Source: Chthoniobacterales bacterium | GTDB lineage: Bacteria > Verrucomicrobiota > Verrucomicrobiia > Chthoniobacterales > Chthoniobacteraceae | Length of the DNA stretch: 64,000 nt | Assembly (NCBI GenBank): GCA_038207335.1 | Contig: JBBQZX010000026.1 | Span: 11,466 to 75,465, forward strand | Direction: 5' to 3' | Shown: positions 1 to 64,000 of the stretch, one piece after another | Position numbering within the stretch: the first letter of the stretch is position 1 | How the letters are laid out: the number at the start of each line of letters is the position of its first letter | Program-made: the position numbers and the translations under genes | Notes under the pieces: generated by a model | Told to the model about the DNA's origin: nothing | The model's database searches: none | The model's input: the letters and a program-made list of their open reading frames with translations, nothing else

Positions 1-720
1 CCGCGCCGCGCCGACGCTGAGCGTGTGAATCTCGGGGCGCGCGAGGCAGTAGAGGTCATTGAAAGCGATCGGCGAGAGCGGCGCGCAAAGCCCCGTCAAT
101 TTAGTCGGAGGGTGGTAAAGCATCCCTCCTTTGTCCGTCGGGCTGATGATGAACACGCCCATGTCCCGCGCCGTCGCCGCCCGCACCGCCGCCCAGTTGT
201 AGTCGTTCACGAAATACCAGTGCACGTTCACGTAATCGAACTCGCCCGTCTCGACCACGCGCAGGATCGTGTCGGGCGTGCCGTGCGTGGAAAATCCGAT
301 GAAGCGGCAGCGCCCGTCACGCTGGAATCGGCGCGCCGCCTCCATGCAGCCTCCGGGCCGGAGCGTCCAGTCGAGCAGCTCCGCGTTATTGATTCCGTGG
401 ATCGAGAGAAGATCGACATGATCGAGCTTCAGCATCCGCATCGAAGTCTCGAATTTCTCCACGAACTCCGCCGCGCTTTCCGTCGGCGAGACTTTCGTCT
501 GCACGATCATTTTCTCGCGTGGCAGCTTCGGCAGCAGCCAGCCGAGCTGCATTTCGCTCGATCCATATCCGCGCGCCGTTTCGATGTGATTGATCCCCAG
601 TTCCAGCGCACGCAAGACAGTCGCCTCCAGGTTGCGCTGATTTTCCTCCGGCACATCCTCTGGCGCGCAGTCGTCCCACTTGTGCTGATATCGCATCCCT
701 CCGCACGAAAAGACGGGCAT
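1..720 (-). CDS. Aldo/keto reductase family oxidoreductase (5' complete, C-terminus runs off the window start)
   Basis: Not in the ORF track because there is no in-window stop. My reverse-complement translation from ATG (cat at 718-720) gives MPVFSCGGMRYQHKWDDCAPEDVPEENQRNLEATVLRALELGINHIETARGYGSSEMQLG...HVDLLSIHGINNAELLDWTL...NDLYCLARPEIHTLSVGAAR. It stays open to position 1 and shows AKR-like GINHIETA..YG.SE motifs. Confidence 0.85.
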   Translation of the reverse strand, partial: MPVFSCGGMRYQHKWDDCAPEDVPEENQRNLEATVLRALELGINHIETARGYGSSEMQLGWLLPKLPREKMIVQTKVSPTESAAEFVEKFETSMRMLKLDHVDLLSIHGINNAELLDWTLRPGGCMEAARRFQRDGRCRFIGFSTHGTPDTILRVVETGEFDYVNVHWYFVNDYNWAAVRAATARDMGVFIISPTDKGGMLYHPPTKLTGLCAPLSPIAFNDLYCLARPEIHTLSVGAAR

Positions 721-808
721 CTGGAGTTCTGTGCGACCGAAGCGGCGATATTTCATTGCGCGGATTTTCACCGTGCGCCCGCCGCGGGCAACGAAGATCG
801 TGTCGGAA

Positions 809-1555
809 ATGCGCATCGTGCTGCTCGCACTTTTCATCGCCATCGCCGCGCTCGCCGCGTGGTACATCACAGCGAGAAACGCCGACGATTGGGAAATAAT
901 CGACGCTGCCGGGCGAATCGCACGTGCTCGCAAAGCCCGCGCAGGCTTGATCTCCGAGCGGTTCAAGGCCGCAGGTGTCGCATATCCGCCGCGCGAGATT
1001 TTCCTGCGCGCCTTCAAGCATGAGGCCGCGCTCGAGCTTTGGGCGCGGGACAACCGCGCCGCATTTACGCTCGTCGCGACCTACCCGATCCTCGCGTCGT
1101 CCGGCGTGCCGGGACCGAAGCGCAGGGAAGGGGACCGGCAGGTGCCGGAGGGCTTTTACCGAGTCGATCGTTTCAATCCCATGAGCGCATATCATCTCTC
1201 GCTCGGCCTCGATTACCCGAATGCCGCCGACCTCAGACGTTCCGATGCCGCTCGCCCCGGCGGCGACATTTTCATCCACGGAAAAGCCGTCACGATCGGC
1301 TGCATCCCAATCGGCGACTCCGCGATCGAAGAGCTGTTCCTGATCGCGCTCGACGCTCGCGATGCCGACCAGCGCGACGTCAGCGTTCACATCTTTCCCG
1401 CGCGGATGAGCGGCCCGGATTGGGAGATATTTTTAAAACGTGAAATCGCCCGCGATCCAGCTCTGGCGGGCTTTTGGCAGTCATTACGGCCCGACTACGA
1501 AGCCTTCGAGCGCGATCATCGCACGCTGGAAAAAGCGCCCATCGCAGTCGATTGA
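809..1555 (+). CDS. L,D-transpeptidase family protein (YkuD/YafK-like)
   Basis: Track ORF 731..1555 trimmed to ATG 809 (MRIVLLALFIAIAALAAW, TM/signal anchor). The catalytic-region motif IFIHG...TIGCIPI (His...Cys) is typical of the YkuD fold. Confidence 0.8.
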   Translation: MRIVLLALFIAIAALAAWYITARNADDWEIIDAAGRIARARKARAGLISERFKAAGVAYPPREIFLRAFKHEAALELWARDNRAAFTLVATYPILASSGVPGPKRREGDRQVPEGFYRVDRFNPMSAYHLSLGLDYPNAADLRRSDAARPGGDIFIHGKAVTIGCIPIGDSAIEELFLIALDARDADQRDVSVHIFPARMSGPDWEIFLKREIARDPALAGFWQSLRPDYEAFERDHRTLEKAPIAVD

Positions 1556-1627
1556 ATCCTACCTATCGACGCACTCCTCAACAGCCTCGTTATTCCCGAT
1601 CTCTGGCAGCAGGACGCCGTCCATGCG

Positions 1628-3967
1628 TTGCGAGCCGGGCGCGATGTCGTCGTCCACGCGCCAACCGGCGCGGGAAAGACTTACATTTTCGAGCTGCTCT
1701 ATCCGGCATTGCGCGGGCAGGCGATTTTCACCGTGCCGACTCGCGCACTCGCAAATGACAAGCTCGCCGAATGGCGCGCGCGCGGCTGGGACGTGGGCAT
1801 CGCGACCGGCGATCTCGCGCTGCGGCTCGATGCGAAAGTCGTCGTCGCCACGCTCGAAACGCAGAAGGGAAAATTCCTCCAGCGCACCGGACCGCGCCTG
1901 CTCGTGGTGGATGAATATCAGATGATCGGCGATCCGGTGCGCGGGGTGAACTACGAGCTCTCGCTCGCGCTCGCCCCGGCCGGGACGCAGCTCCTGCTGC
2001 TCAGCGGTAGCGTGGGAAATCCCGCGGCGATCGTCGATTGGCTGCGCCGCATCGGGCGCGACGCCGTGCTCGTGTCGCATGCCGAGCGACCCGTGCCGCT
2101 GGAGGAAATCGATTTCGGATCGCTTCCAAATCGAGCACCTGCGGGCCTTCGCGGCTGGTGGCCGCGTCTCGTGGCAAATGCGCTGCGCGCCGATCTCGGC
2201 CCCATCCTGCTCTTCGCCCCGCGCCGAAATGCCGCCGAGGAACTTGCGCAACAACTCACCGCCGCGCTGCCGCCCGACGAGCCTCTTACGCTCACGCCCG
2301 ATCAGCAGCTCCTAGCCGGCTCTCGCCTCGCCCGGCTGCTTCATGCGCGCGTGGCCTTTCATCACAGCGGCCTGAGCTACGCGCAGCGCGCCGGGCTCAT
2401 TGAGCCGCTCGCGAAAAATGGACAGCTCCGAGTGGTGGTAGCGACGATGGGACTCGCCGCTGGGATCAATTTTTCCATGCGATCGGTCGCGATCACCGGC
2501 ACCACTTTCAAGGCCGGAAATTTCGAGCGCCAGGTCGCGCCGGATGAGCTGCTGCAAATGTACGGACGCGCCGGACGCCGCGGCCTCGACGAAACGGGAT
2601 ACGCGCTCGTGACGGAATCGCCGCGCCTCCACGATGCCCGTCCGCGCCTGTTGCGTCGGGCATCTCCGGTCGATTGGCCGACGCTGATCGCCGTGATGCA
2701 GGGCGCGTATGAAAGTGGCGCCGAGCCGTTCGAGTCCGCGCTCGAGTTGAATCGGCGGCTCTTCACGCCGGTCGAAATCCCGCTCGGAGTCGAGCACTCG
2801 CGCGGGACCGGAAAAATGCCGTGCGGCTTCTCCGTGGACATGGAGCGCGCACGATTTGCGCGCCGCGGAGTCGTCGAAATGCTCAACTCGCGCGGCGAAT
2901 GGGAGAGCCGCCCGCGCGACCAAATCGACGCGCCCCTCGGCGACGCGCTCGTGCAAGAACACGGACGCTGGCGTCCCGCACTCTCATTGGCTCGCAGCCT
3001 TCACGGAGTCGGCATCGGCGGGCTGTGCAAGCTCGCCGAGGGGAACGAAAAGCGATACGGCCGCGAAGTGCCCGTCGGCATACGTCGCGGCGACGGCACG
3101 CTGGCGCTCGCCCCGTCGCTGCGTCGCATTTTCAAGCGACCGCGCATCGACGAAGCCGCGCTGCAAAACGAAATCCTCCCTCGCCTCATAGAACTCTCGG
3201 GCACCGGCGCACACCTCGCCGCGCTCGTCCCGCGCGGCGAGCAGCTCCTCGCGCGATTCCGTTTCGACGAGCTTCCCGTCCGCACGTGGATCGACTCGTA
3301 CGGACGCGCGATCATCGACCCGCCCGAACGTCGCGAGCTGCCCGAGCCGTGTCGCGCCTGCGTCGAACTGCCGTGGTGTACCGGCGTCGAGATCACTGCC
3401 TCGCCCGCGCACGCTTGGCGGCGGCTTGGCCTCATCGAGCCCGGCGGGGTGCCGACGCGGCGCGGGAGCATCTTCAGCTTCTTCCAGCATGGTGAAGGCC
3501 TGGCCGTGGCCGCCGCTCTGGAGGACGAAAGCTACCCGATCGACGACCTCATTTTCGACCTCGCGAATCTCCGCGCCGGCCCGCGTTTTGGGGGCGATGA
3601 ATCACCATTCGGCGGGCGGCTCGGCGCGCTCTGCCAGCAAATCTACGAGCGCGCTGACCTGCCAGGATATTTGGAAATGGGCGTGCCGATCGCATACGGC
3701 GCGGGAGCCAGCGAGGTCGTGCGCGAGATCGTGGAGCACCAGACCGTACGGCAGAAACTGCTCACCGATTCGCTCCGGCAGGGCGACCTCGATCGCGCGA
3801 TCATCGAGTGGCGCAGTCTTCTGCGCCACATCGTTTGGGCGCCCGCGCACGACTGGCCGCGTTGGGCTGCGCTGCAATCCGCGGCAGGGCGTTTCGTCGA
3901 GCAAATCGTCTCGCCCGCAAACGCCGATTTTCCCCCGCTCACCGCCGCACAAAGCCGGCGACTGTAG
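1628..3967 (+). CDS. DEAD/DEAH-box (Ski2-like superfamily 2) helicase; the true N-terminus is probably upstream of 1628
   Basis: Walker A HAPTGAGKT, DExx box VVDEYQ, motif III LSGS, HHSGL, ATMGLAAGINF, and motif VI QMYGRAGRRG. The first canonical start is TTG 1628 (see finding on the start codon). Confidence 0.85.
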   Translation: MRAGRDVVVHAPTGAGKTYIFELLYPALRGQAIFTVPTRALANDKLAEWRARGWDVGIATGDLALRLDAKVVVATLETQKGKFLQRTGPRLLVVDEYQMIGDPVRGVNYELSLALAPAGTQLLLLSGSVGNPAAIVDWLRRIGRDAVLVSHAERPVPLEEIDFGSLPNRAPAGLRGWWPRLVANALRADLGPILLFAPRRNAAEELAQQLTAALPPDEPLTLTPDQQLLAGSRLARLLHARVAFHHSGLSYAQRAGLIEPLAKNGQLRVVVATMGLAAGINFSMRSVAITGTTFKAGNFERQVAPDELLQMYGRAGRRGLDETGYALVTESPRLHDARPRLLRRASPVDWPTLIAVMQGAYESGAEPFESALELNRRLFTPVEIPLGVEHSRGTGKMPCGFSVDMERARFARRGVVEMLNSRGEWESRPRDQIDAPLGDALVQEHGRWRPALSLARSLHGVGIGGLCKLAEGNEKRYGREVPVGIRRGDGTLALAPSLRRIFKRPRIDEAALQNEILPRLIELSGTGAHLAALVPRGEQLLARFRFDELPVRTWIDSYGRAIIDPPERRELPEPCRACVELPWCTGVEITASPAHAWRRLGLIEPGGVPTRRGSIFSFFQHGEGLAVAAALEDESYPIDDLIFDLANLRAGPRFGGDESPFGGRLGALCQQIYERADLPGYLEMGVPIAYGAGASEVVREIVEHQTVRQKLLTDSLRQGDLDRAIIEWRSLLRHIVWAPAHDWPRWAALQSAAGRFVEQIVSPANADFPPLTAAQSRRL

Positions 3968-4036
3968 CCGGGATCGGTGATCGCCCGGGCGACGATCGCG
4001 AGCCTCGTCCAGTCGGGATCACCGATCCCGACTACA
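3963..4036. terminator. Long inverted repeat (19-bp arms, 1 mismatch) between convergent genes; candidate bidirectional terminator
   Basis: tgtagccgggatcggtgatc at 3963-3982 pairs with gatcaccgatcccgactaca at 4017-4036. It lies between the helicase stop (3967) and the M14 peptidase stop (4032) and has no clear U-tract. Confidence 0.45.
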
Positions 4037-4826
4037 GCGCACACGCTGCATCGAGCATTTTGAAAACGCCGGGTTCGACCGCGCGGAGATAGCCTTCCGA
4101 GTCGCGGCTCCAGATTTTGCGCAACGTCTCCAGATGATCCGTAGGCAATTCCTCGGGTCGGGCGGGCAGCGCGGAATCGAACGGGAGTTCGAGCGTGATC
4201 ATCGCTGGCGCGCTCCCATCCGCGTAGCGCAAGCCGTAACCGCACCACTGCCCAAGCGAGCCGGGACACGCGGCGTATGTTTTCTGCAAGCGGCGTTTCC
4301 CGCGCCCAAGTTCGGTCACGCGCAGCCGGTATGGCCGCCTCTCATTTTCTTCCAGCGAATCCCACATCGCCTGCGCCAACTCCGTGGACTGCGCGCCGTC
4401 GGCGTCGATCTCCGCGAGCGCCCAGTGGAGACTCACGATTTTCGCGGGCTCCGCCTTGAGAATGAAATCGCGCAGCGCACGGCTCTCCATCTCCGACCAC
4501 GGCTCCGGGCCCGATGGCTCCTCGCTGTCCGCGTGCCAATTGGTCCCGCAGTTCCGATTCAGATCGACGCCGCGCGCGTTGTAGCGCGAGTTCCGCGCCG
4601 CGCTGTCGGGATTGCATAGCGGCAGAGCGAAAACCGCAGCCTCGAACATTTCCAATCGGTTCGCCGCGAATTTTTCGACCAGTGAAATCGTCGCCTTCTC
4701 ATCGCCGTGCATCCCGCCGACGAGAAACGTCGAGCCACCACGGCCATCGGACATCGCGCGATGGTTTGCGAAAATCGTAAGGTCGCGTCCTTCGATGGAG
4801 CGGCCGATGCTGCGGCTTTCAAGCAT
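4032..4826 (-). CDS. M14-family zinc carboxypeptidase/amidase (MpaA-like murein peptide amidase)
   Basis: Motifs GGMHGDE (Zn His/Glu), NPDS, VDLNRN and SLHW match the M14 succinylglutamate-desuccinylase/MpaA-like pattern. Confidence 0.75.
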   Translation of the reverse strand: MLESRSIGRSIEGRDLTIFANHRAMSDGRGGSTFLVGGMHGDEKATISLVEKFAANRLEMFEAAVFALPLCNPDSAARNSRYNARGVDLNRNCGTNWHADSEEPSGPEPWSEMESRALRDFILKAEPAKIVSLHWALAEIDADGAQSTELAQAMWDSLEENERRPYRLRVTELGRGKRRLQKTYAACPGSLGQWCGYGLRYADGSAPAMITLELPFDSALPARPEELPTDHLETLRKIWSRDSEGYLRAVEPGVFKMLDAACAL

Positions 4827-4872
4827 TCACTTTCCTGCAATGCCCTCACTCCGCATGAAAGGCGAAAATGCG

Positions 4873-5604
4873 TTAGCGAGGCGCAGGACTGTTGCTCCGC
4901 CCGACCGATCCATTGCCTGTCGCACGGCCGTCCGCCTTCGTCGTAATATCGTTGTCAGTCGCCGCTTTCGACCCCGGTTGCGTGGTGATGTCTTTGTCCG
5001 TCCGGGCCTTCGAACCAGGTTGCGTCGTGATGTCGTGATCGGTGAGCGCTTTCGATCCCGGCTGTGTGGTGATGTCGTTATCAGTGCGCGCTTTCATCCC
5101 CGGCTGAGTGGTGATGTCGTTGTCGATTCGTGCCTTCGATCCCGGCTGCGTCGTAATATCACCGTCGGTCAATGCGGGATTCGCGAGCGGGAGCGTGGCG
5201 CGCGGTGTGGGGATGAGCGGCGCTGTTGGAAGCGTTCCCGGAGCTGTGACCACTGCGGGGGCGGTCGCATTCGGATCGGCGATCGAGACTTTGCTCACGA
5301 CCAGTCGCCCGTCGCGAGTCGCGTAGTGAACCGTGACTGGCATATCTGCACGGATCGTGGCGAATGTCGCGGGAGTGCCGTCGTTTGTCTGCACGGTCGC
5401 TTCACTCAACCCATAAAATGTGATCGGCCCGCGCGTTTGCTCCGAAAAGATCGTCATCGCACCGTTCTTGGAATCCACCGTGATCACTTTTCCAGTTGAG
5501 ACAGGCGCACTTGGTGATGATGCGACAGGAACGCTGACTTGCGCCTGAAGAGTTGAGCCGATGGTCAGAGCGAAAATGGCGCAGAGAGTGGAAATGGTTT
5601 TCAT
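4873..5604 (-). CDS. Secreted protein with six C-terminal 14-aa tandem repeats (DITTQPGSKARTDN)
   Basis: Track ORF 4873..5634 trimmed to MKTISTLCAIFALTIGSTLQAQ (signal peptide). Coding-like composition; the repeats are read directly from the translation. Confidence 0.7.
   Translation of the reverse strand: MKTISTLCAIFALTIGSTLQAQVSVPVASSPSAPVSTGKVITVDSKNGAMTIFSEQTRGPITFYGLSEATVQTNDGTPATFATIRADMPVTVHYATRDGRLVVSKVSIADPNATAPAVVTAPGTLPTAPLIPTPRATLPLANPALTDGDITTQPGSKARIDNDITTQPGMKARTDNDITTQPGSKALTDHDITTQPGSKARTDKDITTQPGSKAATDNDITTKADGRATGNGSVGRSNSPAPR
4912..5160. repeat. 42-nt tandem repeat, about 6 copies, in-frame coding repeat
   Basis: Repeated gtgatgtcgttgtc...cgatcccggctg units are visible on the + strand. 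They encode DITTQPG(S/M)KA(R/L/A)(I/T)D(N/H/K). Confidence 0.85.
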
Positions 5605-5942
5605 AGAAAGCAGCGGTTTGGATTTAGAGGGCACAGGTACGGATCGAAATCACGCACACCCTGAATCGTCGCGCTCGCCGCCAGCGGACGCCCGCGGAGC
5701 CTCATCCGGACGGGCGACGATAAACCCAAGTAGCGCCAATGCCATGGGAGGCGCCATGCCGGAATGAGAAAAAAATTGCCCCGCGCGGTCGGCGAAGCCG
5801 GTTCCGCGCGGAGCGCTCCACCCCTGGAGAATTTCCCTCAGTCGAGGGCTGAAATTTGAAATTCACTGTTCACCGCAGTCAGCAAATCCGCAAGTGGGGC
5901 CGTCCCCTAGCGATGGATGAGGGAACGCACCGCGCCCCGACT

Positions 5943-6899
5943 TTATCGCACCGCGCTGCGTGCGCCGGCACAGAGATAGAGCACCGCCATCCGCACCGCG
6001 AGGCCGTTGGTTACTTGATCCAGGATCACCGATCGCGCGCTGTCCGCGAGGTCGCTGTCGATCTCGATCCCGCGATTGATCGGCCCCGGGTGCATGATGA
6101 GCGCGCCCGGTTTCAGCCGCTCCGCGCGCTTTTTCGTGAGACCGAAAAGCGACGTGTATTCGCCGAGCCCTGGAAAATATTCCTTCCGCTGCCGCTCGTG
6201 CTGGATGCGCAAAAGATTCACCACATCGACCTCCGGCAGCACCGAATCCAAATCGTGCGACACCTCCACGCCCATCTGCTCGAACGTCCGCGGCACCAGC
6301 GTGCTCGGGCCGACCAGCGTCACGCGCGCGCCGAGTTTCAGCAGCGCGTGGATATTCGACCGCGCTACGCGGCTGAACAAAATATCGCCGATGATCGCGA
6401 CGTGAATCCCCGCAATGCGTCCCAGCTTTTCGCGGATCGTAAATGTGTCGAGAAGCGCCTGCGTTGGGTGCGCATGCGCCCCATCGCCCGCATTGATGAT
6501 GCTCGCCTCCAGCCGCTCCGCGAGGAACTGCGCCGCGCCCGCCGAGCTGTGCCGAATCACGATAATGTCCGCATGATTCGCCTCCAGAATCTTCGCCGTG
6601 TCCTTCAGCGTCTCGCCCTTCACGAGGCTCGATGTGCTCGCGGAAATATTGATCACATCCGCGCTCAGCCGGATTGCCGCCAGCTCAAATGAAGTCCGCG
6701 TCCGCGTGCTCGCCTCCACGAAGAAATTCACGAGCGTCTTACCCCGCAATGCCGGCACCTTCTTGATCTCGCGCGTCCCGACCTGCTTGAAGGCCGCCGC
6801 CGAATCGAGAATGTGCGTGATCTCCGCGGCGCTCAGCGGCTCGATCCCGACGAGGTCCTTGCGCGTCCACTCGGTGTCGGTTGTGAGTTCGGGAGGCAT
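5943..6899 (-). CDS. pyrB: Aspartate carbamoyltransferase catalytic subunit
   Basis: STRTRTSFE (carbamoyl-phosphate binding), HPTQALLD and HPGP motifs. Trimmed to ATG 6899 (MPPELTT...), so it no longer overlaps pyrR. Confidence 0.93.
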
Positions 6900-6924
6900 C
6901 TTTAATTTCGTGGAAAATCGCGCC

Positions 6925-7509
6925 TCACGCGTGCTCGAGCCAGACTGAATCAGGCACGCCATCCAGTGCCTCCAGCCGCACGAAAACACGCTCGCCCATC
7001 TGCGTCGGCAGATTCTTCCCCACGAAATCCGCGTGGATCGGCAGCTCCCGATGACCCCGGTCGATCAGCGCCGCGAGCTGAATCTGCGCGGGCCGTCCAA
7101 AGCTCGAAAGCGAATCCATCGCCGCCCGGCAGGTGCGGCCGGAAAAGAGCACGTCATCCACGAGCACGAGCCTCTTGTCGGTGAGTTCGGCAGGCAATTC
7201 CGTCGGCTGCATCGCCCACATCCGGCGCCGCGTGTGCAAGTCATCGCGATGCATCGACACATCGATGATCCCCGTCTCGATGCGCACCTTTTCAAACTGC
7301 CCGATGAACCCCGCCAGCCGCCGCGCCAGTTCCACACCGCGCGATGGAATGCCGACCAGCACGACTTTTTCCAGCTCCGGATTCCGCTCGATGATCTCGT
7401 GCGCGATCCGCTTCAGCGCGCGCTCGATCGCCATCCCATCGAGGATCAGCACCGCTCCCGGCGACGGGGCACCGGGCAGCGTGGTAGAGAGTTTTGTGTT
7501 GTCTGGCAT
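6925..7509 (-). CDS. pyrR: Bifunctional pyrimidine operon regulator / uracil phosphoribosyltransferase
   Basis: PRPP-binding motif [13 protein letters not shown]. Typical PyrR length after trimming to ATG 7509, and it sits immediately upstream of pyrB. Confidence 0.9.
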
Positions 7510-7558
7510 TTCCTTCGCGACCTCGCGGGATCGCATTTAAAGGGCTTGCGGGCGTCGC

Positions 7559-7813
7559 TCAGTTCTCTCCGAGCGGACGATGCCGCTGCGTGCGCCACGT
7601 CGAGCGGTGCTTCACGATCCAGTCGAGCAGCGCCTTCTCAAAGCCGATGTCATGTCCCGCCTTCTCGCTCTCGATCCATTTGTGGCGCAGGATTTCCTCA
7701 CGCTCGGCGAGGAATTCCTTGTAGAGCAGCGATTCGGTGACGAGGTCGGAGTCGTCGTCGTTGGTTGGGCTCATGGAGGGGAGGGAGGTAAGCGAATTCA
7801 TAAGCAGACTCAA
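7559..7813 (-). CDS. Small conserved hypothetical protein (acidic N-terminus; HKWIESEKAGHDIG motif)
   Basis: Complete 84-aa ORF between mrp and pyrR on the same strand, with coding-like composition. I recognise the motif as recurring in small bacterial proteins but cannot name the family. The start could instead be 7801 or 7774. Confidence 0.55.
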   Translation of the reverse strand: MSLLMNSLTSLPSMSPTNDDDSDLVTESLLYKEFLAEREEILRHKWIESEKAGHDIGFEKALLDWIVKHRSTWRTQRHRPLGEN

Positions 7814-7817
7814 TGCC

Positions 7818-8867
7818 TTATGCAGTCAAGGATTCACGCAATTGTCGCGCAATTTTTTCGAACGTCTTCGCCACCGCACCCTCCGGGTCCGCGATCGTCA
7901 CCGGCAAGCCCCTATCCCCGCCCTCCCGCGTCGCCATGTCGATCGGGATCTGCGCGAGCAGCGGCACCTTCAGCCGCGCCGCCTCCCTCTCGCCTCCGCC
8001 GCTTCCGAAAATATCATACCGCACCCCATCACTCGGGCACAGGAAGTAGCTCATATTCTCAACAAGCCCCAGCACCGGCACATTCACCTTCTGAAACATC
8101 GTCGCCGCCTTCCGCGCATCGATCAGCGCCACCTCCTGCGGCGTCGTCACGATCAGCGCCCCCGTCAGCGCCACCGTCTGCACGATCGTCAGTTGGATAT
8201 CACCCGTCCCCGGCGGCAGATCGAGTATCAGAAAATCCAACTCGCCCCACTCCACCCATCGTAGGAATTGCTGCGTGTACTTCGTCACCATCGGCCCCCG
8301 CAGGATCGCCGGCGACGCATCATCGATCAGGAAACTCATCGACATCAGCCGCACCCCATGCCGCTCCACCGGCGAAATCCGGTTCGTCTCCTGATCCGCC
8401 ATCGGCCGCTCCGTCGTCCCGAACATCAGCCCCATACTCGGCCCGTACAAATCGCAATCGCACAGCCCCACCGCCGCTCCCCCCTGCTGCAGCGCGATCG
8501 CCAGATTCGCCGCCACCGTCGATTTCCCCACGCCCCCCTTACCACTCGCCACCGCGATCACGTGCCGCACCCCCTCGATCTGCGAAGCCCCACCCGCCCC
8601 ACCCGCCGTCGCCGGCCCCGCAGGCGCTTGGATATCGATCCGCACCACCACATTCCCCACCCCCGGCAGCCCGCGGAGCGCCGCCTCCGACTCCTCCTTA
8701 ATCGCCTGCGGCACCTTCGCATCCGCCGTCGTCAGCGTCATCTGCACCACCACCTCCGACCCATTCACCCGCACATCCTTCACCAGCCCAAACGACACGA
8801 TATCCCGGGTAAACCCCGGGTATTTGACAGTGGAAAGTCTCTCTCTGACGTCTTCAGGCGTGATCAT
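7818..8867 (-). CDS. apbC: Mrp/NBP35 (ApbC) family iron-sulfur cluster carrier ATPase
   Basis: N-terminal DUF59-like domain (YPGFTRDIVSFGLV), deviant Walker A SGKGGVGKST, and CPSDG (CxxC-like) motif. Trimmed to ATG 8867 (MITPEDV). Confidence 0.9.
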   Translation of the reverse strand: MITPEDVRERLSTVKYPGFTRDIVSFGLVKDVRVNGSEVVVQMTLTTADAKVPQAIKEESEAALRGLPGVGNVVVRIDIQAPAGPATAGGAGGASQIEGVRHVIAVASGKGGVGKSTVAANLAIALQQGGAAVGLCDCDLYGPSMGLMFGTTERPMADQETNRISPVERHGVRLMSMSFLIDDASPAILRGPMVTKYTQQFLRWVEWGELDFLILDLPPGTGDIQLTIVQTVALTGALIVTTPQEVALIDARKAATMFQKVNVPVLGLVENMSYFLCPSDGVRYDIFGSGGGEREAARLKVPLLAQIPIDMATREGGDRGLPVTIADPEGAVAKTFEKIARQLRESLTA

Positions 8868-8885
8868 GCGGGCGCGCACTCTCCG

Positions 8886-8907
8886 CAAAAAATCTCGAAA
8901 GTCGAGA
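8886..8907 (-). terminator. Terminator-like hairpin plus U-tract on the minus strand, about 20 nt upstream of the mrp start
   Basis: The minus strand reads TCTCGA-CTT-TCGAGA followed by TTTTTTG. The stem is short (6 bp), so this is weak. Confidence 0.3.
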
Positions 8908-9368
8908 AACCCCGTTCCAAAAAAATCCCGTCTCTCCTCATCACTCGTCCATCCCTCCGCGCAGCCCCTGCGCAACGCCACCGCCCCATTCATTCGGGGT
9001 AAAAATCGCACTCTTTCGGCTCCATCGCAGCTTGAGGCTCTCGGAAAGCATCCACAGACCCGGCCGCCCCCGCTTACCCCAGGAAATGCCCGGCCCGCCC
9101 TTAAAAAACGAAGCCAAAAAATGGCAATCCGTGACTAGGGAAGCCGATCCGTGACCGAGGGAAGCGCCTCGTGCCTAAAGAAAGCCGCTATTCGACAAGA
9201 GCTTCCTATAACATGAACAAGAAAAGCCTCCTTACGACGTAAATCCGCACCCTCCGCCTTTCCTTTGTAACACGGCTTTGGCATTGCCCGCCAGTCTGCG
9301 CCCACTCGGAAGGCACCCTTATGTCCACGCTTTTTCCGCGCCGCCACGCTTGATCTCCTCGAGCCGGA

Positions 9369-10319
9369 TCAACGCGCGGCTTTTCTCCAGCGCTCGCAGA
9401 GATCGCGCGCCGCATCCGGCCAGCTTGGAAATTCAAAGCTGAAGCCTTCCTGCAGCAGCCGACCCGGAACCACGCGCCGGCTCTTCAAAATCAGTTCCGT
9501 CTCCGTGCGCAGAAAAATCGCGCCGATCTCGAGCATCCACGCGGTTGCCGGCAGTCCTAATCGGATGCCCCACGACTCGCGCAAAGCCCGCATGAACTCG
9601 GCATTCGGCAGCGGATTTGGAGCGGCGAGGTTCACAGGGCCGGAAATGTCTTCTTGCTCGATGAGCCAGCGGATCGCGCGGACGAAATCCGCTTCGTGAA
9701 TCCAAGAAACGAACTGCCGGCCATCGCCCGACTGCCCGCCTAGGCCAAAGCGCACCAAGCGCAGCAGCACATCGAAAACTCCGCCGGGGTCGGGGCTCAT
9801 CGTCATCGCAGACCGAAGCACGACTTTACGCGTGCGTGACAACGGGCCAGCTTCCTCCAACTCGCGCTTTGCCACGTCGATGCTGAAGCGCCACATATCC
9901 GGCGCGTCAGCTTCCGATCCACCGAGAATGCCGGTCGCCTCGTCGTTGGGTGCATCGTAACGATGCGCGTAAACAGTGGCCGTTCCTGCCTGCAGCCAGA
10001 CGCGCGGCGGGCGCACTGCCCTTGCGATCGCCTGTCCGACGATGCGATTGGAATCCACGCGTGATTCGAGAATAGCGCGGCGATTCTCGGGCGTGTAGCG
10101 GCAGTTGACGTTCTTGCCCGCCAAGTTAATGACCGCATCCGCTGTCTCCAACTCCGCAGTCCAAGGGCCATGAGTGCGAGCGTCCCACGCGGCAACGCGC
10201 CACGGACGGTTCGATGAAGGATTGCGGCTGAGTTCGATTACTTCGTGGCCTTCTTGATGAAAAGTGCGCGCGAGTAAAGCGCCGACCTGTCCAGAGCCGC
10301 CGGGAATAACAATTTTCAT
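9369..10319 (-). CDS. TIGR01777/SDR39U1-type NAD-dependent epimerase family protein (YfcH-like)
   Basis: N-terminal Rossmann motif MKIVIPGGSGQVG and a C-terminal DUF1731-like region (GLGGQSGDGRQFVSWIH). Confidence 0.8.
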   Translation of the reverse strand: MKIVIPGGSGQVGALLARTFHQEGHEVIELSRNPSSNRPWRVAAWDARTHGPWTAELETADAVINLAGKNVNCRYTPENRRAILESRVDSNRIVGQAIARAVRPPRVWLQAGTATVYAHRYDAPNDEATGILGGSEADAPDMWRFSIDVAKRELEEAGPLSRTRKVVLRSAMTMSPDPGGVFDVLLRLVRFGLGGQSGDGRQFVSWIHEADFVRAIRWLIEQEDISGPVNLAAPNPLPNAEFMRALRESWGIRLGLPATAWMLEIGAIFLRTETELILKSRRVVPGRLLQEGFSFEFPSWPDAARDLCERWRKAAR

Positions 10320-10405
10320 GCGGGGCGGCGTCCCGACACACTACTTTTGTAGTGCCGCTCGCCGTGTTCGCTCAGCACCTCCAGGGCGTTTGCGAAAAAG
10401 CAGCG

Positions 10406-11110
10406 TCACTCGTGCTCCACGCCGCTGATCTCGAGGTAGGTGGGGGTGCGGTCTTTGCTGGTGCCGGGGGTGGCGGCTTCGATGCGGAGTGTCTTGAGGA
10501 TCCATGCGCCGTCGATCTTCTGGCCAGAGATGACTTTGAAGCGGCGGGCGAATTTTCCGGCGCGGTCGAAGGCCTCGGCCTGCATGAGTGCGCCGCTGTC
10601 TTTGTCGATCCAGAGCATCACGTGGCCGTATTGTGAGTCGTTCTTGGATGGCGGCTCGGCGCGGATGATCCAGCACTTTCGCAGGAGGAGGATCTGCGAG
10701 CCCTCGACGGTGGGGTCGGGCCAGTAGAGGAACTTCATGGCAAGATCTTCGTAGCTGATGTCGGTGTCCCGGACGGGGGCGTCGAAGCGCGCGGCGCTGA
10801 CCTTTTCGGTGCCGCCGCGGGTGATTTCCTCGAGCCGGGAGCTGCGGTCGAGGAGGCGGAGCTGGATGGTCTGGGGGGGGGTGGTGAATTCGTAGCGGAT
10901 GGTGGTGCCGTCGATGACCATGCGGAAGGGAAGGACCTTTGAGCCGTTGCGAAGGCGGCCGTTGAGGGTCTGGTGCTGGGCGGCCTGGGCCATGCGGACG
11001 GTCTTGAGGATTTCGCGCGCGTCGGGCGTGGGCTCGGCGACCGCGAGGCCGCTCAGGCACAGGCCTGCGAGGAAAAACAAACGCTGCTTTACAGCGCGGT
11101 GAGTGCTCAT
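10406..11110 (-). CDS. LolA-like outer-membrane lipoprotein-sorting family protein (secreted)
   Basis: Track ORF 10406..11638 trimmed to ATG 11110 (MSTHRAVKQRLFFLAGLCLSGLAVA signal peptide). The discarded N-terminal extension is Arg/His/Pro-rich and overlaps the PAP2 gene on the other strand. The family call rests on general resemblance only. Confidence 0.6.
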   Translation of the reverse strand: MSTHRAVKQRLFFLAGLCLSGLAVAEPTPDAREILKTVRMAQAAQHQTLNGRLRNGSKVLPFRMVIDGTTIRYEFTTPPQTIQLRLLDRSSRLEEITRGGTEKVSAARFDAPVRDTDISYEDLAMKFLYWPDPTVEGSQILLLRKCWIIRAEPPSKNDSQYGHVMLWIDKDSGALMQAEAFDRAGKFARRFKVISGQKIDGAWILKTLRIEAATPGTSKDRTPTYLEISGVEHE

Positions 11111-11137
11111 AACGTCGGGACACTCCGCCATTCCCGA

Positions 11138-11815
11138 ATGGACCAAAAGCTCCTTTTTCTCATCAATCGCGAGTGGATAAATCCGACGCTCGACCGGGTG
11201 ATGACGATCGCTTCGAGCTTCGATGTGTGGCTGCTGCCGCTGCTTGTGCTCTTGGTGTGCGTGGGATGGCTTGGGGGTTTCACGGCACGGGCGTTTTTGA
11301 TCACGGCGGCGCTGGTGGTGGCTGTGAATGACGGGTTGGTGTCGAACACTTTGAAGAAGCTGGTGGATCGGCCGCGGCCATTCCAATCGCACAATGATGT
11401 GCGGCAACTGGATCTGGCGAAGGCGCGGCCGCGCATCCTGGCGCTGGGTGCGCCGCTGAAGATCAAGCTTTCGCGTGCGAATCTGGACGACGTGGATGGC
11501 CGGAGTTTTCCCTCCTCGCACACGATCAACAACTTCTCGATTGCCACGATTTGCGCGGCATTTTACCGGCGTTGGGGCTGGCTGGCGTTTTTCCCCGCGG
11601 CGGTCGTCGGCTACTCGCGCATCTATACTGGCGCGCATTGGCCGAGCGATGTGCTGACCACGATCCCCCTCGCGATCGGCTCGACGCTGCTGCTGCTGGC
11701 GCTCTCAGAATGGCTCTGGCAAAGGATCGGCGGGCGATGCCTGCCGCGCGTGGCCGCAGAGCACCCGTCACTTTTCCACCGCGAGGCATCGCTGAATCGG
11801 AGCGCTGCAGTATGA
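11138..11815 (+). CDS. PAP2-superfamily phosphatase (membrane; undecaprenyl-PP / lipid phosphatase-like)
   Basis: Acid-phosphatase motifs KKLVDRPRP, PSSH and SRIYTGAHWPSD, with multiple TM segments. Trimmed to ATG 11138. Confidence 0.8.
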   Translation: MDQKLLFLINREWINPTLDRVMTIASSFDVWLLPLLVLLVCVGWLGGFTARAFLITAALVVAVNDGLVSNTLKKLVDRPRPFQSHNDVRQLDLAKARPRILALGAPLKIKLSRANLDDVDGRSFPSSHTINNFSIATICAAFYRRWGWLAFFPAAVVGYSRIYTGAHWPSDVLTTIPLAIGSTLLLLALSEWLWQRIGGRCLPRVAAEHPSLFHREASLNRSAAV

Positions 11816-13512
11816 CCCCGCGTCGCTGGCTTTTCCTCTTTCTCGCGCTGCTCACGGCGCTGCGGCTGGTCTTCATCGCGCAGGCGGAGCTGACTCCCGA
11901 CGAGGCGTATTACCAGATGTGGAGCGAGCGGATGGACATTTGCTTTTACAGCAAAGGCCCCGGCGTGGCGGCGACCATCTGGCTGGGGACGCATCTTTTC
12001 GGCGTGAATGAATTCGGCGTTCGCGTCTTCAGCCCGCTGCTCGCGCTGGGCACTTCGCTGCTCATGTTCTCCTTCGCCCGCCGGCTTTACGGCGAGTCCG
12101 TCGGCATCTGGACCGCGCTCGCGATCAATGCCGTGCCGATCTTCAACGCCGGCAGTCTGCTGATGACGATCGACCCGCTCTCGATCTTTTTTTGGACTGC
12201 GGCGCTCTACACATGCTGGCTGGCGCTGGAGCGAAGTCCGGAGTTCAGCCGCTGGTGGCCGATTACCGGTGGGCTGATCGGGCTGGGGTTTCTCTGCAAA
12301 TATACGAACGCAATGGAGCTGCTCAGTATCCTGCTCCTGCTCGCGTTCACGCGGAAATTCCGCCGCGAGCTCGCGCGCCGCGGCTTCTATACGATGCTCG
12401 CGGCATTCGTGCCCTTCACGCTGCCCCCAATCATCTGGAATGCCCGGCACGACTGGATCACGCTCTCGCACCTGAGCGCGCGCGGTGGCTTGCAGAAGGC
12501 GTTTCACCTCGATCCCAAGGAGTTCTTCAGCTTCTTCGGGGTCCACTACGGCGCTTACTCACTACTCCTTTTTTCCGCGATGATCTTCGCTGTGATCTGG
12601 GCGTTCCCGCAGGCCAAACATCACTTCAAACCGCGTTTCCTTCTCGCCTTCACGCTTCCGCTATGGGTCCTGTATCTATGGCTCTCGCTCAAGCAAGCGG
12701 GCGAGGCAAACTGGACTGCCCCCGCGATGGTGAGTCTTGTGATACTCACTGTGGCAGGATGGCGTGAGGTCGTGAAACGAGCCGTACTCATGAGTGCCAT
12801 TCTCTTAATCGGAGGCGCTGGCGTGGCTCTCTTCAAATTGCCGATTCAGATGGGGGCGACCGTCTCAGTTATTGCGTGTGGCTGCGCCTACCTCCTTGCT
12901 TCCATCCGAGATCGGGAAGGACTGTCTGCGTTTGTCGCGCTATCGGTGGGGATCGTTCTTTCAGTGCTCGCGCTCGACACGGACTTGCTGCGAATCGCCG
13001 GGGTCCCGCTTCCGTACAGCGCCGACCCGAGCAAACGGTTGCGCGGTTGGCGCACTTCGGCGGGGGAAATCGAGCGGGTGCGCGCTGAATTCGAGGCGAA
13101 GACCGGCAAGCCCGTGTTCATGATTGCGAACACGTATGGCGTCGCGGCCGACCTCGCTTTTTATCTCAAAGACAAACGCGCCGAAGGGCCGGGGCATCCG
13201 CCGATTTACTTTCCGGAATCGCCGGCGATAGAGAACCAGTTCTCGTTTTGGCCGCGCTACGACGAGTTCATCAGCGTGCCGCGCGATCAGCTCCCGGACT
13301 CGTATTACACGGAGGAGCAGGGGATCAATCCGTTCCACGGGCGCACTGCGCTTTACGTCACCGACCGGGCCGAAGAGCGCGTGCCATCGACGCTGAAGAG
13401 CGGCTTCGAGCGAACAGAGATGATCGCGTGCATTGATCAGTCTCGGCGGGGGCTTCCGCTGCGGCAGTGGCGTGTCTTCGCGTGCTACAACTATCGCAGC
13501 GCGTCGTTGTGA
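11812..13512 (+). CDS. GT39/GT83-type (ArnT/PMT-like) membrane glycosyltransferase
   Basis: The N-terminal TPDEAYY loop motif (DE in the first periplasmic loop) and more than 10 TM helices are typical of ArnT/PMT_2. Its ATG overlaps the PAP2 stop (ATGA at 11812-11815). Confidence 0.8.
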   Translation: MTPRRWLFLFLALLTALRLVFIAQAELTPDEAYYQMWSERMDICFYSKGPGVAATIWLGTHLFGVNEFGVRVFSPLLALGTSLLMFSFARRLYGESVGIWTALAINAVPIFNAGSLLMTIDPLSIFFWTAALYTCWLALERSPEFSRWWPITGGLIGLGFLCKYTNAMELLSILLLLAFTRKFRRELARRGFYTMLAAFVPFTLPPIIWNARHDWITLSHLSARGGLQKAFHLDPKEFFSFFGVHYGAYSLLLFSAMIFAVIWAFPQAKHHFKPRFLLAFTLPLWVLYLWLSLKQAGEANWTAPAMVSLVILTVAGWREVVKRAVLMSAILLIGGAGVALFKLPIQMGATVSVIACGCAYLLASIRDREGLSAFVALSVGIVLSVLALDTDLLRIAGVPLPYSADPSKRLRGWRTSAGEIERVRAEFEAKTGKPVFMIANTYGVAADLAFYLKDKRAEGPGHPPIYFPESPAIENQFSFWPRYDEFISVPRDQLPDSYYTEEQGINPFHGRTALYVTDRAEERVPSTLKSGFERTEMIACIDQSRRGLPLRQWRVFACYNYRSASL

Positions 13513-13562
13513 GCCGCCGCCAAACCGCTTCCATTCTCGGCGCGCGCCGATAAAAACAGCGG

Positions 13563-14270
13563 ATGATTTCCGTCGTGATTCCGCTCTACAACGAGGAGGA
13601 CAATGTCCGCGCACTCCAGCAGGAGCTCACCTCCGCGCTCGCCGGAATCCCGCACGAGATCATCCTCATCGACGACTGCTCCAGCGACCAGACTCTCGCG
13701 CGGATCGAGCGCACGCCAGAGACTCGCGTGCTCGAGTTTGAAAAGAACACCGGCCAGAGCGCCGCGATGTTTGCCGGAATCCGCGCTGCTCGCGGCGAGG
13801 TGATCGTGCTGCTCGATGGCGATCTGCAAAACGATCCCGCCGACATCCCGCGAATGCTCGCCGAAATCGAGCGCGGCGCGGACCTCGTCTGCGGCTATCG
13901 CGCGAACCGCAAGGACACGCTTTCAAAAAAGCTGACGAGCCGCGTGGCAAATGCGGTGCGAAGCCGGTTCACGCGCGACGGCGTGCGCGACACGGGCTGC
14001 ACGCTGAAGGCAATGCGGACCGTATGCCGCGAGGCGCTCGTGCCATTTTACGGGATGCACCGCTTCATCCCCGCGCTCGTGAAAGGGCTCGGGTACAAGC
14101 TCGTCGAGATGCCGGTAAATCATCGCCCGCGCACCGCCGGCGTGAGCAAATACGGGTTCGGCAACCGCGCAATCAAGGCGACGATGGACATGTTCGCCGT
14201 CCGCTGGATGCTTTCGCGCCAGCTCAAAATCCGCATCAAGCCGGAAGCCGAACTCAGCAGCCCGGGCTGA
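13563..14270 (+). CDS. GT2 polyprenyl-phosphate glycosyltransferase (ArnC/DPM1-like)
   Basis: MISVVIPLYNEE..., IDDCSSD and LDGDLQNDP (DxD) motifs. Confidence 0.85.
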   Translation: MISVVIPLYNEEDNVRALQQELTSALAGIPHEIILIDDCSSDQTLARIERTPETRVLEFEKNTGQSAAMFAGIRAARGEVIVLLDGDLQNDPADIPRMLAEIERGADLVCGYRANRKDTLSKKLTSRVANAVRSRFTRDGVRDTGCTLKAMRTVCREALVPFYGMHRFIPALVKGLGYKLVEMPVNHRPRTAGVSKYGFGNRAIKATMDMFAVRWMLSRQLKIRIKPEAELSSPG

Positions 14271-15462
14271 CGATCCGCGCCACGCGGCGACCGATGCCGG
14301 TGAAGATTTCCCACGGGATGGCCCCGGCTTTTTGCGCGAGTTCCGTCGCGGAAATCTCGTCGTTGCCATCGCGCCCGAGCAGCACGACTTCCTCTCCCGC
14401 CTGCACCCCGGTGAGGCCGGAGCAATCGACCATAATTTGATCCATGGTGACGCGACCAAGCACGGGGCAGCGTTTGCCGCGAATGAGCACCTCCGCATCG
14501 CGCCCCGTGAGGTGCCGCTGATAGCCGTCCGCATACCCAACGGCGAGTGTCGCAACGTGCATGGGATGCTTCGCCGTGAAAGTGCGCCCGTAGCTCACCG
14601 TGCGACCCGCGCCGATCTCGCGGACGAGCGTGACGCGGGTCTTCCATGTCAGCACGGGTTGCAGGCGCGGCTGAAATTCTGCGCGCGGGGAGCACCCGTA
14701 AAGCATGAGTCCGGCGCGCACCATGCCGCCGCTCTCCGGGCCGAATACGATGAGCCCCGCGCTGTTCGCGATGTGGCTCACCGCCCCGGAAACCCCGCCA
14801 GCACCGCATTCCGAGAGCAACGCGCAGAAGCGCGCGTGCTGCGTCTCGGTGAAACGATCATCTTCATCGGAGACCGGAAAGTGCGAGGCGATGCCGGTGA
14901 CTTCGATCCCCGGCATCGCGACGATTTCTCGCAGGGCCGCGAGCGCCTCCGCCTGCCAGACGCCAATGCGGCCCATGCCCGTATCGATGTTGAGGTGAAC
15001 CGGCACCCGCTTCCCTGAAGCAGCGAGCGCGCTGAAAGCAGCGGCTTCCTCGACAGTCGAAATCGACGGCAAAAAGCCGCGCGCTACGATATCCGCGCGC
15101 TCGGCGGGCAGTGCGGGGGAGAGAAGATGGATCGCGCGCGAACCAGCCTCGGCGCTGATCTCGCAGGCCTCCTCGAGATTCGCGACGCCGAACATTTCCA
15201 CTGAATCCACGAGCGCGCACACCACCGGCAGCACGCCGTGGCCGTAAGCATCGGCCTTCACGATCGCCATAATTTTCACCACCCCCCCGACGCGCGCTCG
15301 GACGGCGGCAGCATTGTGGCGCAGTGCATCCAGATCAATCTCGGCCCAACAGCGGTGATTCGTGGCGGAGATCTTCACGAAGCGAGTGATTGAGCGGACG
15401 GGCGGAGGAGAATTGCGTGCAAAATGATCGTAAAATCGATGCGGCAGGTCCGCGAAAGGCAT
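14254..15462 (-). CDS. alr: Alanine racemase
   Basis: PLP-lysine motif VKADAYGHG, and WAEIDLDALRHN near the N-terminus. The start may be internal to 15462. There is a 17-nt convergent overlap with the GT2 gene. Confidence 0.9.
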   Translation of the reverse strand: MPFADLPHRFYDHFARNSPPPVRSITRFVKISATNHRCWAEIDLDALRHNAAAVRARVGGVVKIMAIVKADAYGHGVLPVVCALVDSVEMFGVANLEEACEISAEAGSRAIHLLSPALPAERADIVARGFLPSISTVEEAAAFSALAASGKRVPVHLNIDTGMGRIGVWQAEALAALREIVAMPGIEVTGIASHFPVSDEDDRFTETQHARFCALLSECGAGGVSGAVSHIANSAGLIVFGPESGGMVRAGLMLYGCSPRAEFQPRLQPVLTWKTRVTLVREIGAGRTVSYGRTFTAKHPMHVATLAVGYADGYQRHLTGRDAEVLIRGKRCPVLGRVTMDQIMVDCSGLTGVQAGEEVVLLGRDGNDEISATELAQKAGAIPWEIFTGIGRRVARIVSPGC

Positions 15463-15568
15463 GTCATTTCAACAATTCGCGCGATCTTCAATCCCGTTCC
15501 CGCGAGCTCTGTGCTTGAATTTCGCGTGCCTGCTTCTATCAACGCACGCCGACTTTCTCATTCGTATT

Positions 15569-16312
15569 ATGCCGAAACATTGCTTCTCACTACTCGCCGC
15601 GCTTCTGCTCACGAGCGTCGCCACTTTCGCTGCGGAGACCGCGCCCCAGACGCCAATGCTTCTCGCGAAAAACACGATGGCGTCCGCAACTCCGAGTGAA
15701 AGCGACGCACCGAAAAAGCCTGGGTTTTTCAAGCGCGTCTTCGGCGCGAAGCCTGTAGCGACGCCGATTCCCATCGAGAAAGCGACGCCGAAGCCGCAGC
15801 GGACAACGCGCAAAACGCGCCCTACGCCAGCTGCGCACAATGACGAGGAGGATGCGAAGCCGACGGTGGAAAAGGATGACAAGAATGAGGATAAAAAGGG
15901 CGCGGAGTCCGCTGACTCCAAACCGCCAGAACCGGAGAAGCCTGCACCGTCCGCGCCGGAAGACGCCAAGCCGCCTGCGCCGGAGAAGCCACCTGTCGAA
16001 TCCAAGCACGGCAAAAAAGGCGCGCCTCCAGTGGCGAAGAAGACCGGGAACACGCCTCCTGAAGGATTGGATGCCGAGGGCTTGGAGAAGTGGAAATACA
16101 ACGATGCGAAAGCGAAAGCACTCGAAGATCCCGAGATCGTGGAATTGAAACACAAAGCGGACGCGACGCCGGATGAAGCAGAAGGCCGGAAAGCCCTGCG
16201 CGCCTACAATCGCGCGCTTTACAACAAGATGCGTCGGATCGATCCGAGCATCAAAGACCGCATCGACCGGATAGAAGCGGGTGTGATGAAACGCCTCGGC
16301 GGCACGGAGTAA
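15569..16312 (+). CDS. Secreted Lys/Pro/Glu/Ala-rich low-complexity protein with helical C-terminus
   Basis: Track ORF trimmed to ATG 15569 (MPKHCFSLLAALLLTSVATFAAE signal peptide). No recognisable family. Confidence 0.55.
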   Translation: MPKHCFSLLAALLLTSVATFAAETAPQTPMLLAKNTMASATPSESDAPKKPGFFKRVFGAKPVATPIPIEKATPKPQRTTRKTRPTPAAHNDEEDAKPTVEKDDKNEDKKGAESADSKPPEPEKPAPSAPEDAKPPAPEKPPVESKHGKKGAPPVAKKTGNTPPEGLDAEGLEKWKYNDAKAKALEDPEIVELKHKADATPDEAEGRKALRAYNRALYNKMRRIDPSIKDRIDRIEAGVMKRLGGTE

Positions 16313-16315
16313 AAG

Positions 16316-17023
16316 TCAGCGCGCGGCGACCGCGATTGCCGGCTTGGCCGGGCCAAATCGCTGCGTTTGCACGGCGTCGGCGATCGCGCCGGCGAGCTTT
16401 TCCCGGTAGCTGCCGACCGAGCATCGGCGGCCCTCCGCGGGATTGCTGAGGTATCCGCACTCGACGAGGACCGCCGGGAATTCGTTCAGTTTCAGCACGC
16501 GGAAATTTGCGAGCCGGATGCCGCGCGACGACGCACCCGGCACTGCCGAAACGCTCGCGAGAATCCGTCGCGCGAGATCGTGCGAGGCGGGCGATTTGTA
16601 ATAGACCTCCGTGCCATGGATCGCGCGCGCCGGAGAGTCGTTGAAGTGGATGCTCACAAAAATCGCGTTATTCTGCCGATTCGAGATGCGGGCGCGCTGG
16701 TTGAGTTCGATGAATTCATCCCGACTTCGAGTGAGCACAGTGCGAAACCCATCCGCGCGCAACTTCACATCTAGCTGCCGTGCAACTTCCAGTGTCGCGT
16801 CCTTCTCTGCGCCGCTCCACCGTGACCGCGTGCCTGAGTCATGCCCGCCGTGACCGGCATCGATGACGACGGTGTGAAAAGTGTGGCTCGTGTCCTTCAC
16901 CTGCGTCCCCGCGCAACCGCTCATCAGCGCCGCGCCGAGCATCGCTAATGCGAGGGCGAGGCGGCTCCGCTTGCTATCGCCGGATGCGTCCGGGATCTTC
17001 GCTGCGATGATCGATGGCTTCAT
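16316..17023 (-). CDS. N-acetylmuramoyl-L-alanine amidase (Amidase_3, lipoprotein)
   Basis: [13 protein letters not shown] and SIHFN motifs. Lipobox LMSGC follows the MKPSII start (17023); the alternative start is 17056. Confidence 0.85.
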
Positions 17024-17030
17024 TTTCAGG

Positions 17031-19244
17031 ATGTGGAAATTTGCGGTCTTACTCATCGCAGCCGCGATAGCATGTCAAGCGGTCGAACCCGCAAAGCCCA
17101 TGAATACAGCATCTCCAGCCGCCCACACGAATCATCTCGCGGGCGAGAAGTCGCCGTATCTCCTTCAACACGCGCAAAATCCTGTCGATTGGTATCCGTG
17201 GGGGCCGGAGGCCTTTGACAAGGCGCGCCGGGAGGAAAAGCCGATCTTTCTCTCGGTCGGATATTCGACCTGCCATTGGTGCCACGTCATGGCGCACGAG
17301 TCATTTGAAAACCCGGAAACCGCGGCGCTGATGAACGAGAGCTTCGTGAACATCAAAGTGGATCGCGAGGAGCGGCCCGACGTGGATCGTGTTTACATGA
17401 CTTTCGTGCAGGCAACGACAGGCGGCGGCGGCTGGCCGATGAGCGTTTTTCTCACGCCAGATTTGAAGCCGTTTCTCGGCGGCACCTATTATCCGCCCGA
17501 GGATCGTGGCGGGCGCCCGGGTTTCCCGACCGTGCTAAAACGCATCGCCACAGCGTGGAAAAGCGACCGCAAAAACATCATCGAGCACGGCAACACAGTG
17601 GCTGAGCAGCTCCGTGAATATGCGGGCGCGAGCGCTCCAACGGAGACGCTCGAGGCAAAGGCCGCGATGGCTGCAGCGCTGGATCAGCTCGCGAAATCTT
17701 TCGACGATGAGTGGGGCGGCTTTGGCGATGCTCCGAAATTTCCGCGCCCGGTTGCACTCAATTTTCTCTTCCGCGCTTTTGCTCGTGAGGGCGCCGATTC
17801 GCGCGATGGAAAAGCCGCGCTTGGGATGGCGACGGAGACGCTGAAAAAAATGGCTGAGGGCGGGATGCACGATCATCTCGGAGGCGGATTTCACCGCTAC
17901 TCAGTCGATCGTTTCTGGCACATCCCGCACTTTGAAAAAATGCTCTACGATCAGGCGCAACTCGCATCGTCGTATCTCGACGCGTTCCAAATCACACACG
18001 CGCCGGACGATAAAAAAGTCGCGCGCGACATTCTCGATTACGTGCAGCGTGACATGACGGACAAAGGGGGCGGATTTTACTCCGCAGAGGATGCCGACTC
18101 GATTCTGGAGCACGGAAAACCGGAGCACGGCGAGGGTGCGTTCTACGTTTGGACGAAGTCCGAAATCGACCGCGTGCTCGGCCCCGATGCCGCGTTATTC
18201 GATCGTTTCTACGGCGTGGAGCAGGATGGCAACGCGCCGCGCGGCAGCGATCCGCTCGGCGAATTCAGTGGGAAAAACACGCTCATCCAGCGGCTCACGG
18301 TCGCCGATGCGGCGAAGCTGTTTCGGAAGTCGGAGGAGGAGATTTCCAAGTCGCTCGCGGAGAGCCGGAAGAAGCTCTTCGACGTGCGCGTGAAGCGTCC
18401 TCGGCCGCATCTCGACGACAAGATCATCACGTCGTGGAATGGGCTGATGATCTCCGCTTTTGCCCGCGCGGCGCAGATTCTCGAAGACCCGCGGTATCTC
18501 GAATCGGCGCAGCGCTCGGCGAAATTCATCCGCGAGAATCTGTGGAAAGGTGGCGCGCTGCTCCGCAGTTTTCGCGACGGTGCCGGCGATGTCGGCGGAT
18601 TTGCGGACGACTACGCGGCGCTGACCCAAGGGCTGCTTGATTTGTATGAAGCCGACTTCGATGTCGCGTGGCTGCAATGGGCGATGGAGCTTCAGAAAAA
18701 GCAGGACGAGCTTTTCCTCGACAAGAAAAACGGCGGCTACTTTGGCGTGCAGGCGGACGCGCCGCACATCCTCATTCGCATGAAAGAGGACTACGATGGC
18801 GCGGAGCCTTCGCCGAATTCCATAGCCGCGATGAACCTCCTGCACCTCGCACAAATCACCTCCGATTCCGCGCTCCACGAGCGCGCGATGAAAACCATCG
18901 GAGCCTTTGCCGATCAGCTTTCCCGGGCGCCGACCGCGCTGCCGCAGATGCTTTGCGCCGTCGATGCGTCGCTTTCAAAGCCGAGGCAAATCGTGATTGC
19001 CGGAGCGCGTGACGACGCGGGGACGCACGCGCTTTTGCGTGAAGTCCACGCGCACTACATCCCGAACAAACTCGTCCTTTTCGCGGACGGTGGCGCGGGG
19101 CAGAAGTGGCTCGGCGAGCGGCTGGAATTCATCCAGACCGTCGCACCGATCGACGGAAAATCGGCGGCGTATGTTTGCGAGAATTTCGTCTGCCAGCTCC
19201 CGACGACGGACGCGGAAAAGCTCCGCGAGCTGCTGTCCAAGTAG
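17031..19244 (+). CDS. Thioredoxin-domain protein of the DUF255/YyaL (SPATA20-like) family
   Basis: WYPWGPEAF..., [13 protein letters not shown], and a C-terminal six-hairpin glycosidase-like region. Trimmed to ATG 17031 ([14 protein letters not shown]). Confidence 0.88.
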
Positions 19245-19261
19245 CTGAGTCCAGTGCGCGG

Positions 19262-20257
19262 CTACCGCGGCGGACCGCCGACGTAGTTCACGCTCGCCGC
19301 GACTTTCAGAGCGGTCGCCGCGCCGTCCTCGATTTGCGGCGCGCCGAGGAATGTCCGATAAAACAAGACGCCCGCGTTTTTCAGGGCGCCGGTGACTGCG
19401 GGTTTTCCGCGGATGATCGGCACAGCAGCCGCGTAACTGAGCAGAGGGATGCGACGCGGTGCCTCACCCTGCACACCCGCGATCACGATTTGCGGCGTGA
19501 TATTCAAAATGAGCGCGCCTCCTGCCAGCTCAGCGCTCAACCGCAGCTCCGTCCCCGCCGCGCTCCACGCGGGCTCCGAATTGTCGATCGCGTGCGACTT
19601 TAGTGCCAGCGCCCGGAGCGCACCGATATCCGTGACCTCCCGGACCACCGGCACATCGACTGGCTTGCCGACCACTAGCGATGCTGAGACCCGCCGCGCG
19701 ACTGCGTTCTCCTGCCGCCGTTCCACAATCTCGGACCCCACATCCGAGCCGACCGGGCGCGGACGGTCGAAATGCGGTGTGCTCGGGATGACCGTCACGC
19801 CACCCGATCCGTTCGCGATGATACGCGGCGGATCGTATCGCGAGGGCACCGGGATTCCCGTCTCCTCCGATGGCGTACGCGGCGCGGGACGCCGCACCGT
19901 GCGCTCCGTGAACGTGAGGAAATTCAACTCGACCGGCACGAGTGCGGGGGCCATTTCCAACTGCGTGAGCACGCGCCGGGCGGCCTCGATATTCGCGGGC
20001 GTGTCCGTGATACGCACCGGCCCATCGACACTCACGTATCGAAATGTCCCCTGCGGTGAAAGTGCCTTGCGGACCGCAGGCGCAACCCAGCCGAGCGGCA
20101 GAAATCCGACCTGCACGTCCTCCGTTCGCACGGGTGCCGCCCCGTTTCCGGCCACCGTCAGGCTGCAGAGAGCGGACGCGAGCAGCAGCGGGAGCGCATT
20201 CATCCGTGAAGGTTTCGTCATCGCGCCGCGTCGGTCAAATTTCGAAGTCAGACTCAC
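19262..20257 (-). CDS. Secreted hypothetical protein with weak resemblance to a secretin N-domain
   Basis: Signal peptide (MNALPLLLASALCSLTVAG). The segment VRITDTPANIEAARRVLTQLE resembles secretin N1-type domains. The start is uncertain (20257, 20221 or 20203). Confidence 0.5.
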   Translation of the reverse strand: MSLTSKFDRRGAMTKPSRMNALPLLLASALCSLTVAGNGAAPVRTEDVQVGFLPLGWVAPAVRKALSPQGTFRYVSVDGPVRITDTPANIEAARRVLTQLEMAPALVPVELNFLTFTERTVRRPAPRTPSEETGIPVPSRYDPPRIIANGSGGVTVIPSTPHFDRPRPVGSDVGSEIVERRQENAVARRVSASLVVGKPVDVPVVREVTDIGALRALALKSHAIDNSEPAWSAAGTELRLSAELAGGALILNITPQIVIAGVQGEAPRRIPLLSYAAAVPIIRGKPAVTGALKNAGVLFYRTFLGAPQIEDGAATALKVAASVNYVGGPPR

Positions 20258-20364
20258 TCAGCTTGCCGATGGGAAGAGTTGTATCACGGCTCGGAGCTCG
20301 CGGTTGCAACGGAGCTTGTGCTTTTCCCGGTTGCCGGGCAGAAAACCGCTCCCCAATCCCCATT

Positions 20365-21117
20365 ATGAAATCCCACGCGTTCGTCGTTGCCTCATGTCTC
20401 CTCACTGCCGTCGCTTTTGCGGCGGAGCCGCCCGCAATCCCTGCGGAGCCGATCGCGAAAAAGAAGGAGCTGCTTTTCTCGGATGATTTCGAGGGGACGA
20501 CGACGGATAAGCGGTGGCATAAGGTGGTGGCGACTTTCGCGGTGGAAAATGGGGCGTTGAAGGGGACGCAGACGCGGACGGAGAATGTGCCGGCGACCGA
20601 TGGCAAGCCGGAAGTGACGGCGCATGCGGCCGTGCATGGGCTGGAGCTGCCGACGAAGAATAGTGTGGTGGAGGTGAAGATTCGCTTCGAAGGAGCATCG
20701 ATGATCGATGTGGAGTTCGACGACCGCGCTTTTACCGGATCGCACTACGGGCATCTGTGCCGGGCGCAGGTGCGGCTGGACAAGGTGACGATCGTCGATG
20801 AGCGGGACGGCTCGCAGAGCAATGCGCTGATCGAGTTGAAGAAGGATGCGGTGGCGAACAAGGCGGCAATCGGCAAGCTGTATGCGGAGCACAGCGCGAG
20901 TTTCCCGGCGAAGTTGGAGGCGGGGAAATGGTATACGATGGGGGTGGAGGTGGCGGGGGATGAGATGCGGGTGACGATCGATGGGAAGCCGGCGGGGTTC
21001 TTGAAGTCGGCGGGGATTGGCCATGAGACGAAGTCGAAGATCGAGCTGGGAGTGGCGGGGCACGATGGGCTTTTCGACGATATAAAGGTCTGGAACGCAG
21101 AGCCGGTGAAACCCTAA
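20365..21117 (+). CDS. DUF1080 (3-keto-disaccharide hydrolase-like, LamG fold) secreted protein
   Basis: Trimmed to ATG 20365 (MKSHAFVVASCLLTAVAFA). The pattern LFSDDFEG...W...G.L.G ... DDIKVW is characteristic of DUF1080. Confidence 0.78.
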   Translation: MKSHAFVVASCLLTAVAFAAEPPAIPAEPIAKKKELLFSDDFEGTTTDKRWHKVVATFAVENGALKGTQTRTENVPATDGKPEVTAHAAVHGLELPTKNSVVEVKIRFEGASMIDVEFDDRAFTGSHYGHLCRAQVRLDKVTIVDERDGSQSNALIELKKDAVANKAAIGKLYAEHSASFPAKLEAGKWYTMGVEVAGDEMRVTIDGKPAGFLKSAGIGHETKSKIELGVAGHDGLFDDIKVWNAEPVKP

Positions 21118-21141
21118 GGCGCACTTTTTCCTCTCACTGTC

Positions 21142-22041
21142 ATGAATATCCAGACTCGCCGCAGTTTCCTCGGGCTCACTCTCGCCGCGCTGCCGGGTTC
21201 CGCGCTGTTATCTTCTGCTAGCCGCCTCCTCGGCGCGGATTCGGCTGCGAAGCCGGACTCGAAATTTGCCGGAGTGCAGATCGGAATCAATGTGCCCTAC
21301 AGCTTCGCGAATGCGAAGATGAGCGGAGACGAGATTTTAAAAGATGTCGTGCAGCTCGGGCTGAGCGGGGTGGAGCTGCGGACGCAGCCGGTGGAGGCGT
21401 TTCTGGGAGCGCCGGAGGGGAAGCGCAGTGACTGGCGGAAGTCGATGTCGATGGATCGCGTGAAGGAGTTTCGCACGCAATGGGAGACGGCCGGCGTGCT
21501 CATCCAGATCGTGAAGGTGGACGGGGTTTTCAAGATGTCGGACGACGAAATCGACTACGCTTTCAATCTCGGGAAGGCGCTGGGGGCGCGTGCGCTGTCA
21601 TCGGAAATCTCGCACACGGAGGCGGAGCTGAAACGGGTGGGGAGTTTTGCGGACAAACACGAGATGCTGATCGGGTATCACGGACACGGAACGACGAAGC
21701 CGGAGGATTGGGAGAAGGCGTTTGCTGTAGCGAAATACAACGGGGCGAATGTCGATCTCGGGCACTTCGTGGCGGGAAACAACACGTCGCCGGTGCCGTT
21801 CCTGAAGAAGTATCACGAGCGGGTGACGCATGTGCATTTGAAGGATCGGAAGTTCAACAACGGGCCTAATACGCCGTTTGGGGAAGGGGATACGCCGATC
21901 GTGGAGGTGCTGCGGCTGATCCGGGATGAGAAGTGGCCGATTCAGGGGACGATCGAGTTTGAATACAAGGTGCCACCGGGCTCGGACCGGATGAAGGAGA
22001 TCGCGCGGGCGATCAATTACTGCCGCGAAGCACTGGTGTAA
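21142..22041 (+). CDS. Sugar phosphate isomerase/epimerase (xylose-isomerase-like TIM barrel) with Tat signal
   Basis: Twin-arginine leader MNIQTRRSFLGLTLAAL. GVELR, HGH and HLKD metal-ligand-like motifs of the AP_endonuc_2 fold. Confidence 0.85.
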   Translation: MNIQTRRSFLGLTLAALPGSALLSSASRLLGADSAAKPDSKFAGVQIGINVPYSFANAKMSGDEILKDVVQLGLSGVELRTQPVEAFLGAPEGKRSDWRKSMSMDRVKEFRTQWETAGVLIQIVKVDGVFKMSDDEIDYAFNLGKALGARALSSEISHTEAELKRVGSFADKHEMLIGYHGHGTTKPEDWEKAFAVAKYNGANVDLGHFVAGNNTSPVPFLKKYHERVTHVHLKDRKFNNGPNTPFGEGDTPIVEVLRLIRDEKWPIQGTIEFEYKVPPGSDRMKEIARAINYCREALV

Positions 22042-22169
22042 TTTTCGCCGCGGGCTGGAGGCTCTCGCGGCAGATGAGCGTTTTGAGCGCGTTCGCGCCA
22101 AAGCGAATCGATCGCGGTGCTGCAGATTTTTTGTAACCTCGTCTGCGCCGCTCGTCAGGAAGCGGGTGT

Positions 22170-24980
22170 ATGCAAAACTCTCCCGAAATTTGTCCGCACT
22201 GCCGCGCGCCGATTCCCGCCGATGCGCCGGGCGGCTTGTGCCCGTCATGTGTGCTGTTCGCCGCGGCGCAAACTGGCGATGCAGGCCCAGCCGGCACTGC
22301 TCCGACGCTGGAGGAAATCAGCGCGGCCTTTCCTGAACTTGAGATCCGCGAACTGCTAGGGCTCGGCGGCATGGGCGTCGTGTTTCAGGCACGCCAGCCG
22401 CGACTCGAGCGGCTCGTCGCGCTGAAGATTCTGCCGCCGACGCTCGCGCTACAGCCGGGCTTTGCCGAGCGCTTCACGCGTGAGGCGCGGGCGCTGGCGC
22501 GGCTTAATCATCCGCACATCGTAGCGGTGTACGATTTCGGAGAACGTGCCGGTTTTTACTACCTGTTGATGGAGTATGTGAACGGCGTGAATCTGCGGCA
22601 GGCGATGCGCGTGGGCGTGACGCCGGAGCAGGCATTGTTGCTCGTGCCGCGCATCTGCGAGGCGCTGCAATTTGCGCACGACCACGGTGTGTTGCATCGC
22701 GATATCAAGCCGGAAAATATCCTGCTCAGCACCAATGGCGTGCCGAAGCTCGCCGATTTCGGCATCGCGAAAATCGCCGGCGAAGTGGCTGGCGTCACCG
22801 GGCTCACGGCCAGCGGCGCGCAGCTCGGTACGGCGGCTTACATGGCTCCCGAACAGATCGAACATCCCTCGACGGTCGATCACCGCGCGGACATCTACAG
22901 CCTCGGCGTGGTGCTTTACGAAATGCTGACGGGAGAACTCCCGCTCGGTCGATTTGCGGCGCCTTCGGCAAGATCGGCAGTCGGACCAGACGTGGACGAC
23001 GTGGTCCTGCGCGCGCTGGAAAAAGAGCGCGAGCTCCGCCAGCAAAGCGCCACGGAGATGAAGACCGAGGTCGAGCACGCGAGCGCGGACGAAAAGAAGC
23101 GCACGCCCGCGTTGCCCTTGATGCAGTTGCCGTCGAGAGACCTCCCGTGGTCGCGTGCAGCGATGTGGGGCGCAGCGCTCGTCGCGGCCAGCATCCCCGT
23201 TGGCGGCATCATCGGCGCGATCGTTCGCAGCATCGTGAATCCATCCATCGACAGCGGGAGCCAGCTCAATGGCCCGATGGCAGGCAACATAATCATCTTC
23301 GGCTTCGTCTTCGGGCTCGCTGGCACGATTCTCGGCTGGAAGGCCGTGAGTGATGTGCGCTATCACCGCGGCCAACTTCGCGGCGGCGGCACGGCAGTTT
23401 TTGCGTCGCTCGCGCTGCCGGTGCTCGCGTTGCTAGTGACGGTCTTCGCAAATTTCACCGACATCCAGAAGGCGATCAGTCCCGGCGAGGATCGTCTGGC
23501 CGGCACCATCGTCGCCATCCTGGCCGTCATTGCTGCTTTGATCGCCTCCATTTTCGCCGTGAAGGCCTTGTGGAGTTCCGTCCACGGCGGCCCGATAGGC
23601 GGGCCGCTGCGGCGGGACTTTGGATTGCGAGGAGAGGACGTTAGCGCCTCGCAAGTCGGGCATTTTCCCAGCACTTCCCCGGCCGCCGGGAACATCTGGT
23701 CGCACCGGCTGCTCTTCCTGATCATCGGGCTGGTGGCGCTGCCATTCGTCGCCATCATGGTGTCATTGATCGCGTGGCGGCTCACTAACTTGAGCAACGA
23801 ACTCGGTGCAATGCAGAGCCGGATGCTGATGACGGGCTTCGCGCTTCTCCCCCTCCTCATCGGCGCGACGATCTGGTTTCTCTATCGCCGCACCCGCCCG
23901 CGGCCTCCGGCGCCGGGCGAAGCCGCGCTTCTGAGTCCATGGCCGAAGCGCATTTTCCTGCTCATCGTGGCACTCGTGGTCGTGCCCGTCGCCTTCATCC
24001 TGCTTTGGCTCGTTGTCCCCTATTTTGCAATGCGAGGCGCTCCGATGCCGACGACGACCATGCCCGTGGACGCCGCTTCGGTGGACGTGCATTACGGCAA
24101 GCCCGATCCCAGCGCCCCGGGCGTGCACAAAGTCACGCTCAATTCCCGCACGCCCTACGGATGGGTCACCGATTTTTCCTTTCGCATCCGTGACGAGAAA
24201 GGCGAACGCGAGTTGCCCGCTGCAAGCGAGATCGTCGCCCAACCGCAGGCATCCCAATCTCGCCATGCAGCGGAGGGAAATGGCGAGGTGGAGTTGGCAT
24301 ACTCCGTCCGCGATATGAAAGACGGGTACTTTCGACTCGACGCCAAAGTGAGCAGGGGCCACGCCGACCTGGTTTCCAGCGGATTTTCGAGTTCTACTCC
24401 TTTCCAGTGGGCGGCAAGTCCGGCGCGAACCGAGGCTTACGGCTTCCAAATCGCCGCAACGCCATTGCGAGTCGCCTTCCTCCGCGGGCTGCCCTCCGCA
24501 GCCGAAGGTGCGACCAAGCCCGAAGCGGAAATGTTCATCATGGTGAAATCCCGCCCGATGAACGTCCGCGAGAAGTCCGAAGGTTTCCGGGTATTCAACG
24601 GCGAGGATCGCTTTGAAAAACTCATCCCCTTGCGAGTGCGGCAGGACGAAGCCATCCAGCGCACCGAACAGCAGCTCGATGAAACCCGCGCGCGCATCAA
24701 GGCTGGCATTCCGACCACGAAGTCGTTGAAAACCGCGGAAATGGACCTCGCCATCGCCGAAGCCCGCGGCGACGAAGTGAAGATCGCGGAAACACGAGTG
24801 AAATTTGCGACGTTGGAACTCTCCCTCGCGAAAGCGGAGGTAGAAGCAGGTAAGAAGGCTCCATCCGTGGCGCTCGAAGCGGAACAGGTGCTCAACGCCG
24901 CGCGTCTGCAACTTGAGCAAGCACGCAAAAAATTCCGCGTAGCAGATGACGCTGCTTTGGAAAGGCCGACCGCCAGATGA
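22170..24980 (+). CDS. Ser/Thr protein kinase with N-terminal zinc-ribbon, multi-TM region and C-terminal coiled coil
   Basis: CPHCRAPI...CPSC; kinase motifs GLGGMGVV, ALK, HRDIKPENILL, DFGIA and APE; several hydrophobic helices; an MFP-like coiled coil at the C-terminus. Confidence 0.88.
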   Translation: MQNSPEICPHCRAPIPADAPGGLCPSCVLFAAAQTGDAGPAGTAPTLEEISAAFPELEIRELLGLGGMGVVFQARQPRLERLVALKILPPTLALQPGFAERFTREARALARLNHPHIVAVYDFGERAGFYYLLMEYVNGVNLRQAMRVGVTPEQALLLVPRICEALQFAHDHGVLHRDIKPENILLSTNGVPKLADFGIAKIAGEVAGVTGLTASGAQLGTAAYMAPEQIEHPSTVDHRADIYSLGVVLYEMLTGELPLGRFAAPSARSAVGPDVDDVVLRALEKERELRQQSATEMKTEVEHASADEKKRTPALPLMQLPSRDLPWSRAAMWGAALVAASIPVGGIIGAIVRSIVNPSIDSGSQLNGPMAGNIIIFGFVFGLAGTILGWKAVSDVRYHRGQLRGGGTAVFASLALPVLALLVTVFANFTDIQKAISPGEDRLAGTIVAILAVIAALIASIFAVKALWSSVHGGPIGGPLRRDFGLRGEDVSASQVGHFPSTSPAAGNIWSHRLLFLIIGLVALPFVAIMVSLIAWRLTNLSNELGAMQSRMLMTGFALLPLLIGATIWFLYRRTRPRPPAPGEAALLSPWPKRIFLLIVALVVVPVAFILLWLVVPYFAMRGAPMPTTTMPVDAASVDVHYGKPDPSAPGVHKVTLNSRTPYGWVTDFSFRIRDEKGERELPAASEIVAQPQASQSRHAAEGNGEVELAYSVRDMKDGYFRLDAKVSRGHADLVSSGFSSSTPFQWAASPARTEAYGFQIAATPLRVAFLRGLPSAAEGATKPEAEMFIMVKSRPMNVREKSEGFRVFNGEDRFEKLIPLRVRQDEAIQRTEQQLDETRARIKAGIPTTKSLKTAEMDLAIAEARGDEVKIAETRVKFATLELSLAKAEVEAGKKAPSVALEAEQVLNAARLQLEQARKKFRVADDAALERPTAR

Positions 24981-25723
24981 ATCCGAGCGCACGCACGTCC
25001 GCCTTTGCCGTCACGCGCTGGACCCTCGTTGCGCAGGCGAAGGGCGATGACGCGGGCGCACGGAACGCACTTAGCGAACTGTGCGCTGCGTATTACGAAC
25101 CCGTTGTCGCTTTTCTCCGCGCCGAGGGCCGCTCGGACGATGTCGCGCGCGATCTCGCGCACGGTTTTTTTGCCCGCGTGCTCGCGGGAAAATCGCTCGC
25201 TGGTGCGGACTCGGCGCGCGGGCGATTTCGCAGCTACCTACTCGGAGCGGTGAAACATTTTCTCGGAAACGAGCGTGCATCTGCCGCGGCGGAGAAGCGC
25301 GGAGGCGGCGCGGAACCTGTTCCACTCGAGCGCGACGAGTCGGAGGAAAACGACGGAAGCGTCGAAATCCCAGCGCCGCCGGGCGTGCGCGCGGATGAGG
25401 CATTCGAGCGCCAGTGGGCGTTGACGATCATCGCACGCGCTCTCGAAATCGTCGGAGATGAGATGCGCGCGGCGGGGAAGAGGGCGCATTTCGACACGCT
25501 CAAGCCGTGGCTCGTCGGCTCAGGCGCCGATACGCCTGCGCTTTCGCAATTGACCGTTGCGCAAGCACTGGGGCTGAGCGAGGGCGCGGTGAAGGTCGCG
25601 ATACACCGTCTTCGCCAGCGTTTTCGCGCAGCGGTGAAATCCGAGATCGCGCAGACCGTCCCCGCGGATGCGGATGTGGACGACGAACTGAATCATCTCG
25701 TCGCGGTGCTCGTTCGCGGGTAG
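24977..25723 (+). CDS. ECF-type RNA polymerase sigma factor (kinase-associated, 'TRWTLV' type)
   Basis: N-terminal TRWTLVAQAK, a sigma-2-like region (YYEPVVAFLR), and a sigma-4 HTH (LTVAQALGLSEGAVKVAIHRLRQRFR). The ATG overlaps the kinase stop (ATGA at 24977-24980). Confidence 0.85.
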   Translation: MNPSARTSAFAVTRWTLVAQAKGDDAGARNALSELCAAYYEPVVAFLRAEGRSDDVARDLAHGFFARVLAGKSLAGADSARGRFRSYLLGAVKHFLGNERASAAAEKRGGGAEPVPLERDESEENDGSVEIPAPPGVRADEAFERQWALTIIARALEIVGDEMRAAGKRAHFDTLKPWLVGSGADTPALSQLTVAQALGLSEGAVKVAIHRLRQRFRAAVKSEIAQTVPADADVDDELNHLVAVLVRG

Positions 25724-25764
25724 CGATAACGAAGATCGTCGGCTAACGGTTGCACGATACAACA

Positions 25765-25800
25765 CGACCGATCATGCCAATGATCCACGCAGATCGGTCG
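25765..25800. terminator. 9-bp inverted repeat between convergent sigma and Dabb genes
   Basis: cgaccgatc (25765-25773) pairs with gatcggtcg (25792-25800). The loop is 18 nt and there is no U-tract. Confidence 0.3.
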
Positions 25801-25812
25801 CACGGTATATTG

Positions 25813-26193
25813 CTACTTCCCCTTCACGATCGTCGGCACGAAATCCACGACGATCGCGCTGTCGAGAATCGGGCCGAGCAGCGCAACGAATGCCTTGTGC
25901 GCCGGGTGCACTAGATACGCATCGCGGTCGGCGGCGTTCTTGAAGGTCGCGATCCAGCAATGCGTGTAGCCCTCGTCGTGGCCTTCAGTGCTCACGTTTG
26001 TGCCATATTCCAGCGACTCGACGACCGGGATCTTCCCGCCAAGCGCGGCGAATTCATCGACGATCTGTTTCACCTGCTCCGCCGTGGCGTCGGCTTTGAA
26101 TTTGAAATGAACGACGTGTCGGATGGGACCGTCGGCGGCGAGAGCTGAGGCTGATATCATGGCGATGGCGGCGAGGAGGGTGAGGAATTTCAT
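25813..26193 (-). CDS. Dabb (stress-responsive alpha/beta barrel) family protein with signal peptide
   Basis: Track ORF trimmed to ATG 26193 (MKFLTLLAAIAMISASALA). IRHVVHFKFK...YLVHPAHKAF is typical of Dabb. Confidence 0.8.
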   Translation of the reverse strand: MKFLTLLAAIAMISASALAADGPIRHVVHFKFKADATAEQVKQIVDEFAALGGKIPVVESLEYGTNVSTEGHDEGYTHCWIATFKNAADRDAYLVHPAHKAFVALLGPILDSAIVVDFVPTIVKGK

Positions 26194-26283
26194 GGAGCAG
26201 GTGTTGCGGGAAGCCGTTCCGCTGGCAAGGCATTCCGCGATACTCCGAAACTTCGATGTTCGTCGTTCGCCATTCGATGCTCG

Positions 26284-27321
26284 ATGCTTCCACACGTGCA
26301 ACATCTCACCGCCATCCCCGCTACTGACCCGCTCGAAATCTACCGCGCCCGCGACGGCATTTATGGCGTCGATCTCCTCGCCGCCGGTATCGCGCATCTC
26401 GATTTTTTCACATGGCTCGCCGATCACCCAGCGACGCTCGGTTCGCTGTGCGCGCATTTTGAAATCAAAGTTCGCCCCGCGGACGTGATGCTCACGCTCT
26501 TCACCGCGATGGGTCTGGTGACACAGGCGGGCGGCTGCTTTCACCTCACGCTCCGCGCACGCGAGCATCTCGTCGCCGGCTCGCAGTGGTATCTCGCGCC
26601 CTACTACGCCGCGTTGAAAGACCGTCCGCAAACGCTCGACATGCTGCGCGTCCTGCGCACCGGCAAGCCCGCGAACTGGGGCAGCTACGACGCAGACGCA
26701 TGGGCGCAGGCGATGGAAAAACCCGAGTTCGCGGCGCAGTTCACCGCCGCGATGGACTGCCGCGGCGTCTACCTCGGACAGGCGCTCGCGAAAAAGGTGG
26801 ACCTCTCGGAGAGCCGTGCGCTGCTCGATATCGCGGGCGGCTCAGGCATCTACGCGTGCTCACTCGCCGCGCATTTTCCCGAGTTGCGCGCTACCGTTTT
26901 CGAGAAGCGGCCTGTCGATCGCATCGCCCGCGAAGCCATTGCGAGACAGGGTTGCAGCGAGCGCGTCGATGTGGTCGCGGGCGACATGTTCGCGTGCGAG
27001 CTGCCCGGCGGCTTCGACACGCATCTCATCTCGAATGTCCTTCACGATTGGGACGAGCCGGTGGTCCGCGACCTCCTCGCGAAATCTCACCGCGCACTCG
27101 GGCCAGGCGGTTTGCTCGTCGTCCACGACTGCCACATCAACAAAGAAAAGACTGGCCCGCTACCGGTCGCGAACTACTCCGCGCTGCTGATGCACTCGAC
27201 TGAGGGCAAATGCTATTCGCTCGGTGAAATGGCCACGTATCTCAACGACGCCGGATTCGAGTGGATCAAATTCGAACCGACTGCTGCCGACCGTAGCTTC
27301 ATTCTTTCGAGGAAAATCTGA
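26284..27321 (+). CDS. Class I SAM-dependent O-methyltransferase (Methyltransf_2 type)
   Basis: N-terminal dimerisation/winged-helix region, SAM motif LLDIAGGSGIY, DMF, and NVLHDW. Confidence 0.8.
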   Translation: MLPHVQHLTAIPATDPLEIYRARDGIYGVDLLAAGIAHLDFFTWLADHPATLGSLCAHFEIKVRPADVMLTLFTAMGLVTQAGGCFHLTLRAREHLVAGSQWYLAPYYAALKDRPQTLDMLRVLRTGKPANWGSYDADAWAQAMEKPEFAAQFTAAMDCRGVYLGQALAKKVDLSESRALLDIAGGSGIYACSLAAHFPELRATVFEKRPVDRIAREAIARQGCSERVDVVAGDMFACELPGGFDTHLISNVLHDWDEPVVRDLLAKSHRALGPGGLLVVHDCHINKEKTGPLPVANYSALLMHSTEGKCYSLGEMATYLNDAGFEWIKFEPTAADRSFILSRKI

Positions 27322-27383
27322 GACGCGCCCGGCTCTTGATCTTCCATCCAAGCCGAATGACTCTCCCGCTACTGATCCACCGT

Positions 27384-28679
27384 ATGAAACGCGTTTTCGT
27401 CTCGTTTGCCGTTCTCCTTGCCATCTCCTCCACCACACTCGCGGCGATCAAGTCGGAGGCTCCCGACTACTTCGCCCGCGCTCAGGACGCGATCTCGCGT
27501 CGCGACTTCGATTCTGCCCTGAACGCGCTCGATTCCGCTTTGAAAGAAGCGCCGGACAACGCCACGGCGCGGCTCTGGCGCGGGCGTTTGCGCGCGGATC
27601 GCGGCGCATTCGATCGCGCGCTGGAGGACTTGGACGAGGCTGTGCGACTCGCTCCGCAAAGCGCGGAAGCGATCGCTGCACGCGGATTCGTGAAGCAAAA
27701 AAAAGGGGACGCCGACGGCGCGCTCGCCGACTTCGACAGCGCGCTGCGAATCGATCCCGCGAACGATCTAGCGCTCTACTGCCGCGGCCTGCTGCACGGT
27801 GGTGCGGGGCAGTTGCAGGCCGCGCTTGGTGATCTCAATGCCGCGCTCGCCGCGAATCCGCGTAACTCTGCGGCGCTTGCGTCACGCGGCCAAATCCACC
27901 TCATGCGCCAGGAGATCGACGAAGCGACTGCGGACTTTGAGGCGTGTCTCGAAATCGATCCGAAGGATCCCGCCGGATTCACCGGCCGCGCTGCGGCGGA
28001 ATTTGCAAACGGCGACTACGAAAAAGCAGCCACCGACTACACGGAGGTCATCCGGTTGCTGCCCCAGGATTCGCGTCCCCTTGCGCAGCGCGGCTACGCG
28101 CGAGCGGCTCTAGAGCAGACCGACAAAGCGCTCGAAGACTTCGACGCCGCCTTGAAACTCGACCCGAAAGACACCGCCGCGCTGATCGGGCGCGCCGGGA
28201 TTCGTCGCGTACAGAAAAAGCTCCCCGAGGCGGTCGCGGATTACACCACGATCCTCGCCAGCGACGCCCGCGACCTGGGCGCTCTCATGGGCCGCGCCTC
28301 CGCGTTCTATGTGATGGGCGAACTCAAAAAAGCGACCGACGACTATGCCGTCGCTATCAAGTCCCGCCCGGACTTTCCGCAGGCATGGAACGACTACGCA
28401 TGGCTCCTCGCCACGGCGAAAGACGACGCCGCGCGCGATGGGAAAACCGCCGTCGAATACGCGACAAAAGCCTGCGAGCTGACCGACTGGAAAAACGGCG
28501 CATATCTCGACACGCTGGCCGCCGCAAACGCCGAGAAGGGCGACTTTGAAGCCGCGCTAAAGTGGCAAAACGAAGCCGTATCCGCCTCCGGCACCGAGCT
28601 CGAAGAAGTGCAGGCGGAAATCAAAAGCCGCATCGAACTTTACCAACAGAAAAAGCCCTACCGCGAAGAGCCGAAGTAG
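27384..28679 (+). CDS. Secreted tetratricopeptide (TPR) repeat protein
   Basis: Trimmed to ATG 27384 (MKRVFVSFAVLLAISSTTLAA). About 10 iterations of ...A..D(F/Y)..A(L/I)...P....A...RG.... Confidence 0.85.
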   Translation: MKRVFVSFAVLLAISSTTLAAIKSEAPDYFARAQDAISRRDFDSALNALDSALKEAPDNATARLWRGRLRADRGAFDRALEDLDEAVRLAPQSAEAIAARGFVKQKKGDADGALADFDSALRIDPANDLALYCRGLLHGGAGQLQAALGDLNAALAANPRNSAALASRGQIHLMRQEIDEATADFEACLEIDPKDPAGFTGRAAAEFANGDYEKAATDYTEVIRLLPQDSRPLAQRGYARAALEQTDKALEDFDAALKLDPKDTAALIGRAGIRRVQKKLPEAVADYTTILASDARDLGALMGRASAFYVMGELKKATDDYAVAIKSRPDFPQAWNDYAWLLATAKDDAARDGKTAVEYATKACELTDWKNGAYLDTLAAANAEKGDFEAALKWQNEAVSASGTELEEVQAEIKSRIELYQQKKPYREEPK

Positions 28680-28711
28680 CACCGGGTGGCGCACTCGGGA
28701 CGCATCCTTTC

Positions 28712-29173
28712 CTAAAGAGGTAACCTTTGTGCCTGACGGCAGCCCATCGTGAGCAACACGTTGGCCCAGAGGGATTGGTCGCCGGTTTGGATTGTGAGGA
28801 CGTGATCGGGGGACTCGACGAATTTGTAGAAGTCCCATTTCAGGATCGGCTCGAGCGCGAGTGTGACGCCCGCTTCGCTGAGGACGGTGCGGTATTCGTT
28901 CCAGACTGGCGGCTCTCCCGCGGCTGCGTAGGAGTCATCGGGCGGGATGCCCATCGTGTTCACACGGTCGATCGGAACGGCGCTCAGAATCGCGCGGAGG
29001 ACTTGCGCGCAGGTCACCAAGCCGGGTGAAAGATTGAGGCAGACGACCTCGGAATTCGGTCCGCGCTTTGTGGACGCGGGGTAATTTCCATCGGCGATGA
29101 GGATCGCGGAATGATGCCCGGCGCGGCCGAGCACGTCGTTGATTTTCGGATGAATGAGCTGGTGCTTGAGCAT
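28712..29173 (-). CDS. RbsD/FucU family sugar mutarotase/pyranase
   Basis: MLKHQLIHPKINDVLGRAGHHSAILIADGNYP matches the RbsD/FucU N-terminal signature. Confidence 0.85.
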   Translation of the reverse strand: MLKHQLIHPKINDVLGRAGHHSAILIADGNYPASTKRGPNSEVVCLNLSPGLVTCAQVLRAILSAVPIDRVNTMGIPPDDSYAAAGEPPVWNEYRTVLSEAGVTLALEPILKWDFYKFVESPDHVLTIQTGDQSLWANVLLTMGCRQAQRLPL

Positions 29174-29175
29174 GG

Positions 29176-29982
29176 TCAGTGGCCGCGAACGTAGTGTGCA
29201 AAAGCTTTCGCGGTCTGCGCGGCGGCGGCGTGAGAGTCGGGAAGAGGAAGAATTTCGGCGGAAAGGTAACCGTCGTAACCGATGTCGTGGAGCGCTTGCA
29301 TGATCGGCGCGACATCGGTGTGGCCGAACCCGATCGCTCGACGGTTGCTGTCGGCAAAATGCACATGTCCGATGCGTTTCGCGGCGACTCGGAATGCGTC
29401 CGGAATTGACGATTCCTCGATGTTCATGTGAAAGAGGTCGGCGAGCAGTTTGACGTTCGGAATGCCTGACTCGTCGAGGAACGCAGCCGCGTCTGCGACG
29501 CGATTAAAGAGGTTCGTTTCGTAGCGGTTGAGAGGCTCGAAGAGCAGGGTCGTGGTGCTGGCAGCGAGATCGGTGAGTGCGCAGCGAAGCCAGTCCATCG
29601 CTTGATCGCGGGACACCTCCGGTTCCACGCGGCCCTGCATCGAGCCGATGATCGCTGGGGCATGGAACTGCGCCGCAATCTCGATGATCGAGCGGATGAA
29701 ATCGCGAGCCTGCGTACGGATCGCCGCGTCGGGATGGCAAAGGTGCCACTTGTTCACGACCCAGCCGCCGCCTGTACCGATGGCCGCGACGGCAAGCCGA
29801 TACCGCTCGCACAGCGCGCGGATTTCATCGACCGGAATCGCGGAGGCGGAGGCGGGGAAAATCTCGACGGCATCGAAGCCGAGCGCGGCGGCTTGCGCGA
29901 ACGCATCGGCAAGTCCGTCCCAAAAAACGAACGGTCCGCCTTTCGCCTGCGGCACGAGCGAAACCGTGATCGCCGACTTCAT
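29176..29982 (-). CDS. Sugar phosphate isomerase/epimerase (xylose-isomerase-like TIM barrel)
   Basis: Track ORF 29176..30366 trimmed to ATG 29982 (MKSAITV...), which overlaps the upstream stop by ATGA. LFEPLNRYE, HMNIEE and HVHFADSNR metal-site motifs. Confidence 0.85.
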   Translation of the reverse strand: MKSAITVSLVPQAKGGPFVFWDGLADAFAQAAALGFDAVEIFPASASAIPVDEIRALCERYRLAVAAIGTGGGWVVNKWHLCHPDAAIRTQARDFIRSIIEIAAQFHAPAIIGSMQGRVEPEVSRDQAMDWLRCALTDLAASTTTLLFEPLNRYETNLFNRVADAAAFLDESGIPNVKLLADLFHMNIEESSIPDAFRVAAKRIGHVHFADSNRRAIGFGHTDVAPIMQALHDIGYDGYLSAEILPLPDSHAAAAQTAKAFAHYVRGH

Positions 29983-31232
29983 TCGCCGATGAAAAGCGGC
30001 CGTAAGTGGCGTTGGTACAAGTTCTCCGTGACATTGCGCGCGACGACTTCCTCGTTGGCCTTCAGCAGATCGAGGTAACGCGCGCCTGCCTTCGCCGCGA
30101 GTTTGAAGGAAACGTGGAGCAGTTGCCGGAAGCTGGCGTTGAAGAGCGGATGCTGCTGATCGTGTCGGAGCGCGCCGGTGTATTGCTCGCTCGTCCAGCC
30201 GGCGACTTCGTCCGCGGTCGGGAGTCTTGCGCGGTTGATGTCGATCACGGACGCGTACGGCGCGGTTAGCTCGTCCACATGCTCGATCGCGTAGGCGTAG
30301 ATTTCTTTCGCGAAACCGAGCGCGTCGCCGCCGGCTTCGGCCAGACCGATGAGCTCTTCGAGCCATGTCGTTCCGGCGGTTTTGAGATGCAGCCCGGCGT
30401 CGAAATCCGAGAGCGCGTGGCGGATGATCGGGTAGAGCGAAAACTTGTCGCTGCCGGAGTGGACACTGAGTTTCAGCGTCGCGGGCAGGCCGTATTTTTC
30501 GATGGCAAATGCGATGACCGCGAGGTCGTCATGGAACTCTTTTTCGAACTGCGCGAGGTCGCCGACGTAGTCTACGCCTTTGTTGAATCGACCCGTGAAT
30601 TTCGGCGCGATGGTCTGCGCCGGGATGCCTTCGTCGGCGATCGCGGCGAGGATCACCAGCAGCTCCGGCGGCGTCTGAGGTGAGTCGGTTTCATCCATTG
30701 AAACCTCGGCAATCATCGCGTCCACGCCTTTCTGCTCGACGACGTGGCGGTAGATTTTTCCCGCGTCCTGGACGGCGAGGAGGAACTTCTCCGCGATGCG
30801 CTGCACCTCCTGGCGCGTCGTGTGAAAAGGCGTAGCAATTTTCGGAATCTCAATCGTCCCGATCAGCTCGGGATGCCGATCCACAAAGGCTTTCACGGCT
30901 TCCGCACTCGCGGGCTGCCCGATGGAATCGGCGACATCGAGCGTGAAGAAATCCGAATGCGGAATGAAGCGATCGACGGTCTCCAGTCGGATATGGTCGG
31001 CATCGACGTGCCATCCTTTTTCCCAGTCGAGCGCCTCCACCGCAACCCGCGCGGCGACGAGCACGGATGCCGGCTCGGACCCGATGAACGTGTGCTCGCG
31101 ATTCGATTTATTCCAGACGGGCACCACCTCGACGCCGTCTTTCGAGAGAAGCTGGCACGCGCGAAGTTGGGCTTTCGCCTGATGAGCAAAACGGTCGCCG
31201 ACGCCAATCGAGAATTTTTCGAGCGCCAGCAT
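29979..31232 (-). CDS. UxaE-like (tagaturonate/fructuronate epimerase family) protein
   Basis: Track ORF 29979..32045 trimmed to ATG 31232 (MLALEKFSIGVGDRFAHQ). The SVHSGSDKFS and HLKTAGTTWLE motifs are as I recall for the UxaE family. This assignment is from memory and has not been checked. Confidence 0.6.
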   Translation of the reverse strand: MLALEKFSIGVGDRFAHQAKAQLRACQLLSKDGVEVVPVWNKSNREHTFIGSEPASVLVAARVAVEALDWEKGWHVDADHIRLETVDRFIPHSDFFTLDVADSIGQPASAEAVKAFVDRHPELIGTIEIPKIATPFHTTRQEVQRIAEKFLLAVQDAGKIYRHVVEQKGVDAMIAEVSMDETDSPQTPPELLVILAAIADEGIPAQTIAPKFTGRFNKGVDYVGDLAQFEKEFHDDLAVIAFAIEKYGLPATLKLSVHSGSDKFSLYPIIRHALSDFDAGLHLKTAGTTWLEELIGLAEAGGDALGFAKEIYAYAIEHVDELTAPYASVIDINRARLPTADEVAGWTSEQYTGALRHDQQHPLFNASFRQLLHVSFKLAAKAGARYLDLLKANEEVVARNVTENLYQRHLRPLFIGE

Positions 31233-31234
31233 TT

Positions 31235-32575
31235 TCAGAGCGGTTTGATCGACACGTCGCGAAACATCACGGGATCGTTGTGCCCCGCGAAGCCGAAGAA
31301 GCCGCTGGTGCGGTCTTTGCCGGGATGGGCGCTGTGGGCCATGACGGCGGTCATGTCCACGGTGCTCAGGTCGGTGTCGAGGATGACGGTGCCGTTGAGT
31401 TCGACGCGGATGGTCGAGCCTTTGATCGTCACTTCCTGGAAATTCCAGTCGCCGATTGGATGCTGGTATCCGCGTTGCGCGGCGACCATTCCGTAGGCCG
31501 AACCGTGGGCCTGCCGGGGGTCGATTTTGCCGCGCACTTTTTCGTAATTGTCGTCGAGCACCTGCAGCTCGCACATGCCCTGATAGGCGGTGTCCCCATT
31601 GAGCGCGCAGCGGATGGCGAGGCCGTTGTTTCCGCCGGGCGGAACCTTGAATTCCAGCCGTGCGACGAAGTCCGCGTATTCGTCCTTGGTCAGCAGATTT
31701 CCACCTTTGCCGGGTTTGCAGCCGATCGCGCCGTCGCGAACTTCGTAATTGTCCACGGCACCCTGCCAGCCTGCGAGGTCCGTGCCATTGAAGAGCGATT
31801 TGAAGCCCGCATCCGCGCCGTGGCTGGCGAGGATTTTGTTCGCTTCGTCGCTGCCGATTTCGCGGATGAAAATGTTGCGCCATTTGATCGAAGCGCCGTG
31901 CGTTTGCAGGCAGATCGGACCGCGCGGAAGGATCGGAGTTTTGCGGTCGTAGTAATTTTCGAGGGTTGCGTGATCGACGACGAGTTGGTCGTTCAGCCAG
32001 ACGCTGACGCGCGCTCCGACCATGAGCACGCGGAAGTGGTTCCACTCGCCGGATGGCTTGTCCGCGAGCACCAGCGGATCTTTACCCGGCGCGCCGGGCG
32101 AGTTGTTCCAGAGCCCGCCGCTTCCTTTGTCCGCGCCGTTCTTGAATTCGCGGGCGTTGGTGTGATCCCAAATCTGCACCTGCGGGACGTTGCGGAGATA
32201 AATTCCCGAGTCGCCGAGCGGGGCCATGTTGTAATCCACGAACAGCTCGAAGTCGCCGTATTCCTTCTCGGTCGTCGCGTAGTCGCCCTTGCCGTCGTTG
32301 AGCAGTTCACCGCCTTCCGCCTTCCAGTGTTCGTGCATCGTCGCGGTCCATTTTTCGATCTGCGCGGCACGGGTGGCGTCGTCCATCGCCGCGAGTTTCC
32401 GTGGATCGAAGGTGCTGCCGCCCCGCCAGCCGGTGAGGTCGGTGCCGTTGAAAAGCGCGGTGAAGCCCGCGGGTGGTGCGGTCTCCGCGCGGACTGAAAA
32501 CTGCAGCGAAACCACTGCCAGAGCGGTGGCGAAAACATGGGAAACGAAACGGCGACGGAGCAGGGGAATTTTCAT
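31235..32575 (-). CDS. Secreted protein with two tandem DUF1080 (3-keto-disaccharide hydrolase-like) domains
   Basis: Trimmed to ATG 32575 (MKIPLLRRRFVSHVFATALAV). FTALFNGTDLTGWRG and FKSLFNGTDLAGWQG each start a domain, and each domain ends in ...FR(N/D)(I/V).I(R/K). Confidence 0.8.
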   Translation of the reverse strand: MKIPLLRRRFVSHVFATALAVVSLQFSVRAETAPPAGFTALFNGTDLTGWRGGSTFDPRKLAAMDDATRAAQIEKWTATMHEHWKAEGGELLNDGKGDYATTEKEYGDFELFVDYNMAPLGDSGIYLRNVPQVQIWDHTNAREFKNGADKGSGGLWNNSPGAPGKDPLVLADKPSGEWNHFRVLMVGARVSVWLNDQLVVDHATLENYYDRKTPILPRGPICLQTHGASIKWRNIFIREIGSDEANKILASHGADAGFKSLFNGTDLAGWQGAVDNYEVRDGAIGCKPGKGGNLLTKDEYADFVARLEFKVPPGGNNGLAIRCALNGDTAYQGMCELQVLDDNYEKVRGKIDPRQAHGSAYGMVAAQRGYQHPIGDWNFQEVTIKGSTIRVELNGTVILDTDLSTVDMTAVMAHSAHPGKDRTSGFFGFAGHNDPVMFRDVSIKPL

Positions 32576-32874
32576 AAGTCGGCAAAAGGTTGAACGCCCC
32601 GCGCCGTCCCCGGCGAGCAAATTGAAGAGAGCCAGCCGCTTCGCAAAATATGGGAGCAGCTAAGCTTCAAAGCTTATCATTCTGAGTGCCTACGAAGAAT
32701 CTCCAGCCTCTGTCTTTCTCACGCGCTCGAAGTGAAAGGTACAGAATTGCGATCTTTCGCTGGCTCAAGATGACGGGCTTTTCCAAGTGAGCCATCACCA
32801 GTTCCGGCGAGTCCGCGCCCGCTTGCCCGACTCCACGTCCGCACGGAGCTCACGCCGGCCTCGCCGCCGCGCGA

Positions 32875-35800
32875 TCAAGCCACTTCGACCGCGTGAACGT
32901 CGGGAGTCGGTCCGACGGCAAAGGAGTCCTGGACGGCAGTTTTGCTGCTGAACGCGAATTTTGTGCTGCCGACTTTGAGGGAGCCGATCTGCTGGGCGCT
33001 GAAAAGAAATGTGCTGCCTGGGACCGCACCGGGCGCGCCCGAGATGCCGGCAGTCACGCTGATGCTGGCGATGCGGGAAACGATGGCCGCATTCACGTCG
33101 GCAATCGCGGTGCCGTCGGGCTTCACGCCGGCGAGGACGTTGCTCCGCGACCAACTTCCTTTCGCCACCACCGCGCCGATTTGCACGTCGGAGCGGAGCG
33201 GCGAAAGGCTGGTGCTGTAGCCGGCGAGGAGGTCGAGGCGGGACACGTCGCCGCTGACGGTGAGCGATTTGATCGCGTTGGCTTTCGACGAGGACGCCGG
33301 CGCGGCCAGACCTTCGGCGACTATGTGGACATTCGCGGTGGCGGCGCCGCGCACGTCGCCGGTGATCTTGATCGAACTTAGCGTGGAGCCGCTGAAGATG
33401 CCGGTGAGCGTGTTGCTCCCGCCGAAGAGCGAGCCGCTGATCGTGATCGCGCCGATGGTGCCGAGGTCGCTCATGCCGAGGTCGGCAAAAATGGACCCGG
33501 CGTAGTCTCCCGAGCCGCCGATCAAGTCGCCGCTGATTTTGACCGACGCGATGTTCCCACCCGCCGTAATGCTGCCGGACTGCACGCCGCTGCCACCGTA
33601 AACGCTGCGGCCGATCGTCACCTTCCCGATGCTGGTCGGGCTCTCGATGTTGCCCGTGTCCGGGCCGGAGCCGCCGTAAAGCGAGCCGCTCACGGTGATG
33701 TTGCCGATCTTGCCGAGCGCCGCGACGCAGGCGGAATCCTCCACGGTGCCGCCGCGGACATCGCCCTTGATGGTGACGCGGCTGAGATCGACCGTGGCGC
33801 TGAGCGCGGCGGCGTTGCCCAGACCGATGATCGAGCCGCCGATCGTCGCCTTGGCGAGCGTGCCGAAGACAGCGAACCCGACGCCATTCACGTCGGTCGC
33901 GACGGTGAGCTTCGAGACTTTCCCGAACAGGTTGCTCTGCGGCGAAGTCGCTCCAGTGCTTGATCCGCGGCCCCCGAGCGAATGCAACGTGAGCGTGCCG
34001 ACCGCCGCCACCGTCGCGCTACTGCTGCCGCCTGCGATCACGCCCACGTCGCCGGGCGTCGTCACTTTCGTAAGATCGACGCCCGTGAAATCGATCGCGC
34101 CGATATCCACGAACCCGTCGCCGCCATTCGCCGAGCTGCGCGCCGCAGTGATCGTGAGGCTCGCCTTCTTCCCATTGAAATCCGCGTCGTTGGCGAGATT
34201 GATCCGCCGGAGCTGCCCGCTGGTCGCGTCGGGGAATTCAAAGTTCGCGAGGTCGAACTTGCCCTTGTCCGTCTTGATCGTCACGAGGTCGCCGTCCACG
34301 TCGGAGAAGGTGAAAGTCTTGCCGTCGGCGGAAAGGACGCGCTCGCCACCGATGAACGGCGTGAAAGCGACGGGCGGGAGCGGCGCAGCAGCGTCGAGCT
34401 CACGCACCCGGAGGTCGAAAGTCGCGCCGACGTTGAACTCATCCTCAGCCGTGTTCGACGCGGTCGTCTTCGTCAGCGGGAAGGTCGCCTTGCCGACCTT
34501 CAGCGACCCGATTTGCTCCGCCGTGAAGGCGTAGCGATCCGAGCCGCCGTCCGTCCCGCGAGCTTCGCCGGTGATCGCGATGCTCGCGATTTTCGTGAAG
34601 ATGGACGCGCTCACGCCGGCGATCACGCTGTCGTCGGGCGTGCCAAATTTCCCATCCATGCCCGGGTTCACGCCCGCCGAGATCGAGCCGCCGATCCAGT
34701 CGCCTTTCACCACGACTTTTCCGATCTGCGCGTCGGCGACCAGCGCCGCACCCGCCGTGTCAAAGCCCGCGATGACTCTGGCAAAATGCACGCTGCCGGT
34801 GACGGTGAGACTCTTCAGCGTGGAAGACTTGGCGTCCTTGCCGGAGCTGATGAATGCAGGGTTCGCAGCCGATCCGAAGACGCTGCCGCCGACCGTCACC
34901 GCGCCGAGCGAGCCGCCCGCAAAGACGCCCGTGCGCCCGCTCGTGCCGCCATCGAGATTGCCGGAAATGGTCACGTTGCCGATCGCGCCGAGCGACTTCA
35001 CCGAGCCGGAAAAGTCCCCCGCGCCGCCGATCAGATTGCCCGTGATCTTCACCGAACTGATCGCGCCCATCGCCGAGATGCCGCCGCTCGCGGTCCCGCC
35101 GTGCACGTCGTGCGAGATAGTCACCGCGCCGATCGTCGAGCCCGAGATGAGCGTCGCGCTATTCGCCCCAGTCCCGCCGAAGATCGACCCGCTCACCTTC
35201 ACCTTGCCGATCGACGCACCCGTGATCGATGCCGAGCCCGCGCCCACGCCGCCGAGCAGATTCCCACCGATCGTGGTCGTCCCGATCGAGCCTGCCGCGA
35301 TGACCGACCCGCTGTTCGCCGTCGCGCCGCCGATGAGCGAGTGACTGACCGTCAGCGTCCCGATCTTGCCATTCACCCCCGTCACATTCACGAACGCCCC
35401 GTCGATATCCGTCGTCACCGCGAGCTTCGTCAGCGGCCCGTTGATATCACTCTCCAGCGACCCGCCCACGCCCTGCGTCGTGAGCCCGTAGCGCCCGAGC
35501 GAATTCACCGTCAGCGTCGTGATCGCCGCCTTCGTCGAGCCCGTCCCCGCGTCGATCTGCCCGAGATCGCCCGACACCGTCACCTTCCCGAGATCGATCC
35601 CGTGCGCGTCGATCGCCCCCACATTCACCAGCCCGTCCCCGCCCAGCGGCCCCGGCTTCGCAGTGATCGTGATCGTCGCCCCCGTGTTGTCGTAGTCCGC
35701 GACCCCATTCCCCAGGCTCAGGTTCAAAAGCTGGAGCTGCTTCCCGCCCAGCACCGCCCCCGGCGCGCTCGCGAGCAGGAATTCCGCGGGGTCCAGTTTC

Positions 35801-37407
35801 CCCTTCGTCGTCTTCACCGTCACGATGTCGCCGTCCACGTCCGTGTAGGTGAAAGTCTTCCCGTCCGCCGACCCGCTCAGATTCGTGCCGAGGACGATGA
35901 AAGCCTTCTCCGCGACCTGCCCGCTCGGCGGGATCCACGCCGCGTCGTCGAGCCCGTCGCCGTTGATGTCCCCGATGAAGTTGAAGGTGCCGTAATTATG
36001 CAGCGTCGGCGTGATGTCCGGGCGAAAGAGATACGTCCCGCTGCCCTTCGTGCTGTTCAGGGTGTAGAGGCCGCTCTTCTGCGTGCCGTTGTAAATGGCG
36101 AGAGTCCCCGCGCCGTCCAGATACGCCAGGTAATCCGTCACGCCATCGCCATCGAAATCGCCCGGATCGTAGAACAAGTCGGAGATGCCCCCGTTGCCGT
36201 AGGGATTCCTGCCGTCCGGCCCGACCAGCACCTGCCGCGTCAGTGTCTGCGGCTTGGTAAAAGGATTCGTCGAAAAGCCCGACCCGCTGTTCTTCGCCCA
36301 CACGAAGCCCTCCGTCTTTTCGGGAAAGCCGAAATTGAAAGGAATCCCGAGATCGAGCTTCCCGTCGCCGTCGATGTCACGCAGCACGACCTTGCTCCCC
36401 ACGAAATATTGGTGCGGCGTCGTCACCGTCGGGATGTCAAAGCCCTGCGCCGCCGTGAGCGTCACCACATTCAGCACCGCCGTGCTCGTCGTCTGGCCGA
36501 AGACCACCGTCGTGTGCAGCGTCCCCCCATTGGGCAGATTCCCCACGCCAATGTCGTCGCGACCGTCCTGATTCACATCGCCGATGAAGCCCACGCTGGC
36601 CCCGATCCTGTCGTTCGACTTACTCGACGCGATCAGAAAGCCGTTCGTGCCATTGAGCGACGCCGTCGAGAGCGTCGGCGTGAAAGCGCCCGTATGCCCG
36701 AAGATCACGAACACCCCGCCCCCGCCCGTCTGCACGAATGCCGACACATCCGGCGCGCCCACCAGGATATCCGCAAAGCCATCACCATTGTAATCGCCGC
36801 CCTGTCCCTCACCCAGCAGCACGCGCCCGCCCACCACCGTGCCCACCCCGCCCGGGAAGCTGCGATCGTCCCCCGCGATCTTAAAGCCATTCGTCCCATT
36901 GAGCCCCCCGATATTCTGCGTGGCCGGCAGCGCCGCGCCGCCAAAGAACACATACACCTCCCCATCCCCGCCGCTCCCAGTCGATGACGCACCGATCACG
37001 ATGTCATCGAAGCCGTCCCCATTCACATCCCCCGCGCTCGCCACCGCCTTGCCAAAGCCGCCGCCCTTCCCACCGATCAGCACCCCGCTCGTCCCCAGCG
37101 CATCGAGATTGATATTCACCGGAAACCCACCCGGACGCCCCCAGATCACCGCCACCAGCCCCTGATTCCCGGGGCTACTATCCGCATGACCGGTATCCGA
37201 GCCGATGAGAAGATCATCGTATCCGTCCCCATTCACATCCCCGCCATTGGCGATCGCCGTATAGCCCGGTTGAAACGCCTGTGTATCCACGCCCCCAGTC
37301 ACCGTGAAGCCATTCGAGCCATTGAGCCCGAGTAGCGAGAAAGTCGTAAAAGCCGGAGCGATACGGGTCTCGAGAGGTTCGATAAAAGTGCGGCGGCGTT
37401 GGATCAT
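32875..37407 (-). CDS. Giant secreted FG-GAP/VCBS-repeat protein with two about 480-aa beta-helix-like repeat modules
   Basis: Trimmed to ATG 37407 (MIQRRRTFIEPLETRIAPA). There are at least 7 FG-GAP-type units (GDVNGDGYDDL, GDVNGDGFDDI, DYNGDGFADIL, GDVNQDGRDDI, RDIDGDGKLDL, DFDGDGVTDY, GDINGDGLDD). These are followed by duplicated modules rich in G-x-(I/V)-G-x-(V/I)-T-(I/V)-x-G-x-(L/I)-x-GG. Confidence 0.85.
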   Translation of the reverse strand: MIQRRRTFIEPLETRIAPAFTTFSLLGLNGSNGFTVTGGVDTQAFQPGYTAIANGGDVNGDGYDDLLIGSDTGHADSSPGNQGLVAVIWGRPGGFPVNINLDALGTSGVLIGGKGGGFGKAVASAGDVNGDGFDDIVIGASSTGSGGDGEVYVFFGGAALPATQNIGGLNGTNGFKIAGDDRSFPGGVGTVVGGRVLLGEGQGGDYNGDGFADILVGAPDVSAFVQTGGGGVFVIFGHTGAFTPTLSTASLNGTNGFLIASSKSNDRIGASVGFIGDVNQDGRDDIGVGNLPNGGTLHTTVVFGQTTSTAVLNVVTLTAAQGFDIPTVTTPHQYFVGSKVVLRDIDGDGKLDLGIPFNFGFPEKTEGFVWAKNSGSGFSTNPFTKPQTLTRQVLVGPDGRNPYGNGGISDLFYDPGDFDGDGVTDYLAYLDGAGTLAIYNGTQKSGLYTLNSTKGSGTYLFRPDITPTLHNYGTFNFIGDINGDGLDDAAWIPPSGQVAEKAFIVLGTNLSGSADGKTFTYTDVDGDIVTVKTTKGKLDPAEFLLASAPGAVLGGKQLQLLNLSLGNGVADYDNTGATITITAKPGPLGGDGLVNVGAIDAHGIDLGKVTVSGDLGQIDAGTGSTKAAITTLTVNSLGRYGLTTQGVGGSLESDINGPLTKLAVTTDIDGAFVNVTGVNGKIGTLTVSHSLIGGATANSGSVIAAGSIGTTTIGGNLLGGVGAGSASITGASIGKVKVSGSIFGGTGANSATLISGSTIGAVTISHDVHGGTASGGISAMGAISSVKITGNLIGGAGDFSGSVKSLGAIGNVTISGNLDGGTSGRTGVFAGGSLGAVTVGGSVFGSAANPAFISSGKDAKSSTLKSLTVTGSVHFARVIAGFDTAGAALVADAQIGKVVVKGDWIGGSISAGVNPGMDGKFGTPDDSVIAGVSASIFTKIASIAITGEARGTDGGSDRYAFTAEQIGSLKVGKATFPLTKTTASNTAEDEFNVGATFDLRVRELDAAAPLPPVAFTPFIGGERVLSADGKTFTFSDVDGDLVTIKTDKGKFDLANFEFPDATSGQLRRINLANDADFNGKKASLTITAARSSANGGDGFVDIGAIDFTGVDLTKVTTPGDVGVIAGGSSSATVAAVGTLTLHSLGGRGSSTGATSPQSNLFGKVSKLTVATDVNGVGFAVFGTLAKATIGGSIIGLGNAAALSATVDLSRVTIKGDVRGGTVEDSACVAALGKIGNITVSGSLYGGSGPDTGNIESPTSIGKVTIGRSVYGGSGVQSGSITAGGNIASVKISGDLIGGSGDYAGSIFADLGMSDLGTIGAITISGSLFGGSNTLTGIFSGSTLSSIKITGDVRGAATANVHIVAEGLAAPASSSKANAIKSLTVSGDVSRLDLLAGYSTSLSPLRSDVQIGAVVAKGSWSRSNVLAGVKPDGTAIADVNAAIVSRIASISVTAGISGAPGAVPGSTFLFSAQQIGSLKVGSTKFAFSSKTAVQDSFAVGPTPDVHAVEVA

Positions 37408-37554
37408 GAGGGTAGTGTTTTGGGGGTTTTGAGAAAAATTCGCACGATCCTGAGAGCGAAGCGGCCGCAGGAATCGGCGCGACTTAGGCGAACCGAAAGC
37501 CCATGTCAACGGGGACTGTCCACGCCGGGTGTCCTGTCCTCCATTCTGGCCCGG

Positions 37555-39165
37555 CTACCCTGCCGTGAGGGCGGCGCGCTCGTTGCCGGTGGTGCCGGTC
37601 TTTTCGAGGAAATAGTCGTAGCCGCCGGAGTACGGGGTGACTTGCCCGGCGTTCACATGCAGCACTTTCGTCGCGAGTTTTCGGATGAAATGCACGTCGT
37701 GCGAAATGAACATGAGCGTGCCTTCGTACCGCTCCAGTGCGAGGATGAGCGACTCGACGGTGTGGATGTCGAGGTGCGTCGTCGGCTCGTCCATGAGCAG
37801 CAGATTCGGCGGATCGACGAGAAATTTGATGAGGTTCAGCCGGCTCTTTTCGCCGCCGCTGAGGACGCCCGTTTTTTTGTAGATTTCCTCTTTCCGAAAA
37901 AGGAACGACCCGAGAATGCCGCGCGCCTCTTCCTCTCGGATCGTCGGCGCGCTCGCCATCACCTCCTCAAGCACGGTTTTGTCGGCGTCGAGGGTCTCGG
38001 AGCGGTGCTGGCTGAAATATCCGATTTTCGCGTTGTGCCCGAGTTTGCGTTCGCCTTTTTGAAACTCGACGACGCCGGCGAGGATTTTTAGCAGCGTCGA
38101 TTTTCCCGCGCCGTTTGGTCCGACGAGGACGGTGCGTTCGCCGCGTTCGATCGTGAGGTCCAGGCCCGCATAAACTTTGTTCGCGCCGTAAGCCATGTGG
38201 ATGCCTTCGAGCGAAATTGCGCGCTGACCGCCGCGCGGCGGCTGCGGGATTTGGAAGCGGAACGGCTTGCGCGGCGGCGTCGGTTTTTCGATGAGCTCCA
38301 TGCGCTCGATTTGTTTGAGCTTGCTCATCGCCTGCGACGCTTTCGACGCGACCTGCCGGAAGCGGTCGTAGAATTCGCGCAGCGCGGCGATCTCCTTTTG
38401 CTGGTTTTTGTAGGCGGCGTTCTGCTGTTCGTAGTTCGCCTCTTTTTTCTCGAGAAAGGCGGAGTAGTTGCCGGTGTAGGGCACCAGTTTTTGCTCCGCG
38501 ATCTCGTGCACGCTCTCGACGATTTCGTCCATGAACTGCCGATCGTGCGAGATCATCAAAATCGCGCCGGAGTAGGTCTTGAGATATTCCTGGAGCCAGA
38601 GGAGTGACAGGAGGTCGAGGTGGTTCGTGGGCTCGTCGAGCAGGAGAAGATCGGGTTCCATCACGAGCAGCCGCGCGAGGTGCGCGCGCATGATCCAGCC
38701 GCCGCTGAGCTCCTTGGCTTTTCGTGAAAAATCGGTTTCGCGGTATCCGAGGCCGCGCAGGATTTTCTTCGCCTTCGCCTCGACTTCCGGGTTGCTGAGC
38801 GCCTCGTGCTTCGCGTGAGCCTCGAGATATTCCGGCCCATCGACGGTGCCGGCTTTTTCGAGTTCGTGCAGTTTGGTTTCGAGCGCCTGCAGGTCGCCCG
38901 CGCGGCCGGTCGCGACATCCATCACGGTTTCTTCGCCGACGGTTTCACTCTCCTGCGGAAGATATCCAACCATCGTCCACTCGTCGCGCTCGATCGCGCC
39001 GGAGTCGGGCTCGTCGGTCTTTAGAATGAGGCCGAAGAGCGTAGATTTTCCCGCGCCATTCGGCCCAACGAGCGCAACGCGTTCGCCGTAGTTGACGGTG
39101 AGCGTGGCGTTTTCGAAGAGCGTGCGGCCGCCGATGGTTTTGCGTAGATCGCGGATCGTGAGCAT
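37555..39165 (-). CDS. ABC-F family ATPase (two ABC domains, no TM)
   Basis: Two Walker A motifs (GPNGAGKST twice), two LSGG signatures (LSGGWIMR, LSGGEKSR), two Walker B motifs (LLLLDEPTNHLD, LLLMDEPTTHLD), and an inter-domain linker. Trimmed to ATG 39165. Confidence 0.9.
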   Translation of the reverse strand: MLTIRDLRKTIGGRTLFENATLTVNYGERVALVGPNGAGKSTLFGLILKTDEPDSGAIERDEWTMVGYLPQESETVGEETVMDVATGRAGDLQALETKLHELEKAGTVDGPEYLEAHAKHEALSNPEVEAKAKKILRGLGYRETDFSRKAKELSGGWIMRAHLARLLVMEPDLLLLDEPTNHLDLLSLLWLQEYLKTYSGAILMISHDRQFMDEIVESVHEIAEQKLVPYTGNYSAFLEKKEANYEQQNAAYKNQQKEIAALREFYDRFRQVASKASQAMSKLKQIERMELIEKPTPPRKPFRFQIPQPPRGGQRAISLEGIHMAYGANKVYAGLDLTIERGERTVLVGPNGAGKSTLLKILAGVVEFQKGERKLGHNAKIGYFSQHRSETLDADKTVLEEVMASAPTIREEEARGILGSFLFRKEEIYKKTGVLSGGEKSRLNLIKFLVDPPNLLLMDEPTTHLDIHTVESLILALERYEGTLMFISHDVHFIRKLATKVLHVNAGQVTPYSGGYDYFLEKTGTTGNERAALTAG

Positions 39166-39226
39166 GTGACTTGGGATTAAAAAACGGGCGGGTTCGTTAG
39201 CGTCGGATCGGTCGGAGCGCCAGCGA

Positions 39227-40186
39227 TTATCCCGCGTGGTCGCTGAGGAACTCGACAACGCGGCGTTCGGAGTAGCGTTCGAGGCCGTTTTTTAAATCGA
39301 GGAAACCGACGTGGCCGCCGGATGCGGGCGCTTCGAGATAGAAAGCGGAACTCGCCTCGGCTTCCGGAAATGGGAAGCACTCGGGCGCGAGGAACGGGTC
39401 GTTGGCGGCGTTGAGCAGCAACGTCGGCAGGGTAATTCGTTTCAGAAACTGGCGCGCGCTGGACTGCGCCCAATAATCGGCGGCGTCGCGAAATCCGTGC
39501 AGCGGCGCGGTGTAGCGGTCGTCGAATTCCTGAAAGCTGCGAATCTTCCGCGCGCCAGCGGCATCGACTTCGCCGGGAAAACGAAGCGCCTTCGCTTCGA
39601 TTTTCGCGACGAGCGTAGTGAGGAATCGCCGCAGATAAATGCGGTTCGCCCATTCGCGATCAAGCTTTCGCGCGCTGGCGGCGAGATCGACGGGCGCGGA
39701 AATTGCGGCTGCGGTGACGACCGCCGGATGAGGCGGAGATTCGCCGAGATATTTCAACGTGAGATTTCCGCCGAGACTGAAACCGACGAGCGCGATGCGC
39801 GAATACGTCGCAGCCGTGGCTTCAATGACGAGACGCAGATCACTCGTCGCGCCGCTGTGGTACAAGCGCAGCAGGCGATTAGGCTCGCTACCGCAACCGC
39901 GGAAATTCCAGGCGAGGACATCCCAGCCGGCTTTTGAGAGAGCCGCCGACATTCCGCGGACGTAGTCATTTTCCACCGATCCCTCTAGGCCGTGAGAAAG
40001 GATCGCGGTGCGTGCGTGGCCACCGCGGAGCCAGTGCAGATCGAGAAAGTCGCCATCTTCCAACTCCATCCGCTCGCACTGGAAAACGACTGAAAGACGG
40101 CGCGGCAGTAAGACGGGCAGGATCGTCTGGACGTGTCCATTCAAGAGAAGTGCGGGCGGGTGAAATCGGGAGCGGATGACGGGCAT
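39227..40186 (-). CDS. Alpha/beta hydrolase (YheT/ABHD1-3-like)
   Basis: HGLEGS, nucleophile elbow GFSLGG, and length and pattern typical of YheT-type esterases. Confidence 0.85.
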   Translation of the reverse strand: MPVIRSRFHPPALLLNGHVQTILPVLLPRRLSVVFQCERMELEDGDFLDLHWLRGGHARTAILSHGLEGSVENDYVRGMSAALSKAGWDVLAWNFRGCGSEPNRLLRLYHSGATSDLRLVIEATAATYSRIALVGFSLGGNLTLKYLGESPPHPAVVTAAAISAPVDLAASARKLDREWANRIYLRRFLTTLVAKIEAKALRFPGEVDAAGARKIRSFQEFDDRYTAPLHGFRDAADYWAQSSARQFLKRITLPTLLLNAANDPFLAPECFPFPEAEASSAFYLEAPASGGHVGFLDLKNGLERYSERRVVEFLSDHAG

Positions 40187-40308
40187 GCAGTGAGGCGAGA
40201 GTGTGAGCGCGAGGTGAGGACTCTCGACGAGGCGCGGCGGACCGGGAGTAGAATTTGGTCCGCGACGCTTTTATTTCCTGAAGTTTTGCTCCACTCTCGC
40301 TGCAGAAC

Positions 40309-42321
40309 ATGCCTGCCACTTCCCCCGAACGGCTCCGTGTCCTCTTGATCGAGGACGATCCGGGAGATGGTTTTCTGCTTCGCGAAATGGTGGAGCACGA
40401 GCCGCTCTCGCGCTTTCGCGTGACGCAACACGTCGAGCAACTCGCGCCCGGGATCGAGTTCTTGAAAGCTGGACTGGCGGACATCGCACTGCTCGATCTT
40501 TCGCTACCGGACAGCCGCGGGCTCGAGACTTTCCGCCGCGCGCACGACGCCGCGCCACACGTGCCGATCATCGTGCTGAGCGGGCTCGACGATGAGGAAA
40601 TGGCGCTGCAGACCGTCCATCTCGGCGCGCATGAATATCTCGTGAAAGGGCGCATCGATGGCTATTTGCTGCATCGCGCGATGCGATACGCGATCGAGCG
40701 GGCGCGTGCCGAAGCGGCTCTGGCAAAGGAGCGTGAACTTTTTCGCACTCTCTTCGACAACTTGCCGGACCGCATTTATTTCAAGGACGAGAAGAGCCGA
40801 TTTCTGCGGATCAACCGGGCAATGGCGGCGCTTTTCAATGTGAGCAACGTCGAGGATGTGAACGGGAAGACGGACGCGGATTTTTTTGGCGGAAACCACG
40901 CGGAGGAGGCACTGCTCGACGAGATGCAGGTGATGGCAACGGGCGATCCGATGTTCAACAAGGTCGAGTTTGAATCCACCGCGACGGGGGCGCGCTCGTG
41001 GGTGCTCACGACGAAGCTGCCGCTGCGTGATCACGAGGGACAGGTGATTGGGACGTGCGGGATCTCACGGGAGATCACGCAGCTCAAGGAGATGGAGGAG
41101 CAGCTCGCATCCGAGCGGAATTTACTGCGGAGCTTCATCGATAACCTGCCCGACCTCGTCTATTTGAAAGACGCGCAGGGCCGGTATTTGCTGGATAATC
41201 TGGCGCATCAACGATGGCTCCAGGCGAGCGATGAGAGGGAAGTGCGAGGGCGCACGGTGTTCGATTTTTACCCGGACGAGATCGCGCGCGCTTTCCAAGA
41301 GGACGACGAGAGAATCCTGCAATCGAACGAGCCGCTGCTGAATCGCGAAGAGCGAATCATCGGACCGGATGGGAGCCAGCGATGGATGCTCACGGCGAAG
41401 GTGCCATGGCGCGGCGAGGACGGCTCCGTGCACGGACTCGTGTGCATCTCGCGCGATGTGACGGAGCAGAAGAAGGCTGAGGAAGAGCTTCGCCAGGCTT
41501 ACGCGGAGCTCGCTCTCGGGCGCGAAGAAGTGCTCGCAGCGATGGAGAAGATGCAGTCGGCACACCAGGAATTGCACGAGGTGCAGCTCCAGCTCATCGA
41601 GGCCGAGAAGATGAAATCCATCGGGCGGCTCGCAGCCGGCATCGCGCATGAGGTGAAAAATCCGCTCGCGGTGCTCGGCATGGGTGTCGAATTCCTCGAC
41701 TGTCAGACTTTCGCGGAAGATCCCTCAGTGCGCGCGACGCTCACGGACATGGCGGACGCGGTGCGCAGGGCGGATTTGGTGATTCGCGGGTTGCTCGATT
41801 TTTCCGCGCCGAAGCGGCTGGAGGTGAAGCCCGAGGATTTGAATGTCATCATCGACCGCGCGCTCACGCTGGTGCGGGGCGAGATGAAAGGAATCGAAGT
41901 CATCCGCGAGGCGCAGCCGACTCTGCCGCCGCTGAATGTCGATTCGGGCAAGATTGGGCAGGTGTTCATCAATCTGCTCACGAATGCGATCCACGCGATG
42001 CCCGACGGCGGGACGCTCACCGTGCGCACATATTCAAAGCAGCTCACTGGCATCGGTGCGAATATCGGACAGGGACGTGGCGACTGGTTTCGCGTCGGGG
42101 AGTCGATCGTGGTGGCGGAGATCGACGACTCCGGGCACGGCATTCCCGATGAGACCCTCACGAAAATTTTCGAGCCGTTCGTCACCACAAAGCCGACAGG
42201 CAAGGGGAGCGGGCTCGGGCTTTCTGTCGTGAAGACCATCGTCGGTCTGCATCACGGCACGATCGATATTCGAAATCTGCCGGAGGGCGGCGTGCGCGCG
42301 ACGGTGATGTTTCAGGCTTGA
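40309..42321 (+). CDS. Hybrid sensor: N-terminal receiver (REC) + PAS domains + HisKA/HATPase_c histidine kinase
   Basis: REC: RVLLIEDDPGD...DIALLDLSLPD. Repeated PAS-like LFRTLFDNLPDRIYFKD and LLRSFIDNLPDLVYLKD. H-box IAHEVKNPL. N, G1 and G2 boxes (NLLTNAIHAM, DDSGHGIP, GSGLGLSVV). Confidence 0.9.
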   Translation: MPATSPERLRVLLIEDDPGDGFLLREMVEHEPLSRFRVTQHVEQLAPGIEFLKAGLADIALLDLSLPDSRGLETFRRAHDAAPHVPIIVLSGLDDEEMALQTVHLGAHEYLVKGRIDGYLLHRAMRYAIERARAEAALAKERELFRTLFDNLPDRIYFKDEKSRFLRINRAMAALFNVSNVEDVNGKTDADFFGGNHAEEALLDEMQVMATGDPMFNKVEFESTATGARSWVLTTKLPLRDHEGQVIGTCGISREITQLKEMEEQLASERNLLRSFIDNLPDLVYLKDAQGRYLLDNLAHQRWLQASDEREVRGRTVFDFYPDEIARAFQEDDERILQSNEPLLNREERIIGPDGSQRWMLTAKVPWRGEDGSVHGLVCISRDVTEQKKAEEELRQAYAELALGREEVLAAMEKMQSAHQELHEVQLQLIEAEKMKSIGRLAAGIAHEVKNPLAVLGMGVEFLDCQTFAEDPSVRATLTDMADAVRRADLVIRGLLDFSAPKRLEVKPEDLNVIIDRALTLVRGEMKGIEVIREAQPTLPPLNVDSGKIGQVFINLLTNAIHAMPDGGTLTVRTYSKQLTGIGANIGQGRGDWFRVGESIVVAEIDDSGHGIPDETLTKIFEPFVTTKPTGKGSGLGLSVVKTIVGLHHGTIDIRNLPEGGVRATVMFQA

Positions 42322-42375
42322 GCCTGAGCGAGCACGGCCCTTCCATCCTCACCCGGCGCTCAACTCACCCTCACT

Positions 42376-42750
42376 ATGGAAAAGAAACGTGTATTTATCG
42401 TTGACGACGAATCGGGCTTCACGCGGCTCATCAAACTCACGCTCGAAAAATCGGGCAAATATACCGTGCTTGAGGAAAACGACGGGACGAAAGCCTGGCT
42501 GGCGGCGCGGGAATTCAAGCCAGATATCATCTTTCTCGACATCGTGATGCCGAAGATCGACGGCGGCGACGTGGCGCAGCAGATCAAGTCGGACCCCGCG
42601 CTGGCGCATGTGCCGATCGTATTTCTCACCGCGATCGTTTCTGAAAAAGAGGGCGGCCACACAATCGGGGGATTTCCGTTTGTCGCAAAGCCGGTGAGCA
42701 TTGCCTCAATCACGAAGTGCATCGCGGAGCAACTCGGCGAGTCGGTGTAA
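42376..42750 (+). CDS. Single-domain response regulator (CheY-like)
   Basis: RVFIVDDE..., phospho-acceptor context IIFLDIVMPKIDG, and a conserved KP near the C-terminus. Confidence 0.9.
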   Translation: MEKKRVFIVDDESGFTRLIKLTLEKSGKYTVLEENDGTKAWLAAREFKPDIIFLDIVMPKIDGGDVAQQIKSDPALAHVPIVFLTAIVSEKEGGHTIGGFPFVAKPVSIASITKCIAEQLGESV

Positions 42751-42960
42751 GCCGGGATCGCTGATCCCATCACGGTTTGCGGGCGTTGCGCTTTCCCGGG
42801 ATTCGCCGAAAATCGCATCTCTCGTGTCGCAGTCCACGTCTCGCCGGCACGCGGCACATATCAACGCCGCACCCGCGTTTCTCGCGACCCTCTCCAGCAA
42901 CCTGCGGCCCGGATGTTTCTAACATTGCACGGGCCGCGCGCTTTGCTCTCGCACCCAATC

Positions 42961-44247
42961 ATGAAAACCCCAGCACTGCAGCGCGTTGTCCCCCCAGTCA
43001 CCGTAGCCTTTTTCGCCATCGTCCTCGGCGGCATTTCCGCGCTCGCCGCGGAGCCTGCGCTCACATTGAAAGACAACGACGTGTGGGTCATGGCCGGCGA
43101 CAGCATCACGGCGCAGCGCCAGCACACGAATTTCATCGAGGCCTACTACCAGACGCGCTACCCCGCGCTGCATCTGCATTTCCGAAACTCCGGTATCGGT
43201 GGCAACCGCACCGGAAATATCCTCCAGCGCTTCGACTACGATGTCGCCGCGTGGAAGCCGACGATCGTCAGCATCGAGCTCGGCATGAACGACGTGAACA
43301 ACGGCGACGACCCCGCCGCCTACATCGCCGGTATCCGCGAACTCATCGGTAAAATCCGCGCAATCCCCGCGCAGCCGGTGCTCATTTCCTCGAGCCCTGT
43401 CGATGACGGGAGCTTGATGGACGATTGGAAATCCGACCGCTGCCGCCGCCTGCATCCTTACACCGAAGCGCTTCAAAAACTTGCTGCGGAGGAGAAAATC
43501 GTATTCGCCGATCAGTACCATCCGCTGCTGAAGGTGTGGGGCGAGAATCGAAAAGCCGGTGCGGAAGCGGCGGCGAAAGCGGCGACTGGAACTCCGGCCC
43601 CCGCGACGGTGGATGCGAAAGGCAAGCCAGTCATCCCGGCATCGCTGATTCCGCTCGGTGGGGATACGGTGCATCCTGGACCGGTCGGGCAATACACGAT
43701 GGCCTCGGTGATTTTAGAGGGGCTGAAGGCGACTGGCGACGTGAGCTCCGCGGAGCTTCATGCGGATGGCAAAGTGGTCTCTTCGAAAGGGTGCAAGATC
43801 AGCGATGCGAAAGCGGCTGCGGGCAAATTGAGCTTCACGCGCCTTGATGAAACGGGGCCGTGGCCGATCCTGCCCGCCGCGAAACCGGCGATCAAATTGC
43901 GCCCGGAAATCCTGTCGCGTTCCCACTACATGCTGCGCGTCTCGGGACTTCCCGATGGCGGCTACCGCGTGAGCATCGACGGAAAGCCGGCGGGCGTCGT
44001 CGATGCAAAAGAACTCGCGGCTGGGTGGAACATGACCACGGCATTCGACGACCGCTCAACTGCAATTCTCGCACTGATCGGGAAGTTGCAGGGCAAACTC
44101 AACACCGATTGGCGCGATGCGAGCAAGACGAAGGACCCGGACAAACTCGCGGCCGCACAGCAGGCCATCGATGCCTGCGAGGTGGAAATCCGCACGGCGT
44201 GCCAGCCCGCGCCGCTGCATTTCGAGATCGAAAAAGAGGCTCGCTGA
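42961..44247 (+). CDS. Secreted SGNH/GDSL-family hydrolase with C-terminal extra domain
   Basis: Trimmed to ATG 42961 (MKTPALQRVV...ALAA). Block I VMAGDSITAQ, block III GMNDV, and block V DTVHPG. Confidence 0.75.
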   Translation: MKTPALQRVVPPVTVAFFAIVLGGISALAAEPALTLKDNDVWVMAGDSITAQRQHTNFIEAYYQTRYPALHLHFRNSGIGGNRTGNILQRFDYDVAAWKPTIVSIELGMNDVNNGDDPAAYIAGIRELIGKIRAIPAQPVLISSSPVDDGSLMDDWKSDRCRRLHPYTEALQKLAAEEKIVFADQYHPLLKVWGENRKAGAEAAAKAATGTPAPATVDAKGKPVIPASLIPLGGDTVHPGPVGQYTMASVILEGLKATGDVSSAELHADGKVVSSKGCKISDAKAAAGKLSFTRLDETGPWPILPAAKPAIKLRPEILSRSHYMLRVSGLPDGGYRVSIDGKPAGVVDAKELAAGWNMTTAFDDRSTAILALIGKLQGKLNTDWRDASKTKDPDKLAAAQQAIDACEVEIRTACQPAPLHFEIEKEAR

Positions 44248-45267
44248 CTAATCGCGCGGAGTGACTCCGAGGCCGGGGAATGCCGATGGAGACAGGATTC
44301 CGCGGTTGAAGGCCCAGCCGCGAAATGGGTCGTCGCGAAGCAGCCACGCACCGTCGAGATCAGCGAAATCCGTTTTCTGCGCCACTGCCGCGCCAGCCGC
44401 GATGAGGATGCTGCTTTCCAACATGCAGCCGACCATCGTCCGCAGTCCGAATTCGCGTCCGCGCCGCGCCATCCGCACCGCGGGCGTGATTCCGCCACAT
44501 TTCACGAGCTTGATATTGAAGCCGCCAAACCGCTCCGCGACGCGCTCGACATCGGCATCCAACACGCAGCTTTCATCGGCGAAGATGGGCGGTCCGCCTG
44601 CGACTCTCGGGACGCGCGAATCGTTCTCGGGAAGGAACGGCTGCTCTATGAACGCGACATTCAGCGCTCGCAATTCCGCCGCGAGCGCAGTCAAGTCGTG
44701 CGCGCCCCACGCGCAGTTTGCGTCGACTGCGATCACCGCGCCGCTCGCCGCGCGCACGCTTCGGATCGGTGTGAGATCGGCGGCTGCGTTTGATTTGATC
44801 TTGATCATCGGAAAGCCCCGCAGCTCGGCGATCTTCTGCTGAAGCTCTTCCGCGGTCGATAGGCCGATCGTGCAGAACGTCGGGATCGCGCGCGGATGCG
44901 CGCCCCACGCGAGTTCGCTGACGCTGATCTTCTCCCGTTGCGCGAGCAAATCCCACAGCGCCAGGTCGATCGCGCACTGCGCCGCGCGGGACGGCGCGAC
45001 GATCTCCCAAACCTCCTCCCACACGCGCGAAATATCCTCGACGGATACGATTCGAACCTCGCTCACGAACTTCTCCGCAGCCGAGAGCGCGGCCAGCACG
45101 CTTTCCGCAGTCTCGTTGTAAAATGAGTTCGGCGACGCTTCGCCGCGTGCAATCACGCCGTCGGATTCCAATTCGACGAAGACATTCCGTACCGCCGAAC
45201 GCCGTGCCCGCGCGATCCGAAATTCCTGACGCGGATGAAGCTCTCGAATGGACGCGCTGAATTTCAA
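44248..45267 (-). CDS. Dipeptide epimerase (L-Ala-D/L-Glu epimerase-like, enolase superfamily)
   Basis: MR/MLE-type pattern: KIKS..., VDANCAW, FIEQP, ADES, and NIKLVKCGG (KxK and Asp/Glu metal ligands). Confidence 0.85.
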   Translation of the reverse strand: MKFSASIRELHPRQEFRIARARRSAVRNVFVELESDGVIARGEASPNSFYNETAESVLAALSAAEKFVSEVRIVSVEDISRVWEEVWEIVAPSRAAQCAIDLALWDLLAQREKISVSELAWGAHPRAIPTFCTIGLSTAEELQQKIAELRGFPMIKIKSNAAADLTPIRSVRAASGAVIAVDANCAWGAHDLTALAAELRALNVAFIEQPFLPENDSRVPRVAGGPPIFADESCVLDADVERVAERFGGFNIKLVKCGGITPAVRMARRGREFGLRTMVGCMLESSILIAAGAAVAQKTDFADLDGAWLLRDDPFRGWAFNRGILSPSAFPGLGVTPRD

Positions 45268-45297
45268 GTGGGACGAGTTCCGGGAGAGGAGCGCGAG

Positions 45298-45369
45298 AGG
45301 CGGGGGGGGGAATCGAACCCCCGAATGCGGCTTTTGCAGAGCCGAGCCTTACCACTTGGCTACCCCGCC
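45298..45369 (-). tRNA. tRNA-Cys (anticodon GCA)
   Basis: The manual cloverleaf on the minus strand reads: GGCGGGG-TA-GCCA-AGTGGTA-AGGC-T-CGGCT-CTGCAAA-AGCCG-CATTC-GGGGG-TTCGATT-CCCCC-CCCCGCC-T. It has an A13:A22 and U73 discriminator typical of tRNA-Cys. CCA is not encoded. Confidence 0.92.
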
Positions 45370-45469
45370 ATTTTTGCGAGCGGATGACGTACCCGACGTT
45401 CCCGCGCTCGTCAACGCGATTGCTGGCGCGATCCGCTTTCCCGGCCCATCTTCCCCGCTCCCCGGCCTC

Positions 45470-47188
45470 GTGAACGACTCCCACATTTCCACCCCGCGCC
45501 TCTTCCGCATACTCCTCTGGGTGCAGTGGCGCTCGTTGAAAGCACGGCTCGCCGGCATTCAGCGCGAGTCGCCGCTCATGCTCATCGTGCTAGCGTGTTT
45601 CGTCGCCGGGTATGTCGGCGTCGGCTTCTGGCTGCTGCGCTCGGGGCTCGGGCTGCTCTACCATTTCCCCATCGTCGGCAGCCTGCTTTCGCAGCGGATT
45701 CTCTTCCTCGTTTTCGCCTTCTTTTTCGTGATGCTCGTCTTCTCGAACATCGTCATCGGCTACTCGACGCTCTTCAAAAATCGCGAGACCCAGTGGCTCC
45801 TTTCGCTGCCCGTACCGCACCGAAATATCTACCGCTGGAAATTCCTCGAAGCCCTCTCCATCTCGAGCTGGGCGCTCATTTTCCTCAGCGCTCCGATGAT
45901 GCTCGCGTATGGCCGCGTCCACGATGTCCCGCTCATTTTCTACGCGCAGGCTGCGCTCGTCTTCCTGCCATTCGTCACGATCCCCGCGCTGATCGGCTCG
46001 TGGATCATTCTCTTTTTCGTCCACGTCCTCGCGCGGCGCGGTGTGAAAAAAATCGCCCTGGGCACCGGCGCGCTCGTCCTGCTGGTACTCATTTTTTCTG
46101 TGAAGCCCGCGAGCGACCTCGACGCCACGAGCGCGCAGGACGTCCTCTCGCTCGACCAGCTCCTCCGCCACACGCGCCTCAGCACGAACGCCTTCCTCCC
46201 GAGCGCTTGGATGGCCAAATCCGTCATCGCGTGGGGCGAGGGCCTCGGCACGCAGGGCGCGTTTTATTTCCTCCTGCTGCTGAGCAATGCCCTCATGGGA
46301 TTGCTCATCGGCTTCGAGATCATGGGCCGCTTCTTTTTCAAAAGCTGGACCGCCACGCTGAGCTCGCGCGCCGAGCGATTTCAGCGGCGCGCCGAGGCCA
46401 TGCGCCTGCGCGGCGAACGGCGTTCGCTGCTTGAAATGGTCGCCGGCCTCCTCCGCATCTTCTCGCAGCCCACTGCCGCGCTCGTGCTGAAAGACGCCCG
46501 CCTTTTCTGGCGCGACCCCGCGCAGTGGATCCAGTTCATGATCTTCTTCGGCCTGCTCTGCATCTACGTGCTGAACCTCCGCAACGTCGCCTTCGATTTC
46601 CAAACCCCGTTTTGGGAAACCACCATCAGCTACCTGAATCTCGGCGCCTCCGCCCTCACGCTTTCCACGCTCACCACGCGCTTCGTCTATCCGCAAATCA
46701 GCCTCGAGGGCCGGCGCCTCTGGATCATCGGCCTCGCCCCGATGGGCTTGAAAAAGGTGCTCCTGCAGAAATTCTGGATGAGCTCCGGGGCCGCCATGTG
46801 CGTCACCGTGAGCCTCATGATCGCGTCGAGCGTCATGCTCCATCTGCCCGCGCTGAAGGTCGTCTTTTTCTCCGGCTCGATCGCCCTGATGAGCGTCACC
46901 CTGAGCGGCCTCGCGGTCGGCCTCGGCGCGCTCTTTCCGAACTTCAAGGAAGACAACCCCACGAAAATCGTCAGCGGATTCGGCGGCACGCTCTGCCTCG
47001 TCGTCAGCTTCATCTACATCGCGCTCTTCATCGCCCTCGCCGCCCTCCCCGACCTCCGGCTCGTCATCAAAATCCCATTTCCGATGCCCGATTGCATCGC
47101 GATCTGCCTCGCGATCTTCCTCAGCGCCTGCGTGCTCATCCTCCCCCTCGGCGCCGCCATCCACCGCGTGCGCACGCTGGAGATTTAG
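45470..47188 (+). CDS. Polytopic membrane protein (ABC-2/'putative ABC exporter'-like permease; function unknown)
   Basis: Track ORF 45248..47188 would overlap tRNA-Cys, so it is trimmed to GTG 45470 (VNDSHISTPRLFRILLWVQWRSLKARL). There are at least 10 hydrophobic helices and no adjacent ABC ATPase. The start is uncertain. Confidence 0.6.
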   Translation: MNDSHISTPRLFRILLWVQWRSLKARLAGIQRESPLMLIVLACFVAGYVGVGFWLLRSGLGLLYHFPIVGSLLSQRILFLVFAFFFVMLVFSNIVIGYSTLFKNRETQWLLSLPVPHRNIYRWKFLEALSISSWALIFLSAPMMLAYGRVHDVPLIFYAQAALVFLPFVTIPALIGSWIILFFVHVLARRGVKKIALGTGALVLLVLIFSVKPASDLDATSAQDVLSLDQLLRHTRLSTNAFLPSAWMAKSVIAWGEGLGTQGAFYFLLLLSNALMGLLIGFEIMGRFFFKSWTATLSSRAERFQRRAEAMRLRGERRSLLEMVAGLLRIFSQPTAALVLKDARLFWRDPAQWIQFMIFFGLLCIYVLNLRNVAFDFQTPFWETTISYLNLGASALTLSTLTTRFVYPQISLEGRRLWIIGLAPMGLKKVLLQKFWMSSGAAMCVTVSLMIASSVMLHLPALKVVFFSGSIALMSVTLSGLAVGLGALFPNFKEDNPTKIVSGFGGTLCLVVSFIYIALFIALAALPDLRLVIKIPFPMPDCIAICLAIFLSACVLILPLGAAIHRVRTLEI

Positions 47189-47455
47189 GGAAAGTCGGCC
47201 GCGCACGCCCTCGTGCGCGTTCGGAGTTTCGGAGGGATTTCGCGCGTGACAGGCGGTTTCGGAGGCGGGTAGGGTATTTCCGCAGAGATGCGGGAGGATT
47301 TTCAACATCGAGGTGGTCGAGCGGCTTTGCGCCCGGAGGGGTTCGCGATTTCCCCGGTTCGTTCCTGCGGGTCAGGTTGGCGATGTTTGGTCGGAATGCA
47401 CCATCCTGCTCGGGAAAGATGCTGCCGTCCGAACGGATTTTGCGGTCCTGCTGGC

Positions 47456-47463
47456 GCGGTTTT
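47456..47463. repeat. Left copy of the 8-bp target-site duplication GCGGTTTT
   Basis: It is identical to 49616-49623 and abuts the outer end of the left terminal inverted repeat. Confidence 0.8.
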
Positions 47464-47494
47464 CGCGATTATCCCGTTCACAAATGTAGGGTGA
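47464..47494. repeat. Left terminal inverted repeat (IRL)
   Basis: cgcgattatcccgttcacaaatgtagggtga compared with the reverse complement of 49585-49615, cgcgattatccccttgacaaatgttgagaga. That is 26/31 identical, with the first 12 nt perfect. Confidence 0.8.
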
Positions 47495-47531
47495 TTTTGT
47501 GGGTTGAAGCGTAGGCGTCACTCGCCTGCGT

Positions 47532-47801
47532 TTACTTTGTCGGCTTCGCCTTCTGGCCGACTGGCTTGCTGACCTTCTTCGGCTTCGTCGGCTTAATCGT
47601 GAGCGCGCGGCGCATGATCTCGTCGAATCCAAGCGGTTGCGGTGTTTTTGATTTCAAGAATTCAACATACCCGAAAGCTACGGCGGCTTCCACTTCAAAC
47701 TGCGCTGCCCTCTCATTCCATGTGATACTGTTTTTTTTCTGCTTGCGTGCTACTTCGGGGCAAGCTATTCGTGCTTCCGTGATCACTGCTGAAATTATCA
47801 A
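47532..47801 (-). CDS. Hypothetical small protein with Lys-rich C-terminal tail (IS passenger)
   Basis: Complete 89-aa ORF with plausible composition (…FGYVEFLKSKTPQPLGFDEIMRRALTIKPTKPKKVSKPVGQKAKPTK). No family recognised. It partly overlaps an alternative start of the divergent ORF. Confidence 0.35.
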   Translation of the reverse strand: MIISAVITEARIACPEVARKQKKNSITWNERAAQFEVEAAVAFGYVEFLKSKTPQPLGFDEIMRRALTIKPTKPKKVSKPVGQKAKPTK

Positions 47802-47838
47802 ATCCGAAATTACCGAACTCGATCTGAAACTCTCCGCG

Positions 47839-48222
47839 ATGGAGCCACTTCGGAAGCGCCGGGACGCGTTGAAGAACCTTCTGGAAACCTACGGCAACGA
47901 CGAAACTCAACCTCGCTTGCTCGACGCTCCGAGCCTAGCGCCATCTGAACGCTACAAGTCGCTCGGAACGACACAAGCAATGATGGAGTTCCTGCGAGAC
48001 TCGCCGGGCGCATATTTCAGCCCGCGTGACATCGGGAAGGCGATGCTGGCTGGGGGACACGAATCCAAGTCGCCGAACTTTTTCAACATCGTTTACACGA
48101 TCTGCAAGCGAAAGGGTGAAGCTGGCGATTTCGAGGTTGCGGAACGCAAAGGGAAAAAAGTTTTCCGACTTCCATCTCAACCAGCCGCAACGACCTCGGC
48201 GCAACCACAGGAAGGAAGGTGA
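47839..48222 (+). CDS. Hypothetical protein, possible winged-helix DNA-binding fold (IS passenger)
   Basis: ORF frame of track 47566..48222. ATG 47839 (MEPLRKRRDALKNLLETYG...) or GTG 47779 are candidate starts. The segment TQAMMEFLRDSPGAYFSPRDIGKAMLAGGHESKSPNFFNIVYTICKRKGE looks like a wHTH. The fold call is inference only. Confidence 0.45.
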   Translation: MEPLRKRRDALKNLLETYGNDETQPRLLDAPSLAPSERYKSLGTTQAMMEFLRDSPGAYFSPRDIGKAMLAGGHESKSPNFFNIVYTICKRKGEAGDFEVAERKGKKVFRLPSQPAATTSAQPQEGR

Positions 48223-48340
48223 AACAACACGTATGAGCAACCAAGCATACGCAGAAATCTGCGAGCACGGTGACGGCGACACGCCGCCGCCCCAACACCC
48301 GGCGCGATTGAGAGATCGACGCTGCGCGCCGGGAAAGAAA

Positions 48341-48390
48341 CAGCCGATTGACCTAAAGCAACTTTGAACGGCGCAATGGTCAATCGGCTG
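48341..48390. other. Perfect 13-bp inverted repeat (hairpin) 47 nt upstream of the tRNA-like gene
   Basis: cagccgattgacc (48341-48353) pairs with ggtcaatcggctg (48378-48390). The loop is 24 nt. Confidence 0.6.
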
Positions 48391-48436
48391 GAAACTCGGA
48401 TCGTCGGGCGAGGGGAAACCCCGCCTTGAACCCTAA

Positions 48437-48534
48437 GCAGGCGTGGCGCAAATGGAAGACGCGGAGGACTTGGAATCCTCTGGGTGCCTCTGATCAGGAA
48501 TACACCCATGCGAGTTCGACTCTCGTCGCCTGCA
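48437..48534 (+). tRNA. Atypical type-II tRNA-like gene: tRNA-Leu-like body, anticodon UGG (Pro), 29-nt variable arm
   Basis: The manual cloverleaf reads: GCAGGCG-TG-GCG-CAAATGGAAGA-CGC-G-GAGGA-CTTGGAA-TCCTC-[TGGGTG...CACCCA-T, 29 nt]-GCGAG-TTCGACT-CTCGT-CGCCTGC-A. It has 7/7 Watson-Crick acceptor pairs, U33, a purine at 37, G18G19, T54-T55-C56 and A58. CCA is not encoded, as in tRNA-Cys. Confidence 0.6.
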
Positions 48535-48586
48535 ACCTCAACGTCGAATTTTAGCACTAAAAGTCAACGATGAATTGCAGCACGCT

Positions 48587-49567
48587 TCATTTCTGCTCCG
48601 CCAAAGGCTTGTATGTGAGGCGTTTGCCTTCGACTTTTTTCAGTCCGGCAACCGTGCGCTCTCCGTCTGAAACCTTGCGGTGATTCCAGCGGAAATCGAA
48701 TTCTGCAACGTATTTCGGCAGGTGCTTTTTGGAAATGTGGTGGAAATTTCCGGCGATTCCACGCCGCAAAAGGCTGAATGAGCTTTCCGCGTAGTTTGTC
48801 GTGACAACCTCGCCGTCCGCCTCGATGCGGTGATACTCTCGCTTGCCGCGCAGCTTTGCGTGACGCACTGACTTGTGGACGAACTCTTTCGGTAAATTGA
48901 TGTATGGCCGACTCTCATCGGTGTTGACCGTCGATCCCGCTTCGACGTGATCTTGCACGGCTTTGTGCAATCCCTTGGCCGTTACTCGGTCAAGAACGAC
49001 GGTTCGCCGGGTTCCAGTGGAACGCTCCACAAGCGCCACAACGCATGATTTTTCGGCGTGCGCTCCCGGACCGCGAAACTTCGCTTTTGTGCCGATATAG
49101 CACTCATCGACCTCGACGATTCCCGAGAGTTTGCCCTCGAAAATTGGATCGGTCATTGCGTGCCGAATCCGATGCGACATGAACCACGCTGTTTTGTAGC
49201 TTCCGAGACCAAGATGCCGTTGAAGCTGCTTTGCGCTCATGCCTTTTTTTGCGCCGCAAATCAGATACCAAGCAACAAGCCAGATGTTGAGCGGCACATG
49301 CGAATCCTCGAAAATCGTGCCGACCGTCACGCGGAATTGTTTCGTGCATTGAGCGCATTGCCGAATCCCGACGCGGATTTTTTTTGCCGGATTTGATTTG
49401 AGATTCCAAAAGAGAAGCTGATCACTGTTTCCGCAATGAGGGCACACGACGCCATTCTCCCACCGAATCGACTCCAAATATTTGATCGCCGTCTCTTCTG
49501 TGGAGAAGCGCAACATGATTTGCGGGAGCGTCAAATCCTCTGGCGTTGGAAGCAATTTCGTCTTCAT
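48587..49567 (-). CDS. IS1595-family (ISXO2-like) transposase
   Basis: N-terminal zinc ribbon CPHCGN...CAQC, then ...WLVAWYLICGAKKGMSAKQLQRHLGLGSYKTAWFMSHRIRHAM...VEVDECYIG (DDE domain). Confidence 0.9.
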   Translation of the reverse strand: MKTKLLPTPEDLTLPQIMLRFSTEETAIKYLESIRWENGVVCPHCGNSDQLLFWNLKSNPAKKIRVGIRQCAQCTKQFRVTVGTIFEDSHVPLNIWLVAWYLICGAKKGMSAKQLQRHLGLGSYKTAWFMSHRIRHAMTDPIFEGKLSGIVEVDECYIGTKAKFRGPGAHAEKSCVVALVERSTGTRRTVVLDRVTAKGLHKAVQDHVEAGSTVNTDESRPYINLPKEFVHKSVRHAKLRGKREYHRIEADGEVVTTNYAESSFSLLRRGIAGNFHHISKKHLPKYVAEFDFRWNHRKVSDGERTVAGLKKVEGKRLTYKPLAEQK

Positions 49568-49584
49568 GGAATCAAAATTCCATT

Positions 49585-49615
49585 TCTCTCAACATTTGTC
49601 AAGGGGATAATCGCG
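49585..49615. repeat. Right terminal inverted repeat (IRR)
   Basis: Reverse complement of IRL, 26/31 identical (see IRL). Confidence 0.8.
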
Positions 49616-49623
49616 GCGGTTTT
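49616..49623. repeat. Right copy of the 8-bp target-site duplication GCGGTTTT
   Basis: Identical to 47456-47463. Confidence 0.8.
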
Positions 49624-50079
49624 GCAACGGTACGGCTGTAAGGGCAGAAATCTGACACGACAACCGCACCAACACTCCTATTTCGTCATTTTTTCCCAAA
49701 AAAGCTGGCGAACCCGTGTGGTTTGATGTGCGCTATTTAGCCCCTTAACGTGCGGGGAGCGGTGCTGTTGGCGCTGCCGATTGGATATGCTCGCGTATGT
49801 CTCGCGATACATCGGGCGAGTATGCTTAACGCCCCGTATGTGCATTTCTTTTATGTCTTCGGAGCGATGGAATGCTTCGTCTTCATCGACCCGATAACTG
49901 CGTCGCCTATCGGTGCGATTTTGTCGATCATTCCTTTGATTGTGGGGCCGCTAGTGATCTTAGCGAGTTCCTGCGTGATCTTCCGGCGGCACCGGAATTC
50001 CCGGTTTCACTCCGTTGCATTTTGGTGGGGAATGGCCTTATTTCACGATGTCCCTTCTGGAGGACCATGGCGCGTCCTT

Positions 50080-50433
50080 TTACTCGAAGTAGGTGTCCTC
50101 GTGGCTGTAGGGCGGGGCGCAGGGACAGAGGAAGCGGAGGGGGGTGGTGGCGGTGATGGTGTGCCGGGCGCCGGGCGGGATGAGGATGGCGTCGCCCGGG
50201 ACGACGGGGCGGTGTTCGCCGTCGAGCTCCATGGTGCCGGTGCCGCTGAGGAGGAAGTAGATTTCCTCGCTAAGCCGGTGGTAGTGCCGCTGTGTGGATG
50301 CGCCGGCGGGGAGGGTGGCCTCGGCAAGGCTCTGGTGGGCGACGGGCGCGTTGGTGTGGTCGAGGATGCTGCGGATGGTGGACCCATCGGCGGTGGTGAA
50401 GGGCGCCTGCTGGTCGATGAGGCGGATGGTCAT
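50080..50433 (-). CDS. Cupin-domain protein
   Basis: Cupin motifs HYHRLSEEIYFLLSGTGTMELDG and PGDAILIPPGARH. Confidence 0.8.
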   Translation of the reverse strand: MTIRLIDQQAPFTTADGSTIRSILDHTNAPVAHQSLAEATLPAGASTQRHYHRLSEEIYFLLSGTGTMELDGEHRPVVPGDAILIPPGARHTITATTPLRFLCPCAPPYSHEDTYFE

Positions 50434-50529
50434 GGGAAGGCGCGTGATTTTCGACGGAGCTCGGGGTGGGCGGGACCGACACGCGGGACGCGTTGCGCTA
50501 CCGGAATTCCGCGGCTTGCACTATTAGGC

Positions 50530-51294
50530 TCACCGCGTGGGCGAGTAGTCGGTGGGCTTGAGGAAGAGGGATTTGACGCCGTCGGGGAGGGTGAGTGAGC
50601 CGCCGCCTTTTTGCTCGGAGGCGGCTTTGGCGGCGATCCAGTCGGAGTCGGCGCGGAAGTCGGCCCAGGATTTTGTGGCGGCATCGGCGCTGGCGTGGGC
50701 GATCATGTAAACGAGGGTGTCGGCGGCGGCGGGCTGGCCGGGGAGGAGCTGCCAGTAGAAGAGGTTGGTGATGCCGTGCTTCGCGAAGAGGGACATGGTG
50801 TGGTCGCGGAAACGGGCGTGGAGGAGGGGGAGGTTGTTCGGCGTGGTGGTGTAGATGCGGCGCTCGAAGACGCGATCTTCACCGGGTTTGGAGGGCTTGA
50901 TCTCAGGCGAGAAGTCGGTCGCTGACATGAAGAGCTGATCGACTTTGGTGACGAGCTTTCCACTGACCTCGGATGCGCTCTGGGCCTGCTTCCAGTCGGG
51001 GTCGGACATGAAGGCTTTCCATGAGACATCGCGCGCTTCGCGGCTGGGGTAGGCGAGGACGTAGATGAGGACGTTGTCGGTGTTCTCGATAGGGACCCAG
51101 TAGCCGATGTTGGTGATGCCGTGCTTTTCAAAGAGCGCCATCGTGTGGTCGCGGAAGCGGGCGTGGAGGGCATCGAGCTTGCCCTCGGCGGCGTGGTAGG
51201 TGCGCATTTCAAAGACGCGTGTGTCTTTGTCGGCGGCGACGAGGGAGGCGGTCGCGGTGAGGAGCAGGGCGGCGAGCAGGGCGAGGGATTTCAT
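50530..51294 (-). CDS. NIPSNAP-family protein (two NIPSNAP domains) with signal peptide
   Basis: The units VFEMRTYHAAEGKLDALHARFRDHTMALFEKHGITNIGYW and VFERRIYTTTPNNLPLLHARFRDHTMSLFAKHGITNLFYW are duplicated. N-terminal MKSLALLAALLLTATASLVAA. Confidence 0.8.
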   Translation of the reverse strand: MKSLALLAALLLTATASLVAADKDTRVFEMRTYHAAEGKLDALHARFRDHTMALFEKHGITNIGYWVPIENTDNVLIYVLAYPSREARDVSWKAFMSDPDWKQAQSASEVSGKLVTKVDQLFMSATDFSPEIKPSKPGEDRVFERRIYTTTPNNLPLLHARFRDHTMSLFAKHGITNLFYWQLLPGQPAAADTLVYMIAHASADAATKSWADFRADSDWIAAKAASEQKGGGSLTLPDGVKSLFLKPTDYSPTR

Positions 51295-51368
51295 CGCCGT
51301 GATGATGCACGCCGGGCGCGGGCGAGGGAAGCGCCGCGGAGGGGAAAGGGAGGCGGAGCTTTACGGGC

Positions 51369-51710
51369 TCAGTCGAACCACTCGTCGGTGGGGTCGAATG
51401 CGGGGATGGGGATGTTGAGGACTTTCAACTTTCCAATGGCGCGGTGACGGCAGCCGGGCTGGATCATGATGGAGGTGAGGGGGCGCACGGGGATCATCTC
51501 GCCATCGAGCTCGAGGAAGCCTTCGCCTTCGAGGATGACGTAGAATTCGGTGAGCTTTTTGTGGTAGTGGGCGCGGGCGTCTTCGGCGATTTCGACGAGG
51601 TGGACGGTGGCGAGCGGATTCTCGGGAGTGGCGAATCCGCGGCGGCTCCAGCCGCAGGGACAGCGCACGGGATCGAGGGTGTCAAGCTGAGTGACGGTGT
51701 ACGGTTTCAT
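51369..51710 (-). CDS. Cupin-domain protein (translationally coupled to the transglutaminase gene)
   Basis: HYHKKLTEFYVILEGEGFLELDG and PGCRHRA. The ATG overlaps the upstream stop (ATGA at 51707-51710 on the minus strand). Confidence 0.8.
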   Translation of the reverse strand: MKPYTVTQLDTLDPVRCPCGWSRRGFATPENPLATVHLVEIAEDARAHYHKKLTEFYVILEGEGFLELDGEMIPVRPLTSIMIQPGCRHRAIGKLKVLNIPIPAFDPTDEWFD

Positions 51711-53728
51711 GGTGAAGTTTGGACGGCGGCGGGAGCGCGGGAATTCAGGTGCTGGATTTTCGGGAAGGTGCGGAGAGCGTGTTGGAGTGCGGCGGGTGGC
51801 GCCGGAGCGGGAGAGTAGCGGAGTTGAATATAGAGATGCGCGATTTTGCGAATGGAATCGGCGTGGAGCGGGAGTGCGGTCGCGGCGCGGATGGAGAAGT
51901 CGAGGGGGCCTTCGCCGGGCGCGCGCGTGAGTCCTGCGGAGGCGAGCTTTTTACAAAAACGAGCATAGGCCCGCGCCGCGGCATCGGTGGAGGAGCGCGC
52001 GGGCAGGCGAAGCCAGAGCGCGATCGCGGCGAGGAAGCAAACGACGCCGAGCCCGCACCAGAGCAGGATCGCGGGCCAGTCGCGATCGGTGAAGCCGAGG
52101 AGGCCGAGGAAGCTGCGCTGGCTTTCGTCGTCGAAGTTCAGGACGTGGAGATCCCATTGGTAGTTCAGGTTGTCCCATGTGAGCCGCAATGCGTTCAGAA
52201 TCGCGCCGAGGCCGGGGGTGCGCGCGGCGAGATTCGGCGGGACGGCGGCGCTCGCGGGATGCGATTGGAGGAAGGATTCCATGCCTTCATTGAGGCGGTC
52301 GGGGGCGATTTGATTGAGCGCATCGATGCGCAACCAGCCTTCGCCGTTTCGCCAAACTTCGCACCATGCGTGGGCGGCGGACTGGCGGACGATGAGGTAG
52401 CTGCCCGCGACTTCGCCGCCGTGGTAGCCGATGACGATGCGCGACGGAATGCCGCCGAGCCGCATGAGCGTGGCAAACGCAGCGGCGTAGTGCTCGCAGA
52501 AGCCGGTGCGATTTTGGAAAAGGAAATCATCGAGCGACTCGCTGCGGCGGCTGCCGGGCGCGAGGGTGTAGGTGAAATCATGGTCCCGAAAATAGGCGAG
52601 ACCGGCGCGGATGAATGTGGCGTCGTCGGGTGAATGTGCGCGCCAATCGGCGACGAGCGCGGCGAGCCGCGGGGAGACTATGGTGGGGCGCTGGAGCGCG
52701 GCACGGCGCTGCTCGGGGAAGAGCCCGGCCTCGTGATTTTCGGACCGTGAAGTCACTTCATAATAGAGCGAAGTGAGGATCGGTTTTTTGCTCTGCAAAT
52801 AACCGCCCGGCTCGAAACTCATGTGCGCATCGCGTGTCGCGGGCCGATCGAGCGCGAAGATCCAGTGCGCGCCGTGCGGCTGGAGGACGATCTGCTGGCG
52901 GATCGGCGCGCCTTTCAACCGACCGGCAATGGGCTCCGCACGAGTGAGATTTCCACGCGTCCAGACGAGCCCTTCACCGTGCCAGAGGACTCCACCGCGC
53001 CAGTAAAGGTCGGAGATCGGAGGGGTATTTCCGTCTGGGAATGTGACGCGGAATGCCGGCTCGGGATTCATGGCGAGCGAGGCGACGCTGCCGGGCTCGA
53101 TGTGGTCGCTCATGCCGGTTTCGTTGCCGAGACCGCGGCTGAAGGTGAACCCGACGCCACCGTAGATGCGCGGGAAAAAGAGGAAGAGCAGGAGAACGAT
53201 CGGGAGTGCCTGCAGCATGAGCGTGGCGGCGAGGCGCGCGGCTTTTAGAAATCCGCCCCGGCTCTCGCCACGGTGAAATCGGATGAGTGCGGCGATGAGA
53301 ACGAGGCAGACGACGGCGGTGTAAAGCCAGACTTGGAAATCCTGCGCGAAGAAAAGTCCGCACAATCCGAGAAACCATCCGAGCAGGATGAGGACTTGGA
53401 AATCGCGAACGGTATTGGTCTCGAGGAGCTTTAGGGAGATGAGCAAAAGCAGGATGCCGAGCCCGGGCTCGATGCCGAGCATGGTGCCGTATGTGAGCGC
53501 GATGCCGGCGAGGCCGGCGCCGAGAACGAGGATTTTCACCGGCAGCGACGGAAGCGTGAGGTGGCGACGGTTGACGACGAGGCGCGCGAAAATCGCGACA
53601 CCAAAAAGCGCGAGAGACCACGGTGCGACTTTGTCCGCGAGAGGGAGCGCGGCGAGGACGAGTCCGGCGCAGACGCCGAGCATCGGGGTCATTTCGATGA
53701 GGCTGCGGGGGGAGCGAGCGGGCTTCAT
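51707..53728 (-). CDS. Transglutaminase-like membrane protein (TgpA/DUF3488 type)
   Basis: N-terminal multi-TM region. The transglutaminase core is GFCEHYAAAFATLMRLGGIPSRIV.GY...HAWCEVW (Cys-His-Asp triad context), followed by a C-terminal TM. Confidence 0.88.
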   Translation of the reverse strand: MKPARSPRSLIEMTPMLGVCAGLVLAALPLADKVAPWSLALFGVAIFARLVVNRRHLTLPSLPVKILVLGAGLAGIALTYGTMLGIEPGLGILLLLISLKLLETNTVRDFQVLILLGWFLGLCGLFFAQDFQVWLYTAVVCLVLIAALIRFHRGESRGGFLKAARLAATLMLQALPIVLLLFLFFPRIYGGVGFTFSRGLGNETGMSDHIEPGSVASLAMNPEPAFRVTFPDGNTPPISDLYWRGGVLWHGEGLVWTRGNLTRAEPIAGRLKGAPIRQQIVLQPHGAHWIFALDRPATRDAHMSFEPGGYLQSKKPILTSLYYEVTSRSENHEAGLFPEQRRAALQRPTIVSPRLAALVADWRAHSPDDATFIRAGLAYFRDHDFTYTLAPGSRRSESLDDFLFQNRTGFCEHYAAAFATLMRLGGIPSRIVIGYHGGEVAGSYLIVRQSAAHAWCEVWRNGEGWLRIDALNQIAPDRLNEGMESFLQSHPASAAVPPNLAARTPGLGAILNALRLTWDNLNYQWDLHVLNFDDESQRSFLGLLGFTDRDWPAILLWCGLGVVCFLAAIALWLRLPARSSTDAAARAYARFCKKLASAGLTRAPGEGPLDFSIRAATALPLHADSIRKIAHLYIQLRYSPAPAPPAALQHALRTFPKIQHLNSRAPAAVQTSP

Positions 53729-54594
53729 GGGGGCTCCTTTTCAAATGTCGCGAGAGCGCGGAGGCATTCGTGAAAATGGGCTTCGTCGCGAGCCGCGGAG
53801 ATGGTGCGAGAGCCGAGGCGCAGGCTGTAGGTCGCGCCGCGCCGCTGGGCCACGACGATCCAACGTGCGAGTTGGCTGAGACGCGCCTCCCAAGCGAGAT
53901 GCGCCAGGTCGTGCCAGTCGAAGATCAAGGTTTCATCGGCATCACCGGCCCATTGCTTCACCAGCAGGGGCTGGCCGCGCGCAGCGGCTTTCCAGTCAAT
54001 GTGGCGCTGCGATTCGCCGAGGCGGTAGCCACGCGTGCCTGCAAAATCGTCGCCTTCCACACGCAATCCATCGCGGAGCTGAAGTGCGGGATCGTGCGAG
54101 ATGGGAAGGGGCAGCACACCCTCGGGCTTCGGATAAATGAAGTGCGGCTGAACGACGGCAACATTTCGCAACGCGGTGAAAAAGCCGAGCGGGTAGAGCG
54201 TGCTCAGCTCTAAATTCAAGCCGGGAAGCAGGCCGCGCTCGATAGCGGGAAGATGCAGCTCCGCGGTCTGCATGAGCCCGGGTCGAACCTCGTCGAACGC
54301 TGTGCTGGAGCGGCTCCCGCGCGATTTGATCCTCAGCCCCGGATGGCTGCGCCGCTTGTGCGTGCGGGCGCGAAGCCGCACGCGAATTTCCTCGCCGGCA
54401 AAAACCGGCGCGATGGCTTCCGCAGTGATCGTGATCCCCCGCACGTTGCTCCACGCGTGGACAATCGATACCGCTGCCAAGCCCGCGAGCACGAAGCCGA
54501 GCAGGTATGCCGCCGCATTTCCCTGGCTCGCGCCCGCATACCACATGGCCGCGAGCAGCGCCGCGAGGCCGATGGTGTTGCGGTTGGGAAGCAT
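53725..54594 (-). CDS. DUF58 domain protein
   Basis: Trimmed to ATG 54594 (MLPNRNTIGLAALLAAMWY, two TM segments). The DDFAGTRGYRLGESQRHIDWKA motif is the DUF58 hallmark. It overlaps the downstream gene by 4 nt. Confidence 0.85.
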   Translation of the reverse strand: MLPNRNTIGLAALLAAMWYAGASQGNAAAYLLGFVLAGLAAVSIVHAWSNVRGITITAEAIAPVFAGEEIRVRLRARTHKRRSHPGLRIKSRGSRSSTAFDEVRPGLMQTAELHLPAIERGLLPGLNLELSTLYPLGFFTALRNVAVVQPHFIYPKPEGVLPLPISHDPALQLRDGLRVEGDDFAGTRGYRLGESQRHIDWKAAARGQPLLVKQWAGDADETLIFDWHDLAHLAWEARLSQLARWIVVAQRRGATYSLRLGSRTISAARDEAHFHECLRALATFEKEPP

Positions 54595-54681
54595 CGGGAA
54601 CTGGAGAGTTTCAGTTGAGTGTCGAGAGACTCGGGACCGCATTCTTTCTCTCAACTCTCAACGCAAAACTCTCAACTTTCC

Positions 54682-55593
54682 TCATGGAACCGCGACCGTT
54701 TTCAGCAGGCTGCGAGCAAGGGCGCGGCCGGTTTCGCCGGAGGATTCCAGATCTTCGCCGAGGCGGTGCGCCATGACAGCGATGGCGATGGCCTGGAGGT
54801 CTTCGGGGAGCACCATGTCGCGGCCCTGCATGAGCGCCCATGCCTGCGAGGCGCGCAGGAGCGCCAGTCCGGCGCGAGGCGAGAGGCCGGTGCGATGGCG
54901 CGCGCGGCTGGCATCGAGAAGGTCTTGCAAATAATCGAGCAGGGCAGGGGAGGCGTGGACCTCGCGGACCGCGCGCTGGACTTCCGCGAGGGAATCGGCG
55001 GTGAGCACGGGCTCGAGCTGGCGCAGAAGTTCGCGCCGGTCGAGACCGAGCAACATCGCGCGCTCGCTGGTGCGGTCGGGCACGCCGAGTTCGATGCGCA
55101 TGAGGAAGCGGTCGAGCTGCGATTCCGGGAGCGGAAAGGTGCCGATCTGGTGCTGCGGATTTTGCGTCGCGAGCACGAAGAACGGCTCGGGCAGCGCGTG
55201 CGTGACGCCATCGACGGTGACGTGATTTTCCTCCATCGCCTCGAGCAAAGCGCTTTGCGTTTTCGGCGTCGCTCGATTCACCTCGTCGATGAGGACGACC
55301 TGCGAGAATAGCGGGCCTGAGTGGAAAACGAAGCGCTGCTGCTCGCGGTCGAAGATCGAATTGCCGACGATGTCGGCCGGAAGCAGATCGCTGGTGAATT
55401 GGATGCGGCGAAAGTCGAGCCCGAGCGAGCGCGCGATGGCGTGAGAAAGCGTCGTTTTTCCCACGCCCGGGATGTCCTCGATGAGCAAATGCCCGCGCGC
55501 CAGCAGGCATGCGATTGCGAGCTGAATGGCCTCGCTTTTGCCGACGATGATTTCGCTGATTTGTGACGCGAGCGCCTCGATGCGTGTTTTCAA
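54682..55593 (-). CDS. MoxR-family AAA+ ATPase
   Basis: Walker A GVGKT(T/L), Walker B LIDEVNRA, and ATQNP...G.(F/Y)PLPE.QLDRF. Confidence 0.92.
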   Translation of the reverse strand: MKTRIEALASQISEIIVGKSEAIQLAIACLLARGHLLIEDIPGVGKTTLSHAIARSLGLDFRRIQFTSDLLPADIVGNSIFDREQQRFVFHSGPLFSQVVLIDEVNRATPKTQSALLEAMEENHVTVDGVTHALPEPFFVLATQNPQHQIGTFPLPESQLDRFLMRIELGVPDRTSERAMLLGLDRRELLRQLEPVLTADSLAEVQRAVREVHASPALLDYLQDLLDASRARHRTGLSPRAGLALLRASQAWALMQGRDMVLPEDLQAIAIAVMAHRLGEDLESSGETGRALARSLLKTVAVP

Positions 55594-55800
55594 AAGGGGT
55601 TGGGGAATTTCCAGTCGGATGCGGCAGGTGTCGAGCCGTAGAGCGGACAGAATACTTGGATATCAAGATTTTCGCCTGCGAGGCACAAACTCTCACCGCG
55701 GAATTTGCTGCCGAATCGTTTAGACCATACAAAACTGCGTGGAGATTGAGTTCCGATCTCCATTACGCGAATGGATGGAAAGGCCAGAACGCTCACAAAC

Positions 55801-56595
55801 ATGAATCTTCAACTAGAAAACAAACTCGCGCTTGTGACCGGATCGACGGCAGGCATCGGCTTCGCAATTGCGAAAATGCTCGCCGGCGAGGGGGCCCGGG
55901 TGATCGTCAATGGTCGCACTTCCGAGCGCGTCGAGGAAGCGACGGAACGGATACGCAGCGAACATCGCGAGGCGAAACTAGAACCGCTGGCGGTCGATCT
56001 CTCCACCGCGGAAGGCGTCGAGGAAACCGTGCGTCGCTATCCCGACGTGGAGGTGCTGGTGAACAATCTCGGCATCTTCGAACCGAAGCCTTTCGAGGAG
56101 ATTCCGGATTCAGATTGGTTCCGCTTTTTCGACGTGAATGTGATGAGCGGCGTGCGCCTCAGTCGTGCGTTTCTTTCCAAAATGAAGGCGCGGGACTGGG
56201 GCCGAATCGTTTTCATTTCGAGCGAATCGGGCCTGCAAATCCCGCTCGAAATGGTGCATTACGGCATGACCAAAACGGCGCAGATCGCCGTCGCGCGAGG
56301 GATCGCGGAGGGGTGCGCCGGGACAGGCGTGACCTGCAATGCCGTGCTGCCGGGGCCGACCGGTTCGGAGGGTGTGAAAGAGTTCATCGGCACGATGGCC
56401 GAACAGAGCGGTCAGAGCTTTGAGCAGACAGAAGATGAGTTTTTTAAGACCGCGCGTCCGACTTCACTCCTCAAGCGTTTCGCCACGCCGGATGAAGTCG
56501 CGGCGATGGTGGTGTTCGTTTGCAGCCCGCTCGCGTCGGCAACGAACGGTGCCGCGCTCCGAGTGGATGGTGGCGTTGTGAAATCGCCATTTTGA
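55801..56595 (+). CDS. SDR-family oxidoreductase
   Basis: Trimmed to ATG 55801. TGSTAGIG cofactor motif, NNLG, and catalytic YGMTK. Confidence 0.9.
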   Translation: MNLQLENKLALVTGSTAGIGFAIAKMLAGEGARVIVNGRTSERVEEATERIRSEHREAKLEPLAVDLSTAEGVEETVRRYPDVEVLVNNLGIFEPKPFEEIPDSDWFRFFDVNVMSGVRLSRAFLSKMKARDWGRIVFISSESGLQIPLEMVHYGMTKTAQIAVARGIAEGCAGTGVTCNAVLPGPTGSEGVKEFIGTMAEQSGQSFEQTEDEFFKTARPTSLLKRFATPDEVAAMVVFVCSPLASATNGAALRVDGGVVKSPF

Positions 56596-56712
56596 GCGAC
56601 GCAAGAGAATGGTGATCCTCACCCGCGATTGAATCCCGCATCTGCGTTTTCCAAGGTCCCCCTGTCCATCGTCTTGCCGCCCTCGCGCGATGCGCTAACT
56701 TCCGCGGCCGAA

Positions 56713-58116
56713 ATGCCCAAAGTTTTCCTCAAGACGTACGGCTGCCAGATGAATGAACGCGACTCGGAGCAGGTCGCGCGGATGCTCGTGGAGCGGGGCT
56801 ACGAGATGATTGGGCACGAGCGGGATGCCGATGTCGTGCTGCTGAATACGTGCAGCGTGCGCGACATGGCGGAGCAAAAGGCGCTCGGAAAAATGGGCCT
56901 GCTCGCGCGGATGCGTACTGGGAAGCCGGAGATGGTTTTCGGGCTGCTCGGCTGCATGGCGCAGAGCCGCGGCGCGGAGCTGGTGCGCGATCTCGGGCAC
57001 GTGGATCTGGTCGTCGGCACGCAGAAATTTCACAAGGTCGCGGAGTACGTGGATGAGCTCGTGCGGCGACGGATCGCGGTGCGCGATCAGCTCATGGATG
57101 ACGTGCGATTTTCCATAGTCGATGTGGCGGAGGAAGTGGGCTCGCAGGAGACGATCCGCGAGCATCTGGTGCGCGCGCGGCAGGCCACGGCGTTCGTCTC
57201 GATCATGCAGGGGTGTAATATGCACTGCACGTTTTGCATCGTGCCGAGCACGCGCGGGGCGGAGCGGTCGCGGCGCATCGGCGAGATCGTGAGCGAGGTG
57301 CGCGGGCTGGTGGAGCGCGGGGTGAAGGAGGTGACGCTGCTCGGGCAGATCGTGAATCTTTTCGGGCGGCACGAATTCGAGCACCTCGGCGGCAAAAGCC
57401 CATTCGTGCAGCTTCTTGAGGCGGTGCATGAGGTGGAGGGACTGGAAAGATTGCGCTTCACGTCGCCGCACCCGATCGGGTTTCGCGCGGACCTCGTAAA
57501 CGCTTTCGCCGAGCTTCCGAAGCTCATGCCGCACGTTCATTTGCCGATGCAGTCGGGCTCGAATCGCATCCTGAAAGCCATGCACCGCGCCTACACGGCG
57601 GAAAAATATCTCGCGCTCGTCGAGGCGCTGCGCGCGGCTCGGCCGGACATCGCGATCACCACGGATGTCATCGTGGGATTTCCGGGCGAGACCGATGCGG
57701 ACTACGCCGCGACGCGTGCTCTCGTGGAGCGCATCGGGTTTGATAACGCGTTCATTTTTCGCTACTCGAAACGCCGTGACACGCCGGCCGCCGAGATGGC
57801 GGAACAGGTGAGCGAGGAGGTGAAAGAAGCGCGCAACCAAGACCTCCTGCGGGTCATCGACGCGTCGGCGATTTCAAAAGGCGAGGCGCTCGTGGGGCGG
57901 AGCGTCCAAGTCCTCTGCGAAGGTCCGAGCAAGACGAATCCTGACACGCTCATGGGCCGCACGCCGGGGAACAAAATCGTGATATTCGAGGGCGAAGGGC
58001 CTCACATCGGGAAGCAGATCGACGTGCGAATCGAGCGCTCGAGCGGGTTCAGTCTTTACGGCAAAGTAGAGGCGAATGCCGTGGCACTTCGCGCTGAAGT
58101 TGGGGCTAATTTTTAG
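56713..58116 (+). CDS. miaB: tRNA-2-methylthio-N6-dimethylallyladenosine synthase (radical SAM methylthiotransferase)
   Basis: Trimmed to ATG 56713 (MPKVFLKTYGCQMNERDSE). UPF0004 domain Cys residues, radical-SAM CNMHCTFCIVP, and a C-terminal TRAM domain. Confidence 0.92.
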   Translation: MPKVFLKTYGCQMNERDSEQVARMLVERGYEMIGHERDADVVLLNTCSVRDMAEQKALGKMGLLARMRTGKPEMVFGLLGCMAQSRGAELVRDLGHVDLVVGTQKFHKVAEYVDELVRRRIAVRDQLMDDVRFSIVDVAEEVGSQETIREHLVRARQATAFVSIMQGCNMHCTFCIVPSTRGAERSRRIGEIVSEVRGLVERGVKEVTLLGQIVNLFGRHEFEHLGGKSPFVQLLEAVHEVEGLERLRFTSPHPIGFRADLVNAFAELPKLMPHVHLPMQSGSNRILKAMHRAYTAEKYLALVEALRAARPDIAITTDVIVGFPGETDADYAATRALVERIGFDNAFIFRYSKRRDTPAAEMAEQVSEEVKEARNQDLLRVIDASAISKGEALVGRSVQVLCEGPSKTNPDTLMGRTPGNKIVIFEGEGPHIGKQIDVRIERSSGFSLYGKVEANAVALRAEVGANF

Positions 58117-61100
58117 CGGCGGAGTTCAGTTTGAGCTGATCGTTGAGGTAGGCCTGCAAATAGCGCAGCGGGTGGTCGCGGTCGTTCGATGCGGTTTTCA
58201 GAAACGACTTCAGATGCTGGATCGCTGAGGGGCGCGCGCGCACCGCTTCCAGCACGTCCGCGCGATTTTCCGCCTGCTCCAGCGCAGCGAAGATATTCGT
58301 GAGACGGACGGCAGCTTCGTTTTGCAAGTCCCGCTTCGCGCGGTCGTGCAACTGCGGAATCGTGAGGTCGAGCGCGCCTCCCCAATCGCGCGTGCGCCAG
58401 AGCGTCATCGCGCGCAGATTTCGCGCGTCGGCGGCGTAGCGGCCATCGGGATACTCGCGGTCGTAATCGTCGAGCGCGGCCAGGACGCGCTTCGGATCGA
58501 ACGGCTCGGCCTGATACGACTTTTCGACTATGTCGAAGATGTCGTCCGCCGCGTTCGTTCCGGGCACGGGAATGCCGACTTCGCAAATGTACGGCCGCGA
58601 GAGTGCATGCACGGAGCGGGCGACGACGAACATCGCGGATTCGCGCTTTTTGCTGCGCGGATATTTGCGCAGAAAGTCGCGCGCCATCTTTTCCAGCGTC
58701 GCGTAGTCGCGCGATCTCACCGTGACCTTTGCGCCGTCGCCTTTTGGATCGACGATGTCGGTTTGGAGTTCCGTGCGAGTGCCTGCGACCAGGCCGATGC
58801 GACTGAATTCGAGGTAATCCGCGACCGGCTGCATCGCGGGATTTTTCAACGCCTCGTCGATTTTCGCGCGGATTTCGTCGTCCCGCTTGACGGGCGGTTC
58901 CTGCCGGATGCCGGGCTCTTCCCAGCCGTTGCTCTGCAAAACCATGAACCGAATCTCGAGGTAGATTCGCTGCATCTCGCGGGTCAGATTCGGCTCCGAT
59001 GAGAATTGCGCCAGATCGTCGAGAAAGTTGATTGCCGTCACGTCGCCGATCCAGCTCATCTCGCGCCGGGCCGCGGCGTCGAGATGGCGCACCTCGACCG
59101 CAAACTGTGCAGGCTCGGCGACCTCCGATTTTTTTCGCAGGCCCGAGATCCGCACCCGCAACTCCAAACCGAGTCCCTCTTCGTACGCGTCGACCCCTCC
59201 TCCGAAGGCGCCGTAGTCGGCCCGCGGGTAGCCCATGATGCGGGCATCACGGAGAACGCTTTCATCCCGATAAGGGGCTTCCGGGGTCGGGGCGGGCGGA
59301 AAGCTCCAGTATGCGGCGAGGCGTTTCGCTTCCACCGAATCTGGCGCTTCTTTTTGGAGTCGCGCGAAGATTTCACGCGAGACCGCTTCGCCTTTGATCT
59401 CCCGCGCGCGCTCTTCCGCGTAGTCGGAGGCGCGCGCGATTTTTGGCATCGCCTCCAGCGCTTTCCAGCGCGCCTGCGCGGCCAGCGGCGTGCCGGGATT
59501 TGCGCGCGCCGCCGCCAGCCACCAGCGCGCGGCGTGGCGCAATTCATCGCGCTGCTCCAGCTCCCGATCGATCTCGGAAAGATGAAGGGAGCGGCCATTT
59601 GCGCGGCGGACGAGGCCACTCAGCGGGCGGAAATACGGAATGAGCGCGATCTTCGTCTCGAGCGGCACGCGCAGCACCCTGCCGCGCGCCGCCGCCCAAG
59701 CGTCGCCGAGCCGCATCATTTCCGCCGCCGAACCGGTCGCGAGGGCGGTCAATTTTTCCAACTCCGCCGCCACGAGCGCGAACCTCTCAGGAGGCATGAA
59801 TTTCTTCGCCTCCTCGAAGTTTTCCTGTGCCAGATAGCGCTCCGCGATGATGGCGCGGAGTTCCCGTTTTTCGGCTTCGCCAAAGCCGTCGCGCTCCGAT
59901 GCCGCCGCGAGTTGGGAGAGCGGCGCAAAATTCAAGAGCGTGTCGATCGCGTCCTGAATTTGGTCAATGTTGGCGCCAGTGATGTTCGGGTAGACCGCGC
60001 TCTCCGGAAGGCTCCAATTTGCGGTGCCGCTCGGATATCCAAGCCCGCTCGTGTAGGGAAATTGGGTGATCGCGTGATTCCGGTCGCGACCGTTTTGCAG
60101 CAGGCCCAAGAACTCGATCAGCGCGCCGCCCGCGTCGTGGTCATCCTGCAATGCAAACGCGAGCCGCAGCCGGACTCCGGGGGCGATCGGTGCGTCCGGA
60201 AAATTGCCGAGCAGCTTTCGAAAAGTCGTGATCGCATCCGCGCTCCGGCCCGCGCGTTGCAGGGCTATCCCGCGAACCAGCAGAAGATCGTCGCTGCGCT
60301 CCAGTGCGGCGGGAGCGAGATCGGTCAGTTGCAGCGCTTGCGCTTGATTTCCCTCCGCGCTCGCGGCCTGCGCGAGCAGCGACAGGTAACGCGGCTGCCA
60401 GTCACCATCTTTATACCGCTGCTTCTGCTTCACCACTTCCGCTGCGATCCGTGGCAGGATCGTGCGCCGCCATTTTTTCACATCGAGCGGCCGGTCGTAT
60501 TTGCCGTCGTAGTTGTCCGCCTCGCGCGCGCTGAGCACTAGATACGTGAAGCCCATCGCGATTCGCGGATGCCGCGCGATCTGGGCAAAAGCGGCGCTGC
60601 CTTCCGGCGTAGCCGCGACCGCCGCGAGCGCGCGCTCGCACATGAAAATGGCCGATTTGAGCGTCTCGGGATGCCCCGGCGTTTCCGCTTGAGCGATGTA
60701 GCAGTCGAGCGCGTCCACGTATTTTCCGGCGTCGAATGCAAGCGCGCCGAGCCAACCGAGTGCATCCGACACGAAACGACCGCGCGGGTATTGTTTGCGA
60801 TACCGCTCGAACAGTTCGGTCGCGCGTTTTTGCGCAGCGATCGATTTCTCGTCCGGCGGCGGCGGTTCGCCCAATGTCCAAGTTTTGCGCGTAGCGGAAA
60901 AGGCGCAGCGGGCATCCATGAAGAGCGCGATCTCAGCGCGCGGATGTTTTGGAAATTCGCGCACGACTCGCTGAAACCACTTGCGACACTCCTCGCGATC
61001 GCCCGTGCGGTAGAGTTCCGCGCCGCGCAAATACAGCCAGTGCGCGCGCAGCGGCCCGACCGTTTCGTCGGCGCGCTTTTCGAGATCCATCTCGGCGGCG

Positions 61101-61564
61101 TCAGCGGGCAAAGGTTCCGTGCCGCGCGAGACCGCGAAAAATCGGTCCTTATTTTCGATCCGCCACTTGATGTAATCCGCTGCCGCCTTCCGGTCGTCCG
61201 CGGTGCCGGTGAGCACATCGCGCACATCGTGCAGCAGATTGCACCAGTCGCCCCCGCTCGAGTAGTGCTGGCGCGCCTTCGCCAGCAGTGCGTCCGCTTC
61301 CGGAAGAAGTTGCGCGGGCGATTTGGCTCCCAGCCGATCGGCGATTTCCAGGATTTCTTTTCCAAAATCGGGCGATTCGGAGTCCGCCGGCGTCTCGCCG
61401 GTTTCGAGGAAAATCTCGCCGAGCGATTTGCCGGGGAGGAAGTCCAGCGACTCGCCGACCGTCACCGCTGGTACGTCGAAGTCGTCGCCGCCTGTCGCAA
61501 AAACGTGAACCGGCAACGCTGCCGCCAGCATCGCGAGGAGGATTACTTTTCGAGCGGCGTCCAT
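58106..61564 (-). CDS. Large (1152-aa) secreted helical-repeat protein with BamD/YbgF-like TPR motifs; function unknown
   Basis: Trimmed to ATG 61564 (MDAARKVILLAMLAAALPVHVFA signal peptide). Recurrent motifs (F/Y)P(K/R)....A.(F/L)..A (FPKHPRAEIALFMDA, YPRGRFVSDALGWLGA, YPRSKKRESAMFVVA, YPDGRYAADARNLRA). There is an 11-nt convergent overlap with miaB. Confidence 0.75.
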   Translation of the reverse strand: MDAARKVILLAMLAAALPVHVFATGGDDFDVPAVTVGESLDFLPGKSLGEIFLETGETPADSESPDFGKEILEIADRLGAKSPAQLLPEADALLAKARQHYSSGGDWCNLLHDVRDVLTGTADDRKAAADYIKWRIENKDRFFAVSRGTEPLPADAAEMDLEKRADETVGPLRAHWLYLRGAELYRTGDREECRKWFQRVVREFPKHPRAEIALFMDARCAFSATRKTWTLGEPPPPDEKSIAAQKRATELFERYRKQYPRGRFVSDALGWLGALAFDAGKYVDALDCYIAQAETPGHPETLKSAIFMCERALAAVAATPEGSAAFAQIARHPRIAMGFTYLVLSAREADNYDGKYDRPLDVKKWRRTILPRIAAEVVKQKQRYKDGDWQPRYLSLLAQAASAEGNQAQALQLTDLAPAALERSDDLLLVRGIALQRAGRSADAITTFRKLLGNFPDAPIAPGVRLRLAFALQDDHDAGGALIEFLGLLQNGRDRNHAITQFPYTSGLGYPSGTANWSLPESAVYPNITGANIDQIQDAIDTLLNFAPLSQLAAASERDGFGEAEKRELRAIIAERYLAQENFEEAKKFMPPERFALVAAELEKLTALATGSAAEMMRLGDAWAAARGRVLRVPLETKIALIPYFRPLSGLVRRANGRSLHLSEIDRELEQRDELRHAARWWLAAARANPGTPLAAQARWKALEAMPKIARASDYAEERAREIKGEAVSREIFARLQKEAPDSVEAKRLAAYWSFPPAPTPEAPYRDESVLRDARIMGYPRADYGAFGGGVDAYEEGLGLELRVRISGLRKKSEVAEPAQFAVEVRHLDAAARREMSWIGDVTAINFLDDLAQFSSEPNLTREMQRIYLEIRFMVLQSNGWEEPGIRQEPPVKRDDEIRAKIDEALKNPAMQPVADYLEFSRIGLVAGTRTELQTDIVDPKGDGAKVTVRSRDYATLEKMARDFLRKYPRSKKRESAMFVVARSVHALSRPYICEVGIPVPGTNAADDIFDIVEKSYQAEPFDPKRVLAALDDYDREYPDGRYAADARNLRAMTLWRTRDWGGALDLTIPQLHDRAKRDLQNEAAVRLTNIFAALEQAENRADVLEAVRARPSAIQHLKSFLKTASNDRDHPLRYLQAYLNDQLKLNSAAKN

Positions 61565-62907
61565 TCGTTTTGGTCGGTGCGGAGAATGCGAAAACGAACT
61601 TGCGAAAAATCTGCCCCGGGAGCGAGCCGGATCAACCCGCTTTGCAACGAGCGGCCCGCTCGCAATTGACTGAAGGAAAAGTTGAGGCGTGTAGCGAGGG
61701 GGAGCATGACGGCGCGCACTTGCGCGTCGCGCTCGACCTCGCCCTGCACGCGCCAAAAGTCGCCCTCTTCCGCCTCGCGAAAAATCGGAACGTCCGCCTC
61801 GATTTGCAGGGCGTATCCGGGCGGTGTGGACTCAAAGAGCGGAGCCAGGTCGCCGTCGCCTTCGTTCGTGAGTTCGAACCGGTCGGCGTCGTCTGCTTTC
61901 CTCAAAATGAGCCGCGGCCTCGCGTCGAGATGCTGGAGTTGCCTCAGCGACCAGCCGCTGGTCGCGGACGAATCCGGCAGGCGAAAGAAAACCACCCCGC
62001 CCGCGGAACTCCTGCGCGCCGCGGCGACCAACTCGGCGAGCAAAGCGCGATCTGGCGAGCGCACGACGAGTCGTTGATTTTCGTGGATCGGCGTGTTTCC
62101 GACGCGCGTCCCGGTGCGGGCGCGAAAGACCGTGACGCCGCGCTCCGTGGGCCGCTCCAGCGCGAGCGCTTCATTGAAAGCGACCGCATCCCAATTCCAT
62201 TCGCGGACATTCCCGCGCGATTTTCCATCCGGATCGAACACCGTCAGTCGCGCGAAATTTGGCAGCCCGGCGCGCCATGGCGTCCGGCAGCGAGTCCATT
62301 CCTTCAGCCACGCGCCGCTCCTCTCCGGATCGATCAGCGGCACCGGGAACGCGCCGGCGGCCACCGGATCGGGAGCGAAATCATAGAGCATCGGAAACAG
62401 CTCGGTCACACTTTCGCCGAGTTGCGCGAGAGCGGGTTTGCGAATCCAGCCGGGGAGCGCGGTGATGCTCAAGCCCGGCACGCTTTTTCGCGCCTGCTTC
62501 AAGACCGCCGCATACTCGAGCAGCAGCCGGTCAGGGCAGTCGTAGTCGATCTGCAATCGGCCCCGCCCGCTAGCCGCCCCGGCTACGATTTCGAGCAATG
62601 AACGCGTCGCCTCCGGCGTGAACAGCGCGCGCTCGCGGGACTCCAAGCGCAGGACGGGAACGACCTCGAAACCCGGCGGAGCGGGCAATGAAAACCGCGC
62701 CTTCCACTGCCACGCGCCGCCCGCGTTTTCGAGAGTGCCGAGGTGCCAGTAAAGCGTCCTCACGCCCTGCGTCGAAAGCTCGGCGACGTCGCTTTCCGAG
62801 GGAGTCTCATTGCGCTGCCACGCCCAATAAGCAGTCTCGAATGGAGGTCGCGAACAGCTCGCGAGAAGAAGTGCCAGCGAGAGGATGAGCCGCGCGAGAT
62901 GTTCCAT
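61543..62907 (-). CDS. Lipoprotein of unknown function (possibly DUF3142-like)
   Basis: Trimmed to ATG 62907 (MEHLARLILSLALLLASC lipobox). It overlaps the downstream 1152-aa gene by 22 nt. The family assignment is a weak recollection (AYWAWQRN motif). Confidence 0.65.
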   Translation of the reverse strand: MEHLARLILSLALLLASCSRPPFETAYWAWQRNETPSESDVAELSTQGVRTLYWHLGTLENAGGAWQWKARFSLPAPPGFEVVPVLRLESRERALFTPEATRSLLEIVAGAASGRGRLQIDYDCPDRLLLEYAAVLKQARKSVPGLSITALPGWIRKPALAQLGESVTELFPMLYDFAPDPVAAGAFPVPLIDPERSGAWLKEWTRCRTPWRAGLPNFARLTVFDPDGKSRGNVREWNWDAVAFNEALALERPTERGVTVFRARTGTRVGNTPIHENQRLVVRSPDRALLAELVAAARRSSAGGVVFFRLPDSSATSGWSLRQLQHLDARPRLILRKADDADRFELTNEGDGDLAPLFESTPPGYALQIEADVPIFREAEEGDFWRVQGEVERDAQVRAVMLPLATRLNFSFSQLRAGRSLQSGLIRLAPGADFSQVRFRILRTDQNEWTPLEK

Positions 62908-63137
62908 CTTGGTGATTTTCTGCGACGCACTGCGGAGCTGCATTCCAGCGCCGAGCGCATCCTGAATGTCATCGATCGGATTGGCGACCACCGACGGTAG
63001 CGATGGGCAAAGTAGCGCGCAGCATTCACGCGCCGCAGCCGCTTTCGGGCGAATCATGCAACCGCCAGCGGCGGTCGCGACGATGAGGGAGCGACCTCGG
63101 GTCATCCCAGCTTTCACCGCCACACCGCCACACCGCC

Positions 63138-64000
63138 ATGCCCTCTAAACCGAACGCACCAAAGCCTGCCAAATCAAAACCCGCTCCGACGAAGACTGCG
63201 GAGCTGCATCAAACTGTCGAAAAGCTCGGGGATTCACTGACCACGAATCACGGAATTCCGATCTCCGATAACCAGAACTCGCTCAAGGCTGGCGCACGCG
63301 GGCCGACGTTGATTGAGGATTTCGTGCTGCGAGAAAAGATCACGCACTTCGATCACGAGCGCATTCCGGAGCGGATCGTGCACGCTCGCGGATCGGGCGC
63401 GCACGGATACTTTCAGGCGTACGAGTCGTGCGCGGATATCACGAAGGCGGCATTTTTGCAGGACCCGAAAGTGAAGACCGAAGTCTTCGTGCGAATCTCC
63501 ACGGTGGCGGGCGGCGCGGGCTCGGGAGACTTGGCGCGCGATGTGCGCGGCTTCTCGACGAAGTTTTACACGAGCGAGGGCAATTACGATTTGGTCGGCA
63601 ACAACATTCCGGTTTTCTTCATCCAAGACGCGATGAAATGTCCCGATCTCATCCACTCGGTGAAGATGGAGGCGGATCGCGGCTACCCGCAGGCGGCGTC
63701 GGCGCACGACACGTTTTGGGACTTCGTATCGCTTACGCCGGAGTCGGTTCACATGCTGATGTGGGTGATGTCCGACCGCGCGGTCCCGCGCTCGCTGCGG
63801 ATGATCGAGGGCTTCGGCGTGCATACTTTCCGGCTCGTGAATGCGCAGGGTGAATCGCGCTTCGTGAAGTTCCACTGGCGGCCGAAACTCGGGATGCAAT
63901 CGGTGATCTGGGATGAGGCGGTAAAGATCAACGGGGCCGATTCGGACTTTCATCGGCGCGATCTTTTCGAGGCGATCGAGAAGGGGGATTTTCCCGAATG
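63138..64000 (+). CDS. Catalase (monofunctional heme catalase; 3' end beyond window)
   Basis: Not in the ORF track because there is no stop in the window. My translation gives ...[59 protein letters not shown]...[32 protein letters not shown]...[11 protein letters not shown], which is the classic catalase core. Confidence 0.92.

What the first reader, a model, noticed from the sequence alone, without database searches (positions are those of the whole stretch)
47456..49623. Intact IS1595-family element with 8-bp target duplication and about 1.1 kb of non-transposase cargo
- Terminal repeats: the 31-bp terminal inverted repeats match at 26/31 positions, with the outer 12 nt (CGCGATTATCCC) perfect.
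- Insertion scar: the repeats are flanked by an exact 8-bp direct repeat, GCGGTTTT, at 47456-63 and 49616-23. This is a clean, probably recent, single-unit insertion.
- Layout: the transposase occupies only the right 1.03 kb. The left 1.1 kb carries two or three small ORFs, a 13-bp perfect hairpin and the tRNA-like gene.
- Composition: the element is visibly more AT-rich than the flanking chromosome.
- Precedent: some IS1595 subgroups are known to carry passenger genes. A tRNA-like passenger would be notable.
Basis: seen in the sequence. Interest (0 to 1): 0.7.

Follow-up and report, generated by a model that had tools for sequence, protein, structure and literature searches.

The report
Transposon carrying an anticodon-switched leucine tRNA
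This is an intact jumping gene of the IS1595 family that carries its own transfer RNA, built like a leucine tRNA but reading a proline codon, and it belongs to a widespread, apparently undescribed group of such elements whose tRNAs match codons in their own transposase genes.

Summary
Window 47464-49615 is a 2,152-bp IS1595-family element with 31-nt terminal inverted repeats (26/31 matching, outer 12 nt perfect), an exact 8-bp target duplication, one intact transposase and about 1.1 kb of cargo.

The "tRNA-like" gene (48437-48534, +) scores as a real tRNA (Rfam 46.8 bits; own model 78.8 bits). It is a 98-nt class-II cloverleaf with the full E. coli-type leucine identity set, but with a UGG (proline) anticodon and a 29-nt variable arm.

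It is not a one-off:
- About 30 related IS1595 elements from four phyla carry a Leu-type tRNA, none with a proper Leu-body-plus-Leu-anticodon combination. Anticodons seen are UGG, AGG, UUA, CUA, ACG and CCU.
- In 14 relatives the tRNA lies inside inverted repeats flanked by 8-bp duplications.
- The cloverleaf covaries strongly.
- The cargo tRNA matches codons of its own transposase. CCA is doubled in UGG elements, and the transposase stop is TAA/TAG in all 11 suppressor elements, often followed by a conserved readthrough tail.

Best reading, partly inferred: a transporter IS mobilising a LeuRS-charged, mis-decoding tRNA that probably also acts on translation of its own transposase. The amino acid carried and the biological role are untested. 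I found no prior description.

The parts
47456..47463 (.). Left copy of the 8-bp target-site duplication GCGGTTTT
   Evidence: Read directly from the sequence. It is identical to 49616-49623. 8-bp duplications also flank 14 related elements.
47464..47494 (+). Left terminal inverted repeat (cargo-side end), CGCGATTATCCCGTTCACAAATGTAGGGTGA
   Evidence: the repeat finder pair I1, 31 nt, 84% complementary. The same ...G(G/C)GATTATCCC(G/C)TT(G/C)ACAAATGT end is found in L002, L085, L165 and L084.
47532..47657 (-). ORF-B, a basic microprotein of about 41 aa (MKSKTPQPLGFDEIMRRALTIKPTKPKKVSKPVGQKAKPTK). The start is uncertain; the open frame runs up to 47801.
   Evidence: The motif ..F(D/E)E(A/I)(L/M)RR(A/L)L..KP..KPKK is conserved in L002, L165 and many relatives, including tRNA-less ones. 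There is no Pfam, NCBIfam or PADLOC hit. Its role as a transposition accessory is inferred.
47779..48222 (+). ORF-A, 147 aa: N-terminal long helix (coiled-coil-like), disordered linker, C-terminal winged-helix domain. Probable DNA-binding regulator.
   Evidence: Homologs P0002 (65%) and P0003 (48%). The family has 107 representative clusters. AlphaFold2 gives pLDDT 79.5 with H4-39, H64-74, H82-91, H101-114 and a beta-hairpin. Foldseek returns only generic winged-helix matches (Fur/Zur, OMT), all with E>=0.008. Analogous ORFs in relatives give sub-threshold HARE-HTH hits. ORF-A homologs again sit next to a tRNA and an IS1595 transposase in L083 and L165.
48233..48367 (+). ORF-C, a 44-aa micro-ORF (MSNQAYAEICEHGDGDTPPPQHPARLRDRRCAPGKKQPIDLKQL) whose 3' end overlaps the left arm of the palindrome
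   Evidence: Conserved in L085 (..MSNQAFAEL..PPQNPARGDRRCASGTKQPIDL) and L002 (MSNQAYAKI...GSKQPFRD). Function unknown; a leader-peptide role is speculation.
48341..48390 (+). Perfect 13-bp palindrome CAGCCGATTGACC-N24-GGTCAATCGGCTG, 46 nt upstream of the tRNA
   Evidence: the repeat finder I6. The arm is identical in L085 and is kept in L002 through 6 compensatory pair changes. Whether it acts as an operator or an RNA hairpin is undecided.
48407..48425 (+). Short GC hairpin GGCGAGGGG-AAA-CCCCGCC just upstream of the tRNA
   Evidence: Present in WIN and L085; absent or altered in L002.
48437..48534 (+). Cargo tRNA gene, 98 nt. It has a 7/5 cloverleaf, 3-bp D-stem, anticodon loop CUUGGAA (anticodon UGG), 29-nt variable arm and A73. 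CCA is not encoded.
   Evidence: Rfam RF00005 46.8 bits, E=3e-8. Own covariance model R1 78.8 bits. The minimum-free-energy fold is a cloverleaf. It carries the Leu identity set A73, U8:A14, A15-U48, G18G19 and C2:G71. The family cloverleaf has 98.3% of cells paired and 14/20 pairs with compensatory changes. The best E. coli matches to the tRNA body are annotated tRNA-Leu (queried with the relative L028).
48587..49567 (-). IS1595-family transposase, 326 aa, intact. Codons 7-9 are CCA ACG CCA.
   Evidence: Pfam PF12760 and PF12762; NCBIfam NF033547. The nearest relatives are 61-64% identical. CCA ACG CCA is invariant in 5 of 5 closest relatives while flanking synonymous sites vary.
49585..49615 (-). 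Right terminal inverted repeat (transposase-side end). It contains a TTGACA hexamer about 35 nt upstream of the transposase ATG.
   Evidence: the repeat finder I1. TTGACA inside the transposase-proximal repeat recurs in most related elements. Its role as a promoter -35 element is inferred.
49616..49623 (.). Right copy of the 8-bp target-site duplication GCGGTTTT
   Evidence: Read directly from the sequence.

Best explanation
Window 47464-49615 is an intact 'transporter' insertion sequence of the IS1595 family, meaning an IS with passenger genes inside its ends. It inserted as one unit into an intergenic site of a high-GC genome that is probably a Chthoniobacterales bacterium.

Shown:
- One DDE transposase with an N-terminal zinc ribbon moves everything between the 31-nt inverted repeats and makes an 8-bp duplication.
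- The cargo is a conserved module: a structurally constrained tRNA, a winged-helix protein (ORF-A) upstream on the same strand, a micro-ORF (ORF-C) ending in a conserved palindrome, and a basic microprotein (ORF-B).
- The tRNA has a complete bacterial tRNA-Leu body but the anticodon UGG.
- Related elements in four phyla carry the same kind of tRNA with UGG, AGG, UUA, CUA, ACG or CCU anticodons. The only genuine Leu anticodon seen (UAG, in the weak hit L010) sits on a body with G73, which blocks LeuRS.

Inferred:
- Bacterial LeuRS recognises A73 and the D/T-loop core and ignores both the anticodon and the variable arm. The tRNA is therefore most likely charged with leucine and reads CCA (and by wobble CCG) as Leu, acting as a mobile missense suppressor. 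Its UUA/CUA cousins would be Leu-inserting ochre/amber suppressors.
- The cargo tRNA is matched to codons of its own transposase gene: a CCA excess in UGG elements, invariant CCA-ACG-CCA at codons 7-9 in this sub-lineage, and a TAA/TAG stop plus conserved readthrough tail in suppressor elements. I therefore propose that its primary target is the element's own transposase mRNA, so that the amount or isoform of transposase depends on the tRNA. ORF-A and the palindrome would control tRNA expression. Low-level proteome-wide mis-decoding would be a side effect.
For: IS identity and integrity.

Same ends and cargo inside inverted repeats plus an 8-bp duplication in 14 independent relatives:
- From: L002, L011, L028, L036, L039, L044, L054, L056, L059, L063, L064, L065 and L066. 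L056 carries a class-I tRNA.
- From: L165.

The tRNA is real and constrained:
- Rfam 46.8 bits and R1 78.8 bits.
- The family cloverleaf has 98.3% of cells paired and 14/20 pairs compensatory, against 32-49% paired in the slid controls.

Recurrence:
- R1 hits of 62-88 bits lie 29-1263 nt downstream of the transposase in 16 of 80 genome loci and 12 of 80 metagenome loci.
- The same module is recovered independently by starting from ORF-A homologs (L083, L165).

Leu identity (against the published E. coli set in PMC9976931):
- 26/26 have A73, U8, A14, A15 and U48.
- 25/26 have C2:G71.
- None has the Pro Levitt pair G15-C48, and G72 occurs only in L149.
- The best E. coli matches to the tRNA body are annotated tRNA-Leu in all 5,426 genomes.
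- All observed anticodons except CCU differ from a Leu anticodon at position 35 only.

Codon matching:
- CCA/Pro is 27%, against 13.4% A-ending codons in other four-fold families, in 13 UGG-element transposases (p=4e-6). The figures are 15% vs 12% in 20 tRNA-less relatives of the same phyla and 9.4% vs 8.1% in host genes. UGG versus control gives p=0.0015.
- CCA ACG CCA is invariant in 5 of 5 closest relatives.
- The transposase stop is TAA/TAG in 11/11 suppressor elements, and TAG in both CUA elements. The background is 27/79 TGA, so P is about 0.01 ignoring phylogeny.
- A conserved in-frame readthrough peptide occurs in 7/11 suppressor elements and in none of more than 80 tRNA-less relatives.

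Long variable arms are tolerated in translation: aptamer-tagged tRNAs are translationally active (PMC7590224 abstract).
Against: - Nothing here shows expression, processing or aminoacylation of the tRNA.
- If it inserts Leu, the CCA-rich transposase would itself be mistranslated. In addition, columns with CCA codons are not Leu-rich in relatives (Leu fraction 0.02, n=10), and no conserved-Leu column is encoded by a Pro codon.
- G35, G36 and A73 are also ProRS determinants. Some bacteria have anticodon-dominated ProRS, so prolylation is possible.
- The readthrough peptide overlaps ORF-B in the +1 frame and the frame test is weak: the synonymous fraction is 30% in frame 0, 24% in frame +1 and 14% in frame +2.
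- The suppressor elements are partly one clade, so the stop-codon statistics are inflated.
- There is no codon match for the ACG element.
- The N-terminal CCA pair is confined to one sub-lineage and could be a DNA or RNA motif instead of a codon choice.
- tRNA-less relatives are interleaved in the transposase tree, so the tRNA is dispensable for transposition as such.
- No second copy or empty site of this particular element was found.
Confidence: 0.6

Rival explanations
1. The tRNA is charged with proline by ProRS, through its G35, G36 and A73, and simply supplies extra CCA-decoding capacity for the AT-richer element in a high-GC host. This would work like phage-encoded tRNAs, with no mistranslation.
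For: - CCA is rare in host genes (9.4% of Pro codons) but makes up 9 of 22 Pro codons in the element's tnp and ORF-A.
- The CCA excess is specific to UGG elements.
- CCA codons at positions 7 and 9 encode a conserved L-P-T-P-E motif in which Pro is the conserved residue.
- The anticodon and A73 are ProRS determinants, and some ProRS types rely mainly on the anticodon (PMC9976931).
Against: - The body carries the Leu set, not the Pro set: A15-U48 instead of G15-C48, G1:C72 instead of C1:G72, A37 instead of G37, and a class-II variable arm.
- Capturing a host tRNA-Pro would be the simple route to extra supply, yet about 30 elements carry Leu-type bodies.
- Sister elements have stop (UUA, CUA) or Arg anticodons on the same body, which 'supply' cannot explain.
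Confidence: 0.2
2. The tRNA-shaped RNA is not used for decoding. It could instead act as a regulatory RNA, a decoy for tRNA-targeting nucleases, a processing signal for the cargo transcript, or the toxic partner of an addiction module.
For: [quoted passage not shown]
- Several relatives carry toxin-antitoxin-like pairs or a NYN nuclease.
- The 29-34-nt variable arm, conserved in sequence between WIN, L165 and L002, is beyond normal tRNA range, and ARAGORN fails on it.
Against: - All features needed for translation are kept across phyla: a 7-nt anticodon loop with U33 in 24/26, a canonical T-loop, G18G19, a 7/5 acceptor/T stack and A73. CCA is encoded in several.
- The anticodon-to-codon matching with the transposase is hard to explain without decoding.
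- L085, in the same sub-lineage, has an ordinary 16-nt variable arm.
Confidence: 0.15
3. The tRNA is a decaying pseudogene or an accidental hitch-hiker captured once from a host tRNA-Leu gene, with no function.
For: - tRNA-less relatives are interleaved in the transposase tree.
- No expression data exist.
Against: - Covariation is strong, with 98.3% of cells paired across divergent copies.
- The identity nucleotides are invariant.
- Among about 30 copies, none combines a Leu-type body with a Leu anticodon, which is not expected of random decay.
- The tRNA recurs in four phyla.
Confidence: 0.03
4. The inverted repeat and direct repeat are fortuitous and the segment is not a single mobile unit.
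For: Only one copy is present in the window, and no identical copy was found elsewhere.
Against: - The same terminal sequence and an 8-bp duplication bound homologous elements at unrelated sites.
- The GC drop coincides with the repeats.
Confidence: 0.02

Closest known systems
IS1595-family insertion sequences with passenger genes ('transporter IS'; the ISNwi1-type subgroup from my memory of the ISfinder family table)
   Same: - Zinc-ribbon plus DDE_Tnp_IS1595 transposase.
- Terminal inverted repeats ending ...GATTAT...
- 8-bp target duplication.
- Passenger genes enclosed by the repeats.
   Different: Passenger genes described for this family are protein-coding. I found no report of a tRNA passenger. 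Here the tRNA is the one cargo item shared across the group.
allo-tRNAs of Acidobacteria, Clostridia and Proteobacteria (Mukai et al. 2017, PMC5389517)
   Same: - Class-II tRNAs whose synthetase ignores the anticodon and which carry many non-cognate anticodons, including stop anticodons.
- Found in soil bacteria.
[quoted passage not shown]
   Different: - allo-tRNAs have 8/4 or 9/3 acceptor/T stems and serine (or alanine) identity with G73. The tRNAs here have the canonical 7/5 structure and leucine identity with A73.
- Here the tRNA is shown to lie inside defined IS1595 elements and to match codons of the transposase.
Leucine-inserting nonsense suppressors derived from tRNA-Leu by an anticodon mutation (E. 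coli supP/Su6 from leuX; from my own knowledge)
   Same: A tRNA-Leu body with a position-35 anticodon change stays leucylated because LeuRS ignores the anticodon. This is the same logic as the UUA/CUA cargo tRNAs of sister elements.
   Different: Those are laboratory or spontaneous chromosomal mutants of essential isoacceptors. Here the variants are dedicated, conserved genes on a mobile element, and the window's copy is a missense (Pro-codon) type.
tRNA genes of phages, including suppressor tRNAs of stop-codon-recoded phages (from my own knowledge)
   Same: A mobile genetic element brings its own tRNA, matched to its own codon usage or recoded stops.
   Different: The carrier here is a 2-3.7-kb DDE transposon with one to a few genes, not a virus. 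The tRNA's identity and anticodon are deliberately mismatched.
Natural mistranslating tRNAs such as the tRNA-ProX/ProA family of Streptomyces (from my own knowledge) and human tRNA-Leu/Ala anticodon variants (PMC11028032, PMC12084884; seen as titles and abstracts)
   Same: Genomically encoded tRNAs whose anticodon does not match their charging identity.
   Different: Different identity and anticodon combinations. Those need a dedicated synthetase (ProRSx) or are sporadic variants, and they are not transposon cargo.

Membership tests
IS1595 family (insertion sequences) | DDE transposase of the IS1595 type with an N-terminal zinc ribbon | tested here: met
   PF12762 E=1.9e-32 and PF12760 E=2.3e-12. 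NF033547 at 185.6 bits against a cut-off of 75.
IS1595 family (insertion sequences) | Terminal inverted repeats bounding the element | tested here: met
   31-nt repeats, 26/31 matching, outer 12 nt perfect. Homologous ends are found in relatives.
IS1595 family (insertion sequences) | 8-bp target-site duplication (the family-typical length, from my own knowledge of ISfinder) | tested here: met
   GCGGTTTT on both sides. 8-bp duplications occur in 14 relatives.
IS1595 family, ISNwi1-like subgroup | Subgroup-specific end consensus and catalytic motif as curated in ISfinder | not testable with these tools
   The ends (C)G(C/G)GATTAT resemble the 'ggnnatTAT' consensus that I recall for ISNwi1. ISfinder is not available here, and the papers held do not give the table.
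Transporter IS (IS with passenger genes) | Non-transposition genes located between the inverted repeats and moving with the element | tested here: met
   The cargo lies inside the repeats and duplication here. The same module lies inside the repeats and duplications of L002 and L165 at unrelated sites.
Bacterial tRNA-Leu (by charging identity) | A73; U8:A14; A15-U48 Levitt pair; G18G19; D/T-loop tertiary pairs; class-II variable arm; C2:G71 as anti-SerRS element (E. coli set, PMC9976931) | tested here: met
   All are present in the window tRNA. 25-26 of 26 family members carry each element. Actual leucylation was not tested.
Bacterial tRNA-Leu (by decoding) | Leu anticodon (NAG or NAA, with A35) | tested here: not met
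   The anticodon is UGG, in the loop CUUGGAA. It is therefore not a tRNA-Leu isoacceptor.
Bacterial tRNA-Pro | NGG anticodon plus A73 | tested here: met
   UGG and A73.
Bacterial tRNA-Pro | C1:G72, G15-C48 Levitt pair, G37, and a class-I short variable loop (E. coli set, PMC9976931) | tested here: not met
   The window tRNA has G1:C72, A15-U48, A37 and a 29-nt variable arm.
allo-tRNA (Mukai 2017) | 12-bp acceptor branch in an 8/4 or 9/3 configuration with serine (G73) identity | tested here: not met
   The structure is a canonical 7/5 with A73. It works like an allo-tRNA (anticodon-blind synthetase, non-cognate anticodon) but is not a member.
Anti-phage defence systems (PADLOC) | A protein matching a known defence-system model | tested here: not met
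   No hit for the transposase, ORF-A or ORF-B at E<=0.1.

The most novel reading that the evidence does not exclude
A widespread lineage of IS1595 transposons uses a private, anticodon-switched leucine tRNA as a translational gate on its own transposase. LeuRS ignores the anticodon, so the cargo tRNA can be retuned to whichever codon the element has placed in its transposase gene: rare CCA or CCU codons, or a TAA/TAG stop followed by a conserved basic tail. Active or alternative transposase would then be made only when the tRNA is expressed, under control of the element's winged-helix protein. This would be the first transposon-encoded recoding system, and a natural, horizontally mobile source of missense and nonsense suppression in soil bacteria.
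Probability: 0.3. Interest if true: 0.9.

Novelty: new variant of a known kind. Interest (0 to 1): 0.8.

Why it matters
- Natural tRNAs whose charging identity and anticodon disagree are rare, and they bear on how the genetic code stays frozen or drifts. Here such tRNAs sit on a small DDE transposon that can move them within and between genomes of at least four phyla. That makes missense (Pro to Leu) and nonsense suppression a horizontally transferable trait.
- The matching between the cargo anticodon and codons or stops in the element's own transposase gene suggests a new way to control transposition, through tRNA-dependent recoding. It is directly testable with simple reporter and transposition assays.
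- These compact tRNAs work with an anticodon-blind synthetase and tolerate long variable arms. They and their regulators could be useful chassis for genetic-code engineering, as allo-tRNAs have been.
- For annotation, standard tRNA finders miss the long-arm members or label them 'tRNA-Pro', 'tRNA-Stop' or 'tRNA-Pyl'.

Tried and rejected
1. Other copies and the empty site.
   - Exact-protein look-ups of the transposase, ORF-A and the flanking cupin returned only short contigs of the same locus (L001, L082).
   - The genome and metagenome scans gave no relative above 64% identity.
   - PLSDB plasmids gave no match.
2. The two other near-matches to the terminal 12-mer in the window (39222, 58448) do not extend, so they are chance hits.
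3. Self-recoding of the transposase at conserved Leu positions. No conserved-Leu column is encoded by a Pro codon in UGG elements, and CCA columns are not Leu-rich in relatives. Rejected as unsupported.
4. In-frame stop codons inside the transposase of suppressor elements. None was found; the ORFs are intact.
5. Readthrough fusing the transposase to ORF-B. ORF-B is in the +1 frame, overlapping by 8 nt, so this is not a simple readthrough fusion.
6. ORF-B as a tRNA-specific partner. It also occurs in tRNA-less relatives.
7. A specific function for ORF-A. There is no Pfam, NCBIfam or PADLOC hit, and Foldseek gives only generic winged-helix matches.
8. ORF-C as a proline-sensing leader. Its Pro codons are CCG, CCC and CCT rather than CCA, and it is confined to one sub-lineage. 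It is kept only as speculation.
9. Promoter and terminator scan of the element. No sigma-70-like promoter was found, and the one terminator-like site is below chance expectation.
10. Codon matching for the ACG and CCU elements. It is absent or marginal, and each is a single element.
11. Literature. Nine full-text searches found no description of tRNA cargo in IS1595 elements.

Full report
**1. The observation**

The region reads as the first-stage reader described it.
- The repeat finder reports one long inverted pair, 47464-47494 and 49585-49615. It is 31 nt and 84% complementary, that is 26/31.
- The outer 12 nt CGCGATTATCCC are perfect at both ends. This 12-mer with up to 1 mismatch is expected 0.76 times in the window.
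- The other two near-matches (39222, 58448) share nothing beyond the 12-mer.
- GCGGTTTT lies immediately outside both ends.
- GC falls from 0.62-0.67 in the flanks to 0.49-0.57 inside.
- The window holds a single copy.

**2. The transposase and the ends**

- ORF 48587-49567 (-) encodes 326 aa with Zn_ribbon_IS1595 and DDE_Tnp_IS1595 domains.
- It matches NCBIfam NF033547 'IS1595 family transposase' at 185.6 bits against a cut-off of 75.
- It is uninterrupted.
- A TTGACA hexamer lies inside the transposase-proximal repeat, as in most relatives.
- The nearest relatives are 50-64% identical and come from Chthoniobacterales/Verrucomicrobiota MAGs. That, together with the 63% GC, suggests the host lineage.

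**3. The cargo**

- *ORF-A* (47779-48222, +, 147 aa) has only a few close homologs, within a family of 107 representative clusters among 1.84 billion proteins. The AlphaFold2 model has pLDDT 79.5, and above 90 in the C-terminal domain. It shows a long N-terminal helix, a disordered linker and a three-helix plus beta-hairpin winged helix. Foldseek gives only generic winged-helix matches.
- *ORF-C* (48233-48367, +, 44 aa) is conserved in L085 and L002. It ends in or next to the left arm of a perfect 13-bp palindrome (48341-53 / 48378-90). That palindrome arm is identical in L085 and is kept in L002 through six compensatory pair changes.
- *ORF-B* (47532-47657, -, about 41 aa) is a basic microprotein with the motif FDEIMRRAL..KP.KPKK. 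The motif is found across the whole IS lineage, including tRNA-less members. In the proteobacterial elements ORF-B overlaps the transposase stop by 8 nt in the +1 frame.

**4. The tRNA**

- ARAGORN finds only a host tRNA-Cys in the window. Rfam's tRNA model scores 48437-48534 (+) at 46.8 bits, against a gathering score of 29, with a 26-nt insertion at the variable region.
- The minimum-free-energy fold is a cloverleaf.
- The sequence reads as follows: acceptor GCAGGCG/CGCCUGC; U8; a 3-bp D-stem; D-loop CAAAUGGAAGA; anticodon stem GAGGA/UCCUC; loop CUUGGAA (U33, anticodon UGG, A37); a 29-nt variable arm forming a long hairpin; T-arm GCGAG-UUCGACU-CUCGU; and A73.

**5. It is a family**

- Scanning 80 genome loci that encode relatives of the transposase with ARAGORN and Rfam showed abnormally long tRNAs just downstream of the transposase in many loci. 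They were labelled Pro(UGG), Pro(AGG), 'Stop'(UUA) or 'Pyl'(CUA).
- Fifteen of them align well. The cloverleaf has 98.3% of cells paired and 14 of 20 pairs with compensatory changes, while the slid controls fall to 32-49% paired.
- A covariance model built from them (R1) finds strong hits (62-88 bits) in 16 of 80 genome loci and 12 of 80 metagenome loci. All lie 29-1263 nt downstream of the transposase.
- Anticodon counts are given in the table below.
- Not one of the strong hits has a leucine anticodon. The only Leu anticodon (UAG, in the weaker hit L010) sits on a body with G73, which blocks LeuRS.
- Starting instead from ORF-A homologs recovers the same neighbourhood. L083 has ORF-A, a class-I tRNA with the same CUUGGAA loop, and a transposase. 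L165 has ORF-B, ORF-A, a 97-nt tRNA(UGG) whose long variable arm is homologous to the window's, a NYN gene and a transposase.

| Anticodon | Reads | Elements |
|---|---|---|
| UGG | Pro | window + 12 |
| UUA | ochre stop | 9 |
| CUA | amber stop | 2 |
| AGG | Pro | 2 |
| ACG | Arg | 1 |
| CCU | Arg | 1 (partial) |

**6. The tRNA is part of the transposing unit**

- In 14 independent relatives I found terminal inverted repeats of the same type plus a perfect 8-bp duplication, with the tRNA inside. The elements are 1,966-3,716 bp long and sit at unrelated, mostly AT-rich targets.
- L002 (63% identity) has the ends CGGGATTATCCC/GGGATAATCCCG and the duplication AAACTATT. Its module order is the same as the window's, plus about 1.2 kb of extra sequence.
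- Cargo proteins other than ORF-A-like and ORF-B-like genes differ between lineages. They include toxin-antitoxin-like pairs, DUF5343 and NYN.
- tRNA-less relatives are interleaved in the transposase tree.

**7. What the tRNA is**

- Published E. coli rules (PMC9976931) say LeuRS needs A73, the A15-U48 Levitt pair, G18G19/A20a, U8:A14 and the D/T-loop tertiary pairs. It needs neither the anticodon nor the variable arm. C2-G71 blocks SerRS, and G73 blocks LeuRS.
- All 26 cargo tRNAs examined have A73, U8, A14, A15 and U48, and 25 have C2:G71.
- The proline set (C1:G72, G15-C48, G37) is absent, apart from G72 in one element and G37 in two.
- BLAST of a family member against 5,426 E. coli genomes hits annotated tRNA-Leu genes in every genome.
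- All anticodons except CCU are single position-35 variants of Leu anticodons (UAG to UGG, UAA to UUA, CAA to CUA, AAG to AGG or ACG).
- The best inference is therefore a leucylated tRNA that decodes non-Leu codons. Prolylation of the UGG and AGG members through G35, G36 and A73 cannot be excluded.

**8. What it may be for**

I tested several ideas.
- *Recoding of conserved Leu positions in the transposase.* Not supported.
- *In-frame stops in the transposase.* None found.
- *Codon matching.* This is supported.
  - In 13 UGG-element transposases, CCA is 27% of Pro codons against 13.4% A-ending codons in other four-fold families (p=4e-6).
  - The same ratio is about 1.2 in 20 tRNA-less relatives of the same phyla and in host genes. 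UGG versus control gives p=0.0015.
  - In the window's sub-lineage, codons 7-9 are invariably CCA ACG CCA in five elements that are only 61-64% identical, while flanking synonymous sites vary.
  - The two AGG elements use CCU for 7 of 15 Pro codons and never CCA.
- *Suppressor branch.*
  - In all 11 suppressor elements the transposase ends in TAA or TAG, never TGA. Both CUA elements end in TAG.
  - The ORF stops two residues after the conserved GKRLTY motif, where tRNA-less relatives continue for 4-14 residues.
  - In 7 of the 11 the in-frame continuation encodes a conserved basic peptide, (I/L)xRN(K/Q)xWKAIKA...RRR, that ends at TGA. This is seen in none of more than 80 tRNA-less relatives.

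Caveats:
- That stretch also encodes the N-terminus of ORF-B in the +1 frame, and the frame test favours frame 0 only slightly.
- The suppressor elements are phylogenetically clustered.
- The single ACG element shows no match.

Taken together, the cargo tRNA appears tuned to its own transposase mRNA. I propose tRNA-dependent control of transposase amount or isoform. This is an inference, not a demonstration.

**9. Comparison with what is known**

- IS1595 elements with passenger genes are known, but I found no report of tRNA passengers in nine literature searches.
- The nearest precedent is the allo-tRNA work (PMC5389517). [quoted passage not shown]
- The present tRNAs fail the defining allo-tRNA features (they are 7/5 with A73) but follow the same logic with LeuRS.
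- They are now tied to a defined transposon, with ends, duplications and codon matching.

**10. Verdict**

- The element is a new variant of a known kind (a transporter IS) whose cargo is unusual and recurrent.
- The decoding outcome (Leu versus Pro) and the proposed coupling to transposase translation remain to be tested.

Noticed in passing
L044 ~5150-5240, L063 5238-5305, L065 ~5345-5430, L145 ~1310-1395, L114 ~2668-2755 (all - strand): Immediately upstream of the Leu-like suppressor tRNA, these proteobacterial elements carry a second, irregular tRNA-like gene. It has a roughly 9-bp acceptor stem, no proper D-arm, a 4-bp T-stem with a GGGGTTCGAATCCCC T-arm, an NCC-type anticodon loop (ACC, UCC or CCC) and A73. 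It recalls the 'polycistrons of irregular tRNAs' of PMC5389517.
   Followed up: partly
L010 2031-2132 (-): A 102-nt class-II tRNA lies 178 nt downstream of an IS1595 transposase in a Planctomycetota MAG. It has a genuine Leu anticodon (UAG) but G73 and a roughly 30-nt variable arm. This is the inverse mismatch: a Leu anticodon on a body that is not Leu-type and looks Ser-like.
   Followed up: no
L083 1032-1107 (+); also L037 4288-4358 (-), L056 5157-5229 (+), L015 4978-5055 (-): Class-I (short variable loop) tRNA-like genes lie directly downstream of related transposases. L083 has the same CUUGGAA anticodon loop as the window but U73 and a different body. L056's tRNA lies inside its inverted repeats and duplication.
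   Followed up: partly
L019 2043-2128 (+): An 86-nt tRNA with a UAU anticodon and an odd structure lies 2 kb upstream of an IS1595 transposase in an Acidobacteriota MAG. It may be one of the allo-tRNA(UAU) species reported for Acidobacteria.
   Followed up: no
window 45297-45369 (-): A host tRNA-Cys(GCA) gene overlaps the first ~120 nt of the mechanically listed 646-aa ORF 45248-47188 (+). The real start of that membrane-protein gene must therefore lie further downstream.
   Followed up: no
window 48318-48347 (ends of Logan contigs L001 and L082): Two short public contigs from the same sequencing run (SRR19962010) cover the element from each side. Both break at the palindrome upstream of the tRNA, probably an assembly-graph effect of the inverted repeat.
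   Followed up: no
L011 ~5050-5860, L056 ~5940-6590, L066 ~6000-6940, L165 4511-5230, L028/L065 (DUF5343): Some tRNA-carrying elements also carry toxin-antitoxin-like gene pairs (XRE-HTH or CopG-type antitoxins with small toxins), a NYN-domain putative RNase, or DUF5343 proteins. This echoes the reported proximity of allo-tRNAs to toxin-antitoxin systems.
   Followed up: partly
window 48482-48510 (variable arm); L165 4325-4352; L002 (- strand, within 6223-6322): The extra-long variable arm is conserved in sequence and by compensatory changes: GGGUG-CCUC-UGAUC-AGG-AAUA-CACCC (window), GGGAG-CCCC-GGUCA-AGG-AUUA-CUCCC (L165) and GGGCCG-CCUG-UGAUU-AGG-AGAA-CGGCCC (L002). L085 in the same sub-lineage has an ordinary 16-nt arm. 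The long arm could be a protein-binding hairpin.
   Followed up: partly
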